Shown: one piece after another, positions 1 to 64,000 of the stretch
Layout: each line of letters starts with the position of its first letter
Position numbering within the stretch: position 1 is the first letter of the stretch
NCBI GenBank assembly: GCA_002722055.1
Contig: PBKD01000005.1
Location: forward strand, 17,852-81,851
Length of the DNA: 64,000 nucleotides
Direction of reading: 5' to 3'
Source: Rhodospirillaceae bacterium
GTDB taxonomy: Bacteria > Pseudomonadota > Alphaproteobacteria > SHVP01
The notes under the pieces: generated by a model
Database searches by the model: none
What the model was told of the DNA's origin: nothing
What the model saw: the letters and a program-made list of their open reading frames with translations, nothing else
Made by a program: the position numbers and the translations under genes

Positions 1-1
1 A

Positions 2-1153
2 GTAATTGAAACTGCAATGATAGGAGTTTTTTCAGCTTTAGATTTTTTAGTTTTTTATATTTTTTTCGAGGGTGGCTTAATTCCAATGTTTTTAATAATT
101 GGAATATGGGGCGGATCAAACAGAATATATGCTACTTTTAAGTTTTTTCTTTATACTCTAATTGGTTCATTATTGATGTTAGTTGCTGTTATTGTAATGT
201 ATTTTCAAGCAGGTACTACTGACATTCCGTCATTAATGGCTTTTAATTTTGATTTTACTCTCCAAAAGTGGTTATGGATTGCATTTTTTGCTTCTTTTGC
301 TGTAAAAATTCCCATGTGGCCGGTTCATACATGGCTTCCAGATGCACATGTAGAAGCACCTACTGCAGGTTCTGTTATTCTTGCTGCTGTTTTACTTAAA
401 ATGGGTGCTTATGGCTTTCTTCGTTTTTCTATTCCTATGCTTCCAAATGCAACAGAATATTTTACTCCTCTAGTTTTCGTTTTAAGTGTAATAGCAATAA
501 TATATGCTTCTTTTGTAGCACTAAGACAAGTAGATATGAAAAAATTAGTGGCTTATTCCTCTATTGCACATATGGGGTTTGTTACTTTAGGAATATTTAC
601 TTTTACTCAGCAAGGTATTGAGGGTGGTTTATTTCAAATGATTAGTCATGGGCTAATTTCTGGTGCATTATTTCTTTGTGTAGGTGTAATTTATGATAGA
701 ATGCACACAAGGCTTATTGATAACTATGGTGGTTTAGTTAATAGGATGCCAAAGTACGCATTTCTATTTCTATTATTCACTTTAGCAAATGTAGGTTTAC
801 CGGGCACAAGTGGTTTTATAGGTGAGTTTTTAGTTCTTGTTGGTATTTTTAAAATAAATATATGGGTTGCGGTTTTTGCAACTACTGGCGTGGTTCTAAG
901 TGCCGCATATGCATTAAGTTTATATAGAAGGGTTATCTTTGGTGACCTTATCAAACTAGAATTAAAAGAAATTCTTGATTTAAATAAAAGGGAGGTATTA
1001 ATACTTCTTCCGCTTGCCATAGCTATAATTACATTTGGTATTTATCCTGAACCGCTTTTGTCTGTGATGCATTCTTCTGTAGAAAATTTAATTTATCAAA
1101 ATTCTCTTGCATTAGATCTTACAATCAACCAAAACTTTGCTGGAAATAGGTAG
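2..1153 (+). CDS. nuoM: NADH-quinone oxidoreductase subunit M (5' partial, frame open to window edge)
   Basis: Motifs [29 protein letters not shown] and [11 protein letters not shown]; hydrophobic; directly upstream of nuoN. Confidence 0.97.
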
Positions 1154-1159
1154 GTAAAT

Positions 1160-2605
1160 ATGCAATATAATGATGTTCCAAACTTTCTTCCAGCTTTACC
1201 AGAAATATTTATGTCAGTAATCTGTATGGTATTACTTATTTTTGGTGTTTTTAAAGGTAATAAAAGTACATATCTAATTTCATGGCTTGTTATTTTAAGT
1301 TTATTTCTTACCTCTTTATTTTGTATATTAGGTCCAAAAGATGAAATAATTTTCTCAAATATTTTTATAGTAGATGACTTTTCTATTTTTTCAAAAGTTT
1401 TAATTATTATTGGTGCTATTGCCGCATTAGCAATGTCGTTAAGTTACATTAGAAACGAGGGTATGGAAAAATTTGAATACCCTATCCTGATAATGCTTTC
1501 AACCTTGGGTATGATGATGATGGTATCAGCTAATGATTTAATATCATTATATGTTGGTCTAGAGTTGCAGAGTTTAGCATTATATGTTTTGGCTGCATTT
1601 AAAAGGGATACGCTTAAATCATCAGAAGCTGGTTTAAAATATTTTGTTTTGGGTGCGCTTTCATCTGGTATGCTCCTATATGGTGCTTCTTTAATTTATG
1701 GTTTTAGTGGAACTACAAATTTTGAGACAATTCAAGCAATGTTTGACTCAAATAATGAACCTTCTTTAGGTATAATTGTTGGTATAGTTTTTATAATATC
1801 AGCAATGGCATTCAAGGTTTCAGCAGTTCCGTTTCATATGTGGACACCTGATGTATATGAAGGATCAACAACATCAGTAACAGCATTTTTATCAATGGCT
1901 CCAAAGGTGGCTGCAATGGCCTTATTTATTAGATTAGTATATGTTCCATTCTATGGCCTTGTACCAGAATGGCAACAAGTAGTTATATTAATTTCTGCTG
2001 CATCGATGGTTATTGGGTCCTTGGCAGCTATTAGGCAAACAAATATTAAACGATTGATGGCCTATAGTTCAATTGGTCACATGGGTTTTGCGCTTTTGGG
2101 ACTCTCAGCTGGAACACAACAAGGTGTTGAGAGTGTCCTTATTTATATGTTTATTTATTTATTTATGAATATTGGTGTATTTGTAGTTATTTTATCAATG
2201 AGAGTTAATGGAGTTATGGTGGAAAATATAAATGATCTCTCTGGTCTAGGAAAAAATAATCCATTTTTAGCTATTATTTTTGGAATTTTAATGTTCTCAT
2301 TAGCAGGTATACCTCCATTAGCTGGTTTTTTTGGTAAATTTTATGTCTTTCTTGCTGCTGTCGATAGTGGTTTATATATTCTTTGCGTAATTGGTGTGAT
2401 TTCTAGTGTGATAGGTGCTTTTTATTACCTAAGAATTGTAAAAATAATGTATTTTGATGATCCTGTGGATATATTTGAGAAACCTAATAGTGCTTCTATG
2501 ATTTCTTTATTAAGTATCAGCGGTATTTTTACAATATTTTTTATAGTTGCTCCAACACCTTTAATTTCATGGGCACATCATGCCGCGTCATCAATTATTC
2601 AGTGA
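1160..2605 (+). CDS. nuoN: NADH-quinone oxidoreductase subunit N
   Basis: Motifs GLELQSLALYVL, EAGLKYFVLGALSSG and FKVSAVPFHMWTPDVYEG. Confidence 0.97.
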   Translation: MQYNDVPNFLPALPEIFMSVICMVLLIFGVFKGNKSTYLISWLVILSLFLTSLFCILGPKDEIIFSNIFIVDDFSIFSKVLIIIGAIAALAMSLSYIRNEGMEKFEYPILIMLSTLGMMMMVSANDLISLYVGLELQSLALYVLAAFKRDTLKSSEAGLKYFVLGALSSGMLLYGASLIYGFSGTTNFETIQAMFDSNNEPSLGIIVGIVFIISAMAFKVSAVPFHMWTPDVYEGSTTSVTAFLSMAPKVAAMALFIRLVYVPFYGLVPEWQQVVILISAASMVIGSLAAIRQTNIKRLMAYSSIGHMGFALLGLSAGTQQGVESVLIYMFIYLFMNIGVFVVILSMRVNGVMVENINDLSGLGKNNPFLAIIFGILMFSLAGIPPLAGFFGKFYVFLAAVDSGLYILCVIGVISSVIGAFYYLRIVKIMYFDDPVDIFEKPNSASMISLLSISGIFTIFFIVAPTPLISWAHHAASSIIQ

Positions 2606-3354
2606 ATAAAATTCAAGGTTTAAGTTCCTTCTTTTCGTACTATAGGTATGATTTTGTAGGGAGTACTAATGAAATTATTAAAGATTTAGCTTTTAAATCC
2701 TTTCCTGAAGGAACTCTAGTTCATGCAATTAGTCAAGATAATGGTAAAGGAAGATCTGGTAAATTATGGGAGTCACAAAAAGGGAATTTATTTTGTTCAA
2801 TTCTATTAAGGCCTAGTGTTTTGAAACAGGAAGTTTCTCAATTATCATTTGTATCTTCCTTAGCTGTAAAGCAGGCATTATCAAATATTACACAAGATAA
2901 AAAAAATTTTTTGATTAAATGGCCAAATGATATTCTTTTTCATGAAAAAAAAATTTCTGGTATTTTATTAGAAACCTCACCTTCATTAAATAGTAATTTA
3001 GTTGATTGGGTCGTTATAGGAATAGGAATCAATATAAAAAATTTTCCTAAAAATTTAAATCATGTTACATCTCTTTATGAATATGGTTATTTTTGTGAAA
3101 TAGTTGATGTAATTAAAGAAGTTGGAAATGCATTGGAACAGTTTTATAATGTTTGGCTAATAGAAGGGTTTGAGAAAATAAAAAAAATTTGGTTAAGGAA
3201 TTGTTACCCTATAGGAAAAAGAATTTCTGTGACAGTAAATAATAAAAAATTATATGGAAAATTTGAAGGTATAACTAAAGATGGATCCTTAATAATGAAA
3301 TTACTTGATAACTCTACTAAAGTAATTTCTGGTGGTGAGGTCGAAATAATTTGA
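2602..3354 (+). CDS. birA: Biotin--[acetyl-CoA-carboxylase] ligase (no N-terminal HTH)
   Basis: Motifs STN, QDNGKGRSGKLW, KWPND and KKISGILLE; GTG at 2602 overlaps the nuoN stop (GTGA) and is preferred to the ORF-track start at 2569. Confidence 0.93.
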   Translation: MNKIQGLSSFFSYYRYDFVGSTNEIIKDLAFKSFPEGTLVHAISQDNGKGRSGKLWESQKGNLFCSILLRPSVLKQEVSQLSFVSSLAVKQALSNITQDKKNFLIKWPNDILFHEKKISGILLETSPSLNSNLVDWVVIGIGINIKNFPKNLNHVTSLYEYGYFCEIVDVIKEVGNALEQFYNVWLIEGFEKIKKIWLRNCYPIGKRISVTVNNKKLYGKFEGITKDGSLIMKLLDNSTKVISGGEVEII

Positions 3355-3370
3355 TTGAAGTGGTAAATTA

Positions 3371-4993
3371 ATGAAATTTAATGAAGATATTTTATATTTT
3401 GTTCCATTAGGCGGTTCAAATGAAATAGGAATGAATTTGAATTTATATGGTTATAATAATCAATGGATTATTGTAGATATGGGAATAATGTTTGCTGGTG
3501 ATGATTACCCTGGTGTTGATATTGTAATACCTAATACTGAATTTATTGACTCAATTATTGAAAATATTAAAGCTATATTTATTACTCATGCACATGAAGA
3601 TCATATCGGAGGAGTCCCTTATTTATTTGAAAAATTTAATTGCCCCATATATTTAACTAATTTTGCAAAAAAATTATTAGAAACTAAAATAAGAAATACA
3701 GAATGTGAAGAAGGTATATTCTTAAAAAAGGTTGAGTATTTAAAGCCAGTAAATATAGGCCATTTTGAAGTTATATATGGAAATATTACTCATTCTATTC
3801 CTGAATCTAGTATCCTATCAATATCTGTTGGTAATAAAACAGTTGTCCACTCTGGAGACTGGAAAATAGATAAAAATCCATTGATTGGAAATAAAACTGA
3901 TATAAAATTTTTAAAAAACCTATCAAAAAAGGGAGTTGATGTCCTTATCTGTGACTCAACAAATGTTTTTAATAAAAATTTATCAGGTTCTGAAAACGAT
4001 GTTAGAAAAAATCTTTTAAAAATAATCAAATCATCTTCATCTAAAAGGATTTTTATAACAACTTTTGCTTCAAATATTGCTAGACTTTCTTCATTTATTT
4101 TTATTGCTGAAAAACTTAATATAAATATATGTTTTATTGGGGGATCTTTAAATAGATCTCTTGAAATAGCTAAATCTTGTGGATATTTACAAAGTTCTAG
4201 TAATTATGTGAATGGAAGTGAAATATCTAATGATAAAAAAACAATTATTGTTTGTACTGGCTGTCAAGGTGAGCCAAGAGCAGTTTTAAGCAGAATTGCT
4301 AATGATGATCACCAAATTAAAATTAATAAAGATGATTTATTAATTTTTTCTTCAAAAATAATTCCTGGTAATGAAAAAAAAATTGGAGGGGTTATAAATA
4401 AAATTACAAGATTAGGTGTGGAAATAATTACAGAAAAAGATGAATTAGTTCATGTTTCTGGCCACCCAGGAAGAGAGGAGTTGGAGTATTTATATGAAAT
4501 CTTAAAACCAAAATCTCTAATTCCAGTTCATGGTGAAGCGAGACATATTCTTGAACATGTAAATTATGCTAAACAAAAAGGAATAAATAATCAAATTTTA
4601 ATTAATAACGGTAATCTTGTTAACTTATCAAAAGTTCCTATTTCTATAGAATGTAATGTCCCTTCTGGAAAATTACTGATTGATAGTAATATAAAAATTT
4701 CACCGGAAAGTGACGTAATTAAAGAAAGAATAAGAATAAAAGAGAATGGTGTTGTTTTTATAGTTTTAATTATATTTAATAATGAATTGTATAATATAAA
4801 TATTTCTTCAATTGGTGTATTGGATAATTATATGGAATTTGAAGATCAATTAATTAATGAAATTAAAAAAAACTATAAAATGAAACTAATTGATAAAACA
4901 AAATATGAGTTAATTGTAAGACAGTGTGTAAATAGAATTTTAAAAAAATTATCAGATAAAAGGCCAAAAGTAATTATTAAATATGTTGATTAA
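3371..4993 (+). CDS. rnj: Ribonuclease J
   Basis: Motifs PLGGSNEIGMN, THAHEDHIG, GCQGEP, HVSGH and PVHGE. Confidence 0.95.
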   Translation: MKFNEDILYFVPLGGSNEIGMNLNLYGYNNQWIIVDMGIMFAGDDYPGVDIVIPNTEFIDSIIENIKAIFITHAHEDHIGGVPYLFEKFNCPIYLTNFAKKLLETKIRNTECEEGIFLKKVEYLKPVNIGHFEVIYGNITHSIPESSILSISVGNKTVVHSGDWKIDKNPLIGNKTDIKFLKNLSKKGVDVLICDSTNVFNKNLSGSENDVRKNLLKIIKSSSSKRIFITTFASNIARLSSFIFIAEKLNINICFIGGSLNRSLEIAKSCGYLQSSSNYVNGSEISNDKKTIIVCTGCQGEPRAVLSRIANDDHQIKINKDDLLIFSSKIIPGNEKKIGGVINKITRLGVEIITEKDELVHVSGHPGREELEYLYEILKPKSLIPVHGEARHILEHVNYAKQKGINNQILINNGNLVNLSKVPISIECNVPSGKLLIDSNIKISPESDVIKERIRIKENGVVFIVLIIFNNELYNINISSIGVLDNYMEFEDQLINEIKKNYKMKLIDKTKYELIVRQCVNRILKKLSDKRPKVIIKYVD

Positions 4994-5032
4994 AGTAATA
5001 ATTAAATAATTAAATTTTTTTAAGGAATTACA

Positions 5033-5437
5033 ATGATAGGAAAGTTAAATCATGTTGCCATAGTTGTACCGAATCTAAATGAAGCAAAATTTAAATACAA
5101 AGATATTCTTGGTGCAACAGTTTCTGATATAGAGCACCTTGAGGTTCATGGTGTTTCTATAATATTTGTTAATTTAGGAAATACTAAAATTGAGTTAATG
5201 CATCCATTAGGGGAAAATTCTCCAATAAAAAAGTTTTTAGAAAAAAACCCAAATGGTGCAATACATCATGTATGCTATGAAGTAAAAAGTATTAAAAACT
5301 CTATAAGTTTACTTAAAGAAAAAGGTATTGAAATAATTGGAGACGGATCACCATCTATTGGTGCACATGGTAAACCTGTTATTTTTTTAAAACCTAAACA
5401 GTTTGATGGAACTCTTATTGAACTAGAAGAGGTTTGA
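5033..5437 (+). CDS. mce: Methylmalonyl-CoA epimerase
   Basis: Motifs LNHVAIVVP, KIELMHP, IHHVCYEV, GAHGKPVIFL and GTLIELEE; usual position after rnj. Confidence 0.93.
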   Translation: MIGKLNHVAIVVPNLNEAKFKYKDILGATVSDIEHLEVHGVSIIFVNLGNTKIELMHPLGENSPIKKFLEKNPNGAIHHVCYEVKSIKNSISLLKEKGIEIIGDGSPSIGAHGKPVIFLKPKQFDGTLIELEEV

Positions 5438-5442
5438 AGTTA

Positions 5443-5676
5443 ATGAATTTTTTGACAAGCTTAGCAGTTTACTTTGTTATTTGGTGGATAAGTCTATTTA
5501 TTGTATTGCCATGGGGAAACAGACCAGATGAAACTGTTATTTTGGGAAATGAAAAAAGTGCACCAGCCAAGCCAAGAATTATAATTAAATTTTTAATTAC
5601 AACAGTTTTAGCAGGGTTTATTTGGTTTTGCCTTTGGCTAATTATTTATTTTAAAATTTTTTCAATTACAGAATAA
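5443..5676 (+). CDS. DUF1467 family small membrane protein
   Basis: YFVIWWISLFIVLPWG...SAPAKP pattern with two hydrophobic helices; usual position after mce; start is ATG 5443 or TTG 5434. Confidence 0.85.
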   Translation: MNFLTSLAVYFVIWWISLFIVLPWGNRPDETVILGNEKSAPAKPRIIIKFLITTVLAGFIWFCLWLIIYFKIFSITE

Positions 5677-5705
5677 AAAAAAAGCAGGGTTTTGACCCTG
5701 CTTTT
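5675..5705. terminator. Bidirectional intrinsic terminator (stronger on minus strand)
   Basis: A9-GCAGGGT-TTTG-ACCCTGC-TTTT: perfect GC-rich stem, with 9 U on the minus strand and 4 U on the plus strand. Confidence 0.85.
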
Positions 5706-5797
5706 AAGTCGCGCTCAAATTCAATGAACAAGCGCGTAGAGACTAGGTTATTTCCTCCCTAAACTTGGGCTAATGCCTAGCCATAATCAGCCTAAGA
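5675..5797 (-). ncRNA. Putative small RNA, alpha-r9 (Smr9C)-like by position, carrying AGGGAGGAAA
   Basis: GC-richer structured island in an AT-rich spacer; stems CGCGCT/AGCGCG (5710-5736) and CTAGG/CCTAG (5743-5780); minus-strand terminator and candidate promoter; DUF1467-proS position recalled for rhizobial alpha-r9. Confidence 0.65.
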
Positions 5798-5802
5798 GTT
5801 AA

Positions 5803-5831
5803 ATAATATAATATTATTGGTTTTCAGTCAC
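5803..5831 (-). promoter_or_regulatory. Candidate sigma70 promoter of the sRNA
   Basis: Minus strand GTGACT (5831-5826), 17 bp spacer, TATTAT (5808-5803). Confidence 0.45.
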
Positions 5832-5855
5832 TATTTAAGTCGTATTTTTTAAACT

Positions 5856-5864
5856 TTATCCACA
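5856..5864 (+). promoter_or_regulatory. Single consensus DnaA box
   Basis: TTATCCACA exact match in the intergenic region; function untested. Confidence 0.35.
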
Positions 5865-6032
5865 ATTTTTTATATTTTATTGGTAAAAGTGCCACCTTTA
5901 TAGTGCTTGTTTATATAGGGTTAATATATTAATTATTCTAGTATATTTAATTAGGTTAGGATTTATTGTAAATTTTATACATGCTATAAAATTTTTAATT
6001 CAATAATGTATTTTTCACTTTTTTTTACTAAT

Positions 6033-6059
6033 TTGACCAGACTAAATTATTGTTATGAT
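6033..6059 (+). promoter_or_regulatory. Candidate proS promoter
   Basis: TTGACC at 6033 and extended -10 TG-T-TATGAT at 6051-6059; SD-like AAGGT before the ATG. Confidence 0.4.
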
Positions 6060-6083
6060 ATGAAATATTAAGGTAACTGATTC

Positions 6084-7415
6084 ATGAAAATCTCACAATT
6101 TTTTTTACCAACCTTAAAGGAAGCCCCGTCAGAAGCTCAAGTAATATCTCATCAACTTATGTTACGTTCAGGAATGATAAAACAGTCCTCAGCAGGAATA
6201 TATTCATGGCTACCTTTAGGATTTAAAGTTTTAAAAAAAATTGAAGAAATTATTAGATGTGAGCAAGATTATATTGGAGGACAAGAAATATTAATGCCTA
6301 CTATACAGCCAGCTGACCTTTGGATTGAAAGTGGAAGGTATGAAGATTACGGACAAGAAATGCTTCGTATAAAAGATAGATCAAATAGAGATTTATTGTA
6401 CGGACCTACAAATGAAGAACTCATAACTGATATATTTAGAACCCATTTAAAAAGTTATAAAGATCTGCCATTGTTACTCTATCATATACAATGGAAGTTT
6501 AGAGATGAGCTTAGACCAAGGTATGGGGTAATGAGAGGCAGAGAGTTTCTGATGAAGGATTCCTACTCCTTTGATTTAGATATGAACCAATCACGTTTAA
6601 CATATCAAAAAAATTTTTTATCCTATTTAAGAATTTTTTCTAAATTAGGACTTAAAGCTGTTCCTGTAAAAGCAAACCCTGGACCCATAGGTGGTGATTT
6701 GAGTCATGAATTTGTTATTTTAGCTCCTAATGGTGAAAGTGATATTTTTTTTGATAAAAAATTATTAGAGTTTGAATCTATTTCTAAAGATATTTTTTTA
6801 GACAAGAATTTAGTCGAAAAAGAATATAATAAATGGGCAAAATGTTACGCGGTAACTGATGATATTCATAACGAGAAAGAGTATAATAAACTTACAACTC
6901 CAGAAAATAGAGTAAATAGTAGAGCGATAGAAGTGGGTCATGTGTTTTATTTTGGCACAAAGTATTCTAAATCTATGGGAGCAAATTTAATAAATAATAA
7001 AGGTGAACAGTTGCCCGTTCATATGGGATCCTATGGAATAGGTGTTTCAAGATTAGTAGGTGCAATTATTGAATATTCTCATGACGATAAAGGTATTATA
7101 TGGCCAGAAAATGTTGCACCATTTTCTGTGGGAATTTTAAATCTTAAAAAAGGTGACGAATATTGTGATAAAATGAGTGAATTAGTATACCAAAACTTAC
7201 TAATAGCTGGTTTAGAGGTCCTTTACGATGATACATCAGAAAGAGCAGGATCTAAATTTGCAAATATGGACTTAATTGGATTACCATATCAAGTTTTTAT
7301 AGGATCAAAAAGTAAGGATAATGGTTTATTTGAAATTAAAGAAAGAGCAACAAATAAAAGATATTTTTTAAAATTAGAGAGTTTAATCAATCACCTGACA
7401 GAAAAATTTAATTAA
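6084..7415 (+). CDS. proS: Proline--tRNA ligase (short alphaproteobacterial type, no editing insertion)
   Basis: Motifs GPTNEE, KFRDELRPRYGVMRGREFLMKDSYSF and MGSYGIGVSRL; 443 aa. Confidence 0.97.
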   Translation: MKISQFFLPTLKEAPSEAQVISHQLMLRSGMIKQSSAGIYSWLPLGFKVLKKIEEIIRCEQDYIGGQEILMPTIQPADLWIESGRYEDYGQEMLRIKDRSNRDLLYGPTNEELITDIFRTHLKSYKDLPLLLYHIQWKFRDELRPRYGVMRGREFLMKDSYSFDLDMNQSRLTYQKNFLSYLRIFSKLGLKAVPVKANPGPIGGDLSHEFVILAPNGESDIFFDKKLLEFESISKDIFLDKNLVEKEYNKWAKCYAVTDDIHNEKEYNKLTTPENRVNSRAIEVGHVFYFGTKYSKSMGANLINNKGEQLPVHMGSYGIGVSRLVGAIIEYSHDDKGIIWPENVAPFSVGILNLKKGDEYCDKMSELVYQNLLIAGLEVLYDDTSERAGSKFANMDLIGLPYQVFIGSKSKDNGLFEIKERATNKRYFLKLESLINHLTEKFN

Positions 7416-7418
7416 TTT

Positions 7419-8660
7419 ATGATAAGACAATTAGAATTTTTTATCTCTTTTCGTTATCTCAAGTCGAGGCGAAGGGAGAATTTTATATCTATAGTATCCG
7501 CTTTTTCATTTTTTGGAATTACTATTGGAGTAGCGGCATTAATAGTAGTTCTAGCTGTGCAAAATGGTTTTAGGCAAGAATTATTTAGTAGAGTATTAGG
7601 AATAAATCCACATGTGATTATTACAAGCAATGAAGGTTCTATAAAAAATTATAAAAATTTATCTGAAAATATTTCTTTGATTAAGGGCATTAAATCTGTA
7701 TTTCCTATAATTGACTCCCAGGTAATGGTTAAATCAAATAAGAAAGTAGCTGGAGCACTTGTAAGAGGTATAACTTATGATGATATAATAAAAGTTGAAA
7801 TTCTAAATAAGAATTTAATATTAGGCAATTTCAATTCTATTAAATTAAATGAAATAATTATTGGATATAGATTAGCAAGATTACTTGATATTAAATTAGG
7901 AGATAATGTAACAATTTTAACAAGCTCAGTTACTTCTACAGCAATAGGAAGTATTCCAAGGTCAAAATCGTACGTAGTTGGTGGGATATTTAATATAGGA
8001 ATGTATGAGTATGATTCAACTTATATATTTTTAAATCTAAAAAATACTATGAAGCTTTTTAATTATGATGAATCAGTTGGTTTTATTGATATTAGATTAA
8101 ATAATCCAGATGACGCTAATGTTATTAGTCAGCAGATTAATTTAATTTTGCCTAATAACTATGAGATGATAGATTGGAAACAATTGAATTCTAGTTATGT
8201 TAATGCTCTTAAGACTGAAAAAAATGTTATGTTTTTAATCCTTACTTTAATTATACTGGTTGCAGCATTTAATATAGTATCTGGCTTAGTAATGCTAGTT
8301 AAAGAAAAAAGCAGAGATATTGCTATACTAAGAACGTTAGGTGCAAGTAAATTTACAGTAATGAAAATTTTTTTTCTATCTGGTACTACTATAGGTATAG
8401 CAGGTACCTCTTTTGGATCAATTATTGGTGTTCTATTCGCAAAAAATATATCTTCCATTCAATCATTCTTAGAAAAATTTACTGGAAACAATCTATTTGC
8501 TGCTGAAGTTTATTTTTTATCACAGTTACCAGCAAAAATAATTTTAGCTGATGTAATTTCTGTTATTTGTTTGAGTTTGTTTTTATCCATTTTAGCTACT
8601 ATTTACCCTTCATGGAAGGCTTCAAGACTAGAACCTGTAGAAGTATTAAGATATGAATAA
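7419..8660 (+). CDS. lolE: Lipoprotein-releasing ABC transporter permease LolC/E
   Basis: Motifs GVAALIVVLAVQNGF, VAAFNIVSGLVMLVKEKSRDIAILRTLG and P.EVLRYE end. Confidence 0.93.
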   Translation: MIRQLEFFISFRYLKSRRRENFISIVSAFSFFGITIGVAALIVVLAVQNGFRQELFSRVLGINPHVIITSNEGSIKNYKNLSENISLIKGIKSVFPIIDSQVMVKSNKKVAGALVRGITYDDIIKVEILNKNLILGNFNSIKLNEIIIGYRLARLLDIKLGDNVTILTSSVTSTAIGSIPRSKSYVVGGIFNIGMYEYDSTYIFLNLKNTMKLFNYDESVGFIDIRLNNPDDANVISQQINLILPNNYEMIDWKQLNSSYVNALKTEKNVMFLILTLIILVAAFNIVSGLVMLVKEKSRDIAILRTLGASKFTVMKIFFLSGTTIGIAGTSFGSIIGVLFAKNISSIQSFLEKFTGNNLFAAEVYFLSQLPAKIILADVISVICLSLFLSILATIYPSWKASRLEPVEVLRYE

Positions 8661-8680
8661 CCAAAATATGAATAACCAAA
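8651..8680 (+). repeat. Perfect 15-bp tandem duplication at the lolD start
   Basis: ATATGAATAACCAAA x2, giving MNNQN-MNNQT. Confidence 0.9.
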
Positions 8681-9345
8681 CTATTTCAATTAATGCTTTA
8701 TCAAAAAGTTATAAAATTGGGAGTAAAAAAATAGATGTATTAAAAAATCTAGATATTAAAATTAATAAGGGAGAAATTGTTGCAGTAATGGGGCCTTCAG
8801 GTTCAGGCAAGTCTACCCTTTTGCATTTAATTGGAATATTAGATAGACCAGATAGTGGTAATATCAATCTATTTGGAAAAACAATTAATGATATGAGTGA
8901 GGTACAAAAATCTAGGTTTAGATTAAAAAATATTGGTTTTGTATATCAATTTCATAACTTAATGTTTGATTTTACTGCTCTTGAAAATACGATGATCCCT
9001 CAGATGATAGCGGGATTTTCTAAAAAAAAATCAAAAAAAGAATCATTACGTATATTAGATAACTTAGGTCTTAAGAATAGGACAAATCATAAACCATCAG
9101 AAATGTCTGGTGGAGAGCAGCAGCGTTGTGCATTTGCGAGAGCAATAATTAATCAACCAAATCTACTTATTGCAGACGAACCTACTGGTAATTTAGACCA
9201 GAAGACAGCAGAAAATGTTTTTAAAATAATTAAAGAAATAATTTATGAAAAAAAATTAACGGCTATAATTGCTACGCATAGTGAATACATAAGTAATCAA
9301 GTTGATAGAGTAATTAAATTAGTAAATGGATCAATATATGAATAA
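8653..9345 (+). CDS. lolD: Lipoprotein-releasing ABC transporter ATP-binding protein
   Basis: Walker A GPSGSGKST, GFVYQFHNL LolD motif, MSGGEQQR and ADEPTGNLD. Confidence 0.95.
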   Translation: MNNQNMNNQTISINALSKSYKIGSKKIDVLKNLDIKINKGEIVAVMGPSGSGKSTLLHLIGILDRPDSGNINLFGKTINDMSEVQKSRFRLKNIGFVYQFHNLMFDFTALENTMIPQMIAGFSKKKSKKESLRILDNLGLKNRTNHKPSEMSGGEQQRCAFARAIINQPNLLIADEPTGNLDQKTAENVFKIIKEIIYEKKLTAIIATHSEYISNQVDRVIKLVNGSIYE

Positions 9346-9360
9346 CAAAGATATTATATA

Positions 9361-12300
9361 ATGACGTATTCTAACTTTGTTCACTTAAATGTACATTCTG
9401 CATATTCTTTAGCAGAGAGTGCTCTAAGAATTGAAGATATAATTGATTTGTGTAAAAAATACCAGATGCCAGCTATAGCCATAACTGATAATTCAAATAT
9501 GTTTGGGGCTCTAGAATTTTCAAATCAATGTGTAAAGAATGGTATAAAACCAATTATTGGTTTGTCAGTTTTTGTTGAAGAATTTATTAAAGATGATAAA
9601 TACTTAAGTAAGTTTGTTTTACTTGCTCAAAATCAGGAGGGATATAAGAATTTATTAAAATTATCTAGTAAATCATTTTTGAAATCTGATTTGCCTAGTA
9701 AACCAAAAGTCAAAATTAAAGATTTATATAAATACAATACTGGTTTAATAGCTTTGACTGGAGGCCCGGGCAGTTTATTGAATAAATTAATATTAAAAAA
9801 AGATTTTATAAACTCCAAAAAGTACTTAGAAAATATTAATCAACTTTTCAAGAATAGGTTGTATATTGAAATACAAAGACATTCATTGGAGAATGAAAAA
9901 TTATCAGAAAGTGAATTAATTAACTTAGCTTATTCGTTAAATATTCCAATTGTAGCAACCAATGAACCTTATTTTTCTGACGAAAGTATGTATTTAGCAC
10001 ATGATGCTCTTATTTGTATTTCTAGTGGAAAATATTTAGATGATAATGAAAGGGTTAGATTTTCCTCAGAGCATCGGTTTAAATCAGCTGAGGAAATGTC
10101 ACTTTTGTTTGCAGATCTACCAGAAGCTATAGAAAATACTATTTTAATTGCTAAACGATGCTCATTTATAGTCCCAAATAATGAACCAATGTTACCAAAA
10201 TTTAAAACAAAAACTGGAGAAACTGAAGAATTAGAGCTAACTAATCAATCAGAAAAAGGTCTTATTGAAAGAATTCAAAGTGATATGAATTTTAAAGGAT
10301 TAAATAATGAATTATTAGAAAAGAAAATTAATGATTATAAATTAAGGTTAAAATATGAATTAGAAGTTATTAATAAAATGGGGTTTGCTGGATATTTTCT
10401 TATAGTTGCTGATTTTATAAAATGGGCAAAAATAAAAAATATACCAGTTGGCCCTGGACGTGGTTCTGGTGCTGGTTCTTTGGTCGCGTGGGCATTAACA
10501 ATTACAGATCTTGATCCTATTAGATTTGGTCTTATTTTTGAGAGGTTCCTTAACCCTGATAGGATATCTATGCCTGATTTTGATATTGATTTTTGTCAAG
10601 AAAGAAGAGACGAAGTTATTGATTATGTTAAAGATAGATATGGTGAAGATAATGTTGCTCAAATAATAACTTTTGGTTCATTACAAGCTAGGGCCGCTTT
10701 AAGAGATGTTGGAAGAGTTTTGCAACTTCCTTATAACTTAGTTGATAAAATTTGTAAAATGGTACCTTTTAACCCTGCTAATCCAATTAAATTAGAGGAG
10801 GCAATAAAATCAGATGAGAGGTTTGGTGAATTAATTGAGCAAGATGAGACGATAAAGAACTTAATTGATATTTCGATTAAATTAGAAGGTTTATATAGAC
10901 ATGCATCTACTCATGCCGCAGGTTTAGTAATATCAGATAAACCCTTAATTGAAAATGTACCTCTTTATAGGGACCCTCGATCGGAAATGCCTATAACTCA
11001 ATTTTCTATGAAATATGCAGAGTTATCGGGGTTAGTGAAATTTGATTTTTTAGGTTTAAAAACCTTAACTGTAATTGAGAAAACAATAAATTTTTTAAAA
11101 AATAAAAATATAAATATTGATATAAATAATCTTCCGCTCGATGATGAAAAAACCTTCACAATGTTACAAAAGGGTGAGTCGATTGGTGTCTTTCAATTAG
11201 AGTCAAGCGGTATGCGCGAATTACTAAAAGATTCAAAGCCTTCTAAATTTGAAGACTTAATTGCCTTAATTGCATTATATCGACCAGGACCTATGGAGAA
11301 TATCCCGAAATATATATCTTGTAAGAATGGTACAGAAGATCCTGAGTTTCTTCATAAAACTATAGAACCAATTGTATCTGATACATATGGTGTAATTATC
11401 TACCAGGAGCAGGTTATGCAAATTGCTCAAGTATTTGCAGGTTATAGTCTGGGTCAAGCAGATATACTTAGAAGAGCGATGGGAAAAAAAATTAAATCTG
11501 AAATGGCATCCCAAAGAGATATTTTTGTTAAGGGTGCGATTAAACTTGGAGTAGAAAATGATAGAGCTGAATACGTATTTGATTTGGTAGATAAATTTGC
11601 TGGTTATGGTTTTAATAAGGCACATTCTGCTGGTTATGCATTAATTTCTTATCAAACTGCATGGTTGAAAGCAAATTATCCAGTAGAATTTTTGGCAGCT
11701 ACAATGTGTTTAGATATAAATAATACTGATAAACTAAGTATATTTATTAAAGAGTCAAAAAATTTAGGAATTAAAATTTTACAACCTGATATCAATCTCT
11801 CTGAATCTGAGTTTATTGTTGAAGAGATTCAAGAAAAAAAATTCGGTATTAGATATGGTTTGTCAGCAATAAAAAACGTAGGAAAACAAGCCATGGATAG
11901 CTTAATTAAAGAGAGAAATTCTAATGGTAAATTTTTATCTATAGCTGACTTTGCATCTAGAATAAATCCAAGTGAAATAAATAAAAGGCAAATTGAAAGT
12001 CTTGCGAAGTCAGGTTCTTTTGATTCATTAGACATTAACAGGGCTTCAATATTTTATTCAACTGAAAGAATATTAAAATTTTCTTCTAAAATATATGATG
12101 ATAAGATAACAAAACAAAGCAACTTATTTGGAAATAAGATAGATGATGAAGAGATAAGTATAAAAGACATTAAAAATTGGTCCGAATTAGATATTTTAAA
12201 GGAGGAATTTGATTCTATAGGTTTTTATTTATCTTCTCATCCTCTTGATTCTTATAAAAATGGATTAAAAAGATTAGGAGTATCATCATATGATAAAATT

Positions 12301-12831
12301 TTAAATAGAAATAAATCTGATAATGGTAAAGTAATATTAGCTGGTTCAGTTGAATCAGTTCAAGAAAGAATATCTGCGAGGGGAAATAAATATGCTTTTG
12401 TTCAACTATCTGATTTATCAGGATCCTTCGAAGTTGTTTTCTTTTCTGAACAATTTAATAAGTATAGGGAGCAAATCATTACAGGTAGGAGGGTATTACT
12501 TTTCTCAGATTATAGGTTTAATGATGGTCAAATAAGAATAACCGTAAATATTTTAAAAGATTTAGACGAATCTCTTGCGGACTCAAAAGAGAGTATAGAA
12601 ATTCATTTTTCAAGGCATTCAGAAAGAGAAAAAATATTAAATATACTTAATAAAATTACTGAGATATTAAAAAAATCAAAAAATGGAGAGAGCAAAATTA
12701 TGCTTAGAGTTCCAATTCCTGAAGAAAATAAAGAGGTAGAAATAGAGACACCTGGAGAGTATTTAATATCTCAAGATTTGATTAATAAATTGAAAATATT
12801 TCAATCTGATATAAATATAAGGAAGATTTAG
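9361..12831 (+). CDS. dnaE: DNA polymerase III subunit alpha
   Basis: PHP motif HLNVHSAYSL, GPGRGSGAGS, RISMPDFDIDF, KFDFLGL and FAGYGFNKAH; C-terminal OB fold; no intein evident. Confidence 0.98.
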   Translation: MTYSNFVHLNVHSAYSLAESALRIEDIIDLCKKYQMPAIAITDNSNMFGALEFSNQCVKNGIKPIIGLSVFVEEFIKDDKYLSKFVLLAQNQEGYKNLLKLSSKSFLKSDLPSKPKVKIKDLYKYNTGLIALTGGPGSLLNKLILKKDFINSKKYLENINQLFKNRLYIEIQRHSLENEKLSESELINLAYSLNIPIVATNEPYFSDESMYLAHDALICISSGKYLDDNERVRFSSEHRFKSAEEMSLLFADLPEAIENTILIAKRCSFIVPNNEPMLPKFKTKTGETEELELTNQSEKGLIERIQSDMNFKGLNNELLEKKINDYKLRLKYELEVINKMGFAGYFLIVADFIKWAKIKNIPVGPGRGSGAGSLVAWALTITDLDPIRFGLIFERFLNPDRISMPDFDIDFCQERRDEVIDYVKDRYGEDNVAQIITFGSLQARAALRDVGRVLQLPYNLVDKICKMVPFNPANPIKLEEAIKSDERFGELIEQDETIKNLIDISIKLEGLYRHASTHAAGLVISDKPLIENVPLYRDPRSEMPITQFSMKYAELSGLVKFDFLGLKTLTVIEKTINFLKNKNINIDINNLPLDDEKTFTMLQKGESIGVFQLESSGMRELLKDSKPSKFEDLIALIALYRPGPMENIPKYISCKNGTEDPEFLHKTIEPIVSDTYGVIIYQEQVMQIAQVFAGYSLGQADILRRAMGKKIKSEMASQRDIFVKGAIKLGVENDRAEYVFDLVDKFAGYGFNKAHSAGYALISYQTAWLKANYPVEFLAATMCLDINNTDKLSIFIKESKNLGIKILQPDINLSESEFIVEEIQEKKFGIRYGLSAIKNVGKQAMDSLIKERNSNGKFLSIADFASRINPSEINKRQIESLAKSGSFDSLDINRASIFYSTERILKFSSKIYDDKITKQSNLFGNKIDDEEISIKDIKNWSELDILKEEFDSIGFYLSSHPLDSYKNGLKRLGVSSYDKILNRNKSDNGKVILAGSVESVQERISARGNKYAFVQLSDLSGSFEVVFFSEQFNKYREQIITGRRVLLFSDYRFNDGQIRITVNILKDLDESLADSKESIEIHFSRHSEREKILNILNKITEILKKSKNGESKIMLRVPIPEENKEVEIETPGEYLISQDLINKLKIFQSDINIRKI

Positions 12832-12864
12832 GGTTACTTTTCTCAATTTCCTAGATTCTAATAC

Positions 12865-12893
12865 TTGATTTAAGTCATTCATCAGTTTAAAAC
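12865..12893 (+). promoter_or_regulatory. Candidate rpsB promoter
   Basis: TTGATT-17bp-TAAAAC upstream of the structured leader. Confidence 0.4.
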
Positions 12894-12904
12894 TATAAAA
12901 TAAA

Positions 12905-12995
12905 TTCACACGCGATAATAAGTTTTGTTTATTTGCAAATCTTTCCGGTCACTTAAAAGTGATATATCGCGGAGGTCTAACCGGAGAAAGAAAAA
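12905..12995 (+). promoter_or_regulatory. Structured rpsB 5' leader (S2 autoregulatory element-like)
   Basis: CACACGC start; CGCGATA (12911-17) pairs with TATCGCG (12965-71); TCACTT/AAGTGA inner hairpin; TCCGGT (12944-49) complementary to ACCGGA (12980-85) over the RBS. Confidence 0.7.
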
Positions 12996-13814
12996 ATGAC
13001 GTTACCAAATTTTACAATGCGCCAGCTATTAGAAGCTGGAGTTCATTTCGGCCATCAGAAACAGCGATGGAACCCTAAAATGACATCCTATCTTTTTGGT
13101 GAGAGAAATGGAATACATATAATAGATCTTAGACAAACTGTTCCTATGATCCATGCAGCAATAAATGCACTTAGAGATGTTGTATCTAAAGGAGGAAGAG
13201 TTCTCTTTGTAGGTACTAAAAGACAAGCATCTGAAGCTGTTAAAGATGCAGCAAGTAAATGTGGGCAATATTATGTTGATCATAGATGGTTAGGTGGAAT
13301 GCTTACTAATTGGAATACAATTTCTGTATCTATCAATAGGCTTAAAGATTTTGATGATCAATTAGCTAAAGAAGATCTAGGTTTAACTAAAAGAGAGAGG
13401 CTTAATCTTCAAAGACAACGAGATAAGTTAGAACGCGCTTTAGGTGGTATAAAAGAAATGGGAGGGCTTCCTGATATTATTTTCATTATTGATACAAATA
13501 AAGAAGAAATAGCTGTTCAGGAAGCAGTAAAATTAAATATACCTATTGTTGCTATTATTGACTCAAATAGTAATCCTGATGGAATAACATATCCTATACC
13601 TGGAAATGATGATGCACTTAGGGCTATAAATTTATATTTAGAATTGATGTCTGACGCAGTTTTAGACGGCTTACAACAGGAAATATCTAATACTAACGTT
13701 GATATAGGATCTTCGGAAGAACCAAATCCTGAAAAATTGCCTGAAGAAACTATTGTTGAGGAAACTTCAAAAACTGATGAAAATAAAACATCAAACCAGG
13801 AAAATAATTCTTAA
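12996..13814 (+). CDS. rpsB: 30S ribosomal protein S2
   Basis: Motifs [19 protein letters not shown] and PIPGNDDA. Confidence 0.99.
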
Positions 13815-13855
13815 ATAAAAGTTTTAAAAGGGTTGGGTAAAATATAGGGAATATT

Positions 13856-14740
13856 ATGACTGATATATCAGCAAAATTAGTTAAAGAATTAAGAATCTTA
13901 ACTGGCGCAGGAATGATGGACTGTAAAAAAGCACTTTCTGAATCAGGAGGTGAATTTGAAGAGGCGATTGACTGGTTAAGAACAAAAGGTCTTGCTACTG
14001 CAGCAAAGAAATCTGATAGAGATGCAAATGAGGGCTTAGTTTGTGTTAAAGTAAATAATAATTTAGGAACTATCATTGAGGTAAACTCTGAAACTGATTT
14101 TGTTGCTAGAAATGATCAATTTCAAGCTTTTGTCAGTACAATAGCTGATGAAGCATTGTATGAAGAAGTCTCTTTAGATAATTTATTAAGCAAACCTTAC
14201 CCCGACTCAGAAATAACTATTAGTGAAAAATTAAATGAGTTAGTATCTACCATTGGTGAAAATTTATCTATCAAAAGGGTTAAAAGTATATCTGTAAAAA
14301 ATGGAAAAATCTGTAGCTACATCCATAATGTTGTGGCTCCTAATTTGGGAAGAATAGGGGTTCTTGTCGGTATTGAAGCAGAAAAAGTTGATGAAGAAAT
14401 TGATAACATTTCAAAGCAGATTGCAATGCACATAGCAGCCACTTCCCCCCTTTCAATATCAAAAGACGATCTTAGTGAGGATATAATTAACAAAGAAAAA
14501 GATGTCTATAAAAACCAGGCCATTGAGTCAGGTAAACCTGAAAATATTATAAATAAAATGGTTGAAGGTAGATTAAGAAAATTTTTTGAGGAAGTTTGTT
14601 TGTATGATCAAGTCTTTGTTATTGATAATGAAACAAAAATTTCAGATTTGTTGCTTAATTTCAGTAAAGAATTTAATAACAAGGTTAGTATTAGCAGTTT
14701 TGTACGTTTTCAATTAGGAGAGAAAATACTTAAACAATAA
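13856..14740 (+). CDS. tsf: Elongation factor Ts
   Basis: Motifs VKELR..TGAGMMDCKKAL, EVNSETDFVA and IAMHIAA. Confidence 0.98.
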   Translation: MTDISAKLVKELRILTGAGMMDCKKALSESGGEFEEAIDWLRTKGLATAAKKSDRDANEGLVCVKVNNNLGTIIEVNSETDFVARNDQFQAFVSTIADEALYEEVSLDNLLSKPYPDSEITISEKLNELVSTIGENLSIKRVKSISVKNGKICSYIHNVVAPNLGRIGVLVGIEAEKVDEEIDNISKQIAMHIAATSPLSISKDDLSEDIINKEKDVYKNQAIESGKPENIINKMVEGRLRKFFEEVCLYDQVFVIDNETKISDLLLNFSKEFNNKVSISSFVRFQLGEKILKQ

Positions 14741-14797
14741 CGATTTAAAATTTTATTTAATATGTTAATCTAATAATTCTTTGAATGGAATATATAA

Positions 14798-15529
14798 ATG
14801 CTTTCTTCACCAAAGTTTAAAAGAGTATTGCTTAAAGTTTCCGGTGAAGCTCTAATGGGAAAACAACAGTTTGGAATTGATTGGGAAACTGTAACTTCAA
14901 CTGCCAATGAAATATCAAAAGTTGTTAATATGGGTGTGCAAGTTTGCTTAGTTATTGGAGCAGGTAACATTTTTAGAGGTGCTTCAGCAGCTAAAGAGGG
15001 TATGGAAAGATCTAGTGCGGATTATATGGGTATGTTAGCAACTGTAATTAATGCCCTATCTATGCAACATGCTTTAGAAAAATTTGATATTTCAACAAGA
15101 GTTATGTCTGCTATTCCAATGCAATCAGTCTGTGAACCATATATACGAAGGAGAGGGTTGCATCATTTGCAAGAATCAAGAGTTGTAATTTTTGCAGGAG
15201 GTACAGGTAATCCATATTTTACAACAGATACAGCTGCAGCATTAAGAGCGGCAGAAATGAATTGTGATGTGCTTTTAAAAGGTACTCAAGTAGATGGAGT
15301 TTACGATTCTGATCCTAAAATCCATACCTCTGCAAAAAAATATCAATCATTAAGCTATCTAGATGTTCTCTCGAAAGATTTGAAAGTTATGGATGCAGCA
15401 GCAATAACTTTAGCTAGGGATTCAAATATACCTATTATTGTTTTCTCAATTCATGAGGAAAATGCGCTAGCTGATGTTATATCAGGTGAAGGATCTCATA
15501 CAAAAATTTATAATTCTGAAAGAGATTAA
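14798..15529 (+). CDS. pyrH: UMP kinase
   Basis: Motifs [17 protein letters not shown] and [17 protein letters not shown]. Confidence 0.98.
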
Positions 15530-15544
15530 TTAAAGGTTAGGAAT

Positions 15545-16099
15545 ATGTCTTTAGATAAAAATGAAATTGAAAAAAAGATGAAATTTACTGTTGAAAATTT
15601 TTTAAATGAATTATCAGGTATAAGAACAGGTAGAGCTTCAACAAAAATATTAGACTCCTTAAAAGTAAATTCATATGGTTCTGATATGCCAATTGATCAA
15701 CTTGGCACTGTAAGTGTGCAAGACTCTAGATTGTTAACAGTTCAAGTATGGGATAAATCTCAAATTCAAAATGTAGAAAAATCAATTAGAGAATCAGGGT
15801 TAGGTTTGAATCCTAATGTTGATGGTCAACTGATAAGAATTCCTATACCAGAATTAAATGAAGAAAGACGAACAGAGTTAACAAAAATTATAGGGAAATA
15901 TGCTGAACAAGCACGAATTGCAATTAGAAATATTAGAAGAGAAGGAATGGAACAATTAAAAAAATTAGAGAAATCAGGGGAAATTTCTCAAGATGAGCAT
16001 AAAAGATCTTCATCTGAAATTCAAATGTTAACTGATAATAAGATAAATGATATCGATACTGCTCAAGAAAAAAAATCAGAAGAGGTTATGCAGGTTTGA
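15545..16099 (+). CDS. frr: Ribosome recycling factor
   Basis: Motifs IRTGRAS, IPIPELNEERR and AIRNIRR. Confidence 0.98.
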   Translation: MSLDKNEIEKKMKFTVENFLNELSGIRTGRASTKILDSLKVNSYGSDMPIDQLGTVSVQDSRLLTVQVWDKSQIQNVEKSIRESGLGLNPNVDGQLIRIPIPELNEERRTELTKIIGKYAEQARIAIRNIRREGMEQLKKLEKSGEISQDEHKRSSSEIQMLTDNKINDIDTAQEKKSEEVMQV

Positions 16100-16836
16100 G
16101 TACATTAATAAATATATCAGAAGACGTATTGGCATCACCACCTAATCACGTAGCAATAATAATGGATGGAAATAGAAGATGGGCGCATTCAAGAGGTCTA
16201 TCAATCCTTGCTGGACATAGAAAAGGGGCCCAAGTTGTTAGGGAGGTTGTTGAGGTATGTCCAAATTTGGGTGTTAACTATTTGACTCTTTTTGCCTTTT
16301 CTTCTGAAAACTGGAAAAGACCTGTTCTAGAGGTAAATGATTTAATGTCATTGTTAAAGTTATATATTTCCAAAGAATTAACTAATCTCCATAAAAATAA
16401 TGTTAAATTTCAAATTATTGGAGATAAATCTGCCCTATCTGATGATATCCAAAAGCTGCTTAATGAGGCAGAAAGAATTACAGAAGGTAATTCTGGTTTA
16501 AAACTTTGTTTAGCGTTAAATTATGGATCTCGTAATGAATTAACTTATGCAGTAAAAAAAATATGTGAAAAAGTTAAAATTGGTGAAATTAAAGTTGATG
16601 AAATTGATGAGTTTAAATTAAATAATTATTTATATACCTCAGGTATACCAGATCCTGATTTATTAATTAGAACATCAGGCGAAATGCGATTAAGTAATTT
16701 TTTATTATGGCAATTAGCTTATACTGAACTATTATTCACTGAAACTTTATGGCCAGATTTCAATAAAGAAAAGTTTATAGCAGCAGTTAAAGATTTTCAG
16801 AAAAGAGAAAGACGTTATGGTTCGGCCTCTTCGTGA
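16096..16836 (+). CDS. uppS: Undecaprenyl/isoprenyl diphosphate synthase
   Basis: Motifs HVAIIMDGNRRWA, FAFSSENWKRP and DLLIRTSGEMRLSNFLLWQ; TTG start overlaps the frr stop. Confidence 0.97.
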   Translation: MSTLINISEDVLASPPNHVAIIMDGNRRWAHSRGLSILAGHRKGAQVVREVVEVCPNLGVNYLTLFAFSSENWKRPVLEVNDLMSLLKLYISKELTNLHKNNVKFQIIGDKSALSDDIQKLLNEAERITEGNSGLKLCLALNYGSRNELTYAVKKICEKVKIGEIKVDEIDEFKLNNYLYTSGIPDPDLLIRTSGEMRLSNFLLWQLAYTELLFTETLWPDFNKEKFIAAVKDFQKRERRYGSASS

Positions 16837-16848
16837 TTTAGGTTTTAT

Positions 16849-17649
16849 GTGCAAAACGAATTTTTAAAAAGATTAATTTCTACACTAATACTTGTGCCTA
16901 TTGTCCTTGGGTCATTCTATCTTGGTGGTAGCTATTTTATTTTACTGATAATATTTATTGTTATACTTGCTTTATATGAGTGGGATAAAATTATACAATT
17001 GCAAATATTGGAACCTCTTTATTTTATTAGATCAATGATTGTAATTCCCATAATTTTTTTGACAATGTATTATAAAGAAAATTTATTTTTATTATTATTT
17101 TTAATAATTGGATTTATATTCACTTTAATCATTTCTAAGAAAGAAAGAAACTTAATTTTTCCTTCTTTAGGTTATATTTTGATATTATGTCCTGCTTTAT
17201 CTATAGTTATGTTAAGGTTATCTGCATATTTTGAATATACATTCATTGTAGGATTTTTTAGTGTAGTTTGGTTATCTGACATTGGTGGATATATTTTTGG
17301 TAATATTTTTCGCGGTCCAAGGCTAATTCCCTCAATAAGTCCTAATAAAACTTTTTCTGGTGCTATTGGATCAATTTTGTTACCCCTTGCTGTATTATTA
17401 ACTTTACACTTTTTTTTTCAATTTAATTATTTAATTTTATTATTATTATTAGTCATTTTTGTTTCTTTATTAGCGCAGTTAGGAGATCTTAGTGAATCAT
17501 TGTTTAAGAGAAGATTTGGTGTAAAAAATAGTGGAAATTTGATACCAGGTCATGGTGGTATTTTAGATAGAATTGATAGCTTTATATATACCATACCTTT
17601 CTTTTCTATAATATATTTTACATTTGATCTGGGGAGATTATGGAATTGA
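16849..17649 (+). CDS. cdsA: Phosphatidate cytidylyltransferase
   Basis: Motifs ISPNKT and GDLSESLFKRRFGVKNSGNLIPGHGGILDRIDS. Confidence 0.96.
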   Translation: MQNEFLKRLISTLILVPIVLGSFYLGGSYFILLIIFIVILALYEWDKIIQLQILEPLYFIRSMIVIPIIFLTMYYKENLFLLLFLIIGFIFTLIISKKERNLIFPSLGYILILCPALSIVMLRLSAYFEYTFIVGFFSVVWLSDIGGYIFGNIFRGPRLIPSISPNKTFSGAIGSILLPLAVLLTLHFFFQFNYLILLLLLVIFVSLLAQLGDLSESLFKRRFGVKNSGNLIPGHGGILDRIDSFIYTIPFFSIIYFTFDLGRLWN

Positions 17650-18830
17650 TCCAAGAAATAGAAAATAAAAAGTCAATAAGTATTCTTGGGTCTACTGGAT
17701 CAATTGGAAAAAGTACTCTTGATTTAATCTCACTTAATAGAAGTCAATATCAAATCGAAGTTCTTTCATGCTTTGATAATTATAAGCTTTTAGCTGAACA
17801 GGCTATAAAATTTAAACCAAAGAGAGTGGTACTAAGTGATCCAAAAAATTATAATGAACTTAAAAAACTACTATTTGGAACAAATATAGAAATATTATCC
17901 GGGAGAAAATCATTAATTGAATCAGCTTCAATTCCTGTTGATTGGGTTATGTCTTCTATAGTTGGTATGGCTGGATTAGAGCCAACAATCTCTGCAGTAA
18001 AACAAGGTACAACTGTAGCATTAGCTAATAAAGAGTGTTTAGTAAGCGCAGGGAATATTTTTATGTCTGAGGTTGAAAAAAATTCAGCTATATTATTACC
18101 AGTTGACTCAGAACATAATGGAATATTTCAAATTTTAAATTTAAATTCTGGTAGAGAGGTAGAAAAAATTATTCTCACAGCATCAGGTGGTCCATTTTTA
18201 AATTTAAATAAGGATAAATTTCATGATATTACGCCTAAAGAAGCATTAGCTCACCCAAATTGGTCTATGGGTCCAAAAATTTCTATAGATTCTGCAACAA
18301 TGATGAATAAAGGATTAGAGCTTATTGAAGCTCATTATTTTTTTATTGAAAAAAATAGTAATGTTAAGTTAGATTTAATTGTACATCCCCAATCAATTAT
18401 TCATGCTTTAGTAGAGTTTATTGACGGTTCTATAATTCTTCAAATGTCAACACCAGATATGAAAATACCTATTTCATATACATTAAATTGGCCATGTAGA
18501 GCATCTAATTCAGCAAAGAAAATAGATTTAGCTATGATGGATAAATTAACTTTCCAGGATCCAGATATAGAGAAATTCCCTGCTATAAAAATATGTAAGG
18601 AAGTATTATATTCTGATCAAGGCTATGGTGTGGCTCTTAATGCTGCTAATGAGGAATCAGTAATGGCTTTTTTAAATGGAATGATAAAATTTACAGATAT
18701 TATATCAATCATACAGAATGTTTTAGAAAAATATAAGCCAGAAAAATCAACATGTATTTCAGAAATAATTGAACTTGATAATATTTCTAGAGAAATAACA
18801 AAAAAAGAAATAAGCAAATGTTTGATGTAA
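17640..18830 (+). CDS. dxr: 1-deoxy-D-xylulose-5-phosphate reductoisomerase
   Basis: Motifs LGSTGSIG, ALANKE, LPVDSEH, LTASGGPF and HPNWSMGPKISIDSATMMNKGLE. Confidence 0.97.
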   Translation: MELIQEIENKKSISILGSTGSIGKSTLDLISLNRSQYQIEVLSCFDNYKLLAEQAIKFKPKRVVLSDPKNYNELKKLLFGTNIEILSGRKSLIESASIPVDWVMSSIVGMAGLEPTISAVKQGTTVALANKECLVSAGNIFMSEVEKNSAILLPVDSEHNGIFQILNLNSGREVEKIILTASGGPFLNLNKDKFHDITPKEALAHPNWSMGPKISIDSATMMNKGLELIEAHYFFIEKNSNVKLDLIVHPQSIIHALVEFIDGSIILQMSTPDMKIPISYTLNWPCRASNSAKKIDLAMMDKLTFQDPDIEKFPAIKICKEVLYSDQGYGVALNAANEESVMAFLNGMIKFTDIISIIQNVLEKYKPEKSTCISEIIELDNISREITKKEISKCLM

Positions 18831-19954
18831 TTATAAATTTAATTAATTATATAGTCCCTTTTATGATTGTACTCACTTTATTAGTATTTGTACATGAGAT
18901 GGGTCACTATTTAATTGCAAGAATAAATTCTGTAAAAGTTGAGGTTTTTTCCATAGGTTTTGGCCCAGAATTATTTGGTTTTTTTGATGGTAATGGTACA
19001 AGGTGGAGGTTTAGTTTAATTCCACTCGGAGGATATGTTAAATTTCTAGGTGATATGGGTCCTGCTTCAATGCCTAATCAATCAAAAATTGATAAGAAAT
19101 CACCAAACCATGATTTAATGTTTCATAATAAAACAATTTTTCAAAGGGCCTCAATAGTGGTGGCAGGGCCATTAGCAAATTTCATTTTATCAATAATTAT
19201 TTTTTCTTTTATTTTTTTAGTGTATGGTAAATCTTTTTCCTTACCAATTATTAATGAAATTTTACCTAATAGTGCTGCTGAAAGATATGGTCTTAAAGAA
19301 AGAGATACTATTTTATCAGTAGGTAGAAATAAAATTAAAAATTTTGAAGATTTAAGAAGTATCATTCAATTGAATCCTAATATAAAACTAAAAATGAATA
19401 TATTGAGAGATGGTAAAGTTATTGATTTAATTGTTATTCCTTCATTGGTTGAGATCGAGGATAATTTTGGAAATAAGTATAAAATTGGCCAACTGGGTGT
19501 TCGTAGCAATGAAACAGAATATATTAAACTTGGTTTTATACCATCCTTATTATCCTCCATAGATCAAACTTATAGTGTAATTAAAATATCTTTAGTTGCC
19601 ATTAAACAGATATTGTTTGGTAAAAGAAGTACTGATGAACTTGCTGGAGTAATTGGAATTGCTAAGATGACAGGTGATGTTGCTCAGGTAAGTATTATTG
19701 CCGTGCTTCAGCTTATGGCTTTTTTATCCATAAGTTTGGGCCTTGTTAATTTATTTCCTATCCCTTTGTTAGATGGTGGTCACTTACTTTTTTACATTTT
19801 TGAAGCAATTTTAGGTAGACCCTTAAGTATTAAAGTGCAAGAATTTGGTATGAAATTAGGTTTAATTGTAGTAATTTTTTTATTTTTATTAACCACAGTT
19901 AATGATCTAAGTAGAGTTAATTTTTTTAATACAATTTATAGAATATTTAGTTAG
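18818..19954 (+). CDS. rseP: RIP metalloprotease RseP
   Basis: HEMGH zinc motif, AGPLAN, single PDZ domain and NLFPIPLLDGGH. Confidence 0.96.
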   Translation: MFDVIINLINYIVPFMIVLTLLVFVHEMGHYLIARINSVKVEVFSIGFGPELFGFFDGNGTRWRFSLIPLGGYVKFLGDMGPASMPNQSKIDKKSPNHDLMFHNKTIFQRASIVVAGPLANFILSIIIFSFIFLVYGKSFSLPIINEILPNSAAERYGLKERDTILSVGRNKIKNFEDLRSIIQLNPNIKLKMNILRDGKVIDLIVIPSLVEIEDNFGNKYKIGQLGVRSNETEYIKLGFIPSLLSSIDQTYSVIKISLVAIKQILFGKRSTDELAGVIGIAKMTGDVAQVSIIAVLQLMAFLSISLGLVNLFPIPLLDGGHLLFYIFEAILGRPLSIKVQEFGMKLGLIVVIFLFLLTTVNDLSRVNFFNTIYRIFS

Positions 19955-19972
19955 AATTAAGAGAGCAATCAA

Positions 19973-22252
19973 TTGAAAATTATTAATAAGATACAATTTT
20001 TGCTATTTATAAATATGTTACTTATTTTTTTGTCCTGTGTTTTTTTATCAAACGTAAATGCACAAAGTAATTCCAATATTATTATAAAAGGTAATCAAAG
20101 GGTTGAGAAAGAAACAATAATCTCATATATGACTTTTAATTTACGCGATAGAGTGTCAAGAAGTGAAATAAATAACTCACTTAAGTCATTATACGCAACT
20201 GGTTTATTTAGAGATGTTCAAATCCAAAGAGACGGAAATACTATCATTATTTCAGTGATTGAAAATCCAATTATTAATGGAGTATTTTTTGAAGGTAACA
20301 AAAGATTAAAATCAGAAGATTTAAAAACTGAGGTTCAGTTATCACCCGGAAGCACATATACTAAATCTAAAGTAAGTGTTGATGTTCAAAGAATAATTCA
20401 GTTGTATAGGTTTAGTGGAAGATTTGGAGCTATAGTTGAACCAAAAATAATTAAATTAAAAGACAATAGAGTCAACTTAATTTTTGAAATACAAGAAGGC
20501 CCAATAACTAAAATTGAAAAAATTGATATTATAGGAAACTCTATTTTTTCTGATCAAAGACTTAGAAGAGAAATAGCAAGTAAAAGTAAATCTATTTTAA
20601 GACCATTAACATCTGCGGATAGGTATGATCCCGATAGATTATCATTAGATAAAGAGTTATTAAGAAAACTATATAATGAGAATGGATATATTGATTTTAG
20701 AGTTAACTCAGCTACAGGAGAACTTTCACTTGATAACTCTAGTTTTTATGTATTATTTTCAATTTTTGAAGGAAAAAAATACTCAATTAGAGATATCAAT
20801 TTTAAATCTAGTATTAAATCTTTAAACTTAGAGAATTTAAAAAGTGTAGTAACTATTAAAAAGGGATCTATATATAACTCTTCTTTATTAGAGAAATCAG
20901 TTAATAAAATTTCAGATGAACTTGGTAATCAGGGTTATGCATTTGTAAATGTTCAATCAGTACTGGATTTAGATAGAAGTTCTAATTTAGTGGATATTAC
21001 TCTAAATATATCAGAGTCATCAAAGGTCTACGTAGAAAGAATTAATATTAGAGGTAATGAGAGAACACTTGATAAAGTTATCAGAAGAGAATTTACATTT
21101 TCTGAAGGTGATCCATATAATTCTCAAAAAATTTCTGAGTCTGTAAATAAAATTAGAAATTTAGGAATTTTTGAAAAAGTTGATTTAGAAACAAATAGAG
21201 GTACTTCAAACGATAAAACAATTTTAGATTTAAAGATTCAGGAAAAATCTACAGGAGAATTAAGTCTAGGTATGGGAATATCTTCTTCAGATGGACCACT
21301 AGGTGATTTTTCAGTTAAAGAAAGAAATTTTCTAGGTAAAGGACAGAAACTTTCAACATCTCTAAGGTTATCATCTAAGACTCAAGAAATAGATTTATCA
21401 TTTACAGATCCATATTTTTTAGATAATAATTATTCTGCAGGTTTTGATTTATTCAGAAAATCTGCTGATCTTCAAGATACTAGTTCTTTTAATTCAAAAA
21501 CGGTCGGTTTTAGTTTGCGGGTGGGTTACCCATTAAGTGAAAAACTTAAAAGTAAATTATCATATACTCTTCGTAAAGATACAATAGCAGATTTTTCAAG
21601 TGATATCTCGTCTTTCATCAGATCGGAAAAGGGATCAAATTTAGAATCGTCAATTGGGTATGAATTATCTTATAATGAATTAAATAGTTTTATGTTCCCA
21701 ACTGAAGGTTATTTGTTCAGATTTTCCCAAACTTTTGCTGGCTTAGGTGGCGATAAAACTTTCATTAAAAATACTATCGATTATAGTTATTATAATGAAA
21801 TATGGGAAAATATAGTCACAAATATTGTATTTAACCAAGGGTATATTCATGGCTTAGGTGATGATGTAAGTATAGTTGATAGATTTTTTGTGGGTGGTTC
21901 TAACCTTAGAGGTTTTAAAAGTGGTGGGATTGGTCCCCGGGATGTTGTCACTGATGACTCTTTGGGAGGTAATATGTATTATTCTGGAACAGCACAAGTA
22001 AAATTTCCTTTGAGCAGAGATTCAGATTTGCCTGTAAAAGGTCTATTTTTTACTCAGATAGGTAGCTTGACAATGATTGATGTAAGCGGTAACAACCTAT
22101 CTGATATTGGTAGTCCAAGAGTTTCTGTAGGTATTGGTACATCCTGGCAGACTCCTGTAGGCCCTCTAAGAATAGATTATTCAGAAGCTGTCAAAAAACA
22201 AAGTTTTGATAAAACACAAAAAATATATTTTAGTTTTGGAACGAGGTTTTAA
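19973..22252 (+). CDS. bamA: Outer membrane protein assembly factor BamA
   Basis: POTRA repeats (GNQRV, GNERTLDKVIRRE), LRGF loop motif and C-terminal FSFGTRF; exact start uncertain. Confidence 0.96.
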   Translation: MKIINKIQFLLFINMLLIFLSCVFLSNVNAQSNSNIIIKGNQRVEKETIISYMTFNLRDRVSRSEINNSLKSLYATGLFRDVQIQRDGNTIIISVIENPIINGVFFEGNKRLKSEDLKTEVQLSPGSTYTKSKVSVDVQRIIQLYRFSGRFGAIVEPKIIKLKDNRVNLIFEIQEGPITKIEKIDIIGNSIFSDQRLRREIASKSKSILRPLTSADRYDPDRLSLDKELLRKLYNENGYIDFRVNSATGELSLDNSSFYVLFSIFEGKKYSIRDINFKSSIKSLNLENLKSVVTIKKGSIYNSSLLEKSVNKISDELGNQGYAFVNVQSVLDLDRSSNLVDITLNISESSKVYVERINIRGNERTLDKVIRREFTFSEGDPYNSQKISESVNKIRNLGIFEKVDLETNRGTSNDKTILDLKIQEKSTGELSLGMGISSSDGPLGDFSVKERNFLGKGQKLSTSLRLSSKTQEIDLSFTDPYFLDNNYSAGFDLFRKSADLQDTSSFNSKTVGFSLRVGYPLSEKLKSKLSYTLRKDTIADFSSDISSFIRSEKGSNLESSIGYELSYNELNSFMFPTEGYLFRFSQTFAGLGGDKTFIKNTIDYSYYNEIWENIVTNIVFNQGYIHGLGDDVSIVDRFFVGGSNLRGFKSGGIGPRDVVTDDSLGGNMYYSGTAQVKFPLSRDSDLPVKGLFFTQIGSLTMIDVSGNNLSDIGSPRVSVGIGTSWQTPVGPLRIDYSEAVKKQSFDKTQKIYFSFGTRF

Positions 22253-22813
22253 ATGAATAAAAGTTTAATTAGTAAAATTTTAATATTTTTTATTATTATT
22301 ATTATACCTTACAACGTTTTTGCTGAAAATTTTAAACCTGCAATTATTGGTATACTTGATATTCAAAGAATAAAAAAAGAGTCTAAAGCAATAATAAGTA
22401 TTAGAGATCAGATTACTGGTGAAAGACTGAAATATGAAAAAAAATTTCGCTCAAAAGAAGAAATCTTAAGAAAAGAAGAACAGGAAATTGCAAAACAAAG
22501 AACTGTTTTATCTGAAGAAGCATTTAAGAAGAAAAATAATGAATTTAGAAAAAAAGTACAGAGTTTACAAGAAAGAATGCAAAAAGCATCTCAGCTTCTT
22601 CAAAAAGCTGAGGCAGAAGCTATAAGAGAATTTAATAATAATTTACGGCCTATTTTAATTGAGTCGTCTAATGCGTTTTCTGTTAATGTAGTTCTTTTTG
22701 CTTCTCAAGTTGCTTTTGCACCCAGGAGCTTAGACCTTACATCGGATGTAATGAAAAGGTTAGATGCTGAACTTCCAGCTATTGAAGTTAAATTTCAAGA
22801 ATTGGTTAAGTAG
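22253..22813 (+). CDS. skp: OmpH/Skp family periplasmic chaperone
   Basis: Signal peptide, IGILDIQRI, coiled coil and [11 protein letters not shown] end; lies between bamA and lpxD. Confidence 0.88.
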
Positions 22814-22814
22814 T

Positions 22815-23840
22815 TTGGCAGATCCAAGATTTTTTAAAAATGTTGGCCCATTTTCTCTTAATGAAATTTTAAGCCATTGTAATATATATAATAATGAATT
22901 AGACGGTGATTTAATTATAGATGATGTTTCCTACTTGGGTGCATCTTCAAAAGGAAAAATTTCATTTATGGATGACAGCTCTTTAATTAATGATTTAAAA
23001 AAAACAAAAACAGAATTCTGTTTTATTTCAAATGAATATATTACTTATGCTCCAAAATCAATTAGTTTAGTAATTTGTGACCAACCAAGATCTGCATATG
23101 CTTTGGCAGCACAGAAATTTTACCCTGATGTTTCAGATGTAAGTATGATATATAAAAATTCTTCATCCAAAAAAAATCTAGATATTCATAATACCTGTAA
23201 AATTTCTGATAGTACATATATTTCAGAAGGTGTTAAAATAGGAAAAAACTCTATAATCGGACCTAACACTGTTATAGGAAAGGGAGTAATAATAGGTAAT
23301 AATTGTTCTATTCATTCAAATACAACAATTACACATTGTTTAATTGGTAATAATGTTGAAATATTACCTGGAACCAGAATAGGCCAAGATGGCTTTGGTT
23401 TTATCCCAAATAAAGAAAAACATATAAAAATTCCTCAGCTTGGGAGAGTTTTAATTGGTGATAATGTAAATATTGGATCAAATTGTACTATTGATAGAGG
23501 TGCTGGTCCAGATACAGTTATTGGTAATGGTTGTTTTTTAGATAACCTTGTTCATATTGCTCATAATGTAATTTTAGGTTCTGGCTGTATAATTGCTGGT
23601 CAAGTTGGAATTGCTGGAAGTACAATTCTTGGTGATTATGTTATGATAGCTGGACAAGGAGGGATATCCGGTCATTTAAAAATTGGAAGTGGAACTAAAT
23701 TTGCTGTTAAATCAGGTGTAATTAATGATATACCTCCAGGAGGAACATATGGCGGTTTTCCTGCAGTTCCTATTAGAGATTGGCATAGACAAACATTAAC
23801 TATAAAAAATATTTCAAAAATAAATAGAGGTAAAAAATGA
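22815..23840 (+). CDS. lpxD: UDP-3-O-acylglucosamine N-acyltransferase
   Basis: TTG start gives MADPRFF; motifs [20 protein letters not shown] and [11 protein letters not shown]; hexapeptide repeats. Confidence 0.96.
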
Positions 23841-24334
23841 CAGATACGAATATTAAACAAAATTCTAGTTTAATTTTACCTTCCGTTGATATTAATAGAA
23901 TTATGGAAATGATACCTCACAGATATCCTATGTTAATGATCGATCAAGTTACAAAAATGATTCCAGATAAAAGTGCAACTGGAATTAAAAATGTGAGTAT
24001 AAATGAACCACAATTTCAAGGCCATTTCCCTAATCATCCAATAATGCCAGGAGTTATGTTGGTTGAATCAATGGCGCAGACAGCCGCTGTTTTGGTTGTA
24101 CATACTCTAGGCCCTGAAGCTGAGGGTAAGTTAGTGTATTTTATGTCAATTGATGGTGCCAGGTTTAGAAAACCAGTAGTACCTGGGGATACATTGTATG
24201 TTAATGTTGAAAAATTAAGAAGTAGGGAGTTAGTATGGAAATTTAATGGTAAAGTCTTAGTTGAAAAAAAACTTGTTGCTGAAGCAGATTTTACTGCAAT
24301 GGTGGTAGATAGAGAAAATGAACAAAATCCATAA
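23837..24334 (+). CDS. fabZ: 3-hydroxyacyl-ACP dehydratase
   Basis: Motifs IPHRYPML and [22 protein letters not shown]. Confidence 0.97.
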
Positions 24335-25118
24335 TACAGCAATAATTGATTCAAATTCTCTGATTGACAACTCTGTTTCTATAGGACCTTTTTGTGTAAT
24401 TGGACCAAATGTAAAAATTGAAAAAAATGTTAAAATAAGGTCAAATGTAGTTATTGATGGCTATACAGTTATTGGTGAAGGAACTGAAATTTTTCCATTT
24501 GCTTCTATAGGTTTACCACCACAAGATTTAAAATATAGAGGTGAGAAGTCAAAACTTAATATTGGGAAAGAATCAATAATTAGAGAATATGTTACTATTA
24601 ATCCAGGAACAGAGGGAGGTGGTATGTTAACTATAACAGGCAATAAATGTCTGTTTATGGCTAGTTCTCATGTTGCTCATGACTGTAAAGTTGGAGATAA
24701 TGTAATTTTAGCTAATAATGCTACTCTTGGGGGGCATGTAGAGGTGGGCGATTATGCATTTGTTGCAGGTCTAGCTGCTGTTCATCAATTTGTAAGAATT
24801 GGAGCCCACTCAATGGTTGGTGGAATGTCAGGCGTTGAAAATGATGTAATTCCGTATGGAACTGTTACTGGAAATAGAGCAAGCTTATCAGGTTTAAATC
24901 TTATTGGTTTAAAGAGAAGAGGTTTTAATAGAGAAGATATTAACGGTTTGAGGCAAGCTTATAGAATGCTTTTTGCTCCAGAGGGTACTCTTCAGGAAAG
25001 AATAGAAGATGTTGCTCGTTTATATTCAAATAATTCTCTTGTACTTGACATTGTAAATTTTGTACAAAAAGACTCATCACGAAGAATTTGTCAACCTAGG
25101 ATAGAAAGTATTGAGTAG
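24318..25118 (+). CDS. lpxA: UDP-N-acetylglucosamine acyltransferase
   Basis: Motifs IHNTAII, PQDLKY, HVAHDC and VHQFVRIG. Confidence 0.97.
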
Positions 25119-25914
25119 AATAGCAATAATTGCGGGCAATGGTATTTTACCAAAACTAGTTTATTTTGAATGTAAAAAACAAAAAAAAGAACCTTTACTA
25201 ATTGGTCTTAAGGGTATTGATGAAAATATTTACCTAAATGGTATTGTCTCAAAAAAATTTCATTATGGTAAAGTTGGTAAAATACTTGAATATATAAAAA
25301 TTAATGATTGTAGAGATATTATTTTAGTAGGTGCCTTCAAAAGGCCAACCCTAAAATCTATTTCTGGTATAGATTTAAAGGGTGCAGCTTTAATTTCTAA
25401 AATAATAAAATCAAAAGGGGACAATAATTCTCTTGAAATACTCATAGATTTTTTAAAAAAAGAAAACCTTAATGTTCTTGGTGTTAAAGATATATTACCA
25501 TCCTTATTTGTAAAAAAAGGTTTGCTAACCGTCAGTAAAGTATCTAAACAGCAAAATGAAGGGATACTAATTGCTCGAGATCTAATTGATAGTATCTCTA
25601 AGTATGATATTGGACAGTCAGTTATAATTTCTGCAAATAGAGTTCTAGGAGTCGAAGGTCCTGAAGGCACTGATTCTTTAATTAAAAGATGTAGTCAAAT
25701 GTCATACGAAGAAAAACCAATATTAGTAAAAATACCTAAATTACACCAGGATATTAGAGTTGATTTACCCACAATAGGTTTGAATACAATAGAATTGCTA
25801 ATTTCCTCAGGTTTTTCTGGCTTAGCAATTAAATCAGAACTAACAATAATTTTGGAAAAAAATAAAGTAATAAGTTTAGCAAATAAGAATAATTTATTTA
25901 TTGTATCTATATAA
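25111..25914 (+). CDS. lpxI: UDP-2,3-diacylglucosamine diphosphatase LpxI
   Basis: Motifs [27 protein letters not shown] and [11 protein letters not shown]; lies between lpxA and lpxB. Confidence 0.92.
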
Positions 25915-25930
25915 TTTTTGGTTAATTTAG

Positions 25931-27109
25931 ATGTTAAAGATAATAATTATAGCTGGTGAGCATTCAGGTGATATTCTTGGATCTAAAGTTATGGCTTCAA
26001 TTAAAAAATTTTATCAGGGTAAAATTTTTTTTGAGGGCGTTGGCGGACCACTCATGCATAAAGAGGGTTTGTGTAAAAATTTAATACCATTTCAAGATTT
26101 ATCTGTGATGGGTATAGTTGAAATAATTCCAAAATTAACAAGGTTAATATCTCATCTTAGCTATTTAAGAAAATATATTATTTCAAGCAAACCTGATATT
26201 TTAATTACAATTGACTCACCAGATTTTAATTTTAGAATTGTTTCTAAACTTAAAAAATATAAATTTTCAAAAATACATTTTGTTGCTCCTTCTGTTTGGG
26301 CATGGCGACCAGGAAGAGCTAAAAAAATATCAAAATACTATGATCATTTATTCACACTACTACCGTTCGAGCCTAAATTTTTTATAAAACATGGTCTGTC
26401 ATCATCTTATATTGGAAATCCAGTTATTGAATCCTTTAAAGAAGGAAATCAAAATTTTTTATCAAAACAAATGAACTTGAAATTAGACGATAAGATTCTT
26501 TTAGTTCTACCAGGTAGTAGATTAAATGAATTAAAAAGAATGTTGCCTGTTTATATTCATACTTCAATTATAATGATGAAGAAAATTGATAATCTTAAGG
26601 TTATATATATGGTCCCTGAAGAGTATATGAATATGACTAAAAAATATTTAAAAAATTTAAATTCTATATCCAATGATTTACCAAAAGTTTTTTCAGCAAA
26701 AGATAAGTATGATATTTTTCCTAGTGTAGATATTGCCTTAGCTACATCAGGAACAGTTTCATTAGAATTAGCAATATCTAAAATCCCTTCTGTTATAGGT
26801 TATAAAATGTCTTTTTTTACATATTTTATTTTAAAATTATTAGTAAGAACAGAATGGATAAGTTTACCAAATATCATTCTTAATAAATTAATTTACCCTG
26901 AGTTTATTCAAAATAAATGCACTAGTAACAATTTATATGAAGCAGTTTCTAGTTTATTACTAGACGAACAAAAATATCAACGTCAAATTAATGAAATATC
27001 AAAAGTTAAAAAAGAACTTTTAGTTGAAGACAATCTTCTTGATGAATATGTTCCTTCAATTATAGTAAATGAAAAATCTAAATATATAGTAAATGAAAAA
27101 TCTAAATAA
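25931..27109 (+). CDS. lpxB: Lipid-A-disaccharide synthase
   Basis: Motifs IAGEHSGD, IDSPDFN, VAPSVWAWRPGRA, LPGSR and ATSGTVSLE. Confidence 0.96.
   Translation: MLKIIIIAGEHSGDILGSKVMASIKKFYQGKIFFEGVGGPLMHKEGLCKNLIPFQDLSVMGIVEIIPKLTRLISHLSYLRKYIISSKPDILITIDSPDFNFRIVSKLKKYKFSKIHFVAPSVWAWRPGRAKKISKYYDHLFTLLPFEPKFFIKHGLSSSYIGNPVIESFKEGNQNFLSKQMNLKLDDKILLVLPGSRLNELKRMLPVYIHTSIIMMKKIDNLKVIYMVPEEYMNMTKKYLKNLNSISNDLPKVFSAKDKYDIFPSVDIALATSGTVSLELAISKIPSVIGYKMSFFTYFILKLLVRTEWISLPNIILNKLIYPEFIQNKCTSNNLYEAVSSLLLDEQKYQRQINEISKVKKELLVEDNLLDEYVPSIIVNEKSKYIVNEKSK
27061..27108 (+). repeat. Perfect 24-bp tandem duplication at the lpxB 3' end
   Basis: TATAGTAAATGAAAAATCTAAATA x2, giving IVNEKSKY-IVNEKSK-stop. 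Confidence 0.92.
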
Positions 27110-27126
27110 ATTTCTTAAATATTAAT

Positions 27127-28440
27127 CTAACGCTCTGAAATATTTAGATATTTCCTTTGCTTTGATCCAGTATATAGTTGTCTTGGTCTACCAATTTTTT
27201 GATTTGGGTCTTCAATCATTTCAGTCCAGTGTGCTATCCAACCAACTGTTCTTGCTAAAGCAAAAAGAACTGTAAACATACTGCTTGGAAAACCCATTGC
27301 TTTAAGTATAATTCCTGAATAGAAGTCGACGTTAGGGAATAATTTTCTATCTTGGAAATAACTATCATTTAAAGCTATTTCCTCTAACTTAAGTGCTAAT
27401 TCTAAAAATGGTTCATTCTCAACTCCTAGAGAGTTTAATACTTCATGAGCACTTGCTTTAAGGGCTGCAGCTCTAGGGTCATAATTTTTATAAACTCTAT
27501 GTCCAAAACCCATTAACCTAAATGGATCATTTTTATCTTTAGCTTTATTTATATATTCTTTTATATTTTCAACAGAACCTATTTCATTTAGCATTTTTAA
27601 AACTGCTTCATTGGCTCCACCATGAGCCGGCCCCCACAAGCTAGCTATACCTGCTGCAATACATGCAAATGGGTTTGCGCCAGATGATCCCGCTAATCTT
27701 ACTGTTGATGTTGATGCATTTTGCTCATGATCAGCATGCAAAATAAATATTCTTGACATAGCTTTAGTTAGTATATCATTTTGTTCAAAGTCTTCACCAG
27801 GTACTGAAAACATCATATGAAGAAAATTTGAGACATAATCAAGTTTATTGCTTGGGTAAATAAATGGTTGTCCCACAGAAAATTTATATGCCATCGCAGA
27901 GATGGTAGGCATTTTAGCAACTAATCTGTTAGCCGATATTACACGGTGCTGAGGATCATCTATATCAAGACTATCATGGTAAAAAGCAGATAATGCTCCA
28001 ACAACACCACACATAACAGCCATAGGGTGTGCGGCTCTCCTAAAACCCTTGAAGAAATCAGTCATTTGGTCATGAATCATTGTATGGTATGTAATAGTTT
28101 TTTTGAAACTATCTAATTCATTTTTTTGTGGTAGTTCTCCATTTAACAATAAATAACATACCTCTAGATAGTCTCCATTTTCAGCTAATTCTTCAATACT
28201 ATATCCTCTATGGAGGAGAACCCCCTCGTCACCATCTATAAAAGTTATTTGTGACTCGCAACTTGCTGTTGATGTAAAACCTGAGTCAAATGTGAATTTT
28301 CCTGTATCTTTATATAAAGACCTAATATCAATTACATCTGGCCCTAATGAACCCTTTACTAATGGAAGTTTTATACTAAAACCGTCACCAGAAAGTTCAG
28401 CACTAACATTATTTTCTTTAGAACTTTTTTTCTCAGACAT
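27127..28440 (-). CDS. gltA: Citrate synthase (type II)
   Basis: Motifs [34 protein letters not shown] and PNVDFYSG; ATG 28440 follows GGGAAA (ORF track starts at 28455). Confidence 0.97.
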
Positions 28441-28563
28441 AATTAATTTCCCCATAAATTTTTTTTATTATATTTTATTTCCATCTAAATATATATTTTG
28501 ATATCTTTCTTTTAAATAATATATCTACAAAATTATGTAAGTATCTGTAAATATTGAATTATT

Positions 28564-29964
28564 TTACAAATAATATTTTTCTATACGTTTTATAGTATCT
28601 TTTTGACCAAGAATAAACATAATTTTAAAGATATTAGGTGAATTTTTACTTCCTGTAATGCATGCCCTTAAGGGCATGGCTATATCCTTTAAACTCAAAG
28701 AATTATTTTTAGCAAATGATTTAGCAGAATTTTCTATATTGTTAACATTCCAATCATTAATCTCTTTAAGTTGTATTATGTAATTAATTATATTTTTTTT
28801 ATTTGAATTTTTAATTATTTTTATTGTATCATTATTTAAATTTATAATTTTATTAAAAATAAATTTTGAATTATAAAATATATCATTTATATTATCATGT
28901 CTTTCAATTATATCACTCAATAAATACTCTAATTTAAATAAGTTATCTTTAATTATTTTTTCTCCATATTTCTTTTCAAGCAAATTATAAATACAGCTTA
29001 ATATTTTATCTTGTGGAGTATTTTTTAAATAATAACTATTTATATTTTTTAATTTTTTTAAATCAAACCTTGAGGGTGCTTTTCTGATATTTTCAATTGA
29101 AAAAATATTTATTGCATCATTTTCTGATATAATTTCATCATCGCCATTTGACCACCCCAGGCGTAAAAGATAATTTTTCATAGCTTGAGGTAATATTCCC
29201 ATATTCTTATATTCATCTACTCCTACAGCATTATTTCTTTTAGAGAGTTTTTTTCCATCTGAATCATGTATAAGTGGAATATGTGCAAAATTAGGTACTT
29301 TCCATCCTAGAGATCTAAATATGTTTATTTGTCTAATAGCATTATTAAGGTGATCATCACCTCTAATTATATGAGAAATATTCATATCGTAATCATCAAC
29401 AACAACTGATAAAGTATAAGTGGGAGTTCCGTCAGACCTTAAAAGTATCATGTCATCAAGTTGGTTATTATTAACTACTACTTTTCCTTGCACAAGATCG
29501 TTTAAAATTGTTTGGCCAACTTGAGGAGATTTAAATCTAACAACTGGTTTGATTTTCTTATCTTCTGCTTTTGGTATCCTATCTCTCCATAAACCATTAT
29601 ATGATTTAATTAAACCCTTTTCTCTAGATTCTTTTTTCATTCTTTGTAATTCAATTTCACTAGCATAGCAGTAATATGCACAATTAATTTCAAGAAGGTA
29701 ATCAATAATTTGTTTATATCTATTTATATTTTGTGATTGAAAAATAACTTGTTTTTCCCAATTTAATTCCAACCATTTAAGTCCATCAAATATTGCGTTT
29801 ATAGCCTCTGTTGTTGAACGTAATTTATCTGTATCTTCAATTCTAAGGTAAAACTTACCATTTTTATTCATGGCGTAAAGCCAATTAAAAAGAGCAGTCC
29901 TAGCCCCACCTATGTGCAAGGTTCCAGTTGGTGACGGGGCAAATCGAGTTCTTACTTCAGACAT
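28564..29964 (-). CDS. gltX: Glutamate--tRNA ligase
   Basis: Motifs RFAPSPTGTLHIGG, RIEDTD, IIRGDDH and KLSKR. Confidence 0.97.
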   Translation of the reverse strand: MSEVRTRFAPSPTGTLHIGGARTALFNWLYAMNKNGKFYLRIEDTDKLRSTTEAINAIFDGLKWLELNWEKQVIFQSQNINRYKQIIDYLLEINCAYYCYASEIELQRMKKESREKGLIKSYNGLWRDRIPKAEDKKIKPVVRFKSPQVGQTILNDLVQGKVVVNNNQLDDMILLRSDGTPTYTLSVVVDDYDMNISHIIRGDDHLNNAIRQINIFRSLGWKVPNFAHIPLIHDSDGKKLSKRNNAVGVDEYKNMGILPQAMKNYLLRLGWSNGDDEIISENDAINIFSIENIRKAPSRFDLKKLKNINSYYLKNTPQDKILSCIYNLLEKKYGEKIIKDNLFKLEYLLSDIIERHDNINDIFYNSKFIFNKIINLNNDTIKIIKNSNKKNIINYIIQLKEINDWNVNNIENSAKSFAKNNSLSLKDIAMPLRACITGSKNSPNIFKIMFILGQKDTIKRIEKYYL

Positions 29965-30008
29965 ATCAAATACATATAAAAATTAAGCTATATATTTTCT
30001 ATACGTAT

Positions 30009-30647
30009 TTATATATATAGTCTATATATTGCTGCTAATATTCCCTGTATTTTTACTCTATTGGGGGCAAATACTTTTATTTCATAGTTTTCATTTGCAG
30101 GTTCGAGTGTTACAGATTTTTCGTCAGATTTAAATTTTTTTAATGTTGTCTCATGATCATCTATTAGTGCTACAACAACTGAACCATTATTTGCAAAATT
30201 AACTGATTTAATTATTGCTATATCGTTATCTAGTATCCCTAAGTCAACCATAGAATCACCTTCAACTCTTAATGCAAAATACTGAAATCTTGGGTTAATC
30301 ATAGTTTTTGGTATATCAATTACTTCAGTATCATTATTTATAGCTTCAATTGCTGTTCCAGCTGCTATTTTTCCTACAAAAGGTATTGATATCAAATCTG
30401 TAGAGAAATATTTAGTTTTATGATTATCTAAATTATTAGGCAATTTAACTACTTCTAATGCTCTTGCTTTGTGAGGCAATCTTCTAATAAAACCTCTTTC
30501 CTCTAAGCCTGATATTAGTCTATGAATACCAGATTTGGATTTTAAATTAAGAGCTAGCTTCATCTCTTCAAAAGATGGTGAAACACCTTTCTCTTCTAAT
30601 ACTTTTGATATATATAATAGTATCTCTGATTGTTTTTTAGTAAGCAT
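30009..30647 (-). CDS. lexA: SOS repressor LexA
   Basis: Alpha-type HTH SPSFEEMK..LNLKSKSGIHRL, Ala-Gly cleavage site IAAG, GDSM and TLKK. Confidence 0.97.
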   Translation of the reverse strand: MLTKKQSEILLYISKVLEEKGVSPSFEEMKLALNLKSKSGIHRLISGLEERGFIRRLPHKARALEVVKLPNNLDNHKTKYFSTDLISIPFVGKIAAGTAIEAINNDTEVIDIPKTMINPRFQYFALRVEGDSMVDLGILDNDIAIIKSVNFANNGSVVVALIDDHETTLKKFKSDEKSVTLEPANENYEIKVFAPNRVKIQGILAAIYRLYI

Positions 30648-30655
30648 AATTATCC

Positions 30656-30693
30656 GAACAAAAATAGAACATTTGAATGTTCTATCATTGTTC
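30656..30693. promoter_or_regulatory. Two alphaproteobacterial LexA (SOS) boxes in opposite orientation
   Basis: GAAC-N7-GAAC at 30656-30670 and GTTC-N7-GTTC at 30679-30693, both exact, immediately upstream of lexA. Confidence 0.9.
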
Positions 30694-30707
30694 TCTTTGA
30701 ATGTAAA
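30679..30707 (-). promoter_or_regulatory. Candidate lexA promoter
   Basis: Minus strand TTTACA-17bp-TAGAAC, overlapped by the distal SOS box. Confidence 0.55.
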
Positions 30708-30730
30708 TAATAAATTATAAAAATTTATAT

Positions 30731-31927
30731 TTATTTTAATTCAATATAACTCACCTTAGAGCCAGCATTAACTTTTTTAGAATTTGGTGGTCTTCTAATT
30801 ATACAATCTGCTTTAGCTAATATAGATAACATAGAAGAATCCTGAATTTTATGAGGGTAAATAATTCTTTCGTTATCTTTACTTATTTTTATCTTAGCTC
30901 TTATATAATCTTCTCTTTCGTCATTTTCTTTAAGATCTGAACCTAGTATGCCTATACTTTCATTGATTATTTTATCTTTTCTATCTAGCATCTTATGTAT
31001 AGCAGCTTTTACAAAAATTAATGAACATATATAGCTTGAAACTGGATTTCCCGGAAGTCCGATAATGGGTACTTTATTTAATAATCCAAAAAAAACCGGT
31101 TTACCAGGTCTCATTGCAATTCTCCAGAAAATTAGATTGAAACCTTTCTCAAGTAAAGAAGACTTAACTAGATCTTTATCCCCAACTGAAGCACCTCCAA
31201 TTGTTACCAATAGGTCAAAATTTTTAATATTTTTAATTTTATTCTTTATCAGTAGTTTATTATCCTTACATATTCCTAAATCTGTTACATTAGCTCCAAA
31301 GCTTTCAATTAAAGTTTTCAAAGCTATTGAGCTTGAAGAAATAATTTGAAAATCCTTGGTTTTTTTTCCAATATTAACAAGTTCATCACCAGTAGATAAA
31401 ATAGCTACCTTAGGTTTCTTTTTTACTTTAATTTTTTCTATGTTCATAGCACATCCAAGAGCTATATCTTTTATTTTTATTGGAAAACCAGGCTTAGCCC
31501 AATTATCATTATTTTTGAAGTCCATTCCTTTTTTTCTTATAAAAGAATTTTTATTTATTTTATTCACTGTTATAGATTTTTTTGTTTTATTAGAGGTATT
31601 TTCTTGAATTATAACTATATCACTCCCCTCAGGAATTTTTGCACCCGTCAAAACTCTTACTGTTTCGTTTTTTTTTATTTTTCCATTAAAATTTTTCCCA
31701 GCTGAAGATATTCCTATTAAATTTAATTTTATAGGTAATGTTTTTAAATCCTTCAGTTTACATGCATAACCATCCATTGAAGAAACATTGAAGGGAGGAT
31801 TTGAAAAAGAGGAATTGTAATTATGAGAAAGGGTTCTATCTGAACTTTCTTTTATATGAATTACTTCATCCAAAATAACTTTAGTATTGGATTGTATTTT
31901 TTTTATTGCACTTTTAACTGTAATCAT
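30731..31927 (-). CDS. moeA: Molybdopterin molybdotransferase
   Basis: Motifs PPFNVSSMDGYA, STGDEL, GGASVGDKD, MRPGKP and GLPGNPVS. Confidence 0.95.
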   Translation of the reverse strand: MITVKSAIKKIQSNTKVILDEVIHIKESSDRTLSHNYNSSFSNPPFNVSSMDGYACKLKDLKTLPIKLNLIGISSAGKNFNGKIKKNETVRVLTGAKIPEGSDIVIIQENTSNKTKKSITVNKINKNSFIRKKGMDFKNNDNWAKPGFPIKIKDIALGCAMNIEKIKVKKKPKVAILSTGDELVNIGKKTKDFQIISSSSIALKTLIESFGANVTDLGICKDNKLLIKNKIKNIKNFDLLVTIGGASVGDKDLVKSSLLEKGFNLIFWRIAMRPGKPVFFGLLNKVPIIGLPGNPVSSYICSLIFVKAAIHKMLDRKDKIINESIGILGSDLKENDEREDYIRAKIKISKDNERIIYPHKIQDSSMLSILAKADCIIRRPPNSKKVNAGSKVSYIELK

Positions 31928-31935
31928 TTTTTCTA

Positions 31936-32403
31936 TTAGAGTGAAGATTTGCCACCTGTTTTTTTTAATAGTCTTATATTATTTATAATCATTTTTTTAT
32001 CAACTGCTTTGCACATATCATATATTGTAAGTGCAGCTGTGCTAACAGCTGTTAGAGCTTCCATTTCTACGCCTGTACTGTTTTCAGCTTCACAGATAGA
32101 TGTAATATTTATATGATTTGCTTTTTTATTTATAGATATATTAATTTCTATATTTGTTAAGTTAATTTGATGACAAAGAGGAATAGATTCCCATGTTTTT
32201 TTGGCAGCCATTATGCCAGCAATTTTTGCAACAGAAAAAACATTACCTTTAGGTATAGTTTTATCGTTAATTAAATCTATAGTTTTTTTTGATACAATTA
32301 TTTCACCATAGGCTTTAGCCAATCTCCGAGATTTAGTTTTTTTTGAAATATCAACGATATTGATTTCACCATTTTTATCAATATGTGAAAGATTTTTTGT
32401 CAT
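31936..32403 (-). CDS. moaC: Cyclic pyranopterin monophosphate synthase
   Basis: Motifs AGIMAAKKT..IPLCH, TGVEMEALT and IYDMCKAVD. Confidence 0.97.
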   Translation of the reverse strand: MTKNLSHIDKNGEINIVDISKKTKSRRLAKAYGEIIVSKKTIDLINDKTIPKGNVFSVAKIAGIMAAKKTWESIPLCHQINLTNIEINISINKKANHINITSICEAENSTGVEMEALTAVSTAALTIYDMCKAVDKKMIINNIRLLKKTGGKSSL

Positions 32404-33192
32404 CTAGCTATATAAAATGTTTTTTGTTGCATCGGCAATACTATCACTTTTTAATAACGATTCACCTATTAAAAAACATTTAACTCCAATTTCATATAAT
32501 TCATCTAAATCGCTATTTCTTTTGAGACCACTTTCACTTACAATTGTATAATCTTTTGGTATTAGAGGCACTAGTTTCTTTGTTGTTGACGTATCTGTTT
32601 GAAGTGTTTTTAAATTTCTATTATTTATACCTATAAGTTTACTTTTCAATTTTAGAGCTCGTTGTAATTCATTTTCATCATGTACTTCTATGAGTATATC
32701 TAGATCTAATTTAATTGCTATTTCCTCTATTTCTCTTGCTAGGTTATCTTCTAATGCTGCCATAATAAGTAATATTGCATCAGCTCCTATTAATTTTGAC
32801 TCAAAAACTTGATAAGGATCGATTATAAAATCTTTTCTAAGACAAGGTAGTTTTATACATTTCCTAACTTCTTTAAGATCATCGTCATGTCCTTTAAAAT
32901 ACATCTCATCTGTTAATATTGATATACAACTAGCACCCATTTTTTGATATATTTTTGCAATATTCCCTGGTTTATAAGTATCAAATAATAAACCAGCAGA
33001 TGGTGAAGCCTTTTTAACTTCAGCAATTAATTTAAATTTCATTCCTAAAGAGTTTTTTAAAGCATTATGAAAACCTCTTGGCTTATCAATAATTTTACAA
33101 TTTTTTTCTATTTCTGAAAGTGATAATAATTTTTTTCTTTGTTTAACAAATAATTTTTTATAATTACATATATCTTCAAGTATATTTTTCAT
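32404..33192 (-). CDS. trpC: Indole-3-glycerol phosphate synthase
   Basis: Motifs LIAEVKKASPS, LRKDFI, GINNRNL and VSESG. Confidence 0.97.
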   Translation of the reverse strand: MKNILEDICNYKKLFVKQRKKLLSLSEIEKNCKIIDKPRGFHNALKNSLGMKFKLIAEVKKASPSAGLLFDTYKPGNIAKIYQKMGASCISILTDEMYFKGHDDDLKEVRKCIKLPCLRKDFIIDPYQVFESKLIGADAILLIMAALEDNLAREIEEIAIKLDLDILIEVHDENELQRALKLKSKLIGINNRNLKTLQTDTSTTKKLVPLIPKDYTIVSESGLKRNSDLDELYEIGVKCFLIGESLLKSDSIADATKNILYS

Positions 33193-33195
33193 AAT

Positions 33196-34209
33196 TTAAT
33201 TATTAGTAAAATCAATCAACTTTTCGAGGCAAGATAAAGCCTTGCCGCTGTCAATAACATCTTCTGCAATTTTAATTCCTTCTGAAATACTTTTAACCTT
33301 ACCACATATCTTAAGTGAGGCTGCGGTATTCAATAGAACAATATCTCTATATGGTGAACGTACTCCTTTAAGAAGTTCAAGTAAAGATTTAGCATTATCC
33401 GACGGGTCTCCCCCTATTAAATGAGATGGTTTGCATCTTGGTATTCCAAAATCTTCAGGTTTAATATAAAATTCTTTTATTTCTCCATTTTTTAATTCAT
33501 TTATATATGTAGAGTCTGTAGTAGTGATTTCATCCATCCCATCCATTCCATAGACAACCCAAGCGTTCTTAAAGTTTAATTTATAGAGAACATTTGCGAT
33601 TGGATTAACCCAGTCCTTTGAATATACACCAGTTAATTGATATTTAACCATTGCTGGGTTTGCCAAGGGGCCAAGAATATTAAATATCGTTCTAATTCCT
33701 AATTCTGACCTAACTGGAGCTACATTTTTCATAGTTGGATGGTGATTAGGTGCATTCAGGAAAGCTATATTTATTTTATCTAAACATTGTTTAACTTTTT
33801 TAACACTTATATTTATATTAACTCCTAATTGATTTAAAATATCTGCTGAACCTGAAGTTGAAGATACCGCTTTATTTCCATGTTTTGCAACTGGTATACC
33901 GCAAGCAGCAGTAATTATTGCGCAAGTTGTTGATATATTATATGTTCCCTTTGAGTCCCCCCCAGTACCAACAATATCTAAAGTTTCAGGTTTAGCTTCA
34001 ATTTTTTCCATATTATTTCTTAGGACAATTGCACCACCAAGTATCTCGTCTATATTTTCACCTTTAGATTTTAAAGAGGCTAAAAAAGCTCCAATTTGTG
34101 AATTAGTTGCATTGCCTGTCATTATTATACTAAAGGCATCAATAGAATCTATTTGAGACAAATCTTTATTATTGGTTAAATCCGATATATATTTTTTAAT
34201 ATTATTCAT
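33196..34209 (-). CDS. trpD: Anthranilate phosphoribosyltransferase
   Basis: Motifs DIVGTGGD, NISTT, AKHGNKAVSS and RTIFNILGPLANP. Confidence 0.97.
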   Translation of the reverse strand: MNNIKKYISDLTNNKDLSQIDSIDAFSIIMTGNATNSQIGAFLASLKSKGENIDEILGGAIVLRNNMEKIEAKPETLDIVGTGGDSKGTYNISTTCAIITAACGIPVAKHGNKAVSSTSGSADILNQLGVNINISVKKVKQCLDKINIAFLNAPNHHPTMKNVAPVRSELGIRTIFNILGPLANPAMVKYQLTGVYSKDWVNPIANVLYKLNFKNAWVVYGMDGMDEITTTDSTYINELKNGEIKEFYIKPEDFGIPRCKPSHLIGGDPSDNAKSLLELLKGVRSPYRDIVLLNTAASLKICGKVKSISEGIKIAEDVIDSGKALSCLEKLIDFTNN

Positions 34210-34281
34210 TTATTTTATGGTAATTTAATTATTTAATAAATATTTTTCTACCACAAAAAACTAAAAAGTTAAAACACAATT

Positions 34282-35271
34282 ATGGTAAAAATTATTAAGA
34301 AATCCAAAATTAAAAAAAATATTTACTTATTTTTAATTTTAGGAATTATTCTAATATTTGCAACTTATCTATCAAGTATATTTCTTGATAATGTTGATGA
34401 AAGTAAGAATAAATCAACAAATAATCAAAAAATGGCAGAATATAAAAATAATAAAAAACTTGATAAGTCTGAAAAAAAATTAATTATTGAAAGATATATT
34501 AAACAAAAAAATAAATTAGAATTAAAAGATAATTCGCAATTAAAAAATAAATCGAAAAATAAGTTAGATGAATCTAATATAAATAAACAATATGGTATTT
34601 CGAATTCTATAGTAATAATAATTGATGATGCTGGAATGAATATAAATAAATTAAATGATTTACTTAGTCTAAAATTAAAAAATCTTACAATTGCTTTTTT
34701 ACCTTATTCAAATAACTTAGATTATCAAGTTAATCTTGTAAATGATTCAGGTTATGATATTTTAGTTCATATGCCAATGGAGCCAGAAAATATATCTATT
34801 GACCCTGGTCCTAATGCTCTTCTAACAAGTCATAGTGTAGAACAATTAAAATTAAATATAGATAAAAATTTGTCAAAATTTGACAAATATGTAGGGATCA
34901 ATAACCATATGGGAAGTAAGTTTACGTCAGACTCTAAATCAATTAAAAATTTTTTTGAAATAATTAAATCAAGAGATATTATATTTGTTGACTCAAAAAC
35001 TACGAGTAATTCACTTGCTGCAAAAATATCTAATGAATATAACATTCCAACTCTAAGTAGGGATGTATTTATTGATAATATTCACGATAAAGATTATGTT
35101 TTAAGTCAATTAAAAAAGGCAGAAAAAATTTCAAAAACTAAAGGTTACGTAGTGGTAATAGGACACCTTCAAAAATGGACCATTGATGCATTAGCAGAAT
35201 GGTATCCAATAGCTAAAAAAAAAGGCATTATTTTAGATAGTGTTTCTTCAATAATTGAAAAAAAAAATTAA
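34282..35271 (+). CDS. Divergent polysaccharide deacetylase family protein (membrane-anchored)
   Basis: N-terminal TM helix and K/N-rich linker; motifs IIIDDAG, HMPMEP, NNHMGS, RDVFID and IGH. Confidence 0.88.
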   Translation: MVKIIKKSKIKKNIYLFLILGIILIFATYLSSIFLDNVDESKNKSTNNQKMAEYKNNKKLDKSEKKLIIERYIKQKNKLELKDNSQLKNKSKNKLDESNINKQYGISNSIVIIIDDAGMNINKLNDLLSLKLKNLTIAFLPYSNNLDYQVNLVNDSGYDILVHMPMEPENISIDPGPNALLTSHSVEQLKLNIDKNLSKFDKYVGINNHMGSKFTSDSKSIKNFFEIIKSRDIIFVDSKTTSNSLAAKISNEYNIPTLSRDVFIDNIHDKDYVLSQLKKAEKISKTKGYVVVIGHLQKWTIDALAEWYPIAKKKGIILDSVSSIIEKKN

Positions 35272-37172
35272 TTAATTAATCCACTAAAATTAATTTTTTC
35301 AATATTATTATTATAAATTTGGATGTTTATTTTCTCTCTTAGTGATTTATTGAGCAAAACAATTAAATCATTTGAATATGAAGCATCAAGTGATTGTCTT
35401 ATTCTCATATATTCGTCATTAATTTGATTATTAATAGGTGATTTGATATCAGTAACTTTTAAAATTAAAAATTTACCATCTATTTTATTAAAAGATGAGA
35501 TATACTGATTTTTTTCACTAAGAAATATTTTTTCAATAATATCATTAGTTAAGGCGTCCTCCTTATTTGTATCAGTTCTTTTTAAATCATCAAAATAATT
35601 TATCTTAATATTTAAATCTTCAGACAATTTTTCTAACGTAAACCCGTTATTAATCTTGTTAAAGTATTTATCCCCATCTATCTTTAAAAATTTATTTTGC
35701 TCTTTAAATTTCCATTCTTTTAGAACTTCATTTTTTGCATCTTTGAATGATTTAGTTTCAACTGGTTTAATTTTATTTACAGTATAGTAAATCAATCCAC
35801 CTTCTTCTGTGTCAAAAGAATCTGAATTTTTTATTTCAATTGAATTAAAAACACTCGAAATTAATTTATTTTTTTCTGTAATTGATAGGTTATTTAAAAA
35901 TTTTGAGTCAGTTTTATTTTCAACTAGAGGAATATCAGTAATTTTTAAACCAACTATGTTACTTGCTTCCTTTAGATTTTTACCAGAAGCTAATTGATCC
36001 TCTAATTGATTCGAAATTTGATAAATAGCATCATAGGCCTTGTCTAATTGTATTTCATTTTTTATTTTATTACTAACTTTGTCTAATGGGATTATACCTT
36101 CAGGGTTTAATTTAGATGTATATATAAGGTGCCAACCAAGGCTACTTTTGTATGGTTGACTCCATTGATTAGTATTTAAGTTAAAAATAAAATCTGCTAA
36201 TTCTTTTGGTAACTCATTCCAGCTTATATTTTCTAATTGATTGTAACTTATGTTAGGTAGATTTAGATTTTTTATTTGTGTGTAATTATTTATTTCTTTA
36301 CTATTAATTATTTCATATACATCCAAGATATCTTCCTTAGAGTTAGCAATAATTTGAATAATTGACCTTTCCTCTGGTTTAAAGTAAAGACTTTTATCTT
36401 GATTATATTTTTCTAAAATTAAATCTTTAGAAACTTTTATATCTTTAGATAAAATTTTAGGGGAAATATTTATGTAGGAGAAGCTTCTAAATTCGGGTGA
36501 TAAGAAGGATTTTTTATTTTTTTCGTAAAAAGAAATTAAATCCGAATCATCAATATTTTTTATATTATATATTTTATTACTTAATTCTATGTAACTAATT
36601 TGTCTTTTCTCTTCTCGAAATTTATAAATTCTTTTTACAATATCATTAGGGGTTGAAAAACCAGAGGAAACTGATCGGAAAATTTGTCTTTTTGCAATAT
36701 CATTTTTTATCTTAGTTATTACTTCTTCTTCAGTTTGTCCGGTTATATTTAAATACCTTTCAAATGCAAATTTATTAAAAGAACCACTTGAATCTTGAAA
36801 GCTAGGAATAGAAATAATTTCTTTTTTTACTGTCGAATTATTTATATCCATACCATAATTATCAGTTATTTGTTTGTACATTAGATCTGTTATCATCGTT
36901 CCAAGAGTTTGATTTACTAGGCCATAACTATTTGCCTCATCTGGTTGTATTTTTCTACCGAGTTGTTGAGATAAATTATCGAGATTTATTGAATATTCTT
37001 TTAGAAAATCTCTTTGATTAATATCGTATTTACCAACTTTAGCTAATAAAGATTTATTTCCTCCTGAAATAAAAATATCACCTATACCCCACAAACCAAA
37101 ACTAACTATCAGAAGTGCTAATAAAATTTTAATAAACCAGGAGCTAATACCTTTTCGCATAGAATTTAACAT
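35268..37172 (-). CDS. ppiD: PpiD-like periplasmic folding chaperone (SurA N-terminal and rotamase-like domains)
   Basis: N-terminus MLNSMRK..LIVSFGLWGIGD; SQPYKSSLGWHL rotamase remnant; 634 aa; divergent from tpiA. Confidence 0.88.
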   Translation of the reverse strand: MLNSMRKGISSWFIKILLALLIVSFGLWGIGDIFISGGNKSLLAKVGKYDINQRDFLKEYSINLDNLSQQLGRKIQPDEANSYGLVNQTLGTMITDLMYKQITDNYGMDINNSTVKKEIISIPSFQDSSGSFNKFAFERYLNITGQTEEEVITKIKNDIAKRQIFRSVSSGFSTPNDIVKRIYKFREEKRQISYIELSNKIYNIKNIDDSDLISFYEKNKKSFLSPEFRSFSYINISPKILSKDIKVSKDLILEKYNQDKSLYFKPEERSIIQIIANSKEDILDVYEIINSKEINNYTQIKNLNLPNISYNQLENISWNELPKELADFIFNLNTNQWSQPYKSSLGWHLIYTSKLNPEGIIPLDKVSNKIKNEIQLDKAYDAIYQISNQLEDQLASGKNLKEASNIVGLKITDIPLVENKTDSKFLNNLSITEKNKLISSVFNSIEIKNSDSFDTEEGGLIYYTVNKIKPVETKSFKDAKNEVLKEWKFKEQNKFLKIDGDKYFNKINNGFTLEKLSEDLNIKINYFDDLKRTDTNKEDALTNDIIEKIFLSEKNQYISSFNKIDGKFLILKVTDIKSPINNQINDEYMRIRQSLDASYSNDLIVLLNKSLREKINIQIYNNNIEKINFSGLIN

Positions 37173-37299
37173 TGTATTCTTTCAGTTCATAATTTCCTAA
37201 AAATTATTTATATACTGTCTTATAACAAGCATGACTATTATTCGACAAGGTTTATTAGAAATACTTTAAATAAATTATTTTTAGGTATAAAGTTAAAAT

Positions 37300-38049
37300 A
37301 TGAAAAATCACAAAATTATAGTAGCTAATTGGAAGATGAATCCCTCAATATTTCAAGGCATTGAGCTACTGAAAAGCATAAATCAAAGTATAAATGAAAT
37401 GAAGGTATCCTCTAAAATTGTTATTTGTCCCCCGTCTTTGATAATAAGAGATGCTTTAATTATTTTTTCCAATTCTATTGTTTCTATTGGATCACAAGAT
37501 TGTCATCATGCTGAAATTGGGCCATATACTGGTGATTTGAGTTATAAAATGTTTGAGGATATTGGGTGTGAATACGCAATAATTGGTCATTCAGAGCGAA
37601 GGGCAAATCATTTTGAAGATAATAAACTAATTTTTGAAAAGCTAAATTCCATTAATAGGTCAAAAATAATACCAATTCTATGTGTAGGAGAGAGTTTTGT
37701 TGAGAGAAAATCAGGTTTAGCATCAGAAGCTGTAATTCGTCAAATTGATGAGTCGGGAATTAATAAACTTGAATTTGACCAAAAAATTATAGCATATGAG
37801 CCAATATGGGCTATAGGTTCAGGAAAAATTCCAACAAGAGATGAAATTATGTCAATCCATAGCAAAATTAGAGAAAAATTGGATACTGAAGGCAATAATA
37901 AGGATATAAAAGTATTATACGGTGGTTCTGTAAATACCGAAAATGTATCAGATATTTTTTCAATAAATGGAGTAGATGGGGCACTTGTAGGGGGTGCAAG
38001 TCTAAAAAAAGCAGATTTTATTAAAATAATTGAGTCTGCAGAAATTTAA
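37300..38049 (+). CDS. tpiA: Triosephosphate isomerase
   Basis: Motifs ANWKMN, GHSERR, AYEPIWAIG, LYGGSV and LVGGASL. Confidence 0.98.
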   Translation: MKNHKIIVANWKMNPSIFQGIELLKSINQSINEMKVSSKIVICPPSLIIRDALIIFSNSIVSIGSQDCHHAEIGPYTGDLSYKMFEDIGCEYAIIGHSERRANHFEDNKLIFEKLNSINRSKIIPILCVGESFVERKSGLASEAVIRQIDESGINKLEFDQKIIAYEPIWAIGSGKIPTRDEIMSIHSKIREKLDTEGNNKDIKVLYGGSVNTENVSDIFSINGVDGALVGGASLKKADFIKIIESAEI

Positions 38050-38107
38050 ATTAATTTTTTAATTTATTTTCTAGAATTTTTGCCCAAGAACTGGTAACAA
38101 ATTATTC

Positions 38108-38434
38108 ATGATTACTTTAGTGCTAATTTTACATATAGTAATAGCCGTTGCCCTTGTGGGTGTTGTATTGCTTCAGAGAAGCGAGGGAGGGGCACTTGGT
38201 ATAGGTGGGAATCCTGGTGGAGGGATTATGTCTGGACGTGGAGCAGCCAGTGCGCTTACCAGAACAACCGCCGTGCTTGCAACAGCTTTTATTGCTACCA
38301 GTATAGTATTAGCTCTTTTGGCTTCTGGAGATAATAAAAATCGTTCCATATTTGATGATGAGGAACCAATTATTCAGGAAAATTCTGATAAAATTGATAA
38401 AAAATCCTCGCCGTCAGTTCCAATAAATGATTGA
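38108..38434 (+). CDS. secG: Preprotein translocase subunit SecG
   Basis: Motifs VLLQRSEGGALG and LTRTTAVLA; lies between tpiA and pyrG. Confidence 0.95.
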   Translation: MITLVLILHIVIAVALVGVVLLQRSEGGALGIGGNPGGGIMSGRGAASALTRTTAVLATAFIATSIVLALLASGDNKNRSIFDDEEPIIQENSDKIDKKSSPSVPIND

Positions 38435-38497
38435 AATAACAAACAGTTATTTAATTTTTTATTTTTTGCTTTCCGCATCGCAATTTTTATTGTATGA

Positions 38498-40134
<1,637 letters not shown>

Positions 40135-40135
<1 letters not shown>

Positions 40136-40977
40136 TGAATATCCAAAATAAAACAATTACTCTCAATGAAACAATTAGTATATCTAATGATCTTCCACTA
40201 ACTTTAATTGCTGGACCTTGTGCCTTAGAGTCAGAGGAACATGCAATTAAAATTGCTACTAAATTAAAAAACATCACTACTAAGCTTAAAATTAATTTTA
40301 TATTTAAAACATCTTTTGACAAAGCAAATAGAACAAGTATTACTAAAGCGAGAGGAATTGGAATTGACGCAGCAATTGAAACATTTAAAGAAATTAAAAT
40401 TAAATTACAATGTCCAATAATAACTGATGTTCACCTTCCTGAACAATGCAATAGAATTTCTGAAGTTGTTGATATAATTCAAATCCCTGCATTCCTTTGT
40501 AGGCAAACAGATTTACTTATAGCTGCAGCAAGAACAAATAAAATTGTTAATGTAAAAAAAGGTCAATTTTTAGCTCCATGGGATATGAAGAATGTAATCG
40601 AAAAAATTTCTGATACTGGGAATAAAAATATTTTAGTAACAGAAAGGGGCACTTCATTTGGATATAATAACCTTATTAGTGACTTCAAATCTCTTCCAAT
40701 TTTAAAATCATTTGGTTTTCCTGTTGTTTTTGATGCAACTCATTCGGTTCAACAGCCTGGTGGAAAAGGTGATTCATCAGGCGGTCAAAGAGAGTTTATC
40801 TCAACATTATCAAAAGCAGCAGTATCAATCGGAATAGCTGCCCTTTTTATTGAGACTCATGATGATCCTGATAATGCACCTTCAGATGGACCTAATATGG
40901 TTCCATTGGATGAAATGTATAATCTAATAGAAAATTTAATAGAATTTGATATATTAGCAAAAAAAAATAAATTTTAA
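40135..40977 (+). CDS. kdsA: KDO-8-phosphate synthase (metal-dependent type)
   Basis: Motifs IAGPC, SFDKANRTS, PAFLCRQTDL and DATHSVQQPGG. Confidence 0.97.
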
Positions 40978-41005
40978 TTATATTTTTAATTTTTTAAGGT
41001 AAAAA

Positions 41006-42271
41006 TTGTCAGCGATTAATAACATAATAGGTAGAGAAATTTTGGATAGTAGGGGTAAGCCTACTATTGAAGTTGATGTTATCCTAGAATCTGGCGCATC
41101 AGGTAGAGCCTCTGTACCATCAGGAGCATCAACCGGAGCATATGAGGCTAGTGAAAAAAGAGATAACGAAAAGCGTTTTGGTGGATTGGGTGTCAGGCAA
41201 GCTGTTGATTCAGTAAATAATGAAATTTTTGATGTTTTATCTGGACTAGAATCCCAAGAGCAAAAATTAATAGATAATACTATGATAGAGATTGATGGGA
41301 GTTCTAATAAGAGTAATCTTGGGGCAAATTCTATTCTAGCAGTATCTCTTGCTATAGCTAAAGCCAGCGCAACAGAGCTTGATTTATCTCTTTATAGATA
41401 TATTGGTGGTCCTTCGGTAAACTCCCTTCCAGTTCCTATGATGAATATTTTAAATGGTGGTGCTCATGCAGATAATCCAATAGATATACAAGAGTTCATG
41501 ATTATTCCAAAAAATAAAAATTCTTTTATTGATACATTAGAAATGGGATACAACGTTATTCAATCATTGAAAAAGAATTTAATTAAATTAGGACTAAATA
41601 CTAATATTGGGGATGAAGGAGGTTTTGCTCCATATCTATCAAATACAAATGAGGCTTTAGACTTATTACTAAAAGCCATTAATGACTCTAACTATGCACC
41701 TGGAAAGGATATATCAATTGCTCTAGATATAGCATCAACTGAATTTTTTAAAGATGGAAAGTATATTTTTAAAGGTGAGGGCGTAACGAGGGATAGAGAA
41801 GAGATGATTAATTTTTATGAAAAAATAATTAATAACTATCCTGTTATATCTATAGAAGATGGAATGAGCGAAGATGATTGGGAGGGTTGGAGAGAATTAA
41901 ATGAAGCATTTGGAGATAAAGTTCAATTAGTAGGTGATGATTTGTTTGTGACTAATGTTGAACGTTTAAAAAAAGGTATCGAGCAAAATGTAGGTAATGC
42001 TATTCTTATAAAGCCTAATCAAATTGGCACTCTATCTGAAACATTAGAAACTATTTCTTTTGCTCAAAAAAATGGATTTAAAACTATTATTTCTCATAGA
42101 TCTGGAGAGACTGAGGATGAGGTAATAGCGGATATTGCTGTAGGCAGTAAATCAGAGCAAATTAAAACTGGTTCGATGGCAAGATCAGACAGGACATCGA
42201 AATATAACCAATTAATAAGGATTGAAGAAGAGCTAGGTTTTACAGGGGTGATGAGTAAATTTCCATTCTAA
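41006..42271 (+). CDS. eno: Enolase
   Basis: Motifs [25 protein letters not shown] and SHRSGETED; TTG start. Confidence 0.98.
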
Positions 42272-42369
42272 ATTTTTTTTGAGTCTTATATGCAACAGTC
42301 TCTAACAATGCATATATATATAAATTGATTATTTGACGTAAACATACAATTTATGATTCAATTCTGGAA

Positions 42370-42684
42370 ATGACTATTTTTTTTGAAATTAGAAGAAGAA
42401 CTAGAGCCGCATTTGCACCATTTCTTTTGATTTTGGTAATAATTTATTTTGGTGTCAGTTTTGTTGAAGGTAAGAGAGGGCTTATTGCCTGGTTTTCCCT
42501 TACTCAGATGAATAAAATAGCTGAAAATGAACTAATATTGCTTAGAAATCAGAGATTAGAAAGTGAAAAAATTTCACAGGGTTTAAGGTATTCAAGTTTA
42601 GACTTAGACCTTTTGGAAGAGCAAGCAAGAAAAAAACTAGGTTTTACTCATCCTAGCGACTTTTTGATACGTTCAGAAAATTGA
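42370..42684 (+). CDS. ftsB: Septum formation initiator (FtsB/DivIC family)
   Basis: TM helix followed by GKRGL, coiled coil and LDLDLLEEQARKKLG; follows eno. Confidence 0.88.
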   Translation: MTIFFEIRRRTRAAFAPFLLILVIIYFGVSFVEGKRGLIAWFSLTQMNKIAENELILLRNQRLESEKISQGLRYSSLDLDLLEEQARKKLGFTHPSDFLIRSEN

Positions 42685-42838
42685 TAATCCCTAATTTTAA
42701 CTAAAAACTAGCTATAAAACTCTCAAAAATAAGTAATTATTAATTATAAACCCTTTTTTTTTTATTCTATTCTTTATTGAAGAATTAACATATGTAATTA
42801 TATCAATGTTTATATGATCAAAAAAAGTAAACATTCAT

Positions 42839-43828
42839 ATGGTTGATATTTCTAAGGGTCTATCTGTTAAAAATAATAATAAATTAGATTACTATTATTT
42901 TATGCAACTTATTCGCCGTTTTGAGGAAAAAGCGGGCCAAATGTATGGAATGGGGCTTATAGGTGGTTTCTGTCACCTTTATATTGGACAAGAGGCTGTT
43001 GTTGTTGGTGCTCAGTCAGCTATATCTCAAGATGATGCAGTAATCACACTTTATAGAGACCATGGTCATATGCTTGTTGCTGGTGTTCACCCAAAATATG
43101 TTATGGCAGAATTAGCAGGTAAAGCGTCTGGTTGTTCTAAAGGTAAAGGTGGTTCAATGCACATGTTTGCTAAAGATAAAAATTTTTATGGTGGACACGG
43201 AATTGTTGGCGCTTCTACAACCTTAGGAACTGGTATTGCATTTGCCAATAAATATTTATCTAATGATCAAGTAACATTGGCATATTTTGGTGATGGTTCT
43301 GCAAACCAAGGTCAAGTTCACGAGTCTTATAATATGGCAGCTTTATGGTCCTTGCCAGTTATCTATATTATTGAAAATAATCAATATGCAATGGGTACCT
43401 CAGTATCACGTTCAACTAAACAAAAACAGCTTTTTAAGAGAGGTGAAGCATTTGGTATTCCTGGTTCTAAGGTAGATGGTATGAGTGTATTAGATGTAAA
43501 AAAAGCTATTCAAAAAGCTGTGAAACATGTTAAGTCAGGAAAAGGCCCTTATATTATAGAAGCAATGACATATAGGTATAGAGGTCATTCAATGTCAGAT
43601 CCAGCTAAATACAGATCAAGAGAAGAGGTTAAAAAAATAAGATCAGATAGTGATCCTATTCAATCTTTTAGTGATTATTTAATCGATAATAAGCTTACAT
43701 CAGAGGGTGAATTAAAAGATATAGATAAAGAAATTAAAAAGATAATTGCTGATGCTGCTCTTTTTGCTGAAGAGAGTTCAGAACCAGAATCTGAAGAATT
43801 ATATAAAGATATTTTAATAGAAGTTTAA
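42839..43828 (+). CDS. pdhA: Pyruvate dehydrogenase E1 alpha
   Basis: Motifs GFCHLYIGQEA, GKGGSMH, GDGSANQG and YRYRGHSMSDP. Confidence 0.97.
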   Translation: MVDISKGLSVKNNNKLDYYYFMQLIRRFEEKAGQMYGMGLIGGFCHLYIGQEAVVVGAQSAISQDDAVITLYRDHGHMLVAGVHPKYVMAELAGKASGCSKGKGGSMHMFAKDKNFYGGHGIVGASTTLGTGIAFANKYLSNDQVTLAYFGDGSANQGQVHESYNMAALWSLPVIYIIENNQYAMGTSVSRSTKQKQLFKRGEAFGIPGSKVDGMSVLDVKKAIQKAVKHVKSGKGPYIIEAMTYRYRGHSMSDPAKYRSREEVKKIRSDSDPIQSFSDYLIDNKLTSEGELKDIDKEIKKIIADAALFAEESSEPESEELYKDILIEV

Positions 43829-43852
43829 TGTTATTTTAAGAAAGATATTTTT

Positions 43853-45202
43853 TTGACTATAGAAATTTTGATGCCGGCTCTATCCCCTACAATGGAAGAG
43901 GGAACATTATCTAAATGGTTAGTTTCTGAGGGCGATAATATTAAAGCTGGTGATATAATTGCAGAAATTGAAACTGATAAAGCAACTATGGAAATTGAAG
44001 CTGTAGATGAAGGTATCTTATCAAAAATATTAGTTCCTGGAGGATCTCAAAATGTCTCAGTTAATTCTGTAATAGCTCATTTAACTAATAATATCGAAGA
44101 TAGTAACAATCAAACACAAGAGAAAAAAAATAATATCTCACCTGAAGATAATAATGTTACTTATAAACCGTCCCAAAATGAAAATGATTTTGCAAACTAT
44201 AGTGAACCTCAAAAAACTGAAAATTTTATTTCAGTTAGAGAAGCATTAAGGGATGCTATTGCTGAAGAAATGAGAAAAGATGATAGAGTATTCCTAATGG
44301 GAGAGGAGGTAGCAGAATATCAAGGTGCTTATAAAGTAAGTCAAGGTTTATTAGATGAATTTGGATCTAAAAGAGTGATTGATACACCAATTACTGAACA
44401 TGGATTTGCAGGTATAGGTGTTGGTGCAGCTTTTAGAGGATTGAAACCCATAGTAGAATTTATGACTTTTAACTTTGCTATGCAAGCAATTGATCACATT
44501 GTAAATTCTGCTGCAAAAACTCTCTATATGTCAGGTGGAAGTGTATCTGTTCCCATAGTTTTTAGAGGCCCAAATGGTGCCGCATCAAGAGTTGCTGCTC
44601 AGCATTCACAAAATTATGCATCATGGTACTCTCAAATCCCAGGGTTAAAAGTTGTTGCTCCATATTCTGCCTCAGATGCAAAAGGTTTACTTAAATCATC
44701 AATATTAGATCCAAACCCAATTGTATTTTTAGAGAATGAGTTGCTCTATGGGGAAAAATTTAGTATCCAAGAAGATAAAGAAACTTATATCCCAATCGGT
44801 AAAGCCAAAAAAATAGTAGAGGGTAATGATGTTACTATTATTGCTTACTCAATATCAGTGAAATTTGCAATTGAGGCAGCTGATTATCTTTTGCAAAATC
44901 ATGGTGTTAATTGTGAAGTAATTGATCTTCGTACATTAAGCCCACTTGATGAAGAAACAGTACTAGATTCATTGAAAAAAACTAATAGAGTGGTAGTAGT
45001 TGAAGAAGGTTGGTCAATTTGTGGTATTGCGTCTGAAATATCAGCTTTAATTATGGAGAGAGGTTTTGATGATTTAGACGCACCTGTTATAAGAGTAACT
45101 GGTAAAAATGTTCCAATGCCATATGCAGCAAACCTTGAAAAGTTAGCATTACCATGTGTTGATGAAATTGTTAAAGCTGTAAAAGCAGTAAGCTATATTT
45201 AA
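43853..45202 (+). CDS. pdhB: Pyruvate dehydrogenase E1 beta with N-terminal lipoyl domain
   Basis: [11 protein letters not shown] and ETDKA lipoyl domain; [12 protein letters not shown] and DTPITE; TTG start. Confidence 0.97.
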
Positions 45203-45217
45203 TTACAGGAGTTTCAT

Positions 45218-46534
45218 ATGCCTATATCAATTAAAATGCCCGCTTTATCGCCTACAATGGAAGAGGGTTCTTTATCTAAATGGTTAGTAAAAGAAGGTGA
45301 TAAAATACTTGCTGGTGATGTAATAGCTGAGGTTGAAACTGATAAAGCTACTATGGAAGTAGAAGCGGTAGAAGACGGTATATTTAGTAAAATTTTGGTT
45401 TCTGAAGGTTCTCAATCGGTACCTGTTAACAAAGTTATTGCATTAATGCTGGAAGAGGGAGAAGATGAAAAATCAATTGATAAATTTGATATTAGTAATT
45501 CTGAAGAGCAAAATATTTCTAAAAAAACAATAGAGGAACAGAAAAGCAAATCAGAAGAAAGTATAGAGAATAAGAATTCTAAATTAGAAAAAACCTCATC
45601 TATAAATAATAATATTGATAAGGTATTACCTGCAAAAGTAGTTAAAATAGATCAAGGTTTAAAGAAAGTAATTGCTAGCCCTTTGGCTAGAAGAATGGCA
45701 TCTCAAGCAAATTTAGATTTAAACATTATTACTGGTTCTGGCCCAAAAGGTAGAATAGTAAAAAATGATATCCTTGCTTATATTGATAAATCAGATAACA
45801 GTAATCAAGTTAAAAATATTAGTGAAGATTTTATAAATAATTCTGATGATTATACTGAAATTCCAAATTCTAATATGCGTAAAATAATAGCGCAAAGGTT
45901 AACACAATCAAAGCAGGAGGTTCCACATTTTTATCTAACTGTGGATTGTATAATTGATGATTTATTATCATTGCGTAAAGAATTAAATAATAGATCTAAA
46001 GATGGAAAATTTAAATTATCAATTAATGATTTTGTCATTAGCGCAGTAGCTCAATCTTTATCAAAGGTTCCTGAAACAAATTCTAGTTGGTCAGAAAAAT
46101 CAATAATCCAGTACAAAAATATTGATATATCAATTGCAGTAGCGTTAAAAGACGGTTTAATAACACCTGTAATTAGAAACGCAAATCATAAAGGCCTTGC
46201 TGAAATATCAAATGAGATGAAAGATCTAATTATTAAGGCTAATAATAATAAGCTTAAACCGGAAGAGTATAAAGGTGGTACTTTTTCAATATCTAATTTG
46301 GGAATGTATGGAATAAAAGAATTTTCAGCTGTAATTAACCCCCCCCAAGGAGCTATCCTAGCAGTTGGAAAAGGGGAACAAAGAGCTGTTGTTATAGGTG
46401 GTGCTCTATCTGTAGCAAATGTTATGACTTGCACACTTTCTTGTGATCATCGGGTTGTAGATGGTGCAGTAGGATCAAAATTTCTTACTCAATTTAAAGA
46501 GTTTATGGAAGATCCTGTATCTATGATGCTTTAA
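45218..46534 (+). CDS. pdhC: Pyruvate dehydrogenase E2 dihydrolipoamide acetyltransferase
   Basis: Lipoyl domain, ASPLARR E3-binding domain and DHRVVDG catalytic motif. Confidence 0.97.
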
Positions 46535-46551
46535 AATATTTTTGGTTAATT

Positions 46552-47955
46552 ATGACAGTTAAAAAAACATATGATTTGATAATTTTAGGAGGAGGACCAG
46601 CAGGGTATGTTGCTGCCATTAGAGCTGCTCAACTAGGGTTAAAAGTAGCTTGTGTAGAAAAAGACAATGTTGGAGGAATATGTCTAAACTGGGGATGCAT
46701 TCCTACCAAAGCCCTACTAAAATCAGCAGAAGTTTTCCACTTAATAAACAATGTAGAAAAATTTGGCATTTCAGCTGATAATATTCAATTTGATATTAAA
46801 AAAATTATAAAAAGAAGCAGGGATGTTTCAAAAAAACTGACAAATGGTGTAAATTATTTATTAAAAAAAAATAAAGTAGATTTAATAAAAGGTCATGGGA
46901 AAATAATTAGTCCTAATAATTTATTAGTTTTTCAAAATGATTCATCAATCAATTTAAGTGCTGAAAATATCATTATAGCAACAGGTGCAAGATCTAGAGA
47001 TTTAGATAAAATTAAATCTGACGGAGTTAATGTTTGGAATTATAAAAATGCAATGATACCTGAAAAGTTACCATCATCTATTCTTGTTATTGGTTCAGGT
47101 GCAATAGGAGTGGAGTTTGCAACTTTCTATAATGCATTCAATGTTGACGTAACTATTGTTGAGTTACAAAATAGAATTCTTCCTGTAGAAGACGAAGAGA
47201 TTTCTGATTTCGCTGAAAAAATTTTTAAAAAATCTGGTATAGATATTATCTGTAACTCTAATGTAGAAAGTATAAATATCCAAAAAACTTGTATATCTGC
47301 TGATATTATATCAAAAGATAAACAAATAATTAAAGAATTTGAAAAAGTTATCTTAGCGGTAGGTATTCAAGGTAATGTTGAAGATATTGGGCTGGAAAAT
47401 TTTAATAATATTAAAATTAATAAAAATCATATTGAGGTAGATGAATATTATAGAACTGGTCAGAGTGGCATATATGCTATAGGTGATGTGGTAGGCCCAC
47501 CCTGGTTGGCTCATAAGGCAATGCATGAAGCGATAATTTGTGTTGAAAAAATTGCTAATCTTAAAAATGTTAATCCTTTAAACTTATTAGGTATTCCAGG
47601 TTGTACCTACAGTATCCCTCAGATTGCAAGTATTGGTCTTACTGAATCAGAAGCAAAAAATCAAGGATTTGATATTAAAGTAGGTAAGTTTCCTTTTAAG
47701 GCAAACGGGAAAGCAATAGCCTTAGGAGATGAGGAGGGTTTCGTTAAAACTATATTTGACTCTTTAACAGGAGAATTGATAGGAGCTCATATGATTGGTA
47801 CTGATGTAACTGAGTTAATCCAAGGATATTCAATTGCTAAGAATATAGAAGCTACTGAAGAAGATTTATTTCACACTATTTTTCCACACCCTACATTATC
47901 AGAAATGATGCATGAATCAGTATTGGATGCTTTTGATAAGACACTACATATATAA
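46552..47955 (+). CDS. lpdA: Dihydrolipoamide dehydrogenase
   Basis: Motifs [20 protein letters not shown] and HPTLSE. Confidence 0.97.
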
Positions 47956-47960
47956 TTAAA

Positions 47961-48905
47961 ATGAGTAATTTAACGTATAAAAAATTAATTAGGCATCCTG
48001 AAAAAGTAAATTTGCCTGATAATCCAATAAAAAGAAAACCAAATTGGATTAGGGTAAAAGCACCGGTTAGTAAGGAATATATTGATACAAAAAATTTAAT
48101 GAGAAATTTAAAACTCAATACAGTATGCGAGGAGGCATCATGTCCTAACATTGGTGAATGCTGGAAAAAAGGACATGCCACATTCATGATACTAGGAGAT
48201 ATATGCACAAGAGGTTGTTCCTTTTGTAATGTTGCAACTGGAAAACCAAATACAGTGGACAAGTTTGAACCATTTAATGTAGCATCTGCAGTAAAAAAAC
48301 TTAATTTAAATCATGTTGTAATTACATCTGTTGATAGAGATGATTTAAATGATGGAGGTGCTTCTCACTTTTGTGAAGTAATTAAAGAAATAAGGATCCA
48401 ATCTCCAAATTCAACTATAGAAGTTTTAACTCCTGATTTTTTAAGAAAGAAAAATGCTTTAAATAAAATTGTCAATGCAAAACCAGATGTTTTTAACCAT
48501 AACCTTGAAACTGTTCCCAGGTTATATAAAAATGTAAGACCTGGTGCAGCTTACTATCATAGTCTTACATTATTAAAAGAAGCAAAAATTTTAGATAAAA
48601 ATATTTATACAAAATCAGGGATTATGGTGGGGTTAGGTGAAACTAATGATGAAATAATTGATGTATTAAAAGATATGCGCAAACATCTAGTTGATTTTGT
48701 AACTATTGGTCAATACCTTCAACCAACAGTTAAACATATTGGTATTGATAGATTCGTCACTCCAAATGATTTTTCTAAATTTGAATCAATTGCCTACGAT
48801 TTAGGTTTTCTAATGGTTTCCTCATCCCCCATGACACGTTCATCTTTTTTTGCAGGTGAAGATTTTATTAAATTAAAAAATAATACAGTTAACCAAATTA
48901 ATTAA
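47961..48905 (+). CDS. lipA: Lipoyl synthase
   Basis: [12 protein letters not shown] and CTRGCSFC radical-SAM motifs; RSS near the C-terminus. Confidence 0.97.
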
Positions 48906-48909
48906 GATA

Positions 48910-49350
48910 TTGCCCAAATTATCAAAAAAAAAGAAACTTATATATACCAAGGCTGAATTATGTGATTTAGTATTAGATATTGATTCTTATTCTGAATTTC
49001 TTCCATGGTGTGTTGCCTCAAGAGTTAACAAAAAAGAAAATAGTCTAATCATTGCAGACCTGGTTATAGGCTTTAAAATGTTTAGAGAAAAATTTACCTC
49101 AGAAGTTAAATATAATTACCCTGATGAAATAATTGTAAAGTATATAGATGGTCCATTTAAATATATGAATAATAACTGGAGATTCATAGCTAATAACGAA
49201 TTAAATACTACAGAAGTGTTTTTTGATATTGATTTTGAGTTTAAATCTATAGTCTTTGAGAAAATTATAGGTGCAGTTTTTCATAGAGCTGTTGAAAAAA
49301 TGATTGACGCTTTTGAGTTAAGGGCAATAGATATTTATGGTAAAAGATAA
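48910..49350 (+). CDS. ratA: RatA/Coq10 START-domain protein
   Basis: Motifs YSEFLPWC, GPFKYMNNNW and AFELRA; follows lipA; TTG start. Confidence 0.88.
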   Translation: MPKLSKKKKLIYTKAELCDLVLDIDSYSEFLPWCVASRVNKKENSLIIADLVIGFKMFREKFTSEVKYNYPDEIIVKYIDGPFKYMNNNWRFIANNELNTTEVFFDIDFEFKSIVFEKIIGAVFHRAVEKMIDAFELRAIDIYGKR

Positions 49351-49360
49351 AAAATTATTT

Positions 49361-50341
49361 TTAAATATCTCCGCCAATTTTAATTAGTGTTTTACCCATA
49401 AGCTGTCTTTCTTCAAATAGTTTGTGAAGATTAGGAACCTCATCTAATTTAGAAATTTTATTTATAGGTATTTTCCATTCATTTTTAGAAATTTTATCAT
49501 ATAGTTCCTTGTTCTCAATAAAATTAGATTTGATTTGATGAAAAAATTGTACAAAACCAGTTACGCTATAGGATTTTCCAATTATATCTGAAATACTTAT
49601 TTTTGGAGGTGGGCCAGCTGTTTGACCTAGATAAATAATATTACCAAGAGGAGCTATTATTTGATAATTATATATTGCTTCATTCCCCGATACACCATCA
49701 AAAATTACATTCATTCCCTTTGTGTTTGATATATTATTTAATTCTTCAGGCCAATTTTCTTTATTTCTATTAATTAAATAATCATAACCATATTTCTTTG
49801 CGTAATTACATTTGACATCACTTCCAGCGAGACCATAAACAATAGCGCCATTTGTTTTAGCAATTTGACAAGCTAGTATTCCAACTGCGCCAGCGGCTGA
49901 ATGTATTAAAACATTATCACCTTCTTTTACTTTACCCGCAGAATTTACTAAATGCCATGCTGTAGGTCCACATGTTGAGATGCATGATGAAATTTGCCAA
50001 TCTATATTCTCTGGAATTAGAATTAATGATTTTGTATCAGCAATTGCAAACTCAGCATTACCTCCCCATTGGCCGACAACTGCAACTTTCTTGTTTAATA
50101 GATTTTTATCAACTCCTTGACCTATTTCAACGACTCTACCTGAATATTCGTAACCAGGGGTATAAGGCATTTTTGGTGCACCCCATGATACTCTTGCTGC
50201 TCTTGAGTGAGTATCTAATGGATTAAGAGAACAGTATGCTACTTTTATTTTTACTTGATTAATATCTGGAACTGGCTCTTCAATATTCTTTAATTGTAAA
50301 ACATCATAACTACCCGGTTCTTTAACAACTATTGCTTTCAA
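49361..50341 (-). CDS. Zeta-crystallin/quinone oxidoreductase-like MDR-family NAD(P)H oxidoreductase
   Basis: Motifs MKAIVV, LNPLD, PYTPGYEYSG, VLIHSAAGAVG and C-terminal GKTLI; no Zn-ligand GHE motif. Confidence 0.85.
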   Translation of the reverse strand: MKAIVVKEPGSYDVLQLKNIEEPVPDINQVKIKVAYCSLNPLDTHSRAARVSWGAPKMPYTPGYEYSGRVVEIGQGVDKNLLNKKVAVVGQWGGNAEFAIADTKSLILIPENIDWQISSCISTCGPTAWHLVNSAGKVKEGDNVLIHSAAGAVGILACQIAKTNGAIVYGLAGSDVKCNYAKKYGYDYLINRNKENWPEELNNISNTKGMNVIFDGVSGNEAIYNYQIIAPLGNIIYLGQTAGPPPKISISDIIGKSYSVTGFVQFFHQIKSNFIENKELYDKISKNEWKIPINKISKLDEVPNLHKLFEERQLMGKTLIKIGGDI

Positions 50342-50360
50342 TTTAAATCTCCATATTAAT

Positions 50361-51545
50361 TTAATTTTTAGCTTTAATCATGGGAATTGATCCGAAAAGT
50401 ATAGCACCAATAGCAGCGATCAAAGTAGCTAAAAATAAAACAAGAGCCATATCATAATTAATACTCGAAACTGTCTGGGCAAAGATAGCTCCAATAATTG
50501 TTTGAAAAAATGCTGCAGCACCTGAAGCAGTTCCAGAGATACTTGGTTTAACATTCATTGCTCCAATTTGAGAGCTTGGCATAGCTATACCATTACCAAT
50601 TGAACTTATTGATTGAATAGTAAACATTAATAAGACTGATAAACCAAGATAAAGGTAAAGTGTTAAACCAGATATTCCGGCAATAACAGAAATAATAGCT
50701 CCAATAAAAACCATTTTTTCTATACCAAATTTTTTTGAATATTTGCCTCCAATATAATTAGCAAACATAAAAATTAAAGTAACTATTCCAAAATATATTC
50801 CAAATTCAGAAGCGGGTCTTTTGAGTTCTATAATCATTAAGTATGGGCCTAATGCCATAAAGGACATAAAAGCACCAGGTGCAAAGGCACCTTGCATCGC
50901 AAATCCTAAAAAAATTGGAGATTTTAGAAGTTTTATATATGCTAAAAAAGTATTTTTAATATTATTAATTTCATTATTATTATTTTTTATTTCTGGAAGG
51001 AAAAAAATAATCAATAATAAAATAATAATCCCTATAAAAACTGTTACAATAAAAATAGACCTCCAGCCGAAGTAATCTGATAAAAAACCTCCTAAAATTA
51101 CTGCTATCATAGGAGCAGCAATAAATATTGTAATTAATGTTCCTAAAACTCTAGTAGCTTCATTTGGGCCATATATATCTCTGACTATTGCTCTGGATAT
51201 TACAAGACCACCAGCACCACCAATTGATTGAAGAACTCTTCCAATGATTAAAATAATCACATTAGTAGAAAATACAGCAATAAGAGAACCAATAATAAAA
51301 ATAGTTATACCAGATATAAGAATAAACTTTCTTCCATACTTATCAGATAAAGGACCATAAAAGAGCATAGAGATTGCCATAGTAACTAGAGAAATACTAA
51401 AAGCATATTGCACAACCCCTAATGAAACATCAAAATTTTCTTTTATTGATGGTACAGAGGGAATATATAATTGCATAGCTACTGGACCAGCAGCAGTCAC
51501 AGAAATTAAAGTAATAAAAAAAGGAATTGATTTTTTGTAATTCAT
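50361..51545 (-). CDS. Bcr/CflA (DHA1) family MFS efflux transporter
   Basis: Motifs MQLYIPSVP, YGPLSDKYGRK, GRVLQSIGG and SRAIVRD; about 12 TM segments. Confidence 0.88.
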   Translation of the reverse strand: MNYKKSIPFFITLISVTAAGPVAMQLYIPSVPSIKENFDVSLGVVQYAFSISLVTMAISMLFYGPLSDKYGRKFILISGITIFIIGSLIAVFSTNVIILIIGRVLQSIGGAGGLVISRAIVRDIYGPNEATRVLGTLITIFIAAPMIAVILGGFLSDYFGWRSIFIVTVFIGIIILLLIIFFLPEIKNNNNEINNIKNTFLAYIKLLKSPIFLGFAMQGAFAPGAFMSFMALGPYLMIIELKRPASEFGIYFGIVTLIFMFANYIGGKYSKKFGIEKMVFIGAIISVIAGISGLTLYLYLGLSVLLMFTIQSISSIGNGIAMPSSQIGAMNVKPSISGTASGAAAFFQTIIGAIFAQTVSSINYDMALVLFLATLIAAIGAILFGSIPMIKAKN

Positions 51546-52027
51546 TATAAATGTAAATCTAAAATTAATTTAAGTATTGATTTAGTTGTGAGTTCTCTAA
51601 TTAAAGACCTACCAATATTTCCAAAATTTTTTTTAAGATAAAATTTATTTTGTTCATAGATAATTCCAATATATATTAATCCAACTGGTTTAATTTTAGT
51701 TCCACCTGATGGTCCAGCTATCCCAGTACAAGACACTGAAATAGAAGCATTAGATTTCTTTAATGCTCCCTCTGCCATTGCCATTGCTACTTCTTCGCTA
51801 ACAGCACCATGGGTTTTAATTAATTTTTCTGGAACTCCGAGAATTTCAATTTTTGATTTATCATGATAAGTTATGAATCCTCTATCAAATATTTTTGATG
51901 AACCTGGGATATCTATAATTGTTGAAGCAAACTGTCCGCCAGTACATGACTCTGCAGAAGTCAGCATTAAATTTATACTAGATAATTTATCTACAACTTT
52001 TTTAGCTAATTTAAAATTTTTACTCAT
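51545..52027 (-). CDS. cinA: CinA C-terminal domain / NMN deamidase (PncC)
   Basis: Motifs AESCTGG, HGAVSEE and TGIAGPSGG..KPVG. Confidence 0.93.
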   Translation of the reverse strand: MSKNFKLAKKVVDKLSSINLMLTSAESCTGGQFASTIIDIPGSSKIFDRGFITYHDKSKIEILGVPEKLIKTHGAVSEEVAMAMAEGALKKSNASISVSCTGIAGPSGGTKIKPVGLIYIGIIYEQNKFYLKKNFGNIGRSLIRELTTKSILKLILDLHL

Positions 52028-52497
52028 AATATGAATATATTTTTAATAATTATGAATATTATTACAGAATATCCTGCAGCAAGAATATCATCAAACATAA
52101 TTCCAAAACCTCCATCATATTTTTTTTCAAAAAATTTTATTGGCCATGGTTTTAAGATATCAAAAAATCTAAAAATTAATAATGCTAATAAATAAAAGTA
52201 AAAATCTAATGGAACAAACACTAAAACCATCCATTGTCCTGCAACTTCATCAATTACAACCTCTGAAGGATCCTTTTTATTAGTTAATTTACTATATATA
52301 TCTGAAATATATACACCGATAAAAAAAATAAATATTGTAAAAAAAATTAGGAGTAAATCCCCACCTAAATACACTAATAATGCTGCAAATGGAAGAGAAG
52401 CTATGGATCCTAATGTACCTGGAAAGTATTTAAAAGAACCAATCCCAAACCAGGTTACAATTATACGTATTATTAAAAATTTAATTTTTTTAAACAT
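52024..52497 (-). CDS. pgpA: Phosphatidylglycerophosphatase A
   Basis: Motifs PGTLGS, DPSEVVIDEVAG, FRFFDILKP and DDILAA. Confidence 0.95.
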   Translation of the reverse strand: MFKKIKFLIIRIIVTWFGIGSFKYFPGTLGSIASLPFAALLVYLGGDLLLIFFTIFIFFIGVYISDIYSKLTNKKDPSEVVIDEVAGQWMVLVFVPLDFYFYLLALLIFRFFDILKPWPIKFFEKKYDGGFGIMFDDILAAGYSVIIFIIIKNIFIL

Positions 52498-53671
52498 TTA
52501 TATTTTTTACTAAAACTATTGTTTGACACGCTATACCTTCTTCACGACCCAAAAAACCTAGTTTCTCAGTCGTTGTAGCTTTTATATTTATATTATTTTC
52601 ATCAATTTTAGTCAAAATTGAAATTTGTTTTTTTATATCATTTTTATAACTATAAATTTTTGGTTTTTCACAAATTATAGTTATATCTATGTTAATTATG
52701 ATAGTATTATTTGCTTCTAGAATTCTCATAGTATTTTCTAAAAAAAGAGCTGAATCAGAATCTTTCCATTTTTTAGTGTTGTCGGGAAAATGTTCGCCAA
52801 TATCACCTTTTCCAACTGCTCCAAGGAGAGCATCGGTTAGAGAATGGAGTACAACGTCAGCATCAGAATTACCCAATAGACTTTTTGTAAATGGTATAGT
52901 AACTCCACCTAGCTTTAAAAAATTACCAGTAGTAAATTTATGTACATCAAAACCTTGGCCGACTCTAAAATTATTATCATTTTTATTAATTAACATATTT
53001 GCTTTTTCCATATCTGAATTTGTAGTAATTTTATAATTATTCTCATTTCCATCAATAAACTTTATGGGCATATTATTTTTTTCCGCAACAGAAGAATCGT
53101 CATAAAATAATTTTAAATTTTCAATATTTAAATGGGACTTATAAATACTTTTAAAACAAAAAATTTGAGGTGTTTGAATTTTAATTAGTAAGTTTCTATC
53201 AATATATTTATATTTTTTTTTATCACTATCAAATATTTTTAGAGAGTCATTAATAGGTAAGAACGGCACTACACCTAAATTTTCTTCAACCTCACTTATA
53301 AGTTTATTTATTATTTGGTTATATAAAAATGGTCTTGCAACATCATGAATAATTACATAATTAGGTTCATAGGGTTTTTTGTATAAAAAATTTAAACCAT
53401 TAATTACAGAATCTTGTCTGCTAGGTCCTCCAATTATAGGCTTTGGAAGCTTAATATTTTTAGATAGGTATATTTTATTTATATCATTATAAAATTTTGT
53501 ATGATTTTTATTGATTATAATATGGATATTATCAATTTTTGGGTGTTTTAAAAATTTATCAATAGAGTAACAAATTAAAGGTTTATTATTTATTTTTGAG
53601 TATTGCTTAGGTAATGGATTATTTAATCTTGAGCTTACACCTCCAGCTAATAATAGTGCACATATAATCAA
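52490..53671 (-). CDS. ispDF: Bifunctional IspD/IspF (MEP pathway)
   Basis: IspD motifs LAGGVSSR, HDVARP and QTPQ; IspF motifs GQGFDVH, SDADV, DIGEHF and KATTTEKLGF. Confidence 0.95.
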   Translation of the reverse strand: MIICALLLAGGVSSRLNNPLPKQYSKINNKPLICYSIDKFLKHPKIDNIHIIINKNHTKFYNDINKIYLSKNIKLPKPIIGGPSRQDSVINGLNFLYKKPYEPNYVIIHDVARPFLYNQIINKLISEVEENLGVVPFLPINDSLKIFDSDKKKYKYIDRNLLIKIQTPQIFCFKSIYKSHLNIENLKLFYDDSSVAEKNNMPIKFIDGNENNYKITTNSDMEKANMLINKNDNNFRVGQGFDVHKFTTGNFLKLGGVTIPFTKSLLGNSDADVVLHSLTDALLGAVGKGDIGEHFPDNTKKWKDSDSALFLENTMRILEANNTIIINIDITIICEKPKIYSYKNDIKKQISILTKIDENNINIKATTTEKLGFLGREEGIACQTIVLVKNINV

Positions 53672-53799
53672 TTTTTCAATCCTTCAAAAAAAATTTAGTG
53701 ATTTTAAAATATTTTTATATTAAAAATTAAATGTGTAGAAATATAATTTTTTTTATAATATATTATTTATTTTTCAAACACTAGAATTATATAATTTTT

Positions 53800-54768
53800 A
53801 TGAAAAATATTTTATCTAATTTTGTAAAAGAACATAGAGTTTTTATGGCCCCAATGACGGGACTCACAGATTACCCATTTAGAAAAACGTTATCTTCCTT
53901 TACATCAATTCCCTCATATTCAGAAATGGTTGCAAGTAGAGAGATAATTTACTCTAACGATAAAGTTAAAAAAAAATTATATCGTAATAATAATAGTTCT
54001 TTTTTTATCATTCAAATATTAGGAAATGAACCATATTTGATGAGTGAGGCAGCCAAGTATTGCGAGCAACTGGGTGCTGATATAATTGATATCAATATGG
54101 GGTGCCCTTCAAAAAAAGTTACAGGAAAACTCTCAGGATCAGCTCTTATGAGAAATTTAAATGAAGCAAATGATATAATTAAATCTGTTGTAAATTCAGT
54201 AAAATTACCAGTTACTCTAAAAATGAGATTAGGCTGGGATGAAAATAATTTAAATGCTCCAGAAATTTCAAAAGCTGCTGAAGAGAATGGTGTAAAACTA
54301 ATTACGATACATGGAAGGACAAGGTGTCAATTCTATAAAGATTATGCTAATTGGAAAGAGGTACGTAAGGTTAAAAATAATGTTTTATTACCAATTATTG
54401 TTAACGGTGATATTTATGACAATAATTCAGCAAGAAGAGCCTTAGAGGAATCTTCAGCAGATGGTGTAATGATTGGAAGGGCTGCAATAGGGAGGCCATG
54501 GATACTTCAAAAAATATTATCAAATATAAATAACTCAATCGTGTATAGAAAAGTTTCAACATTAGATAAGTATAATTTTATTAGTCAACATTATGAAGAG
54601 ATTTTATCTCATTATGGTTTTGAGCTTGGGGTAAGAGTTGCACGTAAACACTTAATTAAATATTTTCAGTATCAAAAAGAATTACCCACAAAACTAGTTA
54701 ATTTAACAATTAGGTCTGAATCTCCAAAATTTGTAAAGAATAGTTTAAAAAGTATGTATTTAAATTAA
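53800..54768 (+). CDS. dusB: tRNA-dihydrouridine synthase B (NifR3)
   Basis: Motifs APMTGLTD, DINMGCP, IHGRT, NGDI and GRAAIGRPW. Confidence 0.95.
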   Translation: MKNILSNFVKEHRVFMAPMTGLTDYPFRKTLSSFTSIPSYSEMVASREIIYSNDKVKKKLYRNNNSSFFIIQILGNEPYLMSEAAKYCEQLGADIIDINMGCPSKKVTGKLSGSALMRNLNEANDIIKSVVNSVKLPVTLKMRLGWDENNLNAPEISKAAEENGVKLITIHGRTRCQFYKDYANWKEVRKVKNNVLLPIIVNGDIYDNNSARRALEESSADGVMIGRAAIGRPWILQKILSNINNSIVYRKVSTLDKYNFISQHYEEILSHYGFELGVRVARKHLIKYFQYQKELPTKLVNLTIRSESPKFVKNSLKSMYLN

Positions 54769-54774
54769 AAATTA

Positions 54775-55860
54775 ATGATGATAAATAAAAGTAAAAATAT
54801 TCAAAATTTAGATTATATTTTTTCAAGCATTCCTATGCCAACTATAATTATTTCTAGTGACTTGAAAATTATATACATAAATAATTTTGCTGAAAATTTC
54901 CTTTCTAAAAATTTTAAAAATATTGTTGGTAAAAAACTTGAAGAGGTAATTTTTTTTGAAGAAAATATAATTCAATTAATAATTAAATCTTTCAACTTGA
55001 CCTTTTCATTCACAGAAAAATATTTAAAAGTCTTTTTTCCTAATAAAGGAGAAATTTTAATTAATATTTTTTTTAATAAAATTAGTGGATATGATGATTT
55101 GGCTATTCTTATTTTTGAAGATTTCCCATTTGCTCATGATCGTTACTATGATAATATTAAAAGTAATCTTTCTTTAAGTGGTTTTTCTAGTTTAATTTCA
55201 CATGAAATTAAAACACCTTTGTCATCGATTAGTGGGGCAATTCAATTGCTTGAAGAAAATATTGTAAAAAAAGATAAGAAATTTATAAATATTATAAAAC
55301 AAGAAATTAATAGAATTATCAAATTAGTTGACAAAATGTCTCTTTTTGATGATTTAAATTCAGATTTTAGTCAGAATTTAAATATACATGATATTTTGAC
55401 TAGTGTTATAAATGCTGCAAAAGTTGGTTTTGGAAAAGATATAAAATTTACAGAATTATATGATCCATCATTACCAAATATTAATGGAAATAGAGATAGT
55501 CTAGTACAGTTATTTACTAACCTAATTAAAAACTCAGTGGAAGCTTTAAAAAATAAAGGTGAAGTAATTATCTGTACGTCCTTTAATAGTGACATACAAT
55601 TTAAAGTTTTAGATAAAAAAAATAAGAAGAGATCATTTTTACCAATTGAAATATTAATCAAAGATAAAGGTGGGGGTGTTCCAAAAGAAATAACAGAACA
55701 AATTTTTGACCCATTTATAACAACAAAATTTGATGGTACTGGTCTAGGTTTGCCAATGGTATTAAAAATAGTGACAGAGCATAATGGAACAATTAATCAT
55801 AATTTTGAGGACGGTTATACAATTTTTTCTGTAAGATTTCCTATAGCAAATAAAAGGTAA
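54775..55860 (+). CDS. ntrB: Nitrogen regulation sensor histidine kinase NtrB
   Basis: PAS-like N-terminus, HEIKTPL H-box, YDPSLP, NLIKNS and [14 protein letters not shown]; lies between dusB and ntrC. Confidence 0.9.
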
Positions 55861-55863
55861 ATT

Positions 55864-57291
55864 ATGTCAAAATATAAGGTGCTTTTAGCTGATGATGATG
55901 AAGCTTTAAGAATAATTCTGACAGAATCTTTATTAAGGTCAGGATATGAAGTTATTTCATTAAAAAACGCTAATGAATTAATGGAGAAAGTTAAATCTGG
56001 TATAGGTGATATAGTTTTAACAGATGTGATAATGCCTGATGGTGACGGTATTGATTTAATTCAAAAAATTAAGAAGTTAAGAAAAGATCTTCCAATAATT
56101 ATTATGAGTGCACGAAGTAATCTACTTACTGCAATTAGATCTAATAAAGAAGGAGCGTTTGATTACCTACCTAAGCCTTTTGATATAAATGATTTACTTG
56201 ATATTTTCAAAAGAGCACTTTATTCAAATTCTAAAAATTTAAATAAAACTGATGATATTGAAACTGATAACCCTTTATCTTTGATTGGTAAATCAAAATC
56301 TATGCAAGATGTATTTAAAACTATATCAAAAGTTGTTTCCAATGATCTATCAATTCTAATAATAGGTGAGTCAGGTACTGGTAAAGAGGTTATTGCAAAG
56401 ACTATACATGAATTAAGTGATAGGAAAAACTATCCTTTTATTGCATTAAACATGGCTGCTATTCCTAAAGATTTAGTTGAAAGTGAATTATTTGGTCATG
56501 AAAGAGGTGCTTTTACTGGAGCTATAAATCAACAAAAAGGGAAATTTTCACAAGCAAATGATGGAACTTTATTCTTAGATGAAATAGGAGATATGCCATT
56601 TTCTGCTCAGACTAGACTTCTTAGAGTTCTTCAGGAAAAAGAATTTTCACCCATTGGAAGTAAGGAGGTAATTAAATCAAATGCTAGAATAATTTCAGCT
56701 TCACAAAATAGCTTAGATGATATGGTAGAGAAGGGAGTTTTTAGGAAAGATTTATTTTTTAGATTAAATGTTATACCTATATCTGTTCCTCCTTTGAGAT
56801 CAAGAAAAACTGATATTCCCCTACTAGTTAATCATTTTTTAGAAAAAATAGCTGATGAAGGTTTACCTAAAAAGTTTTTTAGTAGTAAAGCAATTGATTT
56901 ACTTAATAATTACTCATGGCCAGGAAATATAAGAGAATTAGAAAATCTAATTAAACGGTTAAGTATACTTAATTTTGAACAAGAAATATCTGCAGAGATG
57001 GTGCAAAATATCTTATTAAAAAACCATGATAATATAAATAAATTAATGAAAAACAATACTTTAGTAGACTTTCTTGAAAATAAAATTAAACTTCTCTTGA
57101 ATAATAGTCAGTCTAACTATACCCAAGTTGGTTTGTATAATTTGATTGTTTCAGAAATCGAAAAACCACTTATAGAAATTTGTCTTAAATTTACTGATGG
57201 GAATCAAAATAAAGCGGCTGTTTTGCTCGGTATAAACAGAAATACATTAAGAAAAAAAATTAAAGAATTAAAAATAGAGATACATCGCTAG
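55864..57291 (+). CDS. ntrC: Nitrogen regulation sigma54-dependent response regulator NtrC
   Basis: Receiver domain, GESGTGKE, intact GAFTGA and Fis-type HTH GNQNKAAVLLGINRNTLRKK. Confidence 0.94.
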   Translation: MSKYKVLLADDDEALRIILTESLLRSGYEVISLKNANELMEKVKSGIGDIVLTDVIMPDGDGIDLIQKIKKLRKDLPIIIMSARSNLLTAIRSNKEGAFDYLPKPFDINDLLDIFKRALYSNSKNLNKTDDIETDNPLSLIGKSKSMQDVFKTISKVVSNDLSILIIGESGTGKEVIAKTIHELSDRKNYPFIALNMAAIPKDLVESELFGHERGAFTGAINQQKGKFSQANDGTLFLDEIGDMPFSAQTRLLRVLQEKEFSPIGSKEVIKSNARIISASQNSLDDMVEKGVFRKDLFFRLNVIPISVPPLRSRKTDIPLLVNHFLEKIADEGLPKKFFSSKAIDLLNNYSWPGNIRELENLIKRLSILNFEQEISAEMVQNILLKNHDNINKLMKNNTLVDFLENKIKLLLNNSQSNYTQVGLYNLIVSEIEKPLIEICLKFTDGNQNKAAVLLGINRNTLRKKIKELKIEIHR

Positions 57292-57309
57292 ACATACTGA
57301 TGCTAAAAT

Positions 57310-57322
57310 GCAACAATGTTGC
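57310..57322. promoter_or_regulatory. Palindrome upstream of ntrY, candidate NtrX operator
   Basis: GCAACA-A-TGTTGC perfect inverted repeat in the 65-bp ntrC-ntrY spacer. Confidence 0.55.
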
Positions 57323-57356
57323 TTATTATCAACCATAGTATTTTTGGATAAAATAA

Positions 57357-59588
57357 ATGTCATATGACAAGCTAGAAGACTTGGCTTTAAATAAATCATT
57401 TAGCTCTCGTGGGCAAATTATTGAGAGATATATAGCATTTTTCTTTCTGTTTTGTGCAATAGTATTTGCTATAGCTACATTTTTAGCCATTAACGATCTA
57501 GAAAAGTTTATATTCAAAAGAGAAAACGTCAGGACTTTCCTTGCTATAGATTCCGTTATTTTAATTGCCCTAGTTATAATGGTAGTTAGGCGTTTGGTAG
57601 ACCTATGGTTTAAGAGAAGAAGAAAATTAGCTGGATCACGTCTTCAAGTCAGGTTGGTCTGGGTTTTATCTTTGATTGCTCTGACTCCTACATTAGTAGT
57701 TTCTCTTGGTTCTGCTTTATTTATAAAAAGTGGTGTTGAGGTATGGTTTAGTGAGAACACTAGTAAGGCTATAAATCAATCAGTTATAATTGCTGAAGCA
57801 TATATATTAGAAAATAGAAAAAGTATCGAAGCAGATGTAAGAGCGGTAGCTTCACAGTTACAAAATAGACTTACTTTGTTAAGATCGGGTAATCGTAAAA
57901 CATTTGAAAATGCTCTTACTTTTTTTTCGGAGGCGAGAGGACTATCTGAGGCTATAGTTATTGATGGTCGACAAGTTATTTTAGCAGCTTCACCTCTTAG
58001 TGAAACCCTAACAAGTGATGGTCCATTCGAATTAGATATTTTAAATCGAGCAAGAGCTGGAGAGGTTGTTCTAGCCCGTGGAAGTGATGAGGCTAGAGTA
58101 AGAGCAGTTATGAGGTTAGATATAATTACTGATACTTATTTAGCTGTAGGAAGATTAGTTGATCCTAGAGTAATTGGCTATGCTGAAAGAGTTAGAAAAG
58201 CAAGAGAAGATTATGAAAAATTAGAAGCAGAGCGTCCAAGTATTGAAATTGGATTAGCTATGGTTTTAATTTTAATGGCCTTATTACTTTTAGCAATGGC
58301 TATTTTGATAGGCTTGTTATTTTCAAATAGATTAGTTTCCCCTATATCACAACTCGTTATGGCCACTGCAAGAGTAAGAACTGGTGATATGACTGTAAGG
58401 GTAGAGGAGGGTAAAAAAGATGATGAGTTTGGTATGCTTGGAAGAGCATTTAATAGAATGACATCTCAACTTGAAAATCAAAGAAAAAAATTAATAGAGG
58501 CTAATCAACAACTAGATATGAGAAGAAGGTTTACTGAGACAGTGCTAGCTGGAGTATCCTCAGGTGTTATAGGTGTAGATAAGAACCTAAATATTACACT
58601 TCCCAATAAATCAGCTTGTATATTATTAAATATTGAAAAGGATGAATTTATAGGTTCTCCAATTATAGATATTCTTCCAGAGTTTAAAGATTTAATTAAT
58701 TTATCTATAAGTAGAAACGGTCAATTAACTGAAGGTGAAATCCCAGTTTATAGAAAAGGTAATTTTCAACAATTTTTTGTTAGAGTATCTGGAGATAACC
58801 ATGATTCGGTGGATGGTAATTATGTAATAACCTTTGATGATATATCTGAACTTGTTTCTGCTCAAAGAAGGGCTGCTTGGTCAGATATCGCAAGGAGACT
58901 TGCACATGAAATAAAGAATCCACTTACGCCCATAAAACTCTCAGCTGAAAGGTTGAATAAAAAATATATGGATCAAATAAAAGATGATAAAAATACTTTT
59001 GAAAAGTGTACTGACGCAATTGTGAGGCAAGTTGATGAAATAGGAAGAATGGTAGATGAATTTTCTAACTTTGCTAGGATGCCTTCACCTGAATTTAATA
59101 TAGAGAATATAGTAGAAATTATCTCAGAAGTATGTTTTATGCAAAAACAAGCTAATCAAAACATTTTTTTTCATATAAATAAAACTCATGATAAAATATT
59201 TATTAATTGTGATAGAAGGCAAGTATCACGTGCTTTAACTAATATTATTCAAAATTCTGCAGAGGCAATAAGATCAGAAAATTCTAATAAGGGAAATATT
59301 TCTATATCTGTAAGTAAAGATAAAACTAAAATTAGTTTAATTATAAATGATGATGGTCCTGGTTTACCTATGGCATTAATTGGAAAATTAACTGAACCTT
59401 ATGTAACAACTAGAATTAGAGGTACTGGTCTAGGATTAGCTATTGTTAAAAAAATAATGGAAGATCATGATGGTTTATTTACTATAGAAAATAATAAAGA
59501 TGCTGGGGCTACAGCTAAACTTACATTTTATTTAAATAAATCAGATCTATCAAATAATTTTCCAAGTATAAAAAAAGCAGCAGAGTAA
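57357..59588 (+). CDS. ntrY: Sensor histidine kinase NtrY
   Basis: N-terminal TMs, AGSRL, HAMP and PAS domains, AWSDIARRLAHEIKNPLTPI and EPYVTTR..GTGLGL. Confidence 0.95.
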   Translation: MSYDKLEDLALNKSFSSRGQIIERYIAFFFLFCAIVFAIATFLAINDLEKFIFKRENVRTFLAIDSVILIALVIMVVRRLVDLWFKRRRKLAGSRLQVRLVWVLSLIALTPTLVVSLGSALFIKSGVEVWFSENTSKAINQSVIIAEAYILENRKSIEADVRAVASQLQNRLTLLRSGNRKTFENALTFFSEARGLSEAIVIDGRQVILAASPLSETLTSDGPFELDILNRARAGEVVLARGSDEARVRAVMRLDIITDTYLAVGRLVDPRVIGYAERVRKAREDYEKLEAERPSIEIGLAMVLILMALLLLAMAILIGLLFSNRLVSPISQLVMATARVRTGDMTVRVEEGKKDDEFGMLGRAFNRMTSQLENQRKKLIEANQQLDMRRRFTETVLAGVSSGVIGVDKNLNITLPNKSACILLNIEKDEFIGSPIIDILPEFKDLINLSISRNGQLTEGEIPVYRKGNFQQFFVRVSGDNHDSVDGNYVITFDDISELVSAQRRAAWSDIARRLAHEIKNPLTPIKLSAERLNKKYMDQIKDDKNTFEKCTDAIVRQVDEIGRMVDEFSNFARMPSPEFNIENIVEIISEVCFMQKQANQNIFFHINKTHDKIFINCDRRQVSRALTNIIQNSAEAIRSENSNKGNISISVSKDKTKISLIINDDGPGLPMALIGKLTEPYVTTRIRGTGLGLAIVKKIMEDHDGLFTIENNKDAGATAKLTFYLNKSDLSNNFPSIKKAAE

Positions 59589-59592
59589 CATT

Positions 59593-60987
59593 ATGACTTT
59601 AGGTGATATATTAATTGTAGATGATGAAGCTGATATTAGGGAGCTAGTTTCAGGAATTTTAGAAGACGAAAATTTTTTGACTAGATCTGTGGGTGATAGC
59701 AATTCTGCTCTAAATTTAATAAATAGAGTTACTCCCTCTTTAGTAATTCTAGATATTTGGTTAGAAGGAAGTGATATTGATGGTCTTCAGTTATTAGATA
59801 AAATAATAAAAGAAAAACCTGATTTACCAGTGGTTATGATTAGTGGTCACGGTAATATTGAAGCGGCGGTATCAGCAATCAAACGAGGTGCTTATGACTT
59901 TATAGAAAAACCATTTAACGCTGAAAGGTTGCTTATGGTAGTAAAAAGAGCAATCGAAACTGTTAATTTGAGAAGCGAAAATATATTATTAAAACAACAA
60001 AGTGGTAAGAGTGATATAATATTAGGAAACTCTAATGCAATAAGTAATACGAGAGCATCTTTGGAGAAAGTTGCACCTACAGGAAGTAGAGTTTTAATTT
60101 CGGGTCCTCCAGGTTCTGGTAAAGAATTAGCAGCTAGACTAGTTCATAATAAATCTAAAAGATCAAATGGTCCTTTTGTAGTATTAAACTCTGCGAGAAT
60201 GTCTCCTGAAACTATTGATCAAGAATTATTTGGAATTGAAGAGGGAATAGAGGAACCAGAAAGTCCAAGAAGAATAGGAATTCTTGAAAAAGCACATAAA
60301 GGAACTCTATTTATTGATGAAGTAGCAGATATGCCTATGGAAACACAAGGTAGAATTTTAAGAGTACTTCAAGATCAAAGTTTTTATAGGGTTGGTGGTA
60401 CAACTGAAGTTACCGTTGATATAAGAGTCGTAAGTGCGTCCAGTAAAGATTTATTTAATCAAATAAGTGAGGGTAAATTTAGAGAAGATTTATTTCATAG
60501 ACTATCAGTAGTACCTATAAAAATACCTCCTTTGTCTGAAAGGAGAGAAGATATACCGATCTTAGCAAAAAGTTTTATGGAAAGTACTGCTCAAAGTATA
60601 GGCTTTGCTCCAAGAATTATGTCAGAAGATTCTATAGCTGTATTGCAATCAAGAAATTGGTCTGGGAATGTTCGTGAGCTTAGAAATTTAATTGAAAGGC
60701 TACTTATTATGGCACCTGGAAATAGTGAGGAGCCTATTAAGCCAGAAATGATACCTGTAGATGATATAGCAGATAATTCTCAATCATTCAGACATTCAGG
60801 TAATGGTGAGGTAATAGCAATGCCTTTAAAAAAAGCAAGAGAGTTTTTTGAAAGAGAGTATTTAATTACACAAATTAGTAGATTTGGAGGTAATATCTCA
60901 AAAACTGCTGAATTTGTTGGTATGGAGAGATCGGCACTACATAGAAAGTTAAAGTCTTTGGGAATAAGTTCTTCTTTGAGAAATTAG
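59593..60987 (+). CDS. ntrX: Response regulator NtrX
   Basis: Motifs LDIWL and SGHGNIE; AAA+ domain lacking GAFTGA; C-terminal RFGGNISKTAEFVGMERSALHRKLK. Confidence 0.96.
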   Translation: MTLGDILIVDDEADIRELVSGILEDENFLTRSVGDSNSALNLINRVTPSLVILDIWLEGSDIDGLQLLDKIIKEKPDLPVVMISGHGNIEAAVSAIKRGAYDFIEKPFNAERLLMVVKRAIETVNLRSENILLKQQSGKSDIILGNSNAISNTRASLEKVAPTGSRVLISGPPGSGKELAARLVHNKSKRSNGPFVVLNSARMSPETIDQELFGIEEGIEEPESPRRIGILEKAHKGTLFIDEVADMPMETQGRILRVLQDQSFYRVGGTTEVTVDIRVVSASSKDLFNQISEGKFREDLFHRLSVVPIKIPPLSERREDIPILAKSFMESTAQSIGFAPRIMSEDSIAVLQSRNWSGNVRELRNLIERLLIMAPGNSEEPIKPEMIPVDDIADNSQSFRHSGNGEVIAMPLKKAREFFEREYLITQISRFGGNISKTAEFVGMERSALHRKLKSLGISSSLRN

Positions 60988-61009
60988 CTGTTAATAATAT
61001 GAGGCATAA

Positions 61010-62386
61010 ATGAAGGTAATTGTATGCGGAGCAGGACAAGTAGGAGCAAGTATTGCTAAACATCTTGCAGGTGAAAATAACGATGTTACTGTTATTGATA
61101 TTGATCCAGAATTAATTAGAAGAGTTCATGAAACTATTGATGTTCAAACAATCGTTGGTCATGCCTCTCAACCAGATATCTTAGAAAAATCGGGTGCGAA
61201 TGACTCTGAGATGATTATCGCTGTAACAAGACAAGATGAAGTAAATATGGTTTCGTGCCAAGTAGCTCATTCTATTTTTAATATTCCAACCAAAATAGCA
61301 AGAATTAGATCTCAATCCTATCTTTCACCTCAATGGCAATATTTATTTAGTAGAGATAACATGCCTATAGATGTAATTATTTCTCCTGAAATAGAGATAG
61401 CTCGAGCAGTTACAAATAGACTTCATGTGCCTGGTGCAACTGATATGATAAGTTTTGCAGACGATCTTGTAAAAGTTATTTCATTAAAAGTTGAAAAAAA
61501 TTGTCCAATTATTGACACTCCACTCCGACAATTAACAGAGTTATTTCCAGATTTGCTTTTAAGAGTTTTCGCTATATTGAGAAATGATGAGGTAATTACT
61601 GTAAATGCAGATGATCAATTACTTGTTGATGATGAAGTTTTTTTTGCAGTTGAATCCAGTCAAATTACTAGAGCAATGACTGCTTTTGGACATGAAGAAA
61701 AAGAAGCTAGGAAATTAGTTATTGTAGGAGGAGGAAATATTGGCCTATATCTTAGTTCTGAATTAATCAAGGAGTCGCAGAATATTTCTTTAAAATTAAT
61801 CGAAAAAAACAGAAAAAGAGCAGAATTTGTTGCTGAAAATTTAAATAACATTGTTGTAATTAATGGTGACTCTTTAGAGAAAGAAATATTAACTGAAGCT
61901 AATGTATCAAACGCTGAATCAGTAATAGCTGTAACTAATAATGATCAAGTAAATATTCTGAGCTCACTTTTATCTAAGAGAGAGGGTGCAAGTAGAGTTA
62001 TGGCTCTATTAAATAATTCAACATATGATTCACTTATGCAGTCTCTAGGTATTGATGCAGTAGTTAACCCTAGAGCAATAACAGTTTCAAGTATATTACA
62101 ACATATTAGAAGAGGTAGAATTAAAGCGGTTCACTCAATAAGAGATGGAAGTGCAGAGATATTAGAGGCAGAGGCATTAGAGACGTCTCCACTAATTGGT
62201 AAAACCTTAAAAGAACTTTCTTTACCAACTGGTATTACTTTTGGAGCTATTGTAAGAGATAAGAAAGTTATTATTCCTAGAGGTGAAACAAGTATAGCGA
62301 TCCATGATAAAGTTATTTTGTTTGCAAAAAAAGGTATGATAAAAAGAGTAGAAAAACTTTTTGCTGTAAGACTTGATTTTTTTTAA
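61010..62386 (+). CDS. trkA: Trk potassium uptake regulatory subunit
   Basis: Two RCK units with GAGQVG and GGGNIG. Confidence 0.97.
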   Translation: MKVIVCGAGQVGASIAKHLAGENNDVTVIDIDPELIRRVHETIDVQTIVGHASQPDILEKSGANDSEMIIAVTRQDEVNMVSCQVAHSIFNIPTKIARIRSQSYLSPQWQYLFSRDNMPIDVIISPEIEIARAVTNRLHVPGATDMISFADDLVKVISLKVEKNCPIIDTPLRQLTELFPDLLLRVFAILRNDEVITVNADDQLLVDDEVFFAVESSQITRAMTAFGHEEKEARKLVIVGGGNIGLYLSSELIKESQNISLKLIEKNRKRAEFVAENLNNIVVINGDSLEKEILTEANVSNAESVIAVTNNDQVNILSSLLSKREGASRVMALLNNSTYDSLMQSLGIDAVVNPRAITVSSILQHIRRGRIKAVHSIRDGSAEILEAEALETSPLIGKTLKELSLPTGITFGAIVRDKKVIIPRGETSIAIHDKVILFAKKGMIKRVEKLFAVRLDFF

Positions 62387-62402
62387 TGATATTTTTATAC
62401 AA

Positions 62403-63854
62403 ATGATTTCTACTTTATTATTTTCTTTTGGTTGGTCAATATTATTTATTTCTTTGGCGATGTTTTTTCCTGCCTTAATTTCATTTTCATATAATGAAAT
62501 ATCAGTTGCTTTTTCATTTATTTTTTCATCCTCTCTTGGATTATTTTCTGGTGTTGCATTACTGCTTGCTTCTCGGGGTAGTGAATATAATTTTAGCACC
62601 AAAGTTATAATTATCTTTACTATTTTTGTCTGGCCCTTGCTTGGACTTTTTTCATCTTTACCCTTCCTGTTTTCTGATATTTTTGTACATTTTACTGATG
62701 CTTTTTTTGAGTCTATGTCAGGCATTACATCTAGTGGTTCTTCTATAATAATTGATGTATCAAAATCACCAAAAGGTATTTTGTTTTGGAGATCTCTTCT
62801 TCAATGGATAGGTGGTTTTCTGACTATTATTCTTGCAATTTCAGTTTTATCTTTAATGAGAATAGGTGGGATGGATCTTTTTCATTCAAGTCTGCAGAAA
62901 AGTGATAGAGATACTGCTGTACATAGATTCATCCAAGCCTCCAAATCTTTATGGTGGATATATTTATTGCTCACAGTTGTATGTAGTTTTTCTTTAATAA
63001 TCTTTGGAATGTCACCCTTTGATTCAGTTGTTCATGCGCTAAGTACCGTTTCAACAGGTGGTTTTAGTTCAAAAACATTAGGAATAAATGAATTTTCAAG
63101 TTTAACAATAGAGTTTATTATTTGTATTTTTATGTTATTAGGTTCTTTAAATTTTACATTATATTGGGCAGTTGCTAATGGCAAATGGAGAGAATTAACT
63201 AATGAAGGGGAATTAAAGTACTTAATTGGAATTATCATAATTTATTTTATAGTAAGTATTTTTGTTTTTTTAACTTACACAAATAATCAAATTACTGAAA
63301 GTTTAAGAGTAAGTGTATTTAATATTATATCCTCAGTAACAACAACTGGTTACTACTTAATTCCAAATGAAAATTATATTTATAATTCAATAATGTATAT
63401 ATTATTTATAAGTTTGATGCTAATTGGTGGGGCAAGTGTATCCACATCAGGTGGAGTAAAACAATTAAGATTGATTGTTTTTTTTAAATTAACTTTTTCA
63501 GAATTATTTAAATTAACTCATCCTAATGGTGTCTATCCAATTAATTATATGAAAAAAAATATTGATGAAAATTCATTAAGAAGGACTTGGAGTTTTCTTA
63601 TGACTTTTATTTCAATTTTTGTTTTAATTTCAATTCTTTTCAGTTTAGTTGGGTTAGGTTTTGTTGACTCTTTGTCTTTATCAACCCTTTCACTTACAAA
63701 TACTGGGGCTGGTGCACAGCTTTTGTCCTTATCAATTCCTTATTATGAAATGGATAAAATTGTTAAGTGGATAATAATTATTTCACAGCTTTTAGGTAGA
63801 ATTGAGATAATGTTACTGCTAATATTCATAAGCCCCAATTTTTGGAGAAATTAA
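62403..63854 (+). CDS. trkH: TrkH family potassium uptake protein
   Basis: Four pore-loop glycines (TSSG, STGG, TTTG, TNTG), WRSLLQWIGG, STSGGVK and LLGRIE; start is ATG 62403 or TTG 62373. Confidence 0.92.
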   Translation: MISTLLFSFGWSILFISLAMFFPALISFSYNEISVAFSFIFSSSLGLFSGVALLLASRGSEYNFSTKVIIIFTIFVWPLLGLFSSLPFLFSDIFVHFTDAFFESMSGITSSGSSIIIDVSKSPKGILFWRSLLQWIGGFLTIILAISVLSLMRIGGMDLFHSSLQKSDRDTAVHRFIQASKSLWWIYLLLTVVCSFSLIIFGMSPFDSVVHALSTVSTGGFSSKTLGINEFSSLTIEFIICIFMLLGSLNFTLYWAVANGKWRELTNEGELKYLIGIIIIYFIVSIFVFLTYTNNQITESLRVSVFNIISSVTTTGYYLIPNENYIYNSIMYILFISLMLIGGASVSTSGGVKQLRLIVFFKLTFSELFKLTHPNGVYPINYMKKNIDENSLRRTWSFLMTFISIFVLISILFSLVGLGFVDSLSLSTLSLTNTGAGAQLLSLSIPYYEMDKIVKWIIIISQLLGRIEIMLLLIFISPNFWRN

Positions 63855-63857
63855 TTT

Positions 63858-64000
63858 TTGTCTAGAGTTTCATATATAAATGGTTCTTATGTTCCGCATA
63901 AAAAAGCTTTTATTCATATAGAAGATAGAGGCAATCAATTTGCTGATGGAGTTTATGAAGTTATTCCTGTTAGATTTTCTAGCCTCATAGACTTTGATTT
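63858..64000 (+). CDS. dat: D-amino-acid aminotransferase (class IV PLP), 3' partial; not in the ORF track
   Basis: Manual translation from TTG 63858: MSRVSYINGSYVPHKKAFIHIEDRGNQFADGVYEVI, matching the DRG..F.DGVYE class IV motif. Confidence 0.88.
   Translation, partial: MSRVSYINGSYVPHKKAFIHIEDRGNQFADGVYEVIPVRFSSLIDFD

Follow-up and report, generated by a model that had tools for sequence, protein, structure and literature searches.

Alpha-r8/MmgR RNAs occur in nearly all Alphaproteobacteria, where they control carbon storage, transporters and metabolism. To our knowledge, the only known antagonist of these RNAs is CrfA of Caulobacter (2025), which is induced by carbon starvation and de-represses alpha-R8 targets. 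A second small RNA family, ar9/Smr9C (also SmrC9, Sra32 or SmelC289), belongs to the Rhizobiales and has been known since 2007. CrfA of Caulobacter crescentus sponges the alpha-R8 siblings SisA-D through a G/A-rich stem-loop, lowering their levels in an Hfq-dependent manner; the evidence comprises structure probing, compensatory mutations and reporters (Vogt et al. 2025, PMC12559287). The same paper gives UUUCCUCCCU as the common alpha-R8 core and an FGase gene as the usual neighbour of the main alpha-R8 copy. In Sinorhizobium meliloti, candidate C9/SmrC9 lies between SMc01933 and proS; it was mapped as a 149-nt RNA divergent from proS (PMC2780559). The ar9 family is single-copy and microsyntenic, and S. 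meliloti Smr9C co-precipitates with Hfq (PMC3346310). These last two papers mention neither a G-rich box nor alpha-r8. The literature searched, which covered few subscription papers and included PMC7143759, PMC8844928, PMC12542648 and bioRxiv 10.64898/2025.12.09.693200, yielded no published function for ar9, no link between ar9/Smr9C and alpha-r8 and no proS-linked sponge.

The window, by which we mean the whole 64,000-nt stretch of DNA that was analysed, is part of contig C5 of a 2.16-Mb genome (31% GC, 15 contigs, 99% complete), and a run search showed the DNA runs containing it to be marine metagenomes. The gene order on its plus strand is an RNase J-like gene, mce (glyoxalase fold), DUF1467, a 407-bp spacer, proS and a lolC/E-like gene. 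The DUF1467-proS spacer lies in the largest non-coding gap of the window; by a rough cover with ORFs of at least 90 amino acids, the next largest gap is 164 bp. A sequence-only reading of this DNA had picked out a GC-richer, structured island in the spacer and proposed that its minus strand encodes a sponge RNA antisense to the alpha-r8 seed, naming as precedents that rhizobial ar9 lies beside proS and that CrfA sponges alpha-r8-family RNAs. Both precedents agree with the papers cited above. The island does stand out in GC content: at 42.3%, it exceeds both the window as a whole (29.3%) and the remaining spacer (19.9%). Its minus strand carries the quoted sequence, the promoter-like match, the two stems and the terminator with nine U's, and TTTCCTCCCT is found at 5751-5760 on the plus strand (Table 1). 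The final bases of the U run fall inside the DUF1467 stop codon, and the plus strand offers only four U's. We place the 5' end of the RNA near 5796 from the promoter-like site and its 3' end within the U run at 5675-5683. Elsewhere in the window, the second-largest non-coding gap holds a match to the rpsB leader/small RNA RF01815 (12907-12999, plus strand; 40.4 bits against a cut-off of 40), the sole Rfam match in the window above its gathering score.

Table 1. Features of the DUF1467-proS region; positions are those of the window.
Feature	Position	Strand	Basis and remarks
DUF1467 gene	5434..5676	+	ORF; PF07330, 76.3 bits; convergent with the small RNA; stop codon overlaps the end of the small RNA U tail
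Predicted small RNA gene, about 120 nt	5675..5797	-	Model R1, 90.9 bits; Rfam ar9, 27.5 bits
Rho-independent terminator stem-loop, 11 pairs plus U's	5680..5705	-	Minus-strand terminator scan
Middle hairpin, CGCGCUU...GAGCGCG on the minus strand	5710..5736	-	Fold prediction
Possible closing stem CUAGG/CCUAG around the box	5743..5780 (5743-5747 with 5776-5780)	-	Sequence
Anti-alpha-r8 box	5752..5770	-	Perfect complement of 19 nt of the genome's own alpha-r8/MmgR RNA
5' hairpin, its 3' arm being the first part of the box	5764..5796 (5764-5771 with 5789-5796)	-	Fold prediction
Sigma-70-like promoter site GTGACT-17-TATTAT	5803..5831	-	9/12 matches; promoter scan
proS (prolyl-tRNA synthetase)	6084..7415	+	ORF; ProS matches in relatives' loci; divergent from the small RNA

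Which strand of the island is functional? Taken singly, the promoter match is at chance level, because the scan found 5 promoter-like sites in the region where 4.2 were expected. Both of its hexamers, together with the whole island, are nevertheless kept in all three genomes of the genus (that of the window and two congeners), and a -10-like box stands at the matching distance in the loci of family relatives. The minus strand is predicted to fold into the 5' hairpin, the middle hairpin and the terminator, with no junction; the closing stem and the 5' hairpin are mutually exclusive. The seventh pair of the middle hairpin is U.G in the minus-strand RNA, where the plus strand has C.A; the congener G002 has C-G instead. 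Fold z-scores do not discriminate between the strands, since they are alike (-3.0 for minus, -2.7 for plus). In four metatranscriptome runs, contigs covered parts of mce and proS only and none lay over the island; these are contigs, and such libraries usually lose small RNAs. The plus strand of the island gave no suhB match at E values up to 10 (cut-off 41 bits), and past the decamer the spacer scan detected no terminator on that strand, in line with the sequence-only reading. A plus-strand alpha-r8 gene in the window was rejected on these two grounds. The functional strand of the island appears to be the minus strand.

An antagonist of alpha-r8 calls for a partner, and the sequence-only reading had predicted one elsewhere in the genome. 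We found a single match to suhB/MmgR (RF00519) above cut-off (G000:C6:166679-166755; 50.6 bits against 41), on another contig and beside an FGase gene (PF05013, 215.6 bits). This alpha-r8 RNA reads ...AAUUCCUCCCUAAACUUGGGCCC..., and positions 5752-5770 of the window's plus strand are the same 19 bases; the minus-strand RNA would hence be perfectly complementary to alpha-r8 over this stretch. The complement spans the anti-Shine-Dalgarno seed of alpha-r8, the linker and the first 4 nt of the terminator stem. A 14-mer from the 19-nt stretch occurs at only these two sites in 2.16 Mb, both strands searched. Co-folding gave -93.9 kcal/mol, compared with -41.1 and -34.8 (total -75.9) for the two RNAs alone, with a full-length duplex structure that is over-extended and of little meaning. 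Counting against pairing, the box is partly hidden in the predicted lowest-energy fold. The genome also encodes hfq (106.4 bits), as had been expected, but on a different contig (C3) and not just beyond dat.

The decamer had been described as invariant in the alpha-r8 family. It is indeed the common core in PMC12559287, as UUUCCUCCCU, but it is not strictly invariant, because the genome's own alpha-r8 (L002, 1501-1577) reads AUUCCUCCCU; so does the alpha-r8 of the congener G002. As a separate observation, a common GC-rich word, ...GCACTGCACAATAT... (antisense strand; L222-L261, L202, L211-L218), stands before many alpha-r8 genes in other families. It is similar to the PhaR/AniA box that PMC12542648 reports upstream of S. 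meliloti mmgR, and no such word was seen before the own alpha-r8 gene.

These features invite comparison with CrfA. Like CrfA, the predicted RNA has a G/A-rich region complementary to the alpha-R8 core UUUCCUCCCU, an FGase-linked alpha-R8 partner and an hfq gene in the same genome, and it would work by seed masking and decay. The extent of pairing differs, with 19 nt of perfect complementarity in the window RNA as opposed to 15 protected residues (G49-C63) in CrfA, and there is one alpha-r8 partner here where Caulobacter has four. The CrfA model (RF01527) found nothing in the genome, the island included, at E values up to 10 (cut-off 38 bits), although the Caulobacter vibrioides control scored above cut-off. 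Hence, as far as the models can see, the likeness lies in working and not in descent. The locus also fits the general description of a sponge RNA, namely extended complementarity to a small RNA seed, kept in evolution together with that small RNA.

We favour, with reasonable if not strong confidence, the reading that the window RNA is a CrfA-like alpha-r8 antagonist at the ar9 locus, acting in the sponge direction by analogy with CrfA. A minus-strand RNA of about 120 nt, ended by its terminator, would be transcribed from the proS side towards DUF1467. It would represent, in this genome, a small RNA that many Alphaproteobacteria have at the corresponding site, with ar9 (Smr9C) as its rhizobial branch. 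Its conserved box, partly single-stranded and partly borne by a hairpin, would pair over 19 consecutive bases with the sole alpha-r8/MmgR of the genome. Pairing, probably on Hfq, would mask the alpha-r8 seed and probably promote decay, as in CrfA/SisA-D, and the masking would release the mRNAs that alpha-r8 represses. We infer transcription, Hfq dependence, the sponge direction and the physiological signal; Caulobacter is the single experimental system behind the direction of control.

Could the box instead be a Shine-Dalgarno mimic unrelated to alpha-r8, marking the start of a tiny ORF or binding the 3' end of 16S rRNA? Its AGGGAGGAAA word does resemble a strong ribosome-binding site. However, no ATG, GTG or TTG lies 5-10 nt downstream of it, and the first TTG is about 25 nt past the GGAGG core, in a frame that is absent from genus g4. 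A small-ORF reading was rejected for this spacing and because its frame is not common to g4. In addition, the complementarity extends 10 nt past the Shine-Dalgarno-like core into the alpha-r8 linker and terminator foot, and it tracks lineage changes there. A mimic of this kind is highly improbable.

We next consider how the element fares in relatives. With the DUF1467 protein as query, the locus was recovered from 31 of 41 related genomes, with proS inside the same 3-kb stretch in 18. Conservation of the box, on which the sequence-only reading had staked its proposal, was seen on the same strand as in the window: TTCCTCCC occurs on the proS-sense strand in 13 of the 18 DUF1467-proS spacers, against 0 of 18 for the opposite strand. 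It lies 76-132 nt after the DUF1467 stop, or 281 nt in the case of L038, which is among the 13 but whose word belongs to a real plus-strand alpha-r8 gene (41.0 bits). Loci lacking the exact word have variants such as ATCCTCCCC, CCCTCCCC and CCCCCCCT at the matching place. A terminator with a minus-strand U tail adjoins DUF1467 in the relatives' loci, L038 being the exception with none there. The stem type GCA(A/G)GG...CC(C/U)UGC followed by a U run is present in all 22 aligned relatives, and in an 18-sequence alignment 5 of the 13 predicted pairs are changed on both sides. The 5' hairpin shows co-variation at its third pair (U-A in the own genus, C-G in genus g4, U.G in G005). In G002 the closing stem is CUAGA/UCUAG, one compensatory double change among three genomes and thus weak evidence.

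Two relatives show unusual versions of the site. In L030 (G033), the first 170 nt past the DUF1467 stop hold about 14 tandem copies of a 10-nt unit (GGCCTGAGAT-like) at the place of the small RNA. The version in G017 (L025/L217) is about 190 nt long and has extra GGAGG-like words plus the word CCUCCCUCC; judging from these words, this RNA may be self-pairing or have several partners.

Perhaps the pairing is real and the control is reversed or mutual, so that alpha-r8 lowers a window RNA that has mRNA targets of its own, or both RNAs are destroyed? In Caulobacter, SisA over-expression lowers full-length CrfA and yields a degradation product, each RNA lowering the other (PMC12559287), and the window RNA has further conserved parts in its middle hairpin and A/U-rich linker. 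However, sequence outside the box and terminator is poorly conserved between genera (mean column identity 50%). Because invariant columns are confined to the box and terminator, there is little room for a second conserved seed. We regard reversed or mutual control as rather unlikely, and continue to prefer a sponge acting on alpha-r8.

If the box pairs with alpha-r8, the two sequences should change together. We compared each box with the alpha-r8 of its own genome over a fixed 18-nt span with neutral scoring, in 20 genomes giving 12 distinct pairs; G007 and G008, whose boxes have one or two extra bases, were left out of the count of differences. Lineage variants are mirrored in both partners. 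AAACUU is shared by box and alpha-r8 in the own genus and in G028, AAACUC in genus g4, AGACU in G017 and two Phyllobacteriaceae, GGAC likewise in Phyllobacteriaceae, GAGCC in Kordiimonas and GAACU in a Stellaceae genome. In G028 even the final U for C (GGGU) is found on both sides. Over the 18-nt span, box and alpha-r8 were identical at 193 positions. Of the differences, 17 were transitions compatible with a G.U pair when read on the minus strand, 1 was a transition that breaks a pair and 5 were transversions. A wobble-favouring scoring gave 18, 3 and 4 and was set aside for the fixed span and neutral scoring. The ratio of 17 to 1 has a binomial p of 1.4e-4 without phylogenetic correction, a test that overstates the support because related genomes are not independent. 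Selection for minus-strand pairing predicts this asymmetry; neither neutral decay of a paralogue nor plain gene conversion would, although gene conversion between the paralogous sequences could be part of the source of the concerted changes. These patterns suggest that the pairing between box and alpha-r8 is under selection, with weaker support than the binomial p implies. The 19-nt complement, the co-variation and the 17-to-1 wobble excess together support the claim of the sequence-only reading that the island encodes a candidate sponge antisense to the alpha-r8 seed.

The site also has a plus-strand history. In five genomes, the proS-sense strand at this site matches suhB, at 46.9, 45.5 and 41.0 bits and, below cut-off, at 37.6 and 33.3 bits. 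These matches (L038, 1988-2057; L200, 1496-1569; L219, 1578-1655; L210, 1507-1581; L207, 1492-1571) come from families other than that of the window, and a minus-strand element with its own terminator overlaps the match in four of the five (not in L038). In the island itself, the proS-sense strand carries the decamer and nine further bases of the own alpha-r8, but neither the family's 5' hairpin nor a terminator.

The box might be a decaying relic of an alpha-r8 paralogue in the proS sense, its complementarity functionless and its terminator merely stopping antisense transcription or read-through. The five suhB matches at the same site speak for this. So does a plus-strand hairpin that follows the decamer at the place expected for an alpha-r8 terminator, though without a U run. 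One of its pairs, position 4 of the 5' hairpin, is G.U when read on the plus strand but a mismatch, A.C, in the minus-strand RNA, which fits a relic of a plus-strand alpha-r8 hairpin. Set against this, the window's plus strand has no suhB match and no terminator past the decamer, and the box is intact in at least 27 families while the remaining parts of alpha-r8 have been lost. Neutral decay predicts something other than differences that preserve minus-strand pairing by 17 to 1. Moreover, the 149-nt Smr9C of S. meliloti has been mapped by experiment to the strand divergent from proS (PMC2780559). A functionless relic is therefore distinctly unlikely in our judgment.

How does the window RNA relate to ar9? 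Among the three Rfam families that the sequence-only reading had named for checking, CrfA and plus-strand suhB gave nothing on the island, and ar9 (RF02343) was the best match, on the minus strand, scoring 27.5 bits where the cut-off is 45. The genome has no other ar9 match; the E value of this one is 0.024 in the region and 0.016 genome-wide. None of 21 relatives' loci (17 + 4) matched ar9 within the E-value limits of 0.05 and 1. Across 151 genomes, one per family, the ar9 model gave no match above cut-off and two weak ones, with strict filters that also missed the genome of the window. L070, a weak ar9 match, was rejected as GC-rich and lacking a U tail.

A pattern scan of named genomes gave at least 120 matches, and among the matches listed most were chance hits in other phyla. 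The 11 alphaproteobacterial loci examined among the matches listed held the element in five cases (Aquamicrobium, Zhengella, Devosia, Kordiimonas and Stellaceae). Aquamicrobium sp. (112.6 bits) and Zhengella sp. (109.4 bits) have true ar9 members, both divergent from proS. Their conserved CGCGGUCAAAGUCUUGGGAGGA, whose letters are the same in the Rfam ar9 consensus, agrees at 20 of 22 positions with the complement of the alpha-r8 in the same genome, the terminator foot included. The Devosia and Kordiimonas loci have the same layout with proS adjoining; the Stellaceae locus has the same box and terminator, and proS was not found within that locus.

The window RNA thus resembles ar9 in being single-copy, beside proS and transcribed away from it, and in its length class of about 120-150 nt. 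Its terminator stem GCAGGG...CCCUGC with nine U's aligns with ar9 terminators of the GCAAGG...CCUUGC type, and its box stands in the same alignment columns as the conserved G-rich box of ar9 (consensus ...GUcAAgUCuUGGGAgGA...), which in true members is likewise complementary to the own alpha-r8. It differs in scoring below the gathering score and in its fold: instead of the long-range CGCG...CGCG helix that encloses a multi-branch region, it has a plain CGCGC hairpin, the interior being deleted in the Infernal alignment. The downstream neighbour differs as well, being DUF1467 in the window and variable in the two true ar9 loci, where one is a resolvase. Because the window RNA and its relatives fail the ar9 model, homology is argued from position, orientation, terminator type and box. 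Since the helix and the downstream neighbour differ, we regard the window RNA as related to ar9 in position and function, and not as an Rfam member.

To gauge how far the element has spread, we used a covariance model, R1, built from 22 such RNAs of relatives. R1 matched in 55 of 151 alphaproteobacterial genomes, one per family. This raw figure overstates the spread, because R1 also matches the antisense strand of ordinary alpha-r8 genes, our own included (33.8 bits), and only matches with the right neighbours were counted. To qualify, a match needed either a convergent DUF1467 or mce gene downstream of it or a divergent proS upstream. In all, 70 R1 match regions were read (30 loci and 40 further); 11 more lay outside the count, 5 of them alpha-r8 genes. 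Genomes of at least 27 of the 151 families sampled have the element at this site, oriented as in the window. Twelve relatives have no alpha-r8 match, and among these the island was found only in G001, whose genome is 83% complete; it was absent from all five other alpha-r8-less relatives with DUF1467-downstream DNA examined, a co-occurrence in keeping with functional pairing. Two further loci, L194 (G025:C6:120389-120513) and L259 (G083:C3:137445-137593), have the box-plus-terminator build with no DUF1467, mce or proS within 1.5 kb. From these two, the element may have moved in some lineages.

The window RNA may have begun as a transcript antisense to an alpha-r8 paralogue, of which only the anti-seed box was retained later. 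A broader reading, to which we give somewhat less than an even chance, joins the window RNA with rhizobial ar9/Smr9C. On that reading, the proS-linked RNA is an old antagonist of alpha-r8/MmgR across much of the class, born as the antisense of a proS-side paralogue, and CrfA is a separate and later one. The antisense strand of the paralogue would have gained its own promoter and terminator; some lineages would then have retained the sense copy, and most only the anti-seed box.

If the sponge reading is true, a second, unrelated and far more widespread alpha-r8 antagonist exists beside CrfA, and the ar9/Smr9C family gains a function. It would also offer a concrete route for the birth of a sponge RNA, by antisense transcription of a paralogue. 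That a marine genome of 2.16 Mb and 31% GC retains the whole pair would argue that the circuit is important. Its recurrence across many families would probably mean that one RNA switching another off is widespread at this site in the Alphaproteobacteria.
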